Shown here: positions 1-30,451 of the stretch, one piece after another
Layout: every line of letters begins with the position of its first letter
How positions within the stretch are numbered: the stretch's first letter is position 1
Source: a virus
Lineage: Duplodnaviria > Heunggongvirae > Uroviricota > Caudoviricetes
Virus record (IMG/VR): IMGVR_UViG_3300025898_000004
Location: 1-30,451 of that record
Strand: one strand, 5' to 3'
Length of the DNA stretch: 30,451 bases
The notes under the pieces: model-generated
What the model was told of the DNA's origin: nothing
The model's database searches: none
The model's input: only the letters and a program-made list of their open reading frames with translations
Translations under genes and position numbers: made by a program

Positions 1-15
1 TTGTATCCCCCTCTT

Positions 16-209
16 TTGGGGACCCGGAACTCATTCACACGAAGCAAGATCGGGGCAGGCCCGTACGCGACCCGTTTCAGCTATCCCGTGGCCGTCTAGA
101 ACAGCCTTGGGAATCAACGCCTATCCGCTCGAAGACGTGGCTGCCGCATCGTAACGGACCCTTTGGGTATCGCAGGGTCACCGGGCATTCTGTCTTAGGC
201 GGTCCCCAA
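16..209 (-). ncRNA. Putative ~195 nt structured RNA of unknown family
   Basis: Closed by TTGGGGACC (16-24) / GGTCCCCAA (201-209); no credible ORF; lies directly downstream of tRNA-Ser. Confidence 0.35.
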
Positions 210-211
210 CG

Positions 212-292
212 CAGAGGGTAAAGGAATCGAACCCTCAGGTATTACCCTGGCCCGGACTTCGAAACCGGTTTGCCGCCACGGCGCTACCCTCC
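212..292 (-). tRNA. tRNA-Ser(CGA), long variable arm
   Basis: Acceptor GGAGGGT/ACCCTCT, G73, anticodon loop TTCGAAG, variable hairpin CAGG/CCTG, T-loop TTCGATT. Confidence 0.8.
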
Positions 293-354
293 ATTGGTGT
301 GCCCCCACAACCGCCACAGTCAGTGAGGGCACTACGGACCTATAGGAGGTCCAG

Positions 355-425
355 AGCGGGTACGGGGAATCGAACCCCGGCCTGTTGCTTGGAAGGCACT
401 AGTTCTACCATTAAACTATACCCGC
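355..425 (-). tRNA. tRNA-Gly(TCC)
   Basis: GCGGGTA acceptor, loop CTTCCAA, T-loop TTCGATT, U73; anticodon stem only 3 bp. Confidence 0.88.
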
Positions 426-436
426 ATTGCCTTGCG

Positions 437-508
437 CTGACCTAGTAGGATTCGAACCTACATCTAACTCGTTAACAGCGAGTCGCTTTGCCGTTAAGCT
501 ATAGGCCA
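437..508 (-). tRNA. tRNA-Asn(GTT)
   Basis: Canonical cloverleaf, ACTCG-CTGTTAA-CGAGT. Confidence 0.93.
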
Positions 509-515
509 CCGAACA

Positions 516-935
516 CTAACTCACAACATCAGTGTAGCCGATTTCCTTGGCGCGATACAACCGCTTCGCCTTAACGCAAAGAGAACACTTACATTTCGTT
601 TCCTGGTAACAACGCATCGTACCGTGTTGTTGCGGTGACGTGTTCTTGTTGTATCCGCCGCCAGCTTCCCGATTTGCTACCGTCTTTGCCCTGTGGCAAT
701 CGTGACAAAGGAGCTGACACTTCTTCAACTCGACTAGGATTGAATCCCATGAACGATCCAGGTCCTTGCCGCTCATCCTGAAACTCGCACTGCCGGGGGC
801 CTTGTGATCAAACTCCAGGTTGTTCCTCGAACCGCAAGTCACACACTTGCCGCCCAGCATCTCCACCAGGATGGATCGACGTTCGGTACGTCGGGCTGCC
901 ATGTACGACCGCATGTATTCATTGCTACTCTTCAT
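516..935 (-). CDS. HNH endonuclease (free-standing, within tRNA array)
   Basis: CVTCG...LEFDH...CQLLCHDCHRAKT motif; C-terminal HGT..CY..C.C..C motif. Confidence 0.88.
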   Translation of the reverse strand: MKSSNEYMRSYMAARRTERRSILVEMLGGKCVTCGSRNNLEFDHKAPGSASFRMSGKDLDRSWDSILVELKKCQLLCHDCHRAKTVANREAGGGYNKNTSPQQHGTMRCYQETKCKCSLCVKAKRLYRAKEIGYTDVVS

Positions 936-1078
936 GCGGTAATCTTAACATAGTCGCTCTGCCACATGCAAGGGTGGAAGCCCGATAGACGTTCTAGACC
1001 TATCACGCCCGCGTCCTGTGTGCGCACACTTAGGGGTCGAACTCCGGCACTCGGGCCAACATGCCGGATGGTATAACG

Positions 1079-1174
1079 AGAGGCGGCTTACCATTAGCCG
1101 ACAGCTAGTCACCCCGTGGCGTTTGTTTTACCACGTGCTTTCACCAGCTGGATTCGAACCAACATTACCCCTCT
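1079..1174 (-). ncRNA. Permuted tRNA-like element (T arm precedes D arm), no Y-type stem
   Basis: AGAGG-ggtaat-GTTGG TTCGAAT CCAGC ... GGCT AATGGTA AGCC-g-CCTCT; terminal AGAGG/CCTCT pair at anticodon-stem position. Confidence 0.5.
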
Positions 1175-1176
1175 AG

Positions 1177-1252
1177 TGGCAGCGGTGGGATTTGAACCCA
1201 CGATCTCCGACTTATGAGGACGGCGAGGACGACCGAACTCCTCTACGCTGCT
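1177..1252 (-). tRNA. tRNA-Met(CAT), initiator-like
   Basis: Loop CTCATAA, A1:C72 mismatch, T-loop TTCAAAT. Confidence 0.85.
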
Positions 1253-1257
1253 CTAGA

Positions 1258-1313
1258 TGGCACACGGGCAGTGGTGCTTGCGCCCCTAAAGGGTACTGAC
1301 ATGCCCGTGTGCC
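1258..1313 (-). ncRNA. Small hairpin RNA, paralog of 1881-1949
   Basis: GGCACACGGG/CCCGTGTGCC stem followed by ATCTAG, same flank as 1881-1949 element. Confidence 0.4.
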
Positions 1314-1415
1314 GTGGCCGCAGTGTTTAAGGTCAGGCGGCCATTCACCTATTGATTCCTTCAGTACAGTCGGGAGAAACTTGGGGGGATCATCCGACAA
1401 ACGAAGGAATAAGTA

Positions 1416-1565
1416 TGACACCGAGAACCAGTCGATACAGGTCTTTCAAGTAGGACCGCCGCTCTACCAACTGAGCTACAGGCGCAGGGAGAGCGCCCGC
1501 CAGGAATCGAACCTGGGCCAGCGGTTTGGATTCCAGAAGTAACCCACATCTTCGCATCGGTGTCA
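1416..1565 (-). ncRNA. Y RNA/YrlA-like RNA A (T arm-closed acceptor stem-D arm)
   Basis: TGACACCGA/TCGGTGTCA terminal stem; GATGCGAAG..GGGTTACTTC; T arm CCAGG TTCGATT CCTGG; closed stem CGGGCGC/GCGCCTG; D arm GCTC AGTTGGTA GAGC; TGGTTCTC. Confidence 0.75.
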
Positions 1566-1571
1566 GCTAGC

Positions 1572-1642
1572 GGTTCCGAGAACCAAATAACCCAGGCTAT
1601 TTTCATTGCGATTGAAGTATCCCGGGTCTTCGCATCGGAACC
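1572..1642 (-). ncRNA. Minimal Y RNA-like RNA B (no tRNA-like domain)
   Basis: GGTTCCGA/TCGGAACC stem; GATGCGAAG-ACCC-GGGATACTTC; TGGTTCTC; AU-rich loop. Confidence 0.65.
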
Positions 1643-1644
1643 AG

Positions 1645-1716
1645 TCGGGGAGGGGAGAATCGAACTCCCGGCATCCTGTACCCAAAACAGGCACTCTACC
1701 ACTGAGCTACGCCCCG
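1645..1716 (-). tRNA. tRNA-Pro(TGG)
   Basis: CGGGGCG acceptor, CCTGT-TTTGGGT-ACAGG. Confidence 0.93.
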
Positions 1717-1866
1717 GTCACCAATATCATGCCGGCTCAGCCGGCGTTTCTTGCCCACGAACCGTAGGTACCGGAACGGATCCCGGTCCCGTCGGCCGTT
1801 GTCCTTGAACTTGTGCGCCTTGCACATGGCGCACCCTTTCCACCGCCTGTGTGGGGAGTGGGCCAT
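1696..1866 (-). CDS. Small basic hypothetical protein (56 aa, MAHSPHRRWKGCAMCKAHKF...)
   Basis: AGGAG RBS; CxxCxxH motif; below the ORF-track cutoff; 3' end overlaps tRNA-Pro. Confidence 0.6.
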   Translation of the reverse strand: MAHSPHRRWKGCAMCKAHKFKDNGRRDRDPFRYLRFVGKKRRLSRHDIGDRGVAQW

Positions 1867-1880
1867 TGTTATCTCCTAGA

Positions 1881-1949
1881 TGGTGCACACGGTCCCCGGT
1901 GCGCTTTTCCGGGTGGCTGGACGTCCACTGTTAGCAACCTACCGTGTGC
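1881..1949 (-). ncRNA. tRNA-like three-way junction ending in ACCA
   Basis: 9-bp GCACACGGT/ACCGTGTGC stem + ACCA; two internal 5-bp hairpins. Confidence 0.45.
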
Positions 1950-1952
1950 CCG

Positions 1953-2024
1953 CGCTCGCGACGGGGATCGAACCCGCGACCTTCGCCCTGACAAGGCGTT
2001 GCGCTACCACTGCGCCACGCAAGC
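1953..2024 (-). tRNA. tRNA-Asp(GTC)
   Basis: Cloverleaf, loop TTGTCAG, G73. Confidence 0.9.
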
Positions 2025-2182
2025 ATGATCGGCGGGGCAGCGCGCCTCTCAGAGACAGCCGCCGTGAAGCGGGTTACCATCCCCGCCGGTACCAACGGAT
2101 ACCGTGCCGACTTCGCACACCCGGACCCCGTCGGCTAGGGATAACTGTCCGGTCAGACATGCGGTCCGTTGGTTGACTGAAG

Positions 2183-2343
2183 ACCGGAAAGAGGTGGCCC
2201 GAGAACCAATCGGCACAGGACACGTAGTGCTCTGCCAATTGAGCTACCGGCCCATAGGTGGACCGGATAGGATTCGAACCTACAACCACTCGATTAATAG
2301 TCGAAGTAACCCACGCCTTCGCATCGGGTCACCTCTTTCCGGT
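2183..2343 (-). ncRNA. Y RNA/YrlA-like RNA C containing a complete circularly permuted tRNA-Asn-like cloverleaf (anticodon ATT)
   Basis: ~20-bp terminal stem ACCGGAAAGAGGTG../..CACCTCTTTCCGGT; conserved motif; order AC arm, T arm, acceptor 3' CCGGTCC, loop ACCTAT, acceptor 5' GGGCCGG, D arm. Confidence 0.8.
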
Positions 2344-2345
2344 GA

Positions 2346-2469
2346 TCCCCGCGAGAACCAAGTAAGCCAGGTTGGGCAGTGCATTTTCGCGGATTTGAAC
2401 CACGATCTTACTTCACTTATGGAGTGAAATAATTTATCCGAAGTAACCCGACTCTTCGCATCGCGGAGA
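2346..2469 (-). ncRNA. Y RNA-like RNA D carrying AC arm (CAT) and T arm only
   Basis: TCTCCGCGA/TCGCGGGGA stem; conserved motif; TTCAC-TCCATAA-GTGAA; CGTGG TTCAAAT CCGCG. Confidence 0.68.
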
Positions 2470-2480
2470 GTAAAGCTTGG

Positions 2481-2620
2481 CCTCACGAGAACCAATCGAA
2501 TCAGGTTAGTAGACCCGGGACTCGAACCCGGAACCTCTCCCCTCATTGGGGAGCGCTCTACCGATTGAGCTAGTCCGCTGAGTTGGTAGCGGAAGTAACC
2601 CAATCCTTCGCATCGTGAGG
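2481..2620 (-). ncRNA. Y RNA-like RNA E enclosing a normal-order tRNA-like cloverleaf
   Basis: CCTCACGA/TCGTGAGG stem; conserved motif; internal AGCGGAC..GCTC AATCGGTA GAGC..CTCCC CAATGAG GGGAG..CCGGG TTCGAGT CCCGG GTCTACT. Confidence 0.72.
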
Positions 2621-2723
2621 TGTTCAAGTTTGGAATTGTCAAAGAAAGTCGCCGCACTCAAGGGCATTCAGTTGACGGGACGCGGAACGTGTTCTGCCAC
2701 AAAAGGGCCTGTCCGCATCCCCG

Positions 2724-2797
2724 TTGCGCAACCTGGAATTGAACCAGGGTCCGCCTCATTATCAGTGAGGTGCTCCAACCGACTGAGCTATTGCGCA
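2724..2797 (-). tRNA. tRNA-Ile(GAT)
   Basis: Canonical cloverleaf, CCTCA-CTGATAA-TGAGG. Confidence 0.93.
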
Positions 2798-2942
2798 TCG
2801 TGTATGTAATTGTAACCGGGCGGTCAAGGGGATTCCATGGATCCCTTTGACGACCCGAGGGAGACTTTTCGGGCACAGCAGCCTAAATCCCAATGCACTT
2901 CCAGCCGGACCAACCGGTGATCAACTCCGATCGGGTACCACG

Positions 2943-3015
2943 TGGGAAGGGACGGTTTCGAACCGCCGGCCTCTCCCTTTTCAGGGGAGCGCTCTACCAA
3001 CTGAGCTACCGACCC
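2943..3015 (-). tRNA. tRNA-Phe(GAA)
   Basis: CTCCC-CTGAAAA-GGGAG; two mismatches in acceptor stem. Confidence 0.87.
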
Positions 3016-3025
3016 ATGTTGTGCG

Positions 3026-3098
3026 TGAACCCGGCAGGTCTCGAACCTGCGACCCCCAACTTAAGAGGATGGTGCTCTACCAGCTGAGCTACGAGTCC
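3026..3098 (-). tRNA. tRNA-Lys(CTT)
   Basis: Loop CTCTTAA; U30:U40 mismatch in anticodon stem. Confidence 0.9.
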
Positions 3099-3112
3099 AT
3101 GTAATTGTGACG

Positions 3113-3184
3113 CTTCCCGTCTAGGATTCGAACCTAGATCCCCGGAACCAAAATCCAGTCTCTTGCCGATTAGAGCAACGGGAA
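3113..3184 (-). tRNA. tRNA-Gln(TTG)
   Basis: TTCCCGT/ACGGGAA acceptor, loop TTTTGGT. Confidence 0.9.
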
Positions 3185-3188
3185 CCGG

Positions 3189-3262
3189 TGCCCCCGGTAG
3201 GATTCGAACCCACGACCCGCCGGGTAAAAGCCGGCTGCTGCTTCCATCTGAGCTACGAAGGC
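3189..3262 (-). tRNA. tRNA-Lys(TTT)
   Basis: GCCGG-CTTTTAC-CCGGC, canonical T arm. Confidence 0.9.
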
Positions 3263-3366
3263 ATTCAGTTGTGAAAGACGGGGTGGTCCGATGGTTTTCA
3301 CCACCTACCCGAGACAGACGTACCCCTAGCGTGGGCAGTCGTACCCGCCTCCTCGGTCTCTCCGCG

Positions 3367-3438
3367 CTGCCCACCTAGGACTCGAACCTAGATTACCTGA
3401 ATCAGAGTCAGGATTCCTGCCGTTTGAAAGAGCGGGCA
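3367..3438 (-). tRNA. tRNA-Gln(CTG)
   Basis: CCTGA-CTCTGAT-TCAGG. Confidence 0.9.
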
Positions 3439-3514
3439 TTAAGTTGTATCCGGCGTTCAGGGGCTAGCAACCCTGAACTTTATGCGTGCGCAACGGCAGC
3501 CGGATCTACCAACG

Positions 3515-3589
3515 AGCCCCCAGTAGGATTCGAACCCACGACCCTCCGCTTACAAGGCGGACGCTCTGGCCAGACTGAGCTATAAGGGC
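3515..3589 (-). tRNA. tRNA-Thr(TGT)
   Basis: TCCGC-CTTGTAA-GCGGA. Confidence 0.93.
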
Positions 3590-3605
3590 ATTATTCAGTT
3601 AAAAG

Positions 3606-3676
3606 GACGACCGACGGGAGTTGAACCCGCATCGCTGTAGCCATACCAGTGCACTACCTATTATGCTACGGCCGTC
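3606..3676 (-). tRNA. tRNA-His-like with shortened/degenerate anticodon arm
   Basis: 8-bp acceptor GACGGCCG/CGGTCGTC (G-1:C73 His hallmark), intact D and T arms, 15-nt AC arm CTGGTATGGCTACAG. Confidence 0.55.
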
Positions 3677-3717
3677 ACCCCGAGGGGCAAGTCATTTTGT
3701 TGAAGTTGTGTCGTGCG

Positions 3718-3790
3718 TGGACCTGACAGGACTTGAACCCGCCACCCCCTGTGTGCAAAACAGGTGCTCTACCCGATGAGCTACAGGCCC
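3718..3790 (-). tRNA. tRNA-Ala(TGC)
   Basis: Loop TTTGCAC; G3:U70 identity pair present. Confidence 0.93.
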
Positions 3791-3991
3791 AGAGATACGG
3801 TACAGGCGCAGGAGTTTCAACGCGGAAAGGTAGCACGAGAAAACCGCTCCACACCTTCGCTCCGCCCCGGGACTAACCTCGATGTGTGCTTCCCCTTCCG
3901 GTTTGGTGACGTTCACGCCCGTATCGCATTAAGTTGTGGGTGAGGCCAACACGGTGGGTGTCGCGCATGACAACACCGCGCTGACCTCTCG

Positions 3992-4064
3992 TAGGGATTG
4001 AGGGAGTCGAACCCCCGACCCGCTCTTTGTAAGAGAGCCGCTCGTCCCGCTGAGCTAAATCCCT
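3992..4064 (-). tRNA. tRNA-Val(TAC)
   Basis: GCTCT-CTTACAA-AGAGC. Confidence 0.93.
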
Positions 4065-4083
4065 ATATGAAATCCCTATAAGG

Positions 4084-4157
4084 CTTCACTGAGAACCGGA
4101 GAGCACCAGGTGTCATTTCGCCAATTGAAGTAACCCAGCGCGTTCGCATCAGTGAAG
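4084..4157 (-). ncRNA. Minimal Y RNA-like RNA F (first element after the RNA-island promoter)
   Basis: CTTCACTGA/TCAGTGAAG stem; GATGCGAAC-GCGCT-GGGTTACTTC; CGGTTCTC. Confidence 0.62.
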
Positions 4158-4221
4158 TTGTCGTTCGTGTCCGCCTTGCTGGTGTCTGTCCGGGGGAGTG
4201 CGTCCCGTCCTGACACGAAGA

Positions 4222-4250
4222 ACATTACCCGGCCGATCCTGGGGTGTCAA
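4222..4250 (-). promoter_or_regulatory. Housekeeping-sigma-type promoter driving the tRNA/Y RNA island
   Basis: TTGACA-N17-TAATGT. Confidence 0.8.
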
Positions 4251-4411
4251 CCCTTCTTCGGATTTTTCTTCCCACCAGCCTGTTCCTGCTGGTCACGGAA
4301 GGTTTTCCACGCCCGATCCAGGTGCGCCGTCGGATCCGGCAACAACCACTCCGCCACCACGTCCACCACCCGGGACACCCACCCCAACCTCTTCAGCTCC
4401 GCCACCATCAT
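4247..4411 (-). CDS. Hypothetical protein (54 aa, MMVAELKRLGW...)
   Basis: GGGAGG RBS before ATG; stop codon lies inside the -35 box. Confidence 0.5.
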   Translation of the reverse strand: MMVAELKRLGWVSRVVDVVAEWLLPDPTAHLDRAWKTFRDQQEQAGGKKNPKKG

Positions 4412-4571
4412 CACCCTCCCTGTCCAGCCGATTGACGGCCGCCCACACAGCCCGCACGTCCTCATCATCGCGGAAATCCCGCAACGCCTCGCCCACCTCC
4501 GCGCCGGACAGATCCCGCTTGGCCAGCACCCGGCACACCGCGATGAGACAGTCCACCAGCCCCACCGTCAT
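4293..4571 (-). CDS. Hypothetical protein (MTVGLVDCL...)
   Basis: GGAGG RBS; C-terminal part overlaps the next ORF, so the end is uncertain. Confidence 0.4.
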   Translation of the reverse strand: MTVGLVDCLIAVCRVLAKRDLSGAEVGEALRDFRDDEDVRAVWAAVNRLDREGDDGGGAEEVGVGVPGGGRGGGVVVAGSDGAPGSGVENLP

Positions 4572-4602
4572 ACCCTCCGGCGTGCGACAGTCCGTCGACG
4601 TC

Positions 4603-5196
4603 TCAGACACCGCGCAACCGCCCCAAACCCGCGCGCTGGGCGAACACCTCATGCCGGGCCGCCTCACACCGCATCCACACCGCCCGATCCCAATACGCAT
4701 CCGTCAACGCGTTGTGCGCCGAGTGCTGCGCCGGCAACTTCGGGTGCCCGCACTCCTCCCACCGCTGCCGCAACTCGTGCGTGAACATCGGGATCCCCGT
4801 CGGAAGCCCCGACATCGGCCCGAACAGCTGGGCCAACGCCACATGGTCGTACGCGGCGAACCACGCCCACAACTCCACCGGCTCCCCCGGCGACAACAGG
4901 AACGTCGCCACGTCCGCCGCGATCTGTGTTCGGGGCTTCACGTTCCCGAAGTCCTTGTGCGACCGGTCCCACTGCCACCACCGCTCACCGCCCCGGCTCT
5001 CCTTGTGCCCGGGAAGGTGCACCATCACGTTGTCCGGCAACCACGGATGCGCCATCGCATCCAACATCACCTCAACATCGTTCACCACGGCGTAATACGT
5101 GTGGCCCTCTTCATCCACCAGACCGATCGAGATCAACCGAATCGTGCGGCCGTCGTCGATGAACTCCGTGTCATAAAAAACGCGCCGTGCACTCAC
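4603..5196 (-). CDS. DEDDh 3'-5' exoribonuclease, Rv2179c/RNase AS-like
   Basis: FYDTEFIDDGRTIRLISIGLV; WAWFAAYDHVALAQLFGPM..LP.GIPMFTHELRQ; HNALTDA. Confidence 0.9.
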   Translation of the reverse strand: MSARRVFYDTEFIDDGRTIRLISIGLVDEEGHTYYAVVNDVEVMLDAMAHPWLPDNVMVHLPGHKESRGGERWWQWDRSHKDFGNVKPRTQIAADVATFLLSPGEPVELWAWFAAYDHVALAQLFGPMSGLPTGIPMFTHELRQRWEECGHPKLPAQHSAHNALTDAYWDRAVWMRCEAARHEVFAQRAGLGRLRGV

Positions 5197-5408
5197 TTTT
5201 GCCCCTTCTGTAGCAAATCAGCAATGCTCGCGACAAGCGGACCGTTCTGGGACAAGCCATCCCCGCACCGCCACACCGCGAAATCCGGCTCCCGCACCTC
5301 CGGGTGCCGCGTCAACCACGTGATCAACTCATGCCGCACGGTGAACCCGGCGACCGGCATAGCGCCTGTACGCATCACCACATAAACACACGTGCTCCGC
5401 GCCATCAC
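5193..5408 (-). CDS. Hypothetical phage protein
   Basis: 4-nt overlaps with both neighbours. Confidence 0.7.
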   Translation of the reverse strand: MMARSTCVYVVMRTGAMPVAGFTVRHELITWLTRHPEVREPDFAVWRCGDGLSQNGPLVASIADLLQKGQK

Positions 5409-5617
5409 TCCATCCTCTCATTCCACATGTGATTACACTGGACACACTCCCGATACACACCCGGGTCACGGGCGTCAACCCGAGTCAGATAGTGCACCCC
5501 GAAAAGGCCGCACGAAGGACACCGCCCCGCCAATTCAAACAACGGGGCAATGTCCCACTTCGTCACACCATGGACCCCGAAACCCGCACGACCGAACGGG
5601 TCTTCGTCCACCATCAC
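5405..5617 (-). CDS. Putative Zn-ribbon protein
   Basis: CPSC...ECVQC; coupled overlaps. Confidence 0.7.
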   Translation of the reverse strand: MMVDEDPFGRAGFGVHGVTKWDIAPLFELAGRCPSCGLFGVHYLTRVDARDPGVYRECVQCNHMWNERME

Positions 5618-7878
5618 AAATCTTCCAGATCAAATTCCTTCAACAGCGCCCAGTCCTGTTCCTTCGGCTTGATCACGTGCCCACGCGCCGGGTTCCACGG
5701 TGCCGGCTTGAACTCGTCGATCGGCAACACCACCGCTGCGCCCGCACGGCCGGAACGATCTACTTCCGGTGCCGGCACCGGAGTTTCATCGATACCGAAC
5801 GCGGACGGATCCAAACCACGCGACCGCAAGAACGCAGCCGTCACCGAGCTACGCTCCATCAGACCCTGCTGAACATCCACGTCCACAGTGCCGGGAACGA
5901 TCAGGTGAATAAACACGACCGGCCGTGTCTGGCCGGGCCGGTCCTGCCGCTTCAACGCCTGGTCGTAATCCCCCAGCGAATGACCCTTCGAATACCAAAC
6001 CCCGTACCGCGCCCGGGTGAGATCCACACCCGTGCCGCCCGACTGAATCTGAACCCCCACGACATCCGCAGACTCCGACATCTCCCCACGCGAAGACAAA
6101 CCGTCGGCCCGGCGACCCGAAATCTCCGCGTACCGAAGCCCCGCATCCTCAACCACCTTTTTAATGGCGTCCAGGTCGCTTTTGAACTGGCAATACACGA
6201 TCACCGGTTCCGGGCCGCCGGCACGGTCGGGAACACAGCCGACATCGGACAGGATCTCCGCCAACGCGTCGGCCTTCGCCGTCGACACGCGATAGGACTG
6301 CCGAATCGTCTTACCGCGCTCATCCTCTTCTCCGTCATCGGGTAGCGTGCCGCCGGTCAACTGCATCAACCGCATGATCCGGGCGATCACGTTACGCGGC
6401 ATCAACACCGCGTCATCTTCGTCGATTTCTTTTCCCTTGGCGAATTCGCGCAAATCGGCGAACATGCGATCGTCCAGGTCCCGGTATGCTTTCCACGCGG
6501 CCGGCTCCAACTCGACCTCACGCGTGACATGTTCCACGCCCGGCAATTTTAGGTCGATCGTCGGCCGGTACATGATGGAATGCACCTTGTCAGAGAACTC
6601 CTCGGCAAACGCAGGTTTGATCACCGACGGGAATTCTGTGGTCTTCATGTAGAAGTCGCCCGCCTTGGAGCGGGTCTTGATTTGCGCCTCCTGCATTTCG
6701 ATGTACTTCGCCTTGAACGGCGTCCACACGTGCCCGAAAATGTTCGGGTCCAACGCCCGGTATACACCGAAAATGTCCCAAGGGTGTTGCGGCATGGGGG
6801 TTCCGGACAGGCCGATACGACGCTTCGAGAAATCCACCCACTTGCCGGCGACTTTCGAGCCCTTCCCGGTCGGCGACTTCAGGCGGTGAATCTCGTCATA
6901 AATGACCATGTCGAGTTTCTGAAGCGGAACCCATGACGCGATCGGCTCCCGCGACAACATCTCGTAGTTGAACACCGCCACATGCACCGGTGCGCCACAC
7001 GTGCAGTCGAACAGGCACTCTTCGGCCTGGTGAAGCCGCTCCGCCACCTGAAGATCCTGAGGCAGCGCGCCCTTCCGTTTCGCTGGCCGCTTCCCATCCA
7101 CGATGTGCCACGGCCGCGCCGACCACTTCGCGACCTCACGCGGCCACACACCCCGAACCTTGTTCGGGCACACGATCAGCACCTGGGCCGCGTCCACCGC
7201 GTTCACGGTGGCGACGGTGGACGCGGTTTTTCCGCCACCCATCGGGACCGCGATCATGGAAGCGGACACGGCGGAGGAGTACGCCAGCGCGCGGCGCTGG
7301 TGCTCCCACAGCGGCGACAGGACCAGGTGGCCGATGTCGGAGTCCGGGGCCGGGTTGTCCGGGTTGAGCACGTCGCGATGCGCACTGGCCGCCTGGTCAG
7401 CCAGCGCCAGCACATACGGCGTTACCTCCGGATCGTGCCCGGACAGCAGGGCCAGCACCCCGGCCGCGCCGACTGGTGTCGGAGAGAGGTGCCACTCCTT
7501 GTGACGATTGTCGAACTCCGCGTGCAGACCCAGTTTCAGGTTCTCGTTCACGCCGAACGGGGCGTGCCGGATAGCGATGCGCCCGTCACCCCGGATCAGC
7601 ACCTCCGGCCGCTGACCGGAGGTGACCGTCACGGGCGGCCGGGCCTCCACGCGCGGGCCGGGAAGCGCCACGCCCTGGGCGGCCAGCCGCGCCCGGTGCC
7701 GGTGCAGCACGCGCCACGCCAGGGCGGCCTGAAACCGGTTCAGTTCGCGGCCGACACGAACGACGGCAGCCAGCTCCGCCAGGGTGCCCAACTCACTGTC
7801 CGGGATCAGCTTCTGGTCCACGGCCGCCAGTAGCGCGGTTTCCGTGGCGCGTACGGGGTTGTCCGTTGTTTCGGTCAT
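5614..7878 (-). CDS. SNF2-family (SF2) helicase/ATPase with N-terminal extension
   Basis: LWEHQ, PMGGGKT (Walker A), YDEIHRLK (Walker B), LSGTP (III), QSGGTGVDLT (V), QALKRQDRPGQ (VI). Confidence 0.93.
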   Translation of the reverse strand: MTETTDNPVRATETALLAAVDQKLIPDSELGTLAELAAVVRVGRELNRFQAALAWRVLHRHRARLAAQGVALPGPRVEARPPVTVTSGQRPEVLIRGDGRIAIRHAPFGVNENLKLGLHAEFDNRHKEWHLSPTPVGAAGVLALLSGHDPEVTPYVLALADQAASAHRDVLNPDNPAPDSDIGHLVLSPLWEHQRRALAYSSAVSASMIAVPMGGGKTASTVATVNAVDAAQVLIVCPNKVRGVWPREVAKWSARPWHIVDGKRPAKRKGALPQDLQVAERLHQAEECLFDCTCGAPVHVAVFNYEMLSREPIASWVPLQKLDMVIYDEIHRLKSPTGKGSKVAGKWVDFSKRRIGLSGTPMPQHPWDIFGVYRALDPNIFGHVWTPFKAKYIEMQEAQIKTRSKAGDFYMKTTEFPSVIKPAFAEEFSDKVHSIMYRPTIDLKLPGVEHVTREVELEPAAWKAYRDLDDRMFADLREFAKGKEIDEDDAVLMPRNVIARIMRLMQLTGGTLPDDGEEDERGKTIRQSYRVSTAKADALAEILSDVGCVPDRAGGPEPVIVYCQFKSDLDAIKKVVEDAGLRYAEISGRRADGLSSRGEMSESADVVGVQIQSGGTGVDLTRARYGVWYSKGHSLGDYDQALKRQDRPGQTRPVVFIHLIVPGTVDVDVQQGLMERSSVTAAFLRSRGLDPSAFGIDETPVPAPEVDRSGRAGAAVVLPIDEFKPAPWNPARGHVIKPKEQDWALLKEFDLEDL

Positions 7879-8399
7879 CCTTTTTCTCCATGCTCAAAAC
7901 GGGCGGAACGAGCCTTGATGTAAGCCTGTTTGATATGCCCGCAAAGTTCATTCCGATAGACCCGCCCGGTTTCGAGCCAATCACTAGATGTAAATGAGCT
8001 TTCAATAAACCATCCCAAATCCCCCCAACCAAAATGCTGCACCTTCCCCGTTTGGTCGATGAGAGTATGGGCAGGCAAATCACTGTCGTTCAATATGCGC
8101 GGAATTGGACCAAGAATAAGAATACTCCGCTGTAGATTAATAGCAGCCCTAAACAAGAACCCTTTATCCAAAAGGGCTTCCGAACCCTTCACCTCCACGA
8201 AAGTTCCATGAAGGTGCAAGTCGACAGATTGCCCCCCGGTTTTAAAATCGGGCAAATAGCCAATTCCGTCAATTTCATAACCTTCAGTTTCATACTCCCA
8301 TTTGATACCTGCTGCGTCAAAGAACACAGCCCACCGTGCTTCCAGGCGCGACCGGAAGCGGCACCCGGCATAGCGGGTTTCAATCGCCTTGATCGTCAC
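7875..8399 (-). CDS. Conserved phage protein, probable PD-(D/E)XK-like nuclease
   Basis: IKAIETRYAGCRFRSRLEARWAVFFD..GIKWEYETEGY...YLPDF...FVEVKG; GTG start overlapping upstream stop. Confidence 0.7.
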   Translation of the reverse strand: MTIKAIETRYAGCRFRSRLEARWAVFFDAAGIKWEYETEGYEIDGIGYLPDFKTGGQSVDLHLHGTFVEVKGSEALLDKGFLFRAAINLQRSILILGPIPRILNDSDLPAHTLIDQTGKVQHFGWGDLGWFIESSFTSSDWLETGRVYRNELCGHIKQAYIKARSARFEHGEKG

Positions 8400-8806
8400 A
8401 GGTGCCCCCTGTTCTTCAGCATGGTTTGCCACTTCTCGTAGTTCTCCAGTTCCGCCACCTTGTCCCGCGCCCATTCTTCGCGCTTGTCGGGATGCGGGTG
8501 GCAGGGCTGTACCGGGTCAGGTGGAGCGTCGGACAGTTCGCACGAGCCGGGACAGCACTGGTGAAAGTCCACGGTCGGCCTGCCTTTCACCAACCCGGCA
8601 AGGCTGTCAGGGTCCTTGCGGCACCACCGCCAGTAGTGGCATTGGTAGCTTCCACTTGCGTGCCCGCACCGGCCACAGAAGTACACCCGGCGCGGGTCGT
8701 CCATATCCTGTTCGAACCGGCACTGTTGCGCCACGGTCAACTCTTCGTTCCGTTCGTACGGTTCACGCCAGTTGACGCCGGTTACATCCGTTTTGATGCG
8801 CTCCAT
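8396..8806 (-). CDS. Cys/His-rich hypothetical protein
   Basis: GGAGG RBS; CGRCGH..CHYWRWC..HQCCP.SC. Confidence 0.65.
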   Translation of the reverse strand: MERIKTDVTGVNWREPYERNEELTVAQQCRFEQDMDDPRRVYFCGRCGHASGSYQCHYWRWCRKDPDSLAGLVKGRPTVDFHQCCPGSCELSDAPPDPVQPCHPHPDKREEWARDKVAELENYEKWQTMLKNRGHL

Positions 8807-8834
8807 GTCCGCTTTCACCTCCCCCGTTTGCGGG

Positions 8835-9185
8835 TTACCGGTTTTGCCAATCGATGCCGTGCGATTCGAGGAATTCTTTCGCCCGCTGGTGTGGGCACCG
8901 AAAATTCGGGTCACCGGTGTCGTCATACCAGCCGTGTTCCTGGCAGTGATTGTTGTGGTCGTAGCGGCATGACTCTTCGTCGACAAAGTCGGCGATGAAA
9001 TCAAACGCCAACGCCAACTCCGGTGAGTGCGACCCGTTCAGCGCGTCTACGATGCGTGGTCCTTCGTCCGGGTCGAACATGACGCCCCGGAATTGTTCGC
9101 GTTCCGGTGAGCCGTCGGGGGAGTAGTACAGGTTTCGGGACTGGTGGCGGCCAGTGCGCCAGCGTCCCAGGGAAAAATCAGGCAT
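8835..9185 (-). CDS. Hypothetical protein (MPDFSLGRWRTGR..., C-terminal CRYDH..HCQEH...CPH)
   Basis: TGATG coupling to upstream gene. Confidence 0.65.
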   Translation of the reverse strand: MPDFSLGRWRTGRHQSRNLYYSPDGSPEREQFRGVMFDPDEGPRIVDALNGSHSPELALAFDFIADFVDEESCRYDHNNHCQEHGWYDDTGDPNFRCPHQRAKEFLESHGIDWQNR

Positions 9186-9373
9186 CAGTTCGTGGTCCAC
9201 TTCACGTGAATGCCGCCGAAGCGGTCGCTCATGGCCTTGTCCATGACATAGCGGGGCTCCCCGGGCCTTGTCTTGTTGGCCGCCGCGTCCACGGTGGACG
9301 CCCTGACCTTCTCGTTCTTCCCATCCTTGGGGCCACCGTGGTAGTAGACGTCGAACATGATTTCCTTGGCCAT
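9185..9373 (-). CDS. Small GGPxDG-motif protein (paralog 1)
   Basis: MAKEIMFDVYYHGGPKDG; RBS AAGGAG; promoter upstream. Confidence 0.7.
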   Translation of the reverse strand: MAKEIMFDVYYHGGPKDGKNEKVRASTVDAAANKTRPGEPRYVMDKAMSDRFGGIHVKWTTN

Positions 9374-9411
9374 TGCTCTCTCCTTGATAGACGAAAAACC
9401 CTGGTTAGGGT

Positions 9412-9440
9412 ATTCTAACCAGGGTTTCACGGGTTGTCAA
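9412..9440 (-). promoter_or_regulatory. Promoter with 13-bp inverted repeat over -10
   Basis: TTGACA-N17-TAGAAT; IR 9396-9408/9415-9427. Confidence 0.75.
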
Positions 9441-9444
9441 GACT

Positions 9445-9660
9445 TTAGCGTGGTGGCCAGCGCATCATGCTCAACACCACCAACGCCACCTGGCACGCCA
9501 ACAGCACACCAATCCCGACCCACGCCGCCGGACTCTGCCTCATCGGCCCCGTCGCGATCAACATCTGAACAACGCACAGGAGAACAATTCCCCCCAGGAA
9601 CTTCACCGCCCGGATCACCTCATCCATGATGGACAATGCCCGGACCAGCCTCGCGCGCAT
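9445..9660 (-). CDS. Small membrane protein
   Basis: Two hydrophobic stretches. Confidence 0.6.
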   Translation of the reverse strand: MRARLVRALSIMDEVIRAVKFLGGIVLLCVVQMLIATGPMRQSPAAWVGIGVLLACQVALVVLSMMRWPPR

Positions 9661-9680
9661 CCCCGACCCTCTTTCTGTTA

Positions 9681-9950
9681 CTAACTGTCGACTACCGCCC
9701 GAACGCGATCACACAACAGCGAACCCTCCCAATTGGGAACGAACATCCCGATCTTGTCGAAATCACCGGCCAGCGCCGACAGGGTAGCTGAGCACATCAG
9801 CGTCACCATCTGCGCCGGAACCTCAATGAAATCCGCCGGATTCCCGGCCACGGACTTCACCATCTCGTTGAAATCGTCCACCAGCAGAGCGGCCACCTTA
9901 CGTCGCTTCTCCGACTCGTGAAGCCGCTTATACAGGCCGTCATCGTTCAC
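9681..9950 (-). CDS. Hypothetical protein
   Basis: ORF coupled to upstream gene. Confidence 0.6.
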   Translation of the reverse strand: MNDDGLYKRLHESEKRRKVAALLVDDFNEMVKSVAGNPADFIEVPAQMVTLMCSATLSALAGDFDKIGMFVPNWEGSLLCDRVRAVVDS

Positions 9951-10138
9951 GCCCGCTTCCCCCTCCGGTGCGCCCCGCCCTGCGGCATCGGCTTCCCCGT
10001 CGCCGCCACATGCCGCCGGTTCGCCTCCAACCGGGTAGCCCGGTCCGCCGCCACCTTCGCCCTGGCCTTGTCCTCCAGTGTCGGCCGGACCAGCTTCGCC
10101 GCCGCCCGGCCGTCTACCACCTTCCGCGCCGGAGCCAT
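9947..10138 (-). CDS. Small basic hypothetical protein (MAPARKVVDG...)
   Basis: TGATG coupling. Confidence 0.55.
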   Translation of the reverse strand: MAPARKVVDGRAAAKLVRPTLEDKARAKVAADRATRLEANRRHVAATGKPMPQGGAHRRGKRA

Positions 10139-10308
10139 CAGCGGTCCGCCTTCCACACCCACCGCGTCCCGCCGCCCGTCGGCTTCATATACGCGCCCGG
10201 AGCGTTCGGCGGCCGATACGCGTTCCACGACTCACGAACATCCGTCCGCAACCCATCTTCCGGGCCGCCAACCAACGTCACCGTGATCACTTTCGACTCT
10301 TTGGGCAT
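10138..10308 (-). CDS. Small GGPxDG-motif protein (paralog 2, 56 aa)
   Basis: MPKESKVITVTLVGGPEDG...GAY...RWVW; manually translated. Confidence 0.7.
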   Translation of the reverse strand: MPKESKVITVTLVGGPEDGLRTDVRESWNAYRPPNAPGAYMKPTGGGTRWVWKADR

Positions 10309-10808
10309 CACACACCGTCCTTACTGTGATCGCCGTTGCCACACTTGCGGTGCGTGAACACCAACCGTTCCCCGGGCTGGTCGCCCACGAAGTCCGCGCC
10401 CCACGACTGCCGGTGCAGGTTGAACTGGTCACCGGAGAACACCGTCCGACTGCACCCAGGGCACAGACCCAACGCCATCCGCTCCCACGGCCGCGCCGTC
10501 TGCTCCTGTGCCGGTCGCTCCCGGCCGTTCTCCAACTCCGCCAACAGGTCCCGCTCCAGCTCCGCAAACGCGGGAGCGGCCGTCTGAAGCCGCCGGATCA
10601 GGTCGCGGATGCGGGTCAACTCGTCCGCCAACTGTGCCGCGTCCCGCTCCGCCGTCCGCCGCCGCCGCCGCTCCTCCTCCAGCTGCGCGCACAGCGCGGC
10701 CCACCCGTCCGCCAGCGACAGATACGACTGGCCCACCCGGGCCGCCGCCGCCGTCAGCGTGTCCACCGCGACCTGTGCCGCACTCTGATGCGTGCCCGGC
10801 CGCGTCAC
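10308..10808 (-). CDS. Coiled-coil protein with C-terminal CxxC...H..C motif
   Basis: GTGA coupling; EEERRRRR coil; CPGC...HRKC. Confidence 0.6.
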   Translation of the reverse strand: MTRPGTHQSAAQVAVDTLTAAAARVGQSYLSLADGWAALCAQLEEERRRRRTAERDAAQLADELTRIRDLIRRLQTAAPAFAELERDLLAELENGRERPAQEQTARPWERMALGLCPGCSRTVFSGDQFNLHRQSWGADFVGDQPGERLVFTHRKCGNGDHSKDGV

Positions 10809-10975
10809 TTCCGCCGGCCGCTCCTGTTCGGCTCCCACGTCCACACCCCCTTCTTGACCACGTACGCGCCGTCCTGCTCGTTGCCGGCCACGTTGTACTC
10901 CGTCGCGTCGGCCGACACCATGACCTCTGCGCCGTCGTGGGGGCCACCGACCAACCTGACCTTGTGCTTCGCCAT
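10805..10975 (-). CDS. Small GGPxDG-motif protein (paralog 3, 56 aa)
   Basis: MAKHKVRLVGGPHDG...GAY...WTW; manually translated. Confidence 0.7.
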   Translation of the reverse strand: MAKHKVRLVGGPHDGAEVMVSADATEYNVAGNEQDGAYVVKKGVWTWEPNRSGRRK

Positions 10976-11163
10976 CACCCATTCCCGCCTTTCTTATTGT
11001 CCGGAACCCAGCACCAACGGTCACCCGCCGGCCACTGGTGAAGATCTTTCACATACGCGCCGCCATGCGCCCGGTTCGATCGGTAGGTCAAGACATCGAC
11101 AGGCACGGAGACCTCTTGGCCATCCAAAGGGCCTCCGCGCAACTCGACCCGCCGCCTCCTCAC
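10975..11163 (-). CDS. Small GGPxDG-motif protein (paralog 4)
   Basis: VELRGGPLDG...GGAY...WCW. Confidence 0.7.
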   Translation of the reverse strand: MRRRRVELRGGPLDGQEVSVPVDVLTYRSNRAHGGAYVKDLHQWPAGDRWCWVPDNKKGGNG

Positions 11164-11354
11164 GCAGGCAGCCCCGTGTCCCAGTAGAACCGGTCCGGGT
11201 TCTCACCCTCAACCGGGGCGTACCGGCCGCCCTCGGTGAACATCTCGTTCACGCCTGGGCCGACAACCAACACCGCGCCATCCGCCGGGCCCAACATCAA
11301 CTCCACATGCCGCCGGCTGTCCTCTACCGGCACACCGAACCACGGAAACCCCAT
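11160..11354 (-). CDS. Small GPxDG-motif protein (paralog 5)
   Basis: VELMLGPADG...GGRY...FYW. Confidence 0.65.
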   Translation of the reverse strand: MGFPWFGVPVEDSRRHVELMLGPADGAVLVVGPGVNEMFTEGGRYAPVEGENPDRFYWDTGLPA

Positions 11355-11657
11355 CTACTCCTCCCCTTCCGGCGGGACGCCCTTCTCCGCCTCCCGAAGA
11401 ATCCATTCCACGTCACCGCGTGTAATGCGTGGTCGCCCGTTCGTCTCCACATCCAACCGGTTCGCCTTGCGCCACACGTGGTCGATCAGGGCTTCGGTGA
11501 CGGGCGGTTGCCAGCCTTCCCAGATCACCGCCCATGTGGCGCGTTCCGCGTCGCCACGAAGCGCTGGGGATGGCGCGCCGATGTAGCTGGACGTCATCCG
11601 CTTGAGCATCGCGGCGGCCAACGCTTCCCGTTGCGCCTCATGGTCTTCCGCGTTCAC
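11355..11657 (-). CDS. Hypothetical protein (MNAEDHEAQR...)
   Basis: GTGA coupling. Confidence 0.6.
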   Translation of the reverse strand: MNAEDHEAQREALAAAMLKRMTSSYIGAPSPALRGDAERATWAVIWEGWQPPVTEALIDHVWRKANRLDVETNGRPRITRGDVEWILREAEKGVPPEGEE

Positions 11658-12409
11658 TCCGGCACCTCTACCGCCTCCTGAAACCGGACAACTTCCGGCC
11701 ACGTCAGATACGTCTTGGTGTGGTCGCCAGCACGCCGCCACAGACTCGTGCCATCAGACAGGTGCCCAAACCGGATGAACGTGGTGTCCCCCTGCGGGCG
11801 CTTGACACGCTGAACCCGTTCAACCGGCTCCGGCGCACCCGGCATGAAATGCTCAGTGGCCGGTTCCGTGGCGGCTGTGCCCATGCTGGTCTTGCGGGAC
11901 GCCTTCACCGCGTCCGTCAGCGTCTTGACCCCATCGGTCGTCATCACCTGGCCGGCGACGAATGTGCCGTTGACCTCATCGCGCACGCGCGACAACAACC
12001 GCGAATCCTTGATCAGGTTGCCGATGATGGCGCGCACATCGTCCACCTTGTCGGTGGCGCGTTCGTCCAGGCCCAGACCGGTCCGGATGAATTCCATCAG
12101 GTCCGACCAGTGGCCTTGAGTGCGGTCCAACTCTCCGTTCAGGCGTTCACACTGCTCGTTCAGCTGGTTGTATTCGGTGTCGGTGCCCCTGCACAGTTCC
12201 TTCCACGCCCCGATCTCTTCCTGGCAGTGCCGAACCTTGTCTTCCGCCGCGTTCACCTCACCCATAAGGGTGTGGATGTTCGCGGACAACGTCCCCAAGG
12301 CGGCCCGCATGTCCCGATAGCTGGGAAACTCGCCGTGCGACAATGCCGGATCCGTGGCCTTGGTCGCGACCTCCAACGCGTTATGCAAAGTCGCCGTCAT
12401 CGTGTGCAT
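11654..12409 (-). CDS. Coiled-coil hypothetical protein
   Basis: 251 aa ORF, RBS GAAGG/AGGAAG, heptad-rich middle. Confidence 0.7.
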   Translation of the reverse strand: MHTMTATLHNALEVATKATDPALSHGEFPSYRDMRAALGTLSANIHTLMGEVNAAEDKVRHCQEEIGAWKELCRGTDTEYNQLNEQCERLNGELDRTQGHWSDLMEFIRTGLGLDERATDKVDDVRAIIGNLIKDSRLLSRVRDEVNGTFVAGQVMTTDGVKTLTDAVKASRKTSMGTAATEPATEHFMPGAPEPVERVQRVKRPQGDTTFIRFGHLSDGTSLWRRAGDHTKTYLTWPEVVRFQEAVEVPE

Positions 12410-12443
12410 TTTCTTCTTCCACCTTCCCGTGTCCTGAGTGATG

Positions 12444-12480
12444 CGCCCAGCCAGCCGCCCTCTCGCTGGCTGGCCGGGCG
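12444..12480 (-). terminator. Possible terminator hairpin after DUF2786 gene
   Basis: CCAGCCAGC/GCTGGCTGG 9-bp stem; no U-tract. Confidence 0.4.
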
Positions 12481-12490
12481 TTGTCGTGGA

Positions 12491-13264
12491 TTACTGGGCC
12501 AAGGCCTTCCGCGCGCCGAACCGAGTCTGGTTCAGGTCCGCGCGCCGGCCGCCGGCCTGGCCCGCGCCGTAACCCGTCATGTTGTAAGTACGCGACTTCC
12601 GCTGCCCCGTCTTCGGGAAATACTCCTTGAACTTGTTCTCCACCAACTCCATGCGGGAAGCCAGTACGAGCGCGGTTCCCGGGGCTCCGTCGCCGGCCGC
12701 CGTGTGTTCGGCCTGGTTCTGTCGGGTCGCGTGCTCCGCGATTTCGGTCAGTCGTTCCGAGATCGTGGCGGAGAAACCCGCCATGTAGGAGGCGCGTAGA
12801 TGCCGGGTTCGCGCTGCGACTTCCGTGCCTGTGTAGTACCCGCCGTAGCTGTCGGCGGACAGCTTGGCCGCGCCGGTTTCCGACTGCACCAAGAGAAGCG
12901 TGTACAGGAATTCCACGCGCTCCAGGTCGGAGGAGTGTCCGACGACATCAGTGGCAAGAACGGACTTCCCCTTGGGGTACATGAGCGTCTTGCATCCCAG
13001 GGCGACGGCGATACCGCGCAACAGGTTGTGCTTCTCGTAGCTGTATGGATTCTGGAAGCTGACCCGAATCTTGGTGATGGTGTCGGCCGTCTTCTGGCCG
13101 GTAGCTTCCAGCATGGCCTGTTGGATGCCGTGCGCGGCCATCAGCTTCATGGCGTGCGCGCGGAAGGCGTCGGCCTCTTCCTCGCTGTCCGTGCGGTTGG
13201 CCTTCTCCATGAGGCCCCGAATACGGTTCAAGGTCTTCGGGTTGACGTTCTCCGGGTCGGTCAC
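12491..13264 (-). CDS. DUF2786-domain protein
   Basis: TLNRIRGLMEKAN.T..EEEADAFRAHAMKLMAAHGI; C-terminal GYGAGQAGGRRADL. Confidence 0.85.
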   Translation of the reverse strand: MTDPENVNPKTLNRIRGLMEKANRTDSEEEADAFRAHAMKLMAAHGIQQAMLEATGQKTADTITKIRVSFQNPYSYEKHNLLRGIAVALGCKTLMYPKGKSVLATDVVGHSSDLERVEFLYTLLLVQSETGAAKLSADSYGGYYTGTEVAARTRHLRASYMAGFSATISERLTEIAEHATRQNQAEHTAAGDGAPGTALVLASRMELVENKFKEYFPKTGQRKSRTYNMTGYGAGQAGGRRADLNQTRFGARKALAQ

Positions 13265-13305
13265 GGGAAACTCACTCCTCGGTTGGCGGTGCGCTGACAG
13301 AAAGA

Positions 13306-13334
13306 ACTCTAGCCGACTCCGGGAGGGATGTCAA
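13306..13334 (-). promoter_or_regulatory. Cassette promoter
   Basis: TTGACA-N17-TAGAGT. Confidence 0.8.
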
Positions 13335-13373
13335 CTCCTTGGGTAGGAAAGAGGACAACCACCCTCCCCAAAT

Positions 13374-13574
13374 TCATCCCGGGCACACATCCCCGATGTG
13401 AATCGATCGCACCCGACCCGGCGCGACCAACACGATCCGGCCGGAACGACCCGCCACACACGACACCGCGCCCGACACGCTCACCGCCGTCACGCGATAC
13501 ACCACAGAAGGCACGCAACCGGACACCGCCACGCCGGCCGCAACCAGCGCCACAGCCACAAACATCTTACGCAT
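13374..13574 (-). CDS. Small lipoprotein
   Basis: MRKMFVAVALVAAGVAVSG-C signal peptide with lipobox. Confidence 0.65.
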   Translation of the reverse strand: MRKMFVAVALVAAGVAVSGCVPSVVYRVTAVSVSGAVSCVAGRSGRIVLVAPGRVRSIHIGDVCPG

Positions 13575-13588
13575 TACCCTAATTCCTT

Positions 13589-14014
13589 TCAGTGCGAAGA
13601 ATAGAAACCATGATCGGGTGAGCAACCCACCCACACACTCGGCCGCTCATCCGGCGTCGCCCACGCCACAAACTCCCGAACAAAATCCGGAGTCGCCAGG
13701 CTCGTCTGATCCACCCGAATCGTCAACCTCGCGTCACCCAACAACGGCCGCAACGCGTCACGACCCGACAAATACACGCCCAGCGGAGCCCACGACGCAT
13801 TCGTTTGACGCCACTCGTATTCCGCGCGAATCTCCGACGGAGACGCCAGAACCGCCAACCTACGCGGACGATCATCCACGGACCGCCACGGCTCACGATA
13901 GTTCGCCGTCACCTCCGGAATCCCATCACCCCGAAGCGACGCGACCACGTCACAGGAAATCCTGTGCCGATCATTCACGTATCGACGGTAAGCCACCCGC
14001 CACTCGACCCGCAT
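13589..14014 (-). CDS. Hypothetical protein
   Basis: 141 aa ORF in gene run. Confidence 0.6.
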   Translation of the reverse strand: MRVEWRVAYRRYVNDRHRISCDVVASLRGDGIPEVTANYREPWRSVDDRPRRLAVLASPSEIRAEYEWRQTNASWAPLGVYLSGRDALRPLLGDARLTIRVDQTSLATPDFVREFVAWATPDERPSVWVGCSPDHGFYSSH

Positions 14015-14194
14015 TCAGATCACCCTCTCAATCACCAACGGTTTCCGATCCCCGGTCACCACCTGACGGGGCACAGAGCCGAGGGCGGTTCTCACCGCCT
14101 GCCGGGCCGCCGACTTCGCCACCGGCTCCGGCGTGTCCCCGAACTCCAAACCCACCGGCACCAACACCACCACCGTCACGCGGCGCTCCACCAT
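14015..14194 (-). CDS. Hypothetical protein (MVERRVTVVVLVP...)
   Basis: GGAG RBS. Confidence 0.5.
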   Translation of the reverse strand: MVERRVTVVVLVPVGLEFGDTPEPVAKSAARQAVRTALGSVPRQVVTGDRKPLVIERVI

Positions 14195-14199
14195 GCGTG

Positions 14200-14481
14200 T
14201 CACTCCTGCTCCCCCGACTCGAACACTCGCGACACGGGACTGACCAGCAAAACATCCCGGGCGCAATTGATTTCCGATACACGAGACCACTTGACCAGGG
14301 CCGTCATCGCATTCCGCAACCGCGCCATGATGTACCCGCGAGCACGGCCCGGGACGCTTGCGGAAACCAGCGCCTGACGAATAGCGGTCTCCGTCAGAAA
14401 AGCCGCGTCCGCGAAGTCCACCGCGTCCACCTCCGCGAACACCACCACCGCCACCCGATGACAAGTCATCTCGTGCGTCAT
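14200..14481 (-). CDS. Hypothetical protein (MTHEMTCHR...)
   Basis: ATGA coupling. Confidence 0.55.
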   Translation of the reverse strand: MTHEMTCHRVAVVVFAEVDAVDFADAAFLTETAIRQALVSASVPGRARGYIMARLRNAMTALVKWSRVSEINCARDVLLVSPVSRVFESGEQE

Positions 14482-14663
14482 GACATTCTCCTCAAACATT
14501 TCGGACACGTCACCAAACCGCCGCATTCGTCATACCACGACCGGCGACTACCTTTCGGCTGGCACACTGTCACCCGGTTGAAACCAGGATCCGACTCCAG
14601 CATGACCGGGGCCGCGTGCACCATCGAACCCTGATCGGAACGAACCCTCCGATACTCACTCAT
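14478..14663 (-). CDS. Small Cys/His protein (H...C...VTCPKC)
   Basis: GGGAG RBS; VTCPKCLR motif. Confidence 0.6.
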   Translation of the reverse strand: MSEYRRVRSDQGSMVHAAPVMLESDPGFNRVTVCQPKGSRRSWYDECGGLVTCPKCLRRMS

Positions 14664-14928
14664 TGCCGTAACACTCCCTCGGGCCAATGTTCTTGAACTC
14701 GCAGGCAACATATCGGACGCCTTTATGCAAATGCTCTGCCTTGACTTTTCCGACCGTCACCCACACCGGAACCCCCCGGAACCTGTGCACCCACACTTGC
14801 GCGCCCGCCGTCAGAACATCGTCGGCACCCATCACCAGCCACCGGCCCGACATCCGAATGAACACCGGCTTGACGGGGAGGTGATGCCCCCACTGCCCTG
14901 ACGGGATTCGGGGCAACAAGCCACTCAC
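14656..14928 (-). CDS. Hypothetical protein
   Basis: GTGA coupling; start uncertain. Confidence 0.45.
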   Translation of the reverse strand: MSGLLPRIPSGQWGHHLPVKPVFIRMSGRWLVMGADDVLTAGAQVWVHRFRGVPVWVTVGKVKAEHLHKGVRYVACEFKNIGPRECYGNE

Positions 14929-15164
14929 GATGACCCCCACCGGCCTTGACGCCGCTGTTCCGGAGTCTCCAGGTTCTCGTACTCACACAACAGCCACCGG
15001 TCACCTGGACGCCGAATGTACTCAGCGAGCGCCCGGCCGCATCGCACCGGAACCGCCACGTTGTTCGACCCGCTTCCCCACCGGATCACTGTCACATCCG
15101 CGCCTGGATGAACCAACCGTTCCGGCCCGAACACCCGCCACACCCCGTACCACCGAAAAAACAT
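14925..15164 (-). CDS. Hypothetical protein (MFFRWYGVW...)
   Basis: Internal ATG of track ORF. Confidence 0.5.
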   Translation of the reverse strand: MFFRWYGVWRVFGPERLVHPGADVTVIRWGSGSNNVAVPVRCGRALAEYIRRPGDRWLLCEYENLETPEQRRQGRWGSS

Positions 15165-15235
15165 CGGACGGCCAGCCAACCGGCGGGGCCAGCTGCCTTC
15201 CGGAACACTCGGAAGGCCAGCCGGCACCGTGCCGC

Positions 15236-15892
15236 TCACCGACGGCCGCGCTTCGGGCGACGCTGACCGCACTTGGACGCGGCCAGCAGACGGCCGGGGG
15301 CGGCGGAGGTGTTGCGCCGGGCCGCGCGGTACCGCTCGAACGCTTCCGTGCCGGCCGTGGCCTGCTCCGCGAGCGTGGCGACCGCGCCGGCCGCCTCCAT
15401 GACGTGCGCCGTGACCCATGCCTTTGGGCGGATGGCCGCGCCGTAGGTCAGGCCGGTGATCGGCTCCGGGGTGGCGTCGTCCAACAGCGTCACCAGCGGG
15501 TCACTCGCCGCGTCCGCCTCCGCGCGGGCCTCGCTCCGCGCCTTCGCGGCGGCCAGGCCCTTCGTCAGCGCGCCGGAGTCGCGCATGGCCTCGACCTTCG
15601 CGGACTCGGCGCGCATACGGTCTTCCTGCTCCCGCTCAGCGTCAACCAGAGCCTCGACCTTGCGGCGCACTGCGTGCAACGACTGGTACGCACCGCCACG
15701 CTTGCCGTACTCAACGGCGGCCCTCTCCTGCATCATCGCGACCATGTTCAGCGCCTCTTCGGCGCGGGCGACATCGAACGTGGCAGTGGTCGCGGTCAAC
15801 TGGATCTCACCGGAGAACGTGATGAAAAAGGTGCTCATGACCTTCAGGGCGTCCACGTTCGAGGCAGTCAGCTTCGTGATCTTGACGGACAT
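15236..15892 (-). CDS. Hypothetical alanine-rich protein (MSVKITKLT...)
   Basis: AAGGAG RBS after cassette promoter. Confidence 0.75.
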   Translation of the reverse strand: MSVKITKLTASNVDALKVMSTFFITFSGEIQLTATTATFDVARAEEALNMVAMMQERAAVEYGKRGGAYQSLHAVRRKVEALVDAEREQEDRMRAESAKVEAMRDSGALTKGLAAAKARSEARAEADAASDPLVTLLDDATPEPITGLTYGAAIRPKAWVTAHVMEAAGAVATLAEQATAGTEAFERYRAARRNTSAAPGRLLAASKCGQRRPKRGRR

Positions 15893-15947
15893 TTCAGGCT
15901 CCTTGGGAAGTCTTACCGGATGTAGTTGGTCTGTGCTGATAAAAAGA

Positions 15948-15976
15948 ACTCTAGTCGAGGCTCCCGGGGATGTCAA
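15948..15976 (-). promoter_or_regulatory. Cassette promoter
   Basis: TTGACA-N17-TAGAGT. Confidence 0.8.
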
Positions 15977-16005
15977 CCCTTTTGCTGCCATCCCCGGGAA
16001 GATTT

Positions 16006-16260
16006 TTAAGCCTCATGCGCCCAGGGGCACGCCTCCGACCGGGTGATGTGAATCCCCGGGTGCTCGGACCGAACAAACGCCTCCGCCTGCGTGATAGCGG
16101 CCGACGTGTCGTCTTCCATCGGCACAGCCACCATCATCGTGTGATGCTCCCCCGTGGCGTCCGTGCACCGGAAACCGTTCACCGGGCACGGACCCGTCAC
16201 CTTGTTGCGCGGGTCGTGCTCCGGGTTGCGCGGCAACTTCGCCGTCACCACAACGAACAT
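16006..16260 (-). CDS. Hypothetical phage protein (HDPRNKVTGPCP...CTD..GEHH)
   Basis: GAGG RBS; Cys/His motif. Confidence 0.7.
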   Translation of the reverse strand: MFVVVTAKLPRNPEHDPRNKVTGPCPVNGFRCTDATGEHHTMMVAVPMEDDTSAAITQAEAFVRSEHPGIHITRSEACPWAHEA

Positions 16261-16336
16261 GACTACCTCTCTCCACTGTGGACTGATGATCCGTGGCGCG
16301 GAGCGGGACCGGAGTCCTGCCCCCCGCCATGGGTGA

Positions 16337-16711
16337 TCAGGCCGGGAACGCGGACGCGGCCAGCACGCACACCGCCACCTTCGACGGCACCACGGCTACC
16401 GGGAACCCGTCCAAGCGAACCGACCACTTGCCGTCACCGTTCATCCAGAACCGGCCGGCGATCCGGCCGTCCACCATCACGGTGCCGGTGGTCGGAGCGA
16501 CCCGGCTGGACAGCCGGATTCGGCCCATGGCCGCCTGCGTGGCCAGCGCCTCCGCGTGGTCAGCGTCGATCACGGCGCGGAGCAGGTCCGCCCGGAACTG
16601 CTCCGCGCTCTGGCCCGGGGCGATACGCATCGGGGCCATGACGGCGCACGCGCGGGCGGCCCGGACGTTGTTCGCGGCGGTCTGGGCGGTGGTGACGGTC
16701 GCGATGTTCAT
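16337..16711 (-). CDS. Hypothetical protein (MNIATVTTAQ...)
   Basis: GGAGG RBS after cassette promoter. Confidence 0.7.
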   Translation of the reverse strand: MNIATVTTAQTAANNVRAARACAVMAPMRIAPGQSAEQFRADLLRAVIDADHAEALATQAAMGRIRLSSRVAPTTGTVMVDGRIAGRFWMNGDGKWSVRLDGFPVAVVPSKVAVCVLAASAFPA

Positions 16712-16751
16712 CGTGTCCTCCGTGGCGTTTCGCGCTGACCTGATGACTAGA

Positions 16752-16780
16752 ACACTAATCGGTGAAGCGTGGGATGTCAA
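16752..16780 (-). promoter_or_regulatory. Cassette promoter
   Basis: TTGACA-N17-TAGTGT. Confidence 0.8.
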
Positions 16781-16828
16781 ACCTTTGGTAGTGGTCCGAT
16801 CGAGTGAACCGGACCACCACCGGGACAA

Positions 16829-17146
16829 TCACAGCTTGGCGCGCACACCCAAAACACCAGACGTCATGAACCGGCCGTTTCCTTGGATGTAATAGCCCAC
16901 CGAACCCACGTGACGGCCATGCTGACCACCGCCGGGGAGAACCACACTCCACGACCGGCCACGCCCCTCGTGCTCCCGGGAGCACGAATTCAGGATGAAC
17001 CAGCCACCCCGCGCGGCCACGTCCCGCATGAGCGCCGCGATGCTGTCCGGCACCGGGTCCCCGGCCCACCAGTCCCGCATGATGTAGTTGCCGACCTGGA
17101 CGCGGGGGTACTTGATTTCAAGCCGTCCGGGAATCTGGCTGGCCAT
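16829..17146 (-). CDS. Hypothetical protein (MASQIPGRL...)
   Basis: GGGAG RBS after cassette promoter. Confidence 0.7.
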   Translation of the reverse strand: MASQIPGRLEIKYPRVQVGNYIMRDWWAGDPVPDSIAALMRDVAARGGWFILNSCSREHEGRGRSWSVVLPGGGQHGRHVGSVGYYIQGNGRFMTSGVLGVRAKL

Positions 17147-17184
17147 CGTGTGCTCCCTGGGTTCGTTCCGTGCTGACATGTAAA

Positions 17185-17213
17185 ACACTAATCGGCCCAG
17201 CCCGGGATGTCAA
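17185..17213 (-). promoter_or_regulatory. Cassette promoter
   Basis: TTGACA-N17-TAGTGT. Confidence 0.8.
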
Positions 17214-17244
17214 CTCCTTGGGCTGGGCCGATCGGGTGATGTTG

Positions 17245-17331
17245 TCAGAAGTAACAGAAAAGGATGATCACGAACGCGATGAACAGCACATACGCCGCCA
17301 TCGCCACAAGCGCGGCCACAACATCCGACAT
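17245..17331 (-). CDS. 28 aa single-TM peptide (MSDVVAALVAMAAYVLFIAFVIILFCYF)
   Basis: TGATG coupling; hydrophobic; manually translated. Confidence 0.5.
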   Translation of the reverse strand: MSDVVAALVAMAAYVLFIAFVIILFCYF

Positions 17332-17699
17332 CACGCCACACCCCAGTTGTTGTACGAACCACCATCCATACCCACCGGCATGAGGCCGCCGGCCGCCAAG
17401 GACTTCACGTCCCAGTCATCCGCCGCGTAGTCCCAGCCTTCCGCGTGCCGCACCTCGGTACGCACGTGCTCGTGGCCGGACTCGCACTTCCAGCCCCGCG
17501 CCGTCTCCCACGCCACCGCGCCCGTGACGTCGTAGCACTCCCGCACCACCGGCCCGTCTTCCGTGTCCACCTGCACGTTCCAGTCGCACGGGAACGCGGC
17601 GCGCTGGTGACAACGCTTCACGCCTTCGACCGTGCGGTGATATTCCGGCAGTTCTGAACGGTGCGCCTTGCGGTTTCCGCATCGGATCTCGTGAGCCAT
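17331..17699 (-). CDS. Hypothetical phage protein (MAHEIRCGN...)
   Basis: GAGGAG RBS; Cys/His motifs. Confidence 0.75.
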   Translation of the reverse strand: MAHEIRCGNRKAHRSELPEYHRTVEGVKRCHQRAAFPCDWNVQVDTEDGPVVRECYDVTGAVAWETARGWKCESGHEHVRTEVRHAEGWDYAADDWDVKSLAAGGLMPVGMDGGSYNNWGVA

Positions 17700-17746
17700 G
17701 GGATTCTCCTCGGTTTCGGTGGGGTGTTCGTTTCGTGCTGTCTACG

Positions 17747-17775
17747 ACTCTAATCGGCGAAGCCCGGGATGTCAA
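17747..17775 (-). promoter_or_regulatory. Cassette promoter
   Basis: TTGACA-N17-TAGAGT. Confidence 0.8.
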
Positions 17776-17817
17776 CTCTTGGCGCTAGGCTGACAGAGTG
17801 ACATCCCGGACCGGCGA

Positions 17818-18168
17818 TCAGGACAGAACCCACACGGCCGATTCGAACCCGTCGCGGGTGTCGTACCCGCGCACAGCCGCACGCTTCCATACCGACTCCG
17901 GCGCGTTGCGCTTCACGCACCGGTAACGCTCCATGGCTGCCTTGTTCACGCACCCGCCATACATCACATGCGCCACCATCCGCGCCTGGTAGTACAGCCG
18001 ACCCAGCATGGTGTAACCGGTGTGCACAGACATCCGCGCGGACTTCGGGAAGTAATCCAGGTCCGCCAACGCCTCCGCCTCCGTGGCCCGCTCCGGGCCG
18101 ACAGCGGACACGGTGTCCGGTGTGCCGTCGCGGGTGAACGTGGCGCTGAACGTGATCGTGAGGGACAT
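17818..18168 (-). CDS. Hypothetical protein (MSLTITFSAT...)
   Basis: AAGGAG RBS. Confidence 0.7.
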   Translation of the reverse strand: MSLTITFSATFTRDGTPDTVSAVGPERATEAEALADLDYFPKSARMSVHTGYTMLGRLYYQARMVAHVMYGGCVNKAAMERYRCVKRNAPESVWKRAAVRGYDTRDGFESAVWVLS

Positions 18169-18208
18169 GCGGTGCTCCTTGGGGTTGTCGTGTGTCTGTC
18201 GTGCTGGT

Positions 18209-18481
18209 CTAGTGGCTTGCCACCCACACCAGCGCGTTGGCGTGCACGCTGATGGTGTCGAACGCGCGCCGGTCGTAGTCCAGGGCCAGGAACGCAACGT
18301 TCCCGGAACCCCGGGCCGGACGGACCTTGTGGTCCAGGGACGCGGCCGGCGTCATCAGGTCCGGATCGAGAAGCACCATCCCGGCCCGCAATGCCGACCC
18401 GCGCACCTGGACGGCCGGCAACGCGTCCAACGCGTCCAGCGCGGGGTGTCCGTCGGACCAGATACGGGGGGTGGCGGTCAT
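18209..18481 (-). CDS. Hypothetical protein
   Basis: GGGAG RBS after cassette promoter. Confidence 0.7.
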   Translation of the reverse strand: MTATPRIWSDGHPALDALDALPAVQVRGSALRAGMVLLDPDLMTPAASLDHKVRPARGSGNVAFLALDYDRRAFDTISVHANALVWVASH

Positions 18482-18519
18482 CTCGGGGCTCCCTGGGTTC
18501 GTTCCGTGCTGTGTCTATG

Positions 18520-18548
18520 ACCCTAACCAAGGTGACCCGGGATGTCAA
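18520..18548 (-). promoter_or_regulatory. Cassette promoter
   Basis: TTGACA-N17-TAGGGT. Confidence 0.8.
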
Positions 18549-18577
18549 CTCTTTGACTCCCGGGCCACCCGAACGGA

Positions 18578-19330
18578 CTACGCCACGAACAGAGACTCCC
18601 AGTCCAGACCCAGGGACTTCGCCAGATCCCGCCCCTTGGCGGTGAAATTGGCGAACACGTCGCCCCGGTCGCTCTGCGTGGTGAGCAATCCGGCGCGCTT
18701 CAGGTCGGTCAGGTTGCCGCGCCGCTCCCGGGTGATCTCGACCAGCGGCGTGCCCGACCAGTCGCCCGCGTCGCCGACCAGCGAGCGGAACAACGCCTCC
18801 GACGCGGGGGTGAGGCCGGACGACGGGGCGGCCGGGGCGGGGGTGGTCAGGGCCGCGCGGCGAGCGACCTCGGCCCGGTACAGGGCCAGCCACCAGGCGT
18901 GAGCCTGAACCATGCTCAATGCGTGCGCGTTGGCGGCCGGCGACCAGTCCGCCCGAACCGCCTCGATCGCGCCGTTCAGGTAGTCCACTCGACGGCTGAT
19001 CTTCCCGGTCAGCTCCGCGTCCGTCAGCTCCGCGTCCGTGGCGTCCAGACTCGCCGGACCGCCATCGGTGCCGATGGTGAACGCGGTGTCAATCGACACC
19101 GCCAGGTCGAACGCCTCCGCCACGGTCAGGCCCGTGGTGACCACGGACAGGCCGTCCACGGTCAGCGCGTGGTCCCAAGCGTGAAGGGCCGTGGTGAGCA
19201 GGCCCCGACGGATCAGGGCGACGCGGGTGCCGGTGGTCGGAAGCGTCTCGTTCCGGGGGCACCCATCGGCGTAGAACTTCAGGGCGCGGCGCATCGGAGC
19301 GGTCAGGGTCTGGGCGGTGAGCTTCGGCAT
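18578..19330 (-). CDS. Hypothetical protein with probable C-terminal winged helix
   Basis: AAGGAG RBS; GDWSGTPLV...RGNLTDLKRAGLLTT...FTAKG. Confidence 0.75.
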   Translation of the reverse strand: MPKLTAQTLTAPMRRALKFYADGCPRNETLPTTGTRVALIRRGLLTTALHAWDHALTVDGLSVVTTGLTVAEAFDLAVSIDTAFTIGTDGGPASLDATDAELTDAELTGKISRRVDYLNGAIEAVRADWSPAANAHALSMVQAHAWWLALYRAEVARRAALTTPAPAAPSSGLTPASEALFRSLVGDAGDWSGTPLVEITRERRGNLTDLKRAGLLTTQSDRGDVFANFTAKGRDLAKSLGLDWESLFVA

Positions 19331-19368
19331 CTCGGGCTCCTTGGGTTCGTTCCGTGCTGACAGGAAGA

Positions 19369-19397
19369 ACATTAATCGAGCGGTAGCGGGATGTCAA
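19369..19397 (-). promoter_or_regulatory. Cassette promoter
   Basis: TTGACA-N17-TAATGT. Confidence 0.8.
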
Positions 19398-19440
19398 CTC
19401 CTTGAGCTAGTCCGTTCGAGTGACATCCCGCCCCGCCGCC

Positions 19441-19716
19441 CTACTTCGCCGGCCCCTTGCCATCCGGCCGCAACCCCGCCGCCTTCCGCCGCCGAATCTC
19501 CTCCTTGCACAAGTAGATGTGATACGCCACCACATGCACCCGGATCAACTGATCCGTCCGCCGAACCTCATGCAACCGTTGCTGATATTCCGCAACACGC
19601 TTCACCATGTCCGCATCCGAGTTCCACAACCATCCCGGATTCTCCTGCGCATACTTCCGCGCCATGGCATGGCCTTTCGCGCACTCCGCCTCAAACACCT
19701 TCTTGTCAATCATCAC
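19441..19716 (-). CDS. Hypothetical protein
   Basis: GGAGG RBS; coupled overlap. Confidence 0.65.
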   Translation of the reverse strand: MMIDKKVFEAECAKGHAMARKYAQENPGWLWNSDADMVKRVAEYQQRLHEVRRTDQLIRVHVVAYHIYLCKEEIRRRKAAGLRPDGKGPAK

Positions 19717-20144
19717 ACTCCTCCATGCCGATTCGGATACAACTCCGCCCAGAACCGCTCCCGCAATTCCGCCAACACCCGCAAATCGTGTTCCAACCGT
19801 GCCCGCGTCCAGTCCGAATCATTCCCCATGTGCTCCGGCCCCGGAACCCACCGATATCGCGACGCACGGAACCGCAACTCCGTCTCCACCATCTCGTTCA
19901 CGATGGCCACCCGCTGGTCTTCCACGGCCGCCTCACACGCCGGGAGACGTTCCCACCGTTGACGGTGTCCGCTCCACCGCAGGCACAGCCACTCGCCCCG
20001 GTCGTTCCGCGCCCACACCGACGACGCCACCGGCCCGGGCACCTCCACCGTGGCCCAGTACTGCCGGTCCGAACGTGGCCAGTCATCCCACAGCACCACG
20101 CGGCCGGCCGGGACGCACATTTTCGTGGTCAACAACGACACCAT
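19713..20144 (-). CDS. Trp-rich hypothetical protein
   Basis: GGGAGG RBS. Confidence 0.65.
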   Translation of the reverse strand: MVSLLTTKMCVPAGRVVLWDDWPRSDRQYWATVEVPGPVASSVWARNDRGEWLCLRWSGHRQRWERLPACEAAVEDQRVAIVNEMVETELRFRASRYRWVPGPEHMGNDSDWTRARLEHDLRVLAELRERFWAELYPNRHGGV

Positions 20145-20147
20145 GGC

Positions 20148-20537
20148 TCACACCTCCCGGCCCTGACCGCGCCTCATCTGCGCCAACGACTCCCGCACCT
20201 CCGACAACGCCTTGTCGTCGTCGTAGGCCATCAACACCGCTTCCGTCAGCCGCGACCGGTAGCCGTGCTCATGCTGCTTGTAGTCGTCGCCCAACGTGTC
20301 GTAGGACTGGCACACGCCGTAGCCGAGGGACTTCGTGTCCACGTTCGTAGTGGCCACCCGATCACGTGGAAACACCGACGGCGGGATGTTCTCCGCAGGC
20401 ACCCCCGGCGTACGGTGCAATGCCCACACCGACACGTGCCAGGATTTCCCCCCTACCGGCTTGCGGACCACGTACAGGTACGTGTCCGTGTACGCCTCAT
20501 ACGTGCCCGCCTGGCTTCCCTTGTGGAACTTGAGCAT
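20148..20537 (-). CDS. Hypothetical protein
   Basis: GAGGGG RBS. Confidence 0.7.
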   Translation of the reverse strand: MLKFHKGSQAGTYEAYTDTYLYVVRKPVGGKSWHVSVWALHRTPGVPAENIPPSVFPRDRVATTNVDTKSLGYGVCQSYDTLGDDYKQHEHGYRSRLTEAVLMAYDDDKALSEVRESLAQMRRGQGREV

Positions 20538-20552
20538 GGACCAGCACCCCTC

Positions 20553-20657
20553 TCAGAACAGCGACGCGATAGCGGCCGGAACGGCAATGAACGCGTCCCA
20601 GACCCACGCCAGCGTGGCCGAAACATCGGTGAACAGGGAAGCGAACAACGCGAACAT
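20553..20657 (-). CDS. 34 aa hydrophobic peptide (MFALFASLFTDVSATLAWVWDAFIAVPAAIASLF)
   Basis: First ORF after promoter, GAGGGG RBS; manually translated. Confidence 0.55.
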   Translation of the reverse strand: MFALFASLFTDVSATLAWVWDAFIAVPAAIASLF

Positions 20658-20696
20658 CGTGTGCCCCTCGGTGTCGGTGAACAACGAACACCCCGG

Positions 20697-20725
20697 AGTC
20701 TAACCGCTAGACTCCGGGGTGTCAA
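20697..20725 (-). promoter_or_regulatory. Promoter with 12-bp inverted repeat over -10/spacer
   Basis: TTGACA-N17-TAGACT; IR 20691-20702/20708-20719. Confidence 0.8.
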
Positions 20726-20726
20726 C

Positions 20727-20963
20727 TCATTGACTGGTTTGTTTCCTCGGCTTCTGGCGATACAGTCGATCCCAGCCCGTCCGGAACCGCTCATCGATCC
20801 CGTACATGCTCACCGACTCACGCGCCCGAACCCACGGATGCTGGCCCTTGTCCTCGAACGCCCGGACACCACCCACGCCCAGGAACTCCACCGCCATGAC
20901 ATCCCCGTCCAACGTGACCAGGTAGATGTACGCACCCGGCTTCGGGGCATCCTCTGCTCTCAC
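20727..20963 (-). CDS. Hypothetical protein (MRAEDAPKPG...)
   Basis: GTGA coupling. Confidence 0.6.
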   Translation of the reverse strand: MRAEDAPKPGAYIYLVTLDGDVMAVEFLGVGGVRAFEDKGQHPWVRARESVSMYGIDERFRTGWDRLYRQKPRKQTSQ

Positions 20964-21172
20964 AGCTCGTTCACCTTCTCCAAAAGCCACTCGCCGAACT
21001 TCCACACCGACAGGGCGCACGACAAGGTGATAGCCACCCCGAACGCGGACCCGAAATCCATGGTCGGAATCGGCGCGAACCAATCGTGCAACGCGGACAC
21101 AACCCATGTCAGGGTAACCGCCTCCGCCGCGCTCACCCCGGCGAACAGCAACACCCACAGAATGATCTTCAT
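20960..21172 (-). CDS. Small membrane protein
   Basis: Two hydrophobic segments. Confidence 0.65.
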   Translation of the reverse strand: MKIILWVLLFAGVSAAEAVTLTWVVSALHDWFAPIPTMDFGSAFGVAITLSCALSVWKFGEWLLEKVNEL

Positions 21173-21178
21173 CTCTCG

Positions 21179-21394
21179 TCACATCCCCTGAAGCTTCGAG
21201 CGGCGAATTTCCGCCGCGCCCAACTGGGCCATCTTCTCGACCTGGTCCGACCAGGTCATGTACTTGCGGCCCTGGGCCTTCGCCTCCCGAAGGTGACCCC
21301 GGTTGACCAGTTCCCGAACCTCTTCGACCGTCAGCCCCAGAATCCTGGCCGCCTTGCTGGCCGAAATGCTGGTCGGACCCTTGTCCTTCGCCAT
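21179..21394 (-). CDS. Excisionase/MerR-like HTH DNA-binding protein
   Basis: ISASKAARILGLTVEEVRELVNRGHL. Confidence 0.8.
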   Translation of the reverse strand: MAKDKGPTSISASKAARILGLTVEEVRELVNRGHLREAKAQGRKYMTWSDQVEKMAQLGAAEIRRSKLQGM

Positions 21395-21425
21395 CTTCGG
21401 TGTCCTCCTTGGTTGGTATTCCTAC

Positions 21426-21454
21426 ACCTTAGCCGGTCGATAGGGGGATGTCAA
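21426..21454 (-). promoter_or_regulatory. Cassette promoter
   Basis: TTGACA-N17-TAAGGT. Confidence 0.8.
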
Positions 21455-21693
21455 CCCTTGGGCAATTTGCTGACATCGGCCCCCGAGTGACGCAGATCAC
21501 GCAACATATTCTCAATAGCGCGATGATCCGTCGGAGTCGACGCAATAAACACCGGCGACTTACTCTTATCCGGCGGAAAACATCTCCACGTATGCCCGTA
21601 TCTCTCCACACGCCACCCCTGATCACGCAACCCGTCCACAATCGCCCGAACCGTAGACGCACGCGACCCGCCCTTACGACTCTTCGACATCAT
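21451..21693 (-). CDS. HicA-like protein
   Basis: LRDQGWRVER.GH.WRCFPPD...VFIASTPTDHRAIENMLRDLRHSG, matching the HicA-like pattern of actinophages. Confidence 0.75.
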   Translation of the reverse strand: MMSKSRKGGSRASTVRAIVDGLRDQGWRVERYGHTWRCFPPDKSKSPVFIASTPTDHRAIENMLRDLRHSGADVSKLPKG

Positions 21694-22169
21694 GACTCTC
21701 CATCCTTATTTACAATCTCCCAAAACCGACGATCCAACGACTCATCCCGCGCCGCATCCACCTCGACACGGAACGCCCTCGCATCCCGCCGCGCCCGAAA
21801 CCACGACAACCCCACACCCACACACAACACCCCACCAACCACAATCGACACAAACAACGACGGATCCGGCGACGACACCGACACCGCAAACCCAAACGCC
21901 CCCCACACCAACACCGCCACCACACCCACCGTGAGCCACACATTCCCCCCACGCGCCGGCACATAATCCGCCAACACCCGATCACGACGATAAAACCGCT
22001 CCGTGAACAAAGAACACATGAGGTCCATCACCACAGTGGCAGACACAAACACGGCCGCCATCATCAGCGCGTAAAAGAACGCGACCACCACACTATTCGT
22101 GAAACACATCACGACAGTGTTCACGGCGACAAGCGCGCCCAACACGTGAACAGGCTCAATCTTCTTCAC
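21690..22169 (-). CDS. Multi-pass membrane protein
   Basis: About four hydrophobic segments. Confidence 0.7.
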   Translation of the reverse strand: MKKIEPVHVLGALVAVNTVVMCFTNSVVVAFFYALMMAAVFVSATVVMDLMCSLFTERFYRRDRVLADYVPARGGNVWLTVGVVAVLVWGAFGFAVSVSSPDPSLFVSIVVGGVLCVGVGLSWFRARRDARAFRVEVDAARDESLDRRFWEIVNKDGES

Positions 22170-22765
22170 TGATCACTCCTCACCAATCGAATCTGATACG
22201 ACGGACGGCCAATAAGCGGGTGAGCCGTCCTTTCCTCCAACTCCCCCATGTCCACCAACGCCGTGACAATGCCCCGAACCACGCGCGGATCTTCCGCCCA
22301 CGCACGTTTCGCCAACCGCCGGCACACCACAGCCAACGCCGCCCACCCCTGCGCGTCGGACACCTTCCGCACCATCGCGCGCACCTCACGCACCCGGTCC
22401 GCCTCCGTCACCCCCATCCGGCGCGGCGATGGATGAGACCGCGAACTCTGCGACTTCGGCGCACCCGGCCACGGTGGCGGCCACCCCGTCCGCGACCGGC
22501 GACGCCGCAACAGGTCCTGCGCCGTGAACTCGTCCAGCATCGGATCCACCACCGGACACGGCTGCACCGTGCCATTGCGCCGACACTTCGACACATCGGC
22601 CGCGCACACCTCCACCGTCCAGACGTTCGGCCGCTCCGACCCTGGACGCACCCGCGCCCGAATACGGCCACTCACGACCAACTCAGCCACGTCAACGAGC
22701 CCGATATGCAACTCATCGGCCGCCGCGTGCACCGACAGCGCCCGCGTCCACGGTGTCGGGGTCAC
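22166..22765 (-). CDS. HTH protein (excisionase-like N-terminus, probable wHTH C-terminus)
   Basis: LSVHAAADELHIGLVDVAELVVSGRI; IVTALVDMGELEE. Confidence 0.65.
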   Translation of the reverse strand: MTPTPWTRALSVHAAADELHIGLVDVAELVVSGRIRARVRPGSERPNVWTVEVCAADVSKCRRNGTVQPCPVVDPMLDEFTAQDLLRRRRSRTGWPPPWPGAPKSQSSRSHPSPRRMGVTEADRVREVRAMVRKVSDAQGWAALAVVCRRLAKRAWAEDPRVVRGIVTALVDMGELEERTAHPLIGRPSYQIRLVRSDQ

Positions 22766-23391
22766 GACTCCTCACTCTCGTTCGGGTTCGCCACCGTCAA
22801 CGGCAACCGCCACAACGTCCGGGCAATGCGCACACCCTCACTGTCCCGCGCGCCCGCGATGTCCTTGGCACGCATCAGACGCAACACCTTCGTCACCGTG
22901 CGCGCCGTCCGCAAACGCAAGTCCGCGCCCACTTCCACGGCGAACGTGCACAGAGCCTCCGCCCGCACATGCACATGCAAGTTTCCCCACCGTGAACCCG
23001 CGCGCCCCAGAATAGGGGCGTCCTCGTTTTCGAGAGATTCATCGTACGTCGCGACAGGAGGATACGCCTTCAGGTATTCCCTGATCAGTTCGAACAGCGG
23101 AATAACCAACATGCGGTATTCCGACTTTTCCGTATCCTCGCGAATATCGGCGATACGCCGAACAAAAGCCACCGTGAAGAACGGCACCGGGCCGTCGCTC
23201 CCGTCCACCTGACACCAGACGGCCGGCACCTGGAAGGTGGACGCCGCCGCCGTGAGGTCGGCTACGGACATCTTGACCAGGGGGGCGACCTCTTCGGCCG
23301 TCAGGTAGTCGGCCACCTCCTCCGGTGTCAAGGTCACCAGTGCTAGCGCCCGCTTGGGCGGCATGGTCGGCCCCGTCTCTACGTTGTTCAT
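22762..23391 (-). CDS. HTH-containing DNA-binding protein, possibly leaderless
   Basis: YLTAEEVAPLVKMS; no RBS before ATG 23391. Confidence 0.65.
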   Translation of the reverse strand: MNNVETGPTMPPKRALALVTLTPEEVADYLTAEEVAPLVKMSVADLTAAASTFQVPAVWCQVDGSDGPVPFFTVAFVRRIADIREDTEKSEYRMLVIPLFELIREYLKAYPPVATYDESLENEDAPILGRAGSRWGNLHVHVRAEALCTFAVEVGADLRLRTARTVTKVLRLMRAKDIAGARDSEGVRIARTLWRLPLTVANPNESEES

Positions 23392-23460
23392 ACTGTACAC
23401 CTTACCGTCCTGTCAGTGCGTACTGTCAAGTCCATACCCTCTTTGTACGGTATGGATCGA

Positions 23461-24374
23461 ACAATGGACCCCCCGGGACCCGGTCCATTAGGTCCACGGG
23501 GTCCATCGTTTTGCCTGATCAGACCCGGTGTCCCGGAAACGTGGACGGGGGCCGAAAGTTCGTGGACTCCCCTTTGACCTGGGACGGCCCCCCCCTCCCG
23601 AAGGGGACCGGAACCCCTCGGAGCGCACCCCGTCCAGCCTGCGGCGATCTCAGGGGGTCGGACGGCCCTCTCCAGATAGACCCGCCGCGCGGAGCGCCGG
23701 CACCGGTCGCCGGGGAGGGGTCCGACGCGGTTTCGCGTCCTATAGGAGGCGACTCTGTGCTTTGCTACCCCTGAGCTGGACGAACTGTCAGCACTTCCAG
23801 TATGTCGGACATTTCGGACATCCCATGTCCGTTTTGTCTGATATACTGGAGATATTGACAGTATGATCTGAGTTCGGGTCAGCCAAGTACGTCCAGGACC
23901 CAAAGTAACCCCAGGTCGGAAACCTATAATCCCAGGTCAGACCCCGGACCCGGTACGAAAGTCAAAAGGGGGTCCACGGGGGTCCACGTTCCGGACCATA
24001 AGGCGCTGACCTGCAATAATCTACTGTACGATGGACCCCCCACGGACCCCCCATTGGACGCGGACACATAGCCCGATACCCCCCACCCCTATGCACAGAC
24101 GCCCGTCTCCACTACCACAAACCGTTACCCGCAGACTATTGACACAGACTACGGTTCGTGTTAATTAATAGGAGCTTTATGCATTCAGATAATCTGACCT
24201 GCGGAAACACAACACGCTAGCCGCCTCTGCGTCACGCTCCGTGCCGTTACCTACGCTGCGTATTTGCGCTGGTCACGGCTATGCCGTGCAGGACACGCGT
24301 ACTGTCCGTGCCGGGCCGGCCGGGCGTCCTGTGGACCCCTTTTCCGGCCCTACGGGGCACCGTGGACCCCTTTC
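23461..24374. repeat. Non-coding region with dispersed (CG)TGGACCCC(CTTT)-type repeats in both orientations
   Basis: Copies at about 23465, 23491, 23498, 23561, 23968, 23978, 24032, 24043, 24331, 24361. Confidence 0.65.
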
Positions 24375-24461
24375 CCACGGTGCCCCGTACTGGAGAGGCT
24401 GACAGTTAGCAGGACTCCCCACGGTGCCCCGTACTGGAGAGGCTGACAGTTAGCAGGACTC
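24374..24461. repeat. Perfect 44-bp tandem duplication
   Basis: CCCACGGTGCCCCGTACTGGAGAGGCTGACAGTTAGCAGGACTC at 24374-24417 and 24418-24461. Confidence 0.9.
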
Positions 24462-24989
24462 GTCCACGAACAGCCGATACAGCAACTGGGACCCCCAGCA
24501 CTGCGCCCGGTCGTCCCACCCGTTGGCCGCGTACGGCCGCCCCGTCTCCCGCGCCACGCGCTCCTCCAGCTCGGTCCGCAACTCGTCGGACATGCCGCGC
24601 TGCGTGTGCACGTAGTCCGCGCCCATCTTCACCAGCTCCGCACGGTGGCAGCACCGCGACTGGGCCGGGCCGTCGTCGCCCATCCCATGCCCATAGGTCT
24701 CCCCTGTGCGTGCGCCGTGCTCCGGGCAGTACCAGGTATGCGCCCCGTACTGAAGGTCGATCATCCCGTCGAACTTCGAGCCGGAGAACGGGGCCGTGAC
24801 CTTGTCGACCGCGTTGGCGGTCGGGCCGTCGGTCCACCGGACGTCGATCGAGGAACCGCCGGCGTAGCGGGAGGAGCGGACCGAGAACTTGACGCCGGGG
24901 AACTCCTTCTTGAGGTGCTTGCGGACCAGCTTGGCCACGTCGGCGGTGTCGATCCAGCGGGCGGAGGCGGCGGGAAGCGTCTCGGTCAT
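24450..24989 (-). CDS. LPD29 (large polyvalent protein-associated domain 29)-like protein
   Basis: TADVAKLVRKHLKKEFPGVKFSVRSSRYAGGSSIDVRWTDGPT...FDGMIDL. Confidence 0.8.
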   Translation of the reverse strand: MTETLPAASARWIDTADVAKLVRKHLKKEFPGVKFSVRSSRYAGGSSIDVRWTDGPTANAVDKVTAPFSGSKFDGMIDLQYGAHTWYCPEHGARTGETYGHGMGDDGPAQSRCCHRAELVKMGADYVHTQRGMSDELRTELEERVARETGRPYAANGWDDRAQCWGSQLLYRLFVDESC

Positions 24990-25025
24990 GTCTGGCTCCT
25001 TAGTTCGTTCTGGGCTGATAGGTAA

Positions 25026-25054
25026 AGACTAATCAGGAGACCCTGGGATGTCAA
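25026..25054 (-). promoter_or_regulatory. Cassette promoter
   Basis: TTGACA-N17-TAGTCT. Confidence 0.8.
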
Positions 25055-25097
25055 CTCTTTGACGCTAGGCCGAAAGAGTGACATCCCAGGGACACGC

Positions 25098-25487
25098 TCA
25101 CCGACGCGGGAACGCCGCGAAGATGTGCGCCACCTCCTTATGCGTCGGAGCCCACCCACACGGCTCGTCACCGGGATCACCAGGGCAGTACCAGCCCACG
25201 TGATCCCCGTCCACGAACGCGGGAGCCATCCGAACTGAGGTCGGCCACGCGTTGCGCTCCGCGCCGGACGCCTGGATGTACCCCTCCGGGTGCTGGAACA
25301 TGTGGCTGTGCTCCAACGCGAACGCCTTGTGCCCCAAGTCGAAGCACCCCAGGCAGGTGGAGGAGTAGCCGCCGCTGAATCGGCCCGGCTCGTTGTCCCG
25401 CTCCGTCGGAGCGTTGCAGTGGACACAGCGACCCTCGGCGACGCGAAGCGAGCGGGCGACGAACTGGGCCGGGGTGTAGGGAAGCAT
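25098..25487 (-). CDS. Zn-finger-like hypothetical protein
   Basis: AAGGAG RBS; CVHC...CLGC. Confidence 0.7.
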   Translation of the reverse strand: MLPYTPAQFVARSLRVAEGRCVHCNAPTERDNEPGRFSGGYSSTCLGCFDLGHKAFALEHSHMFQHPEGYIQASGAERNAWPTSVRMAPAFVDGDHVGWYCPGDPGDEPCGWAPTHKEVAHIFAAFPRR

Positions 25488-25527
25488 GTCGGTGGCTCCT
25501 TTGGCTGGTTCCGTGCTGACAGGAACT

Positions 25528-25556
25528 ACATTAGACGGGGAGTCTCGGGATGTCAA
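25528..25556 (-). promoter_or_regulatory. Cassette promoter
   Basis: TTGACA-N17-TAATGT. Confidence 0.8.
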
Positions 25557-25600
25557 CTCTTTGATGTAGGCCGAAAGAGTGACACCCTGAGAAACCGCAC

Positions 25601-26071
25601 TCAGTGCCGGCACCACCGTGCGTGAGCACCCTCCGCCAACGCCAGGAAGTACTCAGCCTCATCCGCCCGCCCGCCGCGTGCCATGCGGATAGCGGTCGAC
25701 AACTCGTCCCGCACGCCCCGGATGAACTCCGCACCATAGACCGCGTGCGCGGCCAGCGCCGTCACCCGCTCCGCCCAGCGGGTGACGCTGGTGTCGATGT
25801 CCAACACGGTCACGTTGAACGTGGCCGGCACCGTGGCGCATGGCCGCGCGACGGTCGGCGCACTCTCCCGTGCGCACGTGTAGACCACCTGTCCGGCCTT
25901 GTCCGTGACTACCGCGTAGTGCACGCCGAGGCCCTTTTGCGCGATGATCTGGTCCGCCTGCGCCGGGCCGCACACGTCCGCCATCACGCTGTGCTGAACC
26001 GCGCGGAAGTTCTCCCGCCCCGTGGCGTCGAAGCCAGTGACAGTGCGGGTGTGCTTTTCGAACCGGGCCAT
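25601..26071 (-). CDS. Hypothetical protein
   Basis: GGAGG RBS after promoter. Confidence 0.7.
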   Translation of the reverse strand: MARFEKHTRTVTGFDATGRENFRAVQHSVMADVCGPAQADQIIAQKGLGVHYAVVTDKAGQVVYTCARESAPTVARPCATVPATFNVTVLDIDTSVTRWAERVTALAAHAVYGAEFIRGVRDELSTAIRMARGGRADEAEYFLALAEGAHARWCRH

Positions 26072-26107
26072 GATGTCCTCCGGGGGTGCGATGCGCTGAC
26101 ACGAGAT

Positions 26108-26136
26108 AATCTAATCGAAAGTTCGGGGGATGTCAA
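26108..26136 (-). promoter_or_regulatory. Cassette promoter with perfect 16-bp palindrome around -35
   Basis: TTGACA-N17-TAGATT; IR 26121-26136/26141-26156. Confidence 0.8.
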
Positions 26137-26164
26137 CCCTTTGACATCCCCCGAACCGGGTGAA

Positions 26165-26587
26165 TTAGTAGCCCCGCCGCACACGAGCGATGGCGGCCTT
26201 GCGCACCCGCGCGTGCCAGGCGTTCGCCTTGAGCTGGTTGGTCAGCTCAGTGGTGGCCGCGCCGTACCGGGCGGCCTTGATGTGGTAGTCGCATCGCTGG
26301 TCAGCGGTGTTCAGTCGGTCAATGTTGTGGTAGCCAACCATCGTGGTCACGTCGTGGTTGGGCTGGCCGGGACGCATGGACGCGGTCACCGCGCCGGACA
26401 CGGCCAGTCGGTACGTGCCGTTGTCCTCGATCACCAGGCCCTTGGTGACCAGGCGGCCCAGCTGGGTCGCCGTCTGGCCCTTGCCAGCGCTGAACGTGGT
26501 GTGACCGTGGTTGTCGTACAACCGGGCCAACAGGACCAGCTGAGTGGCGGTCGGGCGCAGGTTGGCGAGGGTGCCGGTGCGGGCCAT
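26165..26587 (-). CDS. Hypothetical protein with probable N-terminal winged helix
   Basis: PTATQLVLLARL...QLGRLVTKGLVIEDNGTYRL. Confidence 0.7.
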   Translation of the reverse strand: MARTGTLANLRPTATQLVLLARLYDNHGHTTFSAGKGQTATQLGRLVTKGLVIEDNGTYRLAVSGAVTASMRPGQPNHDVTTMVGYHNIDRLNTADQRCDYHIKAARYGAATTELTNQLKANAWHARVRKAAIARVRRGY

Positions 26588-26630
26588 GGTGTCCTCCGGA
26601 GTTTCGGTTCGCTCTGTGCTGACAGATAAG

Positions 26631-26659
26631 ACCCTAATCGGTGATACGTGGGGTGTCAA
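26631..26659 (-). promoter_or_regulatory. Cassette promoter with perfect 15-bp palindrome
   Basis: TTGACA-N17-TAGGGT; IR 26646-26660/26663-26677. Confidence 0.8.
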
Positions 26660-26690
26660 CTCGTTGACACCCCACGTGGCGTAGGTCACA

Positions 26691-26951
26691 TCAGCCGTTT
26701 CGGAAGGCACGCATCACCGTGTGCGGGAACGCGTGCGACGGTGCCGCCACGCCTACTCGCGTGCACACTGACTCGCTTGAGTCCTCCCACACGGCCGGAC
26801 CTTCGTCACCGTACCTCTGCCCCGGGCCGTGCGCGTCCGACGCTGCCCACAGACGGGCCGCACGTGCGGACTTTGCCACAATCACCCACCCCTCCACTTC
26901 GTCGTAATCCGCGCCGTTCGGTCGGTACAGGTGCCACACGAACATGATCAT
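26691..26951 (-). CDS. Hypothetical phage protein (YDEVEGWVIVAKSARAAR...GDEG..VW)
   Basis: GGGAGG RBS. Confidence 0.7.
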   Translation of the reverse strand: MIMFVWHLYRPNGADYDEVEGWVIVAKSARAARLWAASDAHGPGQRYGDEGPAVWEDSSESVCTRVGVAAPSHAFPHTVMRAFRNG

Positions 26952-26972
26952 TACCTCCCGTTGCGAATTTGA

Positions 26973-27326
26973 TCAGGCAACCATGGCGGCGAACAGCGAC
27001 GCCTCCCACTCCGCCACGTTCTTACGCGGCCGGTACACGCACAGCCGCGCCACGAACGTCTCACGGTCGTACAGCTTCACCTCGATGCGCTTTGTGCGGC
27101 GACCCTTGAGCTTGATCACCGCCGTGGCCTTGTCCTGGGCCACCATGCCCCGGGAAAACGCCGCAGAGAAGCGCTCAGCGGTCGACACGGGGAACCCGGC
27201 CACGATCAGGTGGTGCTTGGCCGACGCGGGACCGGCGGCCACGGCCTTGTGTGCGGTGCGGATGGCGCGGTTCTCTCTGCGCATGGTGCGGACCGTGGCG
27301 CGTGCGGTGCGGGCGTCGGCGTTCAC
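26973..27326 (-). CDS. Basic hypothetical protein
   Basis: AAGGAGG RBS, GTG start after promoter. Confidence 0.75.
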   Translation of the reverse strand: MNADARTARATVRTMRRENRAIRTAHKAVAAGPASAKHHLIVAGFPVSTAERFSAAFSRGMVAQDKATAVIKLKGRRTKRIEVKLYDRETFVARLCVYRPRKNVAEWEASLFAAMVA

Positions 27327-27355
27327 TGGGGACCTCCTTGGTTGGCGTGTCTATG

Positions 27356-27384
27356 ACTCTAATCGACTGGTTAGGGGATGTCAA
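27356..27384 (-). promoter_or_regulatory. Cassette promoter with perfect 14-bp palindrome
   Basis: TTGACA-N17-TAGAGT; IR 27371-27384/27389-27402. Confidence 0.8.
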
Positions 27385-27411
27385 CTGTTTGACATCCCCT
27401 AATCGGGTGAC

Positions 27412-27723
27412 TTAGCCGTTGGTGAGGATGGTGATGGCGTCCCGAATCGCGTTCCCGCTCCCCACGTGCTCCGTCTGCGACACGAAAAAGGTGTCGTCGT
27501 CGAAGTCCGCACGGGCGCGGAGAACATACACACTGTCGTCCTCGCGGCTGTTGCTGGGGTACACCTGCGACCAGTTCCCCGACGGTTTCATGTCGGAGGT
27601 CAGAAGGTCAAACACCCAGGATGTGGCGTCCCAGCGCTTCACCGTGATGCCGAATCGGCCGACGGAGAACGTGAACTCCGCGCCCGGCGCGAGGGTCTCG
27701 ATGTGGCTGGTGTTGACGTTCAT
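27412..27723 (-). CDS. Hypothetical protein (MNVNTSHIET...)
   Basis: GGAGG RBS after promoter. Confidence 0.7.
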   Translation of the reverse strand: MNVNTSHIETLAPGAEFTFSVGRFGITVKRWDATSWVFDLLTSDMKPSGNWSQVYPSNSREDDSVYVLRARADFDDDTFFVSQTEHVGSGNAIRDAITILTNG

Positions 27724-27769
27724 TCTGGCCTCCGGGGTGAGGGGGAGTGGGTTCTCCCTGATGACTAGA

Positions 27770-27798
27770 ACACTAGTCAACACGGCACGGGATGTCAA
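27770..27798 (-). promoter_or_regulatory. Cassette promoter
   Basis: TTGACA-N17-TAGTGT. Confidence 0.8.
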
Positions 27799-27899
27799 CT
27801 ATTTGAAGTAGTCCGATCGAGTGACCCGCGAACCCCCCGCCCCGTCGCCTGTCGCGCACCACTCGTGACTCCCGTTACTGGGAGTAGCACTCGTGACAG

Positions 27900-27932
27900 A
27901 AAATACTCCCCCGACCATTCTGGCCGGGGGAG
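27900..27932 (-). terminator. Intrinsic terminator
   Basis: CTCCCCCG..CGGGGGAG hairpin followed by TATTTT, just after stop at 27941. Confidence 0.65.
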
Positions 27933-27940
27933 CGGGTATT

Positions 27941-28885
27941 TCAGAGGGTGATTCGGGCGGCCTTGCTGGGACGCTGGAAGAAACCGAAGTCGGGCTTGTC
28001 GCTGGCCTCGATGGTGGCGGTGAAGGTGACGCGCTCACCGGGCTTGACGGCGGAGTCGCCGGTAATGCAACCGCGCTCGTTCGTGGTAAGGGACTTCGGA
28101 ACGGTGCCCCATACGAGCCATCCGGCGTCGCTCTTGACGGTCATGACGAGTCGGCCGCCGTAGCCGTTTTCCTTCCATGCCACCTTGACGACGGTCCCGG
28201 TGACCTGACGCCCTTTCCCGGTGGGGACCGGCGCGGCCGGGGTTTCGGTGGCCTGAGCGGCGATTCGGGCCGCGTAGGCGTCGCCCTTTTCGGTGACCCG
28301 GGTCATGAGCTTGGAAATGAGTTCCAGCTGGCGGGGGGAGGGGTCGCCGTACTTGCGCGCCTTGTCCACGATGTCGCCCATGGTGATGAGTTCCCAGGAA
28401 CAACCGGCGACGTTCCCGAATCGGCCGCCGTCTTCGGTGACGACCACGTTGTAAATGTTCTCGTGATAGGTGGCGTATGCGAGGTCGGGGTTGTCGTCGC
28501 ACAGGGCCTCGAATCGGGCGGCCCGTGCGATGCGTTCCCGGTTGAGTGAGGCGGTCTTGCGGAGCTTCTGAAACTCGCCCTTGGTGAGTTCGAATCGGCC
28601 GTCAAGGCACGTTTCGCCGACCCAAATCATTTCCATGACGTCGTCGCGGGCCATGAGTGCGCCGTAGCGAATGTTCGTGCCGCAGTGGCCGCAACCGCCG
28701 GTTTCGGAGCCGCCGAACTTGTAGCCCTTGGCGAGCATTTCGTTGACCAGGGCGATGCGGTCCTGAATCTGCATGTAGTCGAATTCGGGGGTGAAGTCGA
28801 AGACGCCGTAGCAGTTGTATGCCTGGGGGTCGAATCGGTCGGAGCTGGGGGCGTGGACGTCGCGGCGGCGGGTCGTGGTGGTCAC
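27941..28885 (-). CDS. Phage protein with CxxC motif and probable C-terminal OB fold
   Basis: CGHCGTNIRY; VTGTVVKV...VWGTVPKSL...GERVTFTATI...FGFFQRP. Confidence 0.8.
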   Translation of the reverse strand: MTTTTRRRDVHAPSSDRFDPQAYNCYGVFDFTPEFDYMQIQDRIALVNEMLAKGYKFGGSETGGCGHCGTNIRYGALMARDDVMEMIWVGETCLDGRFELTKGEFQKLRKTASLNRERIARAARFEALCDDNPDLAYATYHENIYNVVVTEDGGRFGNVAGCSWELITMGDIVDKARKYGDPSPRQLELISKLMTRVTEKGDAYAARIAAQATETPAAPVPTGKGRQVTGTVVKVAWKENGYGGRLVMTVKSDAGWLVWGTVPKSLTTNERGCITGDSAVKPGERVTFTATIEASDKPDFGFFQRPSKAARITL

Positions 28886-28927
28886 TGTGTGCTCCCTGGT
28901 GTGGTTGGTGCCGTGTTGATGGGACTA

Positions 28928-28956
28928 ACACTAGCCAGCACGGCACGGGATGTCAA
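28928..28956 (-). promoter_or_regulatory. Cassette promoter (leftward member of divergent pair)
   Basis: TTGACA-N17-TAGTGT. Confidence 0.8.
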
Positions 28957-28994
28957 CTGTTTGGGCGGAGTGACCTGGGTCACAACCCAAGAGT

Positions 28995-29023
28995 TTGACA
29001 TCCCAGAACTGCCCGGGTACTGT
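28995..29023 (+). promoter_or_regulatory. Cassette promoter (rightward member of divergent pair)
   Basis: TTGACA-N17-TACTGT. Confidence 0.78.
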
Positions 29024-29061
29024 CTTCCCTGTCAGACCAAAGCGACCCGGGGAGGTCCAGC

Positions 29062-29322
29062 GTGGTCAACACCGGCGGAGGCAAGCAAGGGGCCGCGTTC
29101 CGGCGCGGCTTCTCCGCCCAAGAGATGAAAAACTTCGCCACCGGCAAGCGAATCGAGTGGAAAGACGACCGGCGATGGCATCCCGGAACCGTCGTCATCG
29201 GTCCCCGTACCGACCTCACAGGAGCCATGTACGTCCTCGTGCGGAACACCGGCGCGGCTACCCGCAACGTGGACGCCGGGGAAGTGACCCGGGCCTATCC
29301 CGGATCCATCAGAAGGGCCTAG
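29062..29322 (+). CDS. Hypothetical protein
   Basis: GGAGG RBS, GTG start. Confidence 0.7.
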   Translation: MVNTGGGKQGAAFRRGFSAQEMKNFATGKRIEWKDDRRWHPGTVVIGPRTDLTGAMYVLVRNTGAATRNVDAGEVTRAYPGSIRRA

Positions 29323-29331
29323 GAGGGCTGT

Positions 29332-29595
29332 ATGGCACGCGCGGAGTATGTGCGGCATGTCGCAGGCGACACGCTGACCACGGGCACCGTGTTGGTGTTC
29401 AGAGAGTATTTCGAGATGCTGGGCAACAAGCTGGGGTATGTGTATCGCACGGACCCTTTGTCTGGAGTCAGGACCAAAGAGAAGGTCAAGTTTCGGGTCA
29501 GGGTGTACGCCCGGGATGGTTCGGGCGTGGGCAGCCATGTCCGGTGCTACCGCCTGGGTTTGAGTTTCCCGGCTGGGAAGCTGATCACGGACTGA
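29332..29595 (+). CDS. Hypothetical protein
   Basis: AGGAGG RBS. Confidence 0.7.
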   Translation: MARAEYVRHVAGDTLTTGTVLVFREYFEMLGNKLGYVYRTDPLSGVRTKEKVKFRVRVYARDGSGVGSHVRCYRLGLSFPAGKLITD

Positions 29596-29624
29596 CGTTC
29601 ACTCGAACGGGGGATGCTAAGGAG

Positions 29625-29653
29625 TTGACATCCCCCGTTCCGTCGGTTAGTCT
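29625..29653 (+). promoter_or_regulatory. Cassette promoter
   Basis: TTGACA-N17-TAGTCT. Confidence 0.8.
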
Positions 29654-29696
29654 TTAGACACAACACAGCAACCCCCCACCAACCAAGGAGCACCCG

Positions 29697-30056
29697 ATGA
29701 CCGCCACGATCTCCCTCAAGGTCCGCGACGACGCCGCCTTCGCGGCCGTGGCCCCCGCCAAGGTCGGCCACAAGACGATCGCCATGGACGTGGAATTCGT
29801 CGGGTGCCACGTGTCCATCTCGCGGACCGCCGACACCTATTACAACGTGACGGCTCGAAAGGGCGCGTTCCACGGCTCCGCCATCACGGCCGCGCAGGTG
29901 TGGTTCGACCAGGCCACGCTTCAGTGGGTTGTGGACCAGCACATCGCCTACGGCGAACCGGCCATGGAGGTCACCCGCACGCGGTCCCTGAAGGCGGCCC
30001 TGGGTGTCGCTCAGTGGCAGGTGGCCTATGACGGCCACGCTCTGGGCCAATGGTGA
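29697..30056 (+). CDS. Hypothetical protein
   Basis: AAGGAG RBS after promoter. Confidence 0.72.
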   Translation: MTATISLKVRDDAAFAAVAPAKVGHKTIAMDVEFVGCHVSISRTADTYYNVTARKGAFHGSAITAAQVWFDQATLQWVVDQHIAYGEPAMEVTRTRSLKAALGVAQWQVAYDGHALGQW

Positions 30057-30316
30057 CCCCCGACCAACGGGAGGCCGCCATCACGGCCGGGGTCGAGCGG
30101 GCGCACAGCGTCCGCTCCCCCGGCCACTGGCAAGCCCCCACACGTGATCTCGTCAACGGCTGGCACACAACCAACGCAATCATCACCCAAGGCACCAGCC
30201 GGGACATCGTGTTCGCCGCCGCTATGAACCGCGAACACTGCGCCATGGTGCTCACCGAACGCGGAATAACCGGCCCGTGGACCCCGGAGAAAAAGCCCCA
30301 AAAAAGAAAGAGGTAG
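30053..30316 (+). CDS. Hypothetical protein
   Basis: GTGA coupling. Confidence 0.62.
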   Translation: MTPDQREAAITAGVERAHSVRSPGHWQAPTRDLVNGWHTTNAIITQGTSRDIVFAAAMNREHCAMVLTERGITGPWTPEKKPQKRKR

Positions 30317-30319
30317 CGG

Positions 30320-30451
30320 ATGGGAAACGTCCAGGACTTCGGCCGTGACCCGTTGCCCGGTAGCGGGACATACGAGGTACGCGAACTGGGACGCGGCAAG
30401 ACACAGGGGCGTCTGCTGGGACGTGTCAGCGCGTACACCGTGGATGAGGCG
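30320..30451 (+). CDS. Hypothetical protein, truncated by window end
   Basis: GAGG RBS, ATG 30320, open to the end. Confidence 0.5.
   Translation, partial: MGNVQDFGRDPLPGSGTYEVRELGRGKTQGRLLGRVSAYTVDEA

What the first reader, a model, noticed from the sequence alone, without database searches (positions are those of the whole stretch)
1416..4157. Array of six Y RNA/YrlA-like RNAs with interchangeable tRNA-like payloads inside a phage tRNA cluster
Seen: six elements (1416-1565, 1572-1642, 2183-2343, 2346-2469, 2481-2620, 4084-4157) share GATGCGAA(G/C)-N4/5-GGG(T/A)TACTTC at the 5' end and (T/C)GGTTCTC at the 3' end. The flanking terminal stems and the N4/5-GGG stem differ in sequence between copies but stay paired in all six (covariation). 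The interiors differ: two permuted cloverleaves, one AC+T-arm half tRNA, one normal-order cloverleaf and two empty loops. Established: bacterial Y RNAs (YrlA) bind Ro60/Rsr (TROVE) via a terminal helix with a CGAA core, mimic tRNA with a loop-closed acceptor stem, and are linked to RtcB repair and PNPase decay; some occur in phages. Inference: this is an expanded, modular Y RNA family, a common Ro-binding handle with swappable decoy domains. It could sequester or retarget host Rsr/PNPase, or act as decoys for tRNA-cleaving defences. I am not aware of a described six-member array with this payload diversity.
Basis: partly seen in the sequence, partly recalled or inferred. Interest (0 to 1): 0.92.

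Follow-up and report, generated by a model that had tools for sequence, protein, structure and literature searches.

The report
Six phage Y RNAs for Ro60
A soil actinophage carries six small RNA genes among its tRNA genes that share one conserved two-helix handle and display different tRNA parts; they are almost certainly Y RNAs, partners of the phage's own Ro60 protein, so they belong to a known RNA class but form an unusually large and varied set.

Summary
Six minus-strand elements share GAUGCGAA(G/C)-N4/5-GGG(U/A)UACUUC and YGGUUCUC (6 matches, 0 expected), and both variable stems pair only with their own partner. The handle covaries across 17 short elements from 10 phage contigs (96.5% of cells paired, 0/500 shuffles).

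The Y RNA reading is well supported.
- The record encodes a Ro60 (TROVE+VWA) protein on the same strand.
- All 13 other viral contigs with the exact motif carry a Ro60 gene.
- A handle model gave 125 hits in 80 further Ro60 loci, all on the Ro60 strand and nearly all within about 1.5 kb upstream of the gene.
- The same motif lies upstream of chromosomal Ro60 genes in 46 bacterial genomes.

E1 and E3 are YrlA-type permuted tRNA mimics. E4 has an anticodon-like hairpin plus a T arm. E2 and E6 carry small conserved hairpins, not empty loops. E5 nests a normal-order tRNA body, the only such case among 207 elements.

Arrays of 4-8 occur in other phages, including cultured Streptomyces phage BRock, so six is not unique. 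This scan has also found similar phage arrays on other DNA. Rfam's YrlA threshold misses all of them. Expression, Ro60 binding and function remain untested.

The parts
4222..4250 (-). Promoter-like site TTGACA-N17-TAATGT, 65 nt upstream of E6. It is the only copy of the phage's repeated promoter consensus upstream of the RNA cluster.
   Evidence: 20 matches in the window against 0.05 expected; this one lies directly 5' of E6. Function is inferred, not shown.
4084..4157 (-). E6: short Y RNA (74 nt), the first RNA of the cluster. It has the handle plus a small hairpin with loop AAUUGGC; its 5' motif has CGAA-C-G and a 5-nt spacer.
   Evidence: Handle model R1 scores 60 bits, E 8e-13. The same apical sequence recurs in L102, L057, L084 and L006.
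2481..2620 (-). E5: handle enclosing a normal-order tRNA body (D arm, anticodon-type arm with loop CAAUGAG lacking U33, 5-nt variable loop, T arm). The acceptor stem has one C-A mismatch and there is no CCA.
   Evidence: ARAGORN and Rfam call a tRNA inside it (2507-2579, 50.5 bits). The body is closest to the phage's tRNA-Leu(CAA) and tRNA-Phe. It is the only nested tRNA among 207 elements. An alternative leader hairpin is preferred by 10 kcal/mol.
2346..2469 (-). E4: handle plus an anticodon-arm-like hairpin (loop UCCAUAA or CCAUA) and a T arm; there is no D arm and no acceptor stem.
   Evidence: R1 scores 48.3 bits, E 8e-10, over the full model. T arm CGUGG-UUCAAAU-CCGCG. The T-only class is common: 30 of 144 elements.
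2183..2343 (-). E3: YrlA-type Y RNA with a 20-bp terminal stem. It is a complete circularly permuted tRNA-Asn-like body: anticodon-type arm (loop CUAUUAA), 5-nt variable loop, T arm, 7-bp acceptor hairpin with loop ACCUAU, UA, D arm.
   Evidence: Rfam YrlA scores 39.2 bits, model positions 24-84. BLAST of the payload hits the 3' part of real tRNA-Asn genes and tRNA-Asn|tRNA-Trp junctions in other phages. The ortholog alignment shows covariation in S1, S2, the hairpin and the T arm.
1571..1643 (-). E2: short Y RNA (73 nt). It has the handle plus a 4-bp hairpin with 7-nt loop AUCGCAA (U33-, A37- and A38-like positions).
   Evidence: R1 scores 65.6 bits, E 3e-14.
1416..1565 (-). E1: YrlA-type Y RNA. 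The handle leads through a large internal loop to a 4-bp closing stem, then T arm, 7-bp acceptor hairpin and D arm (the D arm is identical to that of the phage tRNA-Phe).
   Evidence: Rfam YrlA scores 34.4 bits, model positions 23-85.

Best explanation
The six elements are phage-encoded Y RNAs, the non-coding partners of the ring-shaped RNA-binding protein Ro60.

Proposed mechanism (all steps inferred):
1. They are probably transcribed with about 30 tRNAs as one long minus-strand precursor from the promoter-like site at 4222-4250, and are released by host tRNA-processing and other endonucleases.
2. Each folds into the same handle: terminal stem S1, an asymmetric internal loop carrying the conserved 5'-strand motif UGCGAAG, inner stem S2, and the YUAY-type motif UUAC.
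3. The phage's own Ro60 (634-aa TROVE+VWA ORF further down the same strand) binds the handle.
4. The apical module differs between copies: a whole permuted tRNA (E1, E3), a whole normal-order tRNA body (E5), an anticodon-type arm plus T arm (E4), or a single small hairpin (E2, E6).
5. By analogy with characterised Y RNAs, this module is the effector-binding part. It either tethers Ro60 to tRNA-recognising proteins or to a 3'-5' exoribonuclease such as host PNPase, or it gates access to the Ro60 cavity.
6. A set of six would give the phage several differently addressed Ro60 particles during infection, most plausibly for surveillance, repair or turnover of tRNA-like RNAs.

What is shown: the sequence anatomy, covariation of the structure, and genetic linkage to Ro60.
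For: Motif and stems:
- 6 matches against 0 expected, with cognate-only pairing of S1 and S2.
- Handle covariation across 17 short elements from 10 contigs: 96.5% of cells paired, 85 cells changed on both sides against 26.6 in shuffles, 0/500 shuffles as high, and slid controls at 35-49% paired.

The Ro60 gene:
- Pfam TROVE 61 bits plus VWA_2 at 23.4 bits, below its 27-bit cut-off; it lies on the minus strand.
- Homologous to the Thermus phage phiLo Ro60 structures 9KOP/9L5Y, E 8e-23.
- 35-39% identical to 'Ro-like RNA binding protein' genes of Streptomyces, Gordonia and Arthrobacter phages.

Linkage of the handle to Ro60:
- A DNA-pattern search alone found 13 other viral contigs. 12 of the 13 fetched loci have a Ro60 homolog beside the array, and the thirteenth contig has one too.
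- Handle model R1, run on 80 independently fetched Ro60 loci, gave 125 hits at E<=0.01. All are on the Ro60 strand and nearly all lie within about 1.5 kb upstream of the gene. By my hand count of the table, 73 of the 76 loci that have upstream sequence are hit.
- The same motif lies 180-480 nt upstream of, and on the same strand as (48/48), chromosomal Ro60 genes in 46 bacterial genomes, mostly actinobacteria.

Match to YrlA:
- The E1 and E3 cores align to the T arm, acceptor hairpin and D arm of Rfam YrlA, E 1e-7 and 3e-6.
- The conserved CGAA-N0-1-G and YUAY features named by Chen et al. 2014 are present (PMC4201824).
Against:
- Rfam YrlA scores (39.2 and 34.4 bits) are below the gathering score of 69, and four of the six elements have no YrlA-type core.
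- In the record as deposited the Ro60 gene is about 85 kb away. Proximity (about 3.7 kb from E1) depends on reading the record as circular or over-assembled, which rests on similarity between its two ends.
- The 5' motif reads UGCGAAG, not the published GNCGAAG.
- For elements outside the window, S1 was located partly by complementarity, so S1 covariation there is biased. S2, and both stems of the six window copies, are not.
- No RtcB, Rnl2-type RNA ligase or CCA-adding enzyme is encoded, so a repair role has no support from gene content.
Confidence: 0.85

Rival explanations
1. The handle is a processing or insulating signal of the polycistronic tRNA transcript, for example an RNase III or RNase E entry site or a folding insulator. 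It would have no dedicated protein partner, and the payloads would be decaying tRNA fragments.
For: The elements are interleaved with tRNAs, separated from each other by only 2-12 nt, and E3 has a 20-bp stem of the kind RNase III cuts. No expression or binding data exist.
Against: The handle tracks Ro60 genes, not tRNA clusters. 125 of 125 model hits are on the Ro60 strand just upstream of the gene. It also occurs before chromosomal Ro60 genes with no tRNA cluster called in the bacterial loci scanned. Conservation of the single-stranded 5' motif and of UUACUUC across lineages of 39-70% G+C fits a protein-binding site better than a cleavage helix.
Confidence: 0.04
2. The long elements are unconventional tRNA genes (circularly permuted in E1 and E3, leader/trailer-clamped in E5). 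They would be matured into working or regulatory tRNAs, with the handle acting only as a maturation scaffold.
For: - E3 has all four arms, a 7-bp acceptor stem and a loop starting ACC.
- Hairpins that follow UUACUU carry a canonical anticodon-loop signature: C32 77%, U33 85%, A37 72%, A38 81%, n=53. In 38 of 43 T-arm-bearing elements they lie 1-6 nt (mostly 4-5) before the T arm.
- E5 is called a tRNA at 50.5 bits.
- M. smegmatis YrlA is cut by RNase P and receives CCA in vivo (PMC4201824).
Against: - The acceptor stems are closed by loops.
- E3 has A34 (AUU), E5 lacks U33, and E5's acceptor stem is outcompeted by a leader hairpin.
- Short elements with the same handle have no tRNA body.
- No RNA ligase or CCA enzyme is encoded in the phage.
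- The phage already encodes regular Asn, Phe, Leu and Met tRNAs.
Confidence: 0.04
3. The RNAs act mainly without Ro60, as free decoys or inhibitors of host tRNA-cleaving defence nucleases or tRNA-modifying enzymes. Linkage to Ro60 would then reflect only shared regulation.
For: The payloads are tRNA parts with varied anticodon-like loops. Phage tRNA clusters are often explained as a counter to tRNA depletion (general knowledge, not tested here).
Against: The part conserved across all lineages is the handle, not the payload. The handle co-occurs with Ro60 in every assessable contig.
Confidence: 0.05

Closest known systems
YrlA, the tRNA-mimicking Y RNA of bacteria and mycobacteriophages (Rfam RF02553; Chen et al. 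2014, PMC4201824; Wang et al. 2018, bioRxiv 10.1101/312249)
   Same: - Two-module build: a Ro60-binding stem formed by the 5' and 3' ends with a conserved 5'-strand CGAA motif and a YUAY motif.
- An apical tRNA-like domain in the order T arm, loop-closed acceptor stem, D arm (E1, E3).
- Encoded on the Ro60 strand; at least two Y RNAs per genome.
- The same handle lies before chromosomal Ro60 genes of 46 bacterial genomes, mostly actinobacteria.
   Different: - Six copies scattered through a tRNA cluster rather than one or two beside the gene.
- Four copies lack the YrlA core.
- Scores are below the Rfam gathering score.
- In E3 and many phage relatives, the hairpin that Chen et al. call the V arm has the size, loop signature and sequence of an anticodon arm.
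YrlB / Yrn2-type short Y RNAs (S. Typhimurium, M. smegmatis, D. radiodurans; PMC4201824)
   Same: These are second, shorter Ro60-bound RNAs from the same locus: a hairpin with a small loop, and in M. smegmatis a possible T arm. E2 and E6 (hairpin only) and E4 (T arm) fit this description.
   Different: No sequence comparison with the published YrlB RNAs was possible here. The E6-type loop AAUUGGC and the E2-type anticodon-like loop are conserved classes across phages.
Thermus phage phiLo Ro60 with Yrl1 and Yrl2 (NAR 2025, PMC12135203)
   Same: Phage-encoded Ro60 with Y RNA-like genes upstream of it and a CGAA motif in an internal bulge between stems. There, binding was shown in vitro and ternary complexes formed with host PNPase. 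The window's Ro60 is homologous (E 8e-23).
   Different: phiLo has two RNAs without described tRNA-like payloads. Here there are six, with tRNA-derived payloads, in an actinophage.
Unannotated four-element array before the Ro-like gene of Streptomyces phage BRock (KX925554)
   Same: Same handle (GAUGCG-N-AG ... UUACUU), the same mix of two YrlA-type, one short and one intermediate element, and a Ro gene inside a tRNA cluster. Its fourth element shares acceptor and D-arm sequence with E3.
   Different: The BRock array is compact and directly abuts the Ro gene. Its 3' motif is UUUUUCUA rather than UGGUUCUC. No element there holds a nested tRNA.

Membership tests
Y RNA (Ro60-associated ncRNA) | Long stem formed by pairing of the 5' and 3' ends | tested here: met
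   Cognate-only S1 pairing in all six copies. Across 17 elements, helix 1 is 99.3% paired and 7 of its 9 pairs show changes on both sides.
Y RNA (Ro60-associated ncRNA) | Conserved 5'-strand motif at the Ro60 site (bacterial GNCGAAN0-1G) | tested here: inconclusive
   All six have CGAA followed by G or CG, but the first position is U (UGCGAAG), so 6 of 7 positions match. The identical variant precedes chromosomal Ro60 genes in 46 bacterial genomes.
Y RNA (Ro60-associated ncRNA) | Encoded close to a Ro60 gene and on the same strand | tested here: met
   Same strand: yes. Distance: about 3.7-6.4 kb if the record is circular or over-assembled, otherwise about 85 kb. In relatives the linkage is strict.
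Y RNA (Ro60-associated ncRNA) | Physically bound by Ro60, and dependent on it for accumulation | not testable with these tools
   This needs EMSA or immunoprecipitation.
Y RNA (Ro60-associated ncRNA) | Expressed as a discrete small RNA | not testable with these tools
YrlA (Rfam RF02553) | Score at or above the Rfam gathering score (69 bits) | tested here: not met
   E3 scores 39.2 and E1 34.4 bits, covering only model positions 23-85. The model also reports nothing for BRock, VanLee and seven Ro60-linked loci of named actinobacteria carrying this handle, so it is insensitive for this lineage.
YrlA (Rfam RF02553) | tRNA-like domain in the order T arm, loop-closed acceptor stem, D arm | tested here: met
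   Met for E1 and E3. Not met for E2, E4, E5 and E6, which are therefore Y RNAs of other types.
YrlA (Rfam RF02553) | Conserved YUAY at the start of the V region | tested here: met
   UUAC in five copies and AUAC in E2. UAC is invariant in 17 of 17 aligned short elements.
Functional circularly permuted tRNA genes | Maturation to a tRNA with free acceptor ends and a decoding anticodon loop | not testable with these tools
   The sequence argues against it: loop-closed acceptors, A34 in E3, and no RNA ligase gene in the genome.

The most novel reading that the evidence does not exclude
The anticodon-type hairpins and tRNA bodies may be address labels rather than generic tRNA mimicry. Each Y RNA in an array would present a particular tRNA identity: Asn-like in E3, Met-like CAU in E4, a Leu/Phe-like body in E5, and GUU and GCU most often in relatives. 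It would thereby direct or shield the phage Ro60 particle with respect to one tRNA-recognising enzyme or defence nuclease, or capture one tRNA by loop-loop pairing. Arrays would then be phage-specific repertoires that evolve by capturing pieces of neighbouring tRNA genes. E5 would be a recent capture, and permuted bodies would arise from the junctions of tandem tRNA genes.
Probability: 0.15. Interest if true: 0.8.

Novelty: new variant of a known kind. Interest (0 to 1): 0.5.

Why it matters

This phage and its relatives show that the module is exchangeable. One conserved handle carries a whole permuted tRNA, a whole normal tRNA body, an anticodon arm plus T arm, or a single hairpin. The hairpin called the 'V arm' in the literature often has the signature of a true anticodon arm, with varied triplets.

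Because equivalent arrays exist in cultured actinophages such as BRock and VanLee, the open question of which partner the tRNA-like module recruits becomes testable by phage genetics and Ro60 pull-downs.

Practically, genome annotation misses all of these RNAs. Rfam's threshold is not reached, and tRNA finders mis-call pieces of E3 and E5 as tRNA-Asn(att) and tRNA-His(atg).

Tried and rejected
- **Rfam at gathering score:** no YrlA hit in the window, in BRock or VanLee, or in actinobacterial Ro60 loci. I read this as model insensitivity, not absence.
- **Rv2179c-like exoribonuclease:** a 3'-5' exoribonuclease gene (4603-5196, minus strand) sits just upstream of the RNA cluster. It is present in only 5 of 98 phage Ro60 neighbourhoods and 0 of 80 bacterial ones, so I did not adopt it as the general effector.
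- **Other nested normal-order tRNAs:** two regex 'D before T' calls and four 'D only' calls turned out to be false or permuted, and ARAGORN found no payload-internal tRNA outside the window.
- **Minimum-free-energy folding:** it recovers S1 and S2 in five of six elements, but not the cloverleaf-like payload folds of E3 and E5. Two-dimensional energies cannot decide these.
- **Bacterial pattern scan:** about 69 chance matches are expected for 17 fixed bases in 596 Gb. Only the 46 Ro60-linked loci among the 80 fetched (of 99 matches) are counted as real.
- **Reviews:** PMC10870794 and PMC6047535 are not held.


Full report
**What is in the sequence.** The window is the first 30,451 bases of a 94,451-base IMG/VR viral record rated 100% complete by CheckV. 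All six elements lie on the minus strand, inside a cluster of tRNA genes.
- The pattern GATGCGAAS-N4/5-GGGWTACTTC occurs six times against 0.00 expected and nowhere else in the record.
- Each copy ends with YGGTTCTC.
- I anchored positions on these two motifs only and compared each 5' strand with every 3' strand.
- The terminal stem S1 gives 7, 7, 3 (then one mismatch and 14 more pairs), 7, 6 and 7 contiguous pairs with its own partner, and 0-4 with foreign partners.
- The inner stem S2 is always fully paired with its own partner.
- Minimum-free-energy folding recovers S1 and S2 in five of the six.

Three amendments apply:
- E2 runs 1571-1643.
- E2 and E6 are not empty loops.
- The ARAGORN calls tRNA-Asn(att) and tRNA-His(atg) are pieces of E3 and E5.

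**The handle is a conserved, covarying structure.**
- An exact search for the 5' motif found 13 other viral contigs. They hold tandem sets of two to eight similar elements.
- I aligned seventeen short elements from ten contigs. RNAalifold predicts S1 and S2, and 12 of the 16 pairs show compensatory changes.
- On that structure 96.5% of cells are paired against 64.7% in shuffles. 85 cells are changed on both sides against 26.6. No shuffle of 500 reaches the observed values, and sliding the partner by 1-3 columns drops pairing to 35-49%.
- Caveat: outside the window I located S1 partly by complementarity, so S1 is biased there. S2 is not, and neither stem is biased in the six window copies.
- As in published Y RNAs, the 5' strand is conserved (UGCG-N-AG, then UACUUC) while the 3' motif drifts between lineages (UGGUUCUC, AGUUCAC, UUUUUCUA).

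**The partner gene.**
- The record encodes a 634-aa minus-strand ORF with a TROVE domain (61 bits) and a VWA_2 match at 23.4 bits, below its 27-bit cut-off.
- It is homologous to the solved Ro60 of Thermus phage phiLo (E 8e-23).
- It is 35-39% identical to 'Ro-like RNA binding protein' genes of Streptomyces, Gordonia and Arthrobacter phages.
- Sixteen more tRNA genes lie between this gene and the end of the record.
- The last 115 bases of the record are identical to window 1176-1290, and 93299-93588 is 90% identical to window 1-292. The record therefore seems to run past its own start through a variant copy.
- Read that way, the minus strand carries, in order: the promoter-like site at 4222-4250, E6, tRNAs, E5-E4-E3, tRNAs, E2-E1, about 20 tRNAs, and then Ro60. 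E1 would lie about 3.7 kb upstream of the Ro60 start. This order is an inference from the end similarity.

**Linkage of the handle to Ro60.** This is the strongest evidence for the Y RNA reading.
- Twelve of the 13 fetched motif loci carry a Ro60 homolog next to the array, and the record behind the thirteenth (L011) has one too.
- I built a covariance model (R1) from the 17 short elements. I ran it on 80 Ro60 loci fetched independently with a Ro60 protein alignment, out of 366 viral contigs that encode a relative.
- It gave 125 hits at E<=0.01. All are on the Ro60 strand and nearly all lie within about 1.5 kb upstream of the gene. By my hand count of that table, 73 of the 76 loci that have upstream sequence are hit.
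- The same motif was found in 99 bacterial and archaeal genomes, where about 69 chance matches are expected. Of the 80 loci fetched, 46 have a Ro60 homolog within the locus, and the motif is on the Ro60 strand in 48 of 48 cases, 180-480 nt upstream.
- Most of these 46 are actinobacteria (Lentzea, Streptomyces, Nocardioides, Kitasatospora). They hold one to four model hits per locus.
- The handle is therefore the ordinary actinobacterial-type Ro60-binding module, shared by hosts and phages.

**Relation to the curated family.**
- Rfam YrlA (RF02553) matches only the cores of E3 (39.2 bits) and E1 (34.4 bits), at model positions 23-85. These positions are the T arm, the loop-closed acceptor stem and the D arm. 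The gathering score is 69.
- The model consensus outside the core (GA-AUGC ... GGG-AACUA on the 5' side) has the same layout as the window's handle but does not align.
- The model also reports nothing in BRock, VanLee or seven Ro60-linked loci of named actinobacteria with this handle. The sub-threshold score therefore says more about the model than about membership.
- Chen et al. 2014 define YrlA by a GNCGAAN0-1G motif, a YUAY that begins the 'V' region, and T, AS and D stem-loops (PMC4201824).
- Here CGAA-N0-1-G and UUAC are present, but the first G of the motif is U.

**The payloads.**
- **E1** is a Salmonella-like YrlA: a 4-bp closing stem, T arm, 7-bp acceptor hairpin and D arm.
- **E3** has an extra 5-bp hairpin with loop CUAUUAA, five nucleotides before the T arm.
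- **E4** has a similar hairpin plus a T arm only.
- **E2** has a 4-bp hairpin with loop AUCGCAA.
- **E6** has a hairpin with loop AAUUGGC that recurs almost identically in L102, L057, L084 and L006.
- **E5** holds a D arm, an anticodon-type arm, a 5-nt variable loop and a T arm in normal order. This body is closest to the phage's own tRNA-Leu(CAA) and tRNA-Phe. Its loop lacks U33. Its acceptor stem has a C-A mismatch and competes with a leader hairpin that is favoured by 10 kcal/mol.

A regex census found 207 elements, 202 of them outside the window. It gave four results:
- The classes recur in the 80 Ro60 loci: short hairpin 57, permuted T-then-D 36, T arm only 30.
- Only E5 contains a nested tRNA call.
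- Where a hairpin with a 7-nt loop follows UACUU, the loop has the anticodon-loop signature: C32 77%, U33 85%, A37 72%, A38 81%, with variable middle triplets (n=53).
- In 38 of the 43 such elements that also have a T arm, this hairpin ends 1-6 nt (mostly 4-5) before it, as in class I tRNAs.

Further support for reading this hairpin as an anticodon arm:
- It covaries in an alignment of 16 E3-type elements.
- BLAST of E3's payload matches the anticodon arm through the T arm of real tRNA-Asn genes. It also matches tRNA-Asn|tRNA-Trp junctions in other phages.
- The stem-loop that the literature calls the V arm is therefore, at least in these phage RNAs, best read as an anticodon arm.
- The permuted bodies plausibly arose from junctions of tandem tRNA genes. 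In line with this, the Rfam YrlA model also 'hits' the junction of two adjacent tRNA genes at 2966-3069.

**How it most likely works.**
- Established for other systems: Ro60 binds the conserved 5' strand of the terminal helix. The other end of a Y RNA binds an effector such as PNPase or gates the Ro60 cavity. YrlA modules are substrates of tRNA enzymes, and M. smegmatis YrlA, with a 7-bp acceptor stem, is cut by RNase P and receives CCA (PMC4201824; bioRxiv 10.1101/312249; PMC12135203).
- By homology, I infer that the six RNAs are cut from the tRNA precursor, bind the phage Ro60 through the handle, and present six different tRNA-derived modules.
- E1 and E3 have 7-bp acceptor hairpins and may be nicked by RNase P.
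- The purpose is not shown. Possibilities are tRNA quality control, nuclease tethering, or interference with tRNA-directed host defences.
- The phage has no RtcB, Rnl2 ligase or CCA enzyme.
- An Rv2179c-like 3'-5' exoribonuclease gene lies just upstream of the cluster, but it is not generally linked to Ro60.

**Novelty and verdict.**
- Phage Ro60 genes with Y RNAs are published: 22 phages in Chen et al. 2014, and two Yrl RNAs in phiLo in 2025. The kind is therefore known.
- Arrays of four to eight occur in other contigs; L011 has eight. Cultured phage BRock has four unannotated elements between tRNA-Asn and its Ro gene.
- Earlier notes of this scan report similar arrays with other handles on other DNA. 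An earlier agent working on the Ro60 end of this same genome predicted that its Y RNAs lay further up the tRNA array.
- Not found in the papers I could search:
  - the dispersal of six Y RNAs through a tRNA cluster
  - the normal-order tRNA body in E5
  - the anticodon-arm signature of the 'V' hairpin
  - the failure of the Rfam threshold for the whole actinobacterial and actinophage lineage
- I rate the finding a new variant of a known kind, of moderate interest.

Noticed in passing
window 1-1290 and G000 93299-94451: The two ends of the viral record are partly alike. The last 115 bases equal window 1176-1290 (100%), 94257-94305 matches 1027-1076 (96%), and 93299-93588 matches 1-292 (90%), with unrelated sequence in between. 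This looks like an assembly that ran past its start through a strain variant, or a diverged terminal duplication of a tRNA block (tRNA-Met is identical in both copies).
   Followed up: partly
window 4603-5196 (-): A 197-aa ORF matches the Rv2179c-like 3'-5' exoribonuclease domain (45.3 bits, cut-off 27). It lies directly upstream of the promoter of the Y RNA/tRNA cluster. Homologs are near Ro60 in only 5 of 98 phage loci; one of them (L048) is immediately downstream of Ro60.
   Followed up: partly
window 4222-29653: There are twenty sites with TTGACA, a 17-bp spacer and TAnnnT (18 on the minus strand), against 0.05 expected. Most have the extended form TTGACATCCC. One drives the RNA cluster.
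   Followed up: partly
window 212-293 (-): There is a weak tRNA-Sec-model hit (26.8 bits, below threshold) that ARAGORN does not call. By the 90%-identical copy at the other end of the record, it corresponds to tRNA-Ser(cga), so it may be a long-arm tRNA-Ser variant or a decayed copy.
   Followed up: no
window 2966-3069 (-): The Rfam YrlA model aligns end to end (38.3 bits) across the junction of two adjacent ordinary tRNA genes (tRNA-Lys and tRNA-Phe). This shows that tandem tRNA junctions mimic the permuted YrlA layout. It is a source of false positives and a hint at how such modules arise.
   Followed up: partly
window 1696-1866 (-) and 516-935 (-): Two ORFs lie inside the RNA cluster. One is a 56-aa basic, Cys-containing ORF with a Shine-Dalgarno-like GGAGA that runs into tRNA-Pro and has no Pfam match. 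The other is a 139-aa ORF with a weak HNH endonuclease match (19.6 bits, below cut-off).
   Followed up: partly
L019 8344-8992 (Gordonia phage VanLee): Four elements upstream of the Ro-like gene keep GGUUACUUC but replace UGCGAAG with a GCCC(A/G)G-type motif. One is annotated as tRNA-Arg(tct). This is a diverged handle variant that my model barely detects (17.6 bits).
   Followed up: no

What the first reader, a model, noticed from the sequence alone, without database searches (positions are those of the whole stretch)
2481..2620. Y-type stem enclosing a non-permuted, Phe-like tRNA body with a non-decoding anticodon loop
Seen: inside the conserved handle is a normal-order cloverleaf. Its D/AC/variable sequence (GAGCGCTCCCC..GGGGAGAGG) closely resembles the tRNA-Phe at 2943-3015, but the loop is CAATGAG (A33, no U-turn U) and the acceptor has a mismatch. 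Inference: a tRNA gene was captured into a Y RNA scaffold and its anticodon loop decayed or diverged. This may be an evolutionary intermediate showing how YrlA-type mimics arise, or a decoy.
Basis: partly seen in the sequence, partly recalled or inferred. Interest (0 to 1): 0.7.

Follow-up and report, generated by a model that had tools for sequence, protein, structure and literature searches.

The report
Phage Y RNA carrying near-complete tRNA mimic
This 140-base element is one of six partner RNAs (Y RNAs) of a phage Ro60 protein, in a rare layout that keeps the D, anticodon and T arms of a tRNA in natural order but closes the acceptor end with an upstream strand and an ACCA loop, so it is a tRNA look-alike and not a working tRNA.

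Summary
On the minus strand, 2620->2481 is a Y-type stem around a body that ARAGORN and Rfam call a tRNA (50.5 bits). Its anticodon loop is CAAUGAG (A33) and its acceptor has a C3-A70 mismatch. The same handle closes all six elements in this tRNA array, and the phage encodes a Ro60 (TROVE) protein.

The element is not a one-off capture. Two other uncultured actinophages (IMG/VR records of 103 kb and 171 kb) carry full-length homologues beside Ro60 genes only 39-42% identical to this one. Across the three, the Y stem, D, anticodon and T helices covary.

The canonical acceptor stem does not hold (65% of cells paired). Its 5' strand pairs with an upstream strand in a hairpin whose loop starts ACCA (100% paired; 10-12 kcal/mol better).

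The body is therefore effectively a tRNA permuted at position 65/66 with a closed, CCA-mimicking acceptor end. This differs from YrlA (T-acceptor-D order, no anticodon arm). It shares arm order with Deinococcus Yrn1 but fails both Rfam models.

None of the three anticodon loops has U33 and they are not conserved, so the RNA does not decode. I class it as a new variant of a known kind. Earlier notes of this scan report other Ro60-linked handles grafted onto whole tRNAs in unrelated phages; I did not test those.

The parts
2481..2620 (-). Whole Y RNA-like element (Y6), 140 nt
   Evidence: Model R1 gives 180 bits here. Homologues score 100.5 bits (L219) and 57.9 bits (L008). Fold z = -3.24.
2613..2620 (-). 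Outer stem, 5' strand (CCUCACGA)
   Evidence: Pairs 8/8 with 2481-2488. Five of its 8 pairs show changes on both sides across the three homologues.
2481..2488 (-). Outer stem, 3' strand (UCGUGAGG)
2606..2612 (-). UGCGAAG box, the likely Ro60-contact motif. It holds the CGAAG core of the published GNCGAAN0-1G motif.
   Evidence: Six of these seven bases, UGCGAA, are invariant in all six elements of the window; the seventh is G in five and C in the element at 4085-4156. The motif is described in PMC4201824.
2596..2606 (-). Upper Y stem, 5' strand (GGAUUGGGUUA), followed by CU
   Evidence: Pairs with 2498-2508. Five pairs show changes on both sides.
2498..2508 (-). Upper Y stem, 3' strand (UAACCUGAUUC)
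2489..2497 (-). 3' internal loop GAUUGG plus UUC, the conserved 3' handle
2574..2593 (-). Acceptor-mimic hairpin: UCCGCU (2588-2593), loop ACCAACUC (2580-2587, ACCA at 2584-2587), AGCGGA (2574-2579)
   Evidence: Pair probabilities 0.88-0.999. 100% of cells paired with 2 compensatory pairs across three phages. Stem-plus-ACCA-loop hairpins occur in seven further distinct phage Y elements.
2555..2570 (-). D arm (GCUC AAUCGGUA GAGC), with A14, A15, G18 and G19
   Evidence: The Levitt pair is A15:U48 here and G15:C48 in the G001 homologue.
2537..2553 (-). Anticodon-like arm: stem CUCCC/GGGAG, loop CAAUGAG at 2542-2548 with A33
   Evidence: The homologues' loops are AAGGUAA and ACUCCGUU.
2532..2536 (-). 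Variable region AGGUU
2515..2531 (-). T arm (CCGGG UUCGAGU CCCGG)
2508..2514 (-). Downstream strand GUCUACU. It could pair 6/7 with 2573-2579 as a canonical acceptor 3' strand. It is probably a relic or an alternative partner.
   Evidence: Pair probability ~0. Only 65% of cells paired across homologues. The proximal 4 pairs are 82% paired.
4222..4250 (-). Phage promoter (TTGACA-17-TAATGT) at the head of the Y RNA/tRNA array
   Evidence: No promoter-like site lies inside 1-4600.
1417..2468 (-). Span that holds four of the five sister Y elements: 2347-2468, 2195-2331, 1572-1642 and 1417-1564. The fifth is at 4085-4156. The span also contains tRNA-Asp (1952-2024), part of tRNA-Pro (1644-1716) and spacers, which are not part of the feature.

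Best explanation
Window 2620->2481 (minus strand) encodes a Y RNA, a partner RNA of the phage's Ro60 (TROVE + vWA) protein.

Expression (inferred): it is made as part of one long transcript that starts at the promoter at 4250-4222. That transcript carries six Y RNAs interleaved with tRNAs and probably runs on to the Ro60 gene.

Ro60 binding (inferred): the paired 5' and 3' ends, with the UGCGAAG / GAUUGGUUC box, form the Ro60-binding stem.

tRNA-like module (shown by sequence and covariation): the other end is a near-complete tRNA mimic with D arm, anticodon-like arm, variable region and T arm in natural order, and with the nucleotides for the tRNA elbow intact.

Acceptor end (shown by conservation and energy): the first 3-6 nucleotides of the 'tRNA' pair with a strand that lies upstream, directly after the Y stem. 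That strand is followed by ACCA, which sits where a tRNA's discriminator and CCA end would sit. The acceptor is thus a closed stem-loop, as in YrlA. The Y stem enters between tRNA positions 65 and 66 instead of replacing the anticodon stem.

No decoding: the anticodon-like loop lacks U33 and is not conserved.

Function (inferred by analogy with Yrn1 and YrlA): the module presents an L-shaped tRNA look-alike to a tRNA-binding factor, or protects the RNA, while Ro60 holds the stem. Which factor is unknown.
For: Ro60 gene and context:
- The same 94-kb phage record has a TROVE hit of 61 bits on the same strand.
- All 33 tRNA calls and all six Y elements are on that strand.

Shared handle:
- It covaries among the six elements of the window.

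Homologues beside Ro60:
- L219 4601-4739 scores 100.5 bits. It is separated from the Ro60 start only by a second 114-nt Y element.
- L008 2616-2753 scores 57.9 bits and lies about 430 nt upstream of Ro60.

Structure with the ACCA hairpin:
- 95.2% of cells paired.
- 19 pairs with changes on both sides.
- 0 of 500 shuffles reach this; slid controls give at most 5 such pairs.

Canonical acceptor helix:
- Only 65% of cells paired.
- RNAfold prefers the hairpin by 12.5 kcal/mol here and 10 kcal/mol in G001, with acceptor pair probability ~0.

Stem-plus-ACCA-loop hairpins directly after GGUUACUU:
- They occur in seven further distinct phage Y elements, with five further distinct stem sequences.

Elbow and anticodon loop:
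- The Levitt pair covaries, A15:U48 here and G15:C48 in G001.
- The anticodon loops are CAAUGAG, AAGGUAA and ACUCCGUU; none has U33.
- A real tRNA-His(GUG) is present elsewhere in the genome.

Published precedent:
- Y RNAs mimic tRNA and are co-transcribed with tRNAs.
- Yrn1 has the D-like -> anticodon-like -> T order (PMC4201824).
Against: - There is no expression or Ro60-binding data.
- In this record the Ro60 gene is about 6 kb away, and only if the record's two ends are joined.
- Only three homologues exist, and alignment A5 was fitted to the model's structure, so pair counts lean towards it.
- The proximal four canonical acceptor pairs are still 82% paired. A mixed or switching acceptor cannot be excluded.
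- Here the canonical stem is 6/7 intact, and Rfam aligns the full tRNA model.
- The element fails the curated Rfam Y RNA models: no YrlA hit at 2481-2620, and Deinococcus_Y_RNA scores 17.7 bits against a gathering score of 80.
- Nearest-neighbour energies ignore tRNA tertiary stacking.
Confidence: 0.7

Rival explanations
1. The closed acceptor is opened after transcription. RNase P cuts 5' of A at 2579. The four loop bases after ACCA are trimmed. The result is a two-piece Y RNA whose tRNA-like module has a real 3'-ACCA end and could even be charged while tethered to Ro60.
For: - M. smegmatis YrlA, which has a 7-bp closed acceptor, is cut by RNase P and receives CCA in vivo (PMC4201824; bioRxiv 10.1101/312249).
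- Here ACCA is encoded exactly after the acceptor-mimic strand in all three homologues.
- The G001 hairpin is 7 bp.
- Only 2 of the phage's 31 genuine tRNAs end in CCA.
Against: - The stem is only 6 bp here and in L008.
- Most YrlA RNAs are not cleaved (PMC4201824).
- Neither phage encodes a CCA-adding enzyme or RtcB.
- There are no processing data.
Confidence: 0.15
2. One reading: a whole tRNA gene (Phe-like) was recently captured between the two halves of a Y stem and is decaying. On this view it is an evolutionary intermediate with no selected function of its own.
For: - A 15-nt run plus an 8-nt run are identical to the phage's own tRNA-Phe, the best 5'-half match among 691 tRNAs.
- The downstream acceptor strand is still 6/7 complementary.
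- tRNA-likeness falls from 50.5 bits here to 40.2 bits in G001 and below threshold in L008.
Against: - Full-length homologues exist in phages with 39-42% identical Ro60.
- All helices and the Levitt pair covary.
- The ACCA hairpin is conserved.
- The T arm is generic and not diagnostic.
- The chance of the extra 7-nt match over about 600 comparisons is about 0.04, which is weak.
Confidence: 0.1
3. It is a decoy or sponge for host tRNA-targeting enzymes, such as the anticodon nucleases of anti-phage defence. The Y stem and Ro60 would only stabilise it.
For: - It is a complete tRNA shape including an anticodon arm, which YrlA lacks.
- It is phage-encoded within a large tRNA array.
- Earlier notes of this scan propose the same for anticodon-arm displays in other phages (untested).
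Against: - The anticodon loops differ in sequence and length among the three homologues and match no real tRNA loop. A nuclease that reads a specific anticodon would not be baited.
- No defence or nuclease gene is linked.
Confidence: 0.08
4. It is an ordinary decoding tRNA, and its flanks pair with each other by chance.
For: ARAGORN and Rfam both call it a tRNA.
Against: - It has A33 and an AUG anticodon.
- A real tRNA-His(GUG) is present elsewhere in the genome.
- The flanks are the conserved Y handle shared by six elements.
- The homologues lose the acceptor stem.
Confidence: 0.03

Closest known systems
YrlA (Rfam RF02553; Salmonella, M. smegmatis, mycobacteriophages; Chen et al. 2014, PMC4201824; crystal structure in Wang et al. 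2018, bioRxiv 10.1101/312249)
   Same: - Ro60-linked, encoded on the same strand as the Ro60 gene.
- A long stem formed by the 5' and 3' ends, with a CGAAG-type box.
- A tRNA-like module with D and T arms and elbow nucleotides.
- An acceptor closed by a loop.
- YrlA-type sisters sit in the same array (2195-2331 and 1417-1564).
   Different: - The arm order here is acceptor hairpin - D - anticodon arm - variable - T, not T - acceptor - D.
- The Y stem joins at tRNA position 65/66 instead of replacing the anticodon stem.
- A full anticodon-like stem-loop is present.
- The acceptor loop begins with ACCA.
- The RF02553 model gives no hit at 2481-2620.
Deinococcus radiodurans Yrn1 (Rfam RF01053)
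   Same: - The tRNA-like pieces are in D-like -> anticodon-like -> T order relative to the 5' end (PMC4201824).
- The GGUUACUUC box and the T arm GUUCCGGGUUCGA.UCCCGG are nearly identical in the Rfam consensus.
- A CCAAC stretch follows the box in both.
- Yrn1 is co-transcribed with a tRNA.
   Different: - Yrn1 has no full D arm, no variable region and a 6-nt anticodon-like loop.
- It scores only 17.7 bits against a gathering score of 80, so membership is not shown.
- I could not fetch Yrn1 itself for a direct alignment.
Circularly permuted tRNA genes (Cyanidioschyzon merolae and others) and two-piece tmRNA
   Same: The 3' acceptor strand, with CCA-like bases, is encoded upstream of the 5' acceptor strand. 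The natural ends are joined by a short linker.
   Different: - Those are processed into working tRNAs or tmRNA.
- Here only the acceptor 3' strand is displaced, the loop lacks U33, and no processing is known.

Membership tests
Y RNA (Ro60/Rsr partner RNAs, broad class) | Encoded near a Ro60/TROVE gene and on the same strand | tested here: met
   The TROVE ORF is at G000 about 89141-91045, minus strand. The element is on the minus strand of the same tRNA/Y array. The homologues lie directly upstream of Ro60 in G001 and G002.
Y RNA (Ro60/Rsr partner RNAs, broad class) | Long stem formed by the 5' and 3' ends, carrying the conserved Ro60-contact box (GNCGAAN0-1G or GGUCCGA type) | tested here: met
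   Stems pair 8/8 and covary. The box here is UGCGAAG: the CGAAG core is present, but the upstream G is displaced by one position relative to the published motif.
Y RNA (Ro60/Rsr partner RNAs, broad class) | Bound and stabilised by Ro60 | not testable with these tools
   Needs a pull-down or Northern blot.
YrlA (RF02553) | Reaches the Rfam gathering score (69 bits) | tested here: not met
   No YrlA match overlaps 2481-2620 at E <= 10. The sister elements reach 39 and 34 bits.
YrlA (RF02553) | T arm, then closed acceptor, then D arm, with the Y stem in place of the anticodon stem and no anticodon loop | tested here: not met
   The order here is acceptor hairpin - D - anticodon arm - V - T.
Deinococcus Yrn1 (RF01053) | Reaches the Rfam gathering score (80 bits) | tested here: not met
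   17.7 bits.
Deinococcus Yrn1 (RF01053) | D-like, anticodon-like and T stem-loops in that order inside the Y stem | tested here: met
   The order in Yrn1 is taken from PMC4201824.
tRNA (RF00005) | Reaches the Rfam gathering score (29 bits) | tested here: met
   50.5 bits here. 40.2 bits over model positions 4-67 only in G001. No RF00005 (tRNA) match in L008; the only tRNA-clan match there is tRNA-Sec at 26.3 bits against a gathering score of 47.
tRNA (RF00005) | 7-nt anticodon loop with U33 and a usable anticodon | tested here: not met
   CAAUGAG with A33. The homologues have A33 and C33.
tRNA (RF00005) | 7-bp acceptor stem formed by the 5' and 3' ends and kept among homologues | tested here: not met
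   65% of cells paired, with 4 of 7 pairs broken in at least one sequence. Pair probability ~0.

The most novel reading that the evidence does not exclude
These phages make a Ro60-tethered, circularly permuted tRNA. The ACCA loop is opened by RNase P and trimmed to give a genuine CCA end. Ro60 would then carry a split, possibly chargeable tRNA-like molecule into translation or tRNA-surveillance machinery. That role has not been described for any Y RNA.
Probability: 0.12. Interest if true: 0.8.

Novelty: new variant of a known kind. Interest (0 to 1): 0.55.

Why it matters
Two tRNA-mimicking Y RNA designs are on record, YrlA and Yrn1, and Chen et al. 2014 concluded that they arose separately.

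This element shows a third layout built on the same Ro60-binding handle as YrlA-type sisters in the same array. It has the arm order of Yrn1, a full anticodon arm, and an encoded ACCA at a closed acceptor end.

- It suggests that the handle and the tRNA-like modules recombine freely.
- It gives a concrete RNA for testing whether the tRNA shape, the CCA mimic or the anticodon arm is what the unknown partner reads.
- It explains why tRNA finders call spurious tRNAs such as His(AUG) and Thr(GGU) beside phage Ro60 genes.

Tried and rejected
Searches that gave nothing useful:
- Megablast of 2100-2700 against GenBank phages found no match. Blastn found only a YrlA-type relative of the neighbouring element and tRNA T and D arms.
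- Pattern scans gave only chance hits apart from L069 and L008: IMG/VR and the one metagenome scan.
- Two genome-contig scans for D. radiodurans Yrn1, using the published probe and a shorter core, found nothing. No direct alignment with Yrn1 was possible.
- Nine more GenBank actinophages with Ro60 hold only YrlA-type, T-arm-only or short Y elements.
- RtcB and CCA-adding enzyme families are absent from both phages.
- ORFs overlapping the element on either strand have no Pfam match.

Ideas dropped:
- I first counted five compensatory acceptor pairs between this element and the G001 homologue. They were in ARAGORN's shifted register, not in homologous columns.
- A T arm borrowed from tRNA-Leu(CAA): that T arm is generic.
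- A pseudoknot between the ACCA loop and the UUGG of the 3' internal loop: L008 has no UGG there.

My first filter regex for the 5' box was wrong. I corrected it from then on.

Full report
**What is there.** The window is the first 30.4 kb of a 94,451-bp IMG/VR phage record. Its first 4.2 kb and last 3.2 kb carry 33 tRNA calls, all on the minus strand. A 634-codon ORF with TROVE and vWA domains, a Ro60/Rsr homologue, follows on the same strand.

Six minus-strand elements share GAUGCGAA-N5-6-GGG(U/A)UACUUC at the 5' side and GGUUCUC at the 3' side. In all six:
- the outer 8-bp stem pairs 7-8 of 8;
- an upper 8-bp stem pairs 8 of 8, with different sequences in each element;
- GAA/UUC is invariant, and a 6-7-nt 3' internal loop is present.

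The handle resembles the Ro60-binding stem of Deinococcus Yrn1 (GGUUACUUC box). It also holds the CGAAG core of the motif described by Chen et al. 2014 (PMC4201824).

A phage-type promoter (TTGACA-17-TAATGT) sits at 4250-4222, just upstream of the first element, and none lies inside the array. The Y RNAs and tRNAs are therefore probably one transcript, as published for Yrn2-tRNA-Asp-Yrn1 (PMC4201824). Co-transcription here is an inference.

**The observation.** The element at 2620->2481 is 140 nt.
- ARAGORN calls 2579->2507 tRNA-His(AUG).
- Rfam's tRNA model gives 50.5 bits over the whole model.
- The loop is CAAUGAG with A33.
- The acceptor AGCGGAC/GUCUACU has one C-A mismatch and one G-U pair.
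- The fold is better than all 200 shuffles (z = -3.24).

The D-arm and anticodon-stem stretch shares a 15-nt and an 8-nt run with the phage's tRNA-Phe. That is the longest 5'-half match among 691 tRNAs I held. Overall the body is closest to the phage's short tRNA-Leu(CAA), at 74% against 67-68% for Phe. Its T arm is the common T arm of phage tRNAs and Y modules.

**Relatives.** No close DNA relative exists in GenBank phages. Scanning IMG/VR for Y handles and checking for tRNA calls next to them turned up a second case, L069. This is record G001, 102,929 bp, with terminal repeats. There the element (L219 4601-4739) ends a 19-tRNA array. A second Y element and then the Ro60 gene follow it.

A covariance model built from the window's element with the hairpin structure (R1) found the following among 99 loci:

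| Element | Bits |
|---|---|
| Window 2481-2620 | 180 |
| G001 (L219 4601-4739) | 100.5 |
| L008 2616-2753 (G002, 171 kb) | 57.9 (E about 1e-10) |
| All other Y types | 42 or less |

The L008 element is the second of five Y elements just upstream of Ro60. The Ro60 proteins of the other two phages are only 42% (G001) and 39% (L008) identical to this phage's Ro60. Each of the three phages also has a YrlA-type element.

A signature pattern scan of all IMG/VR gave only these records. Nine further GenBank actinophages with Ro60 have none. The layout is conserved but rare.

**Which structure.** RNAfold does not form the canonical acceptor stem. The 5' acceptor strand pairs with UCCGCU directly after the Y stem, giving a hairpin with loop ACCAACUC.
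- This beats the cloverleaf by 12.5 kcal/mol here and by 10 kcal/mol in G001.
- Acceptor pair probabilities are about 0.

On the three-sequence alignment A5:

| Structure tested | Result |
|---|---|
| Hairpin structure, whole | 95.2% of cells paired; 19 pairs changed on both sides; 0 of 500 shuffles; at most 5 such pairs when partners are slid |
| Hairpin, D, anticodon and T helices | 100% paired |
| Canonical acceptor helix | 65% paired; 4 of 7 pairs broken somewhere |
| Mixed model: distal 3 pairs with the upstream strand, proximal 4 with the downstream strand | Proximal helix 82% paired, so not excluded |

In every conserved model, nucleotides 1-3 of the 'tRNA' pair upstream, next to ACCA. 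The caveats are that there are only three sequences and that the alignment was fitted to the model.

Independent support comes from other phage Y RNAs. Seven further distinct elements, including one in Streptomyces phage BRock, have a hairpin right after GGUUACUU whose loop begins ACCA. Together with the two found first, that makes seven distinct stem sequences.

The elbow is under selection. U8, A14, G18, G19 and the T loop UUCGA are kept in the window's element and in G001; in L008 U8, a GG pair and the T loop remain, but its shortened D loop lacks A14. The Levitt pair switches from A15:U48 to G15:C48.

The anticodon-like loops are CAAUGAG, AAGGUAA and ACUCCGUU. None has U33, and neither sequence nor length is conserved. 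Rfam's tRNA score falls to 40.2 bits (model positions 4-67) in G001. In L008 there is no tRNA-model match, only a tRNA-Sec match at 26.3 bits against a gathering score of 47.

**Reading.** The element is a Y RNA whose effector end is a near-complete tRNA mimic.
- Topologically it is a tRNA opened between positions 65 and 66, where the Y stem enters.
- Its natural ends are joined by a 4-5-nt linker after an encoded discriminator-plus-CCA (ACCA).
- This differs from YrlA, where the Y stem replaces the anticodon stem and the order is T - acceptor - D (PMC4201824; bioRxiv 10.1101/312249).
- It shares arm order with Yrn1, which lacks a full D arm and variable region.
- It fails both Rfam Y RNA models.

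Binding to Ro60, co-transcription and any partner of the tRNA-like end are inferred, not shown.

The encoded ACCA invites the idea that RNase P opens the loop, as happens in M. smegmatis YrlA. I rate that at about 0.12-0.15.

The downstream strand (6/7 complementary here, decayed in the relatives) and the Phe-like segment fit descent from, or conversion by, a whole tRNA. The family predates the divergence of these phages, so it is not a fresh capture.

**Context from the scan.** Earlier notes agree on the six-element array, the Ro60 gene and the short tRNA-Leu genes of this genome. Notes on unrelated phages describe other Ro60-linked handles grafted onto whole or partial tRNAs. I did not test those.

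Noticed in passing
L239 3769-3843 (GiJojo tRNA-Arg cct); L242 3774-3847 (Alone3 tRNA-Ser gct); L241 3695-3766 (VanLee tRNA-Arg tct): tRNAs annotated just upstream of Ro-like genes in GenBank actinophages begin with the Y RNA 5' box or overlap it. They look like YrlA-type Y modules miscalled as tRNAs.
   Followed up: partly
window 2260-2330: ARAGORN's tRNA-Asn(AUU) is the V hairpin, T arm and part of the acceptor loop of the YrlA-type element at 2195-2331, not a tRNA.
   Followed up: partly
L018 about 6215-6300 minus (BRock); L009, L013, L014, L016, L177, L182: Many phage Y RNAs have a hairpin directly after GGUUACUU whose loop begins ACCA. In several it is followed at once by a T arm, giving an acceptor-plus-T minihelix look-alike.
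   Followed up: partly
G000 91470-92357 (outside the window): Three tRNA-Leu calls of 75-77 nt lack a long variable arm. The CAA one is the closest overall match to the body studied here.
   Followed up: no
window 1176-1252 and G000 94337-94413: Identical tRNA-Met(CAU) copies lie near both ends of the record. The neighbouring Gly and Asn pairs are only 72-75% alike, so this is not a terminal repeat.
   Followed up: no
L020 9340-9990: An array of at least four Y-like elements upstream of a Ro60 gene uses a different 5' box (CCGACGCC ... GGUUACUUC). This shows that the handle varies between phage groups.
   Followed up: no
L144 4566-4672: A Y element with small hairpin, anticodon-like hairpin and T arm inside the stem. 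The three-stem-loop layout resembles Yrn1.
   Followed up: no
window 4222-29653: Twenty sites match TTGACA-N17-TAnnnT, 18 of them on the minus strand, against 0.05 expected. The first one heads the Y RNA/tRNA array.
   Followed up: no
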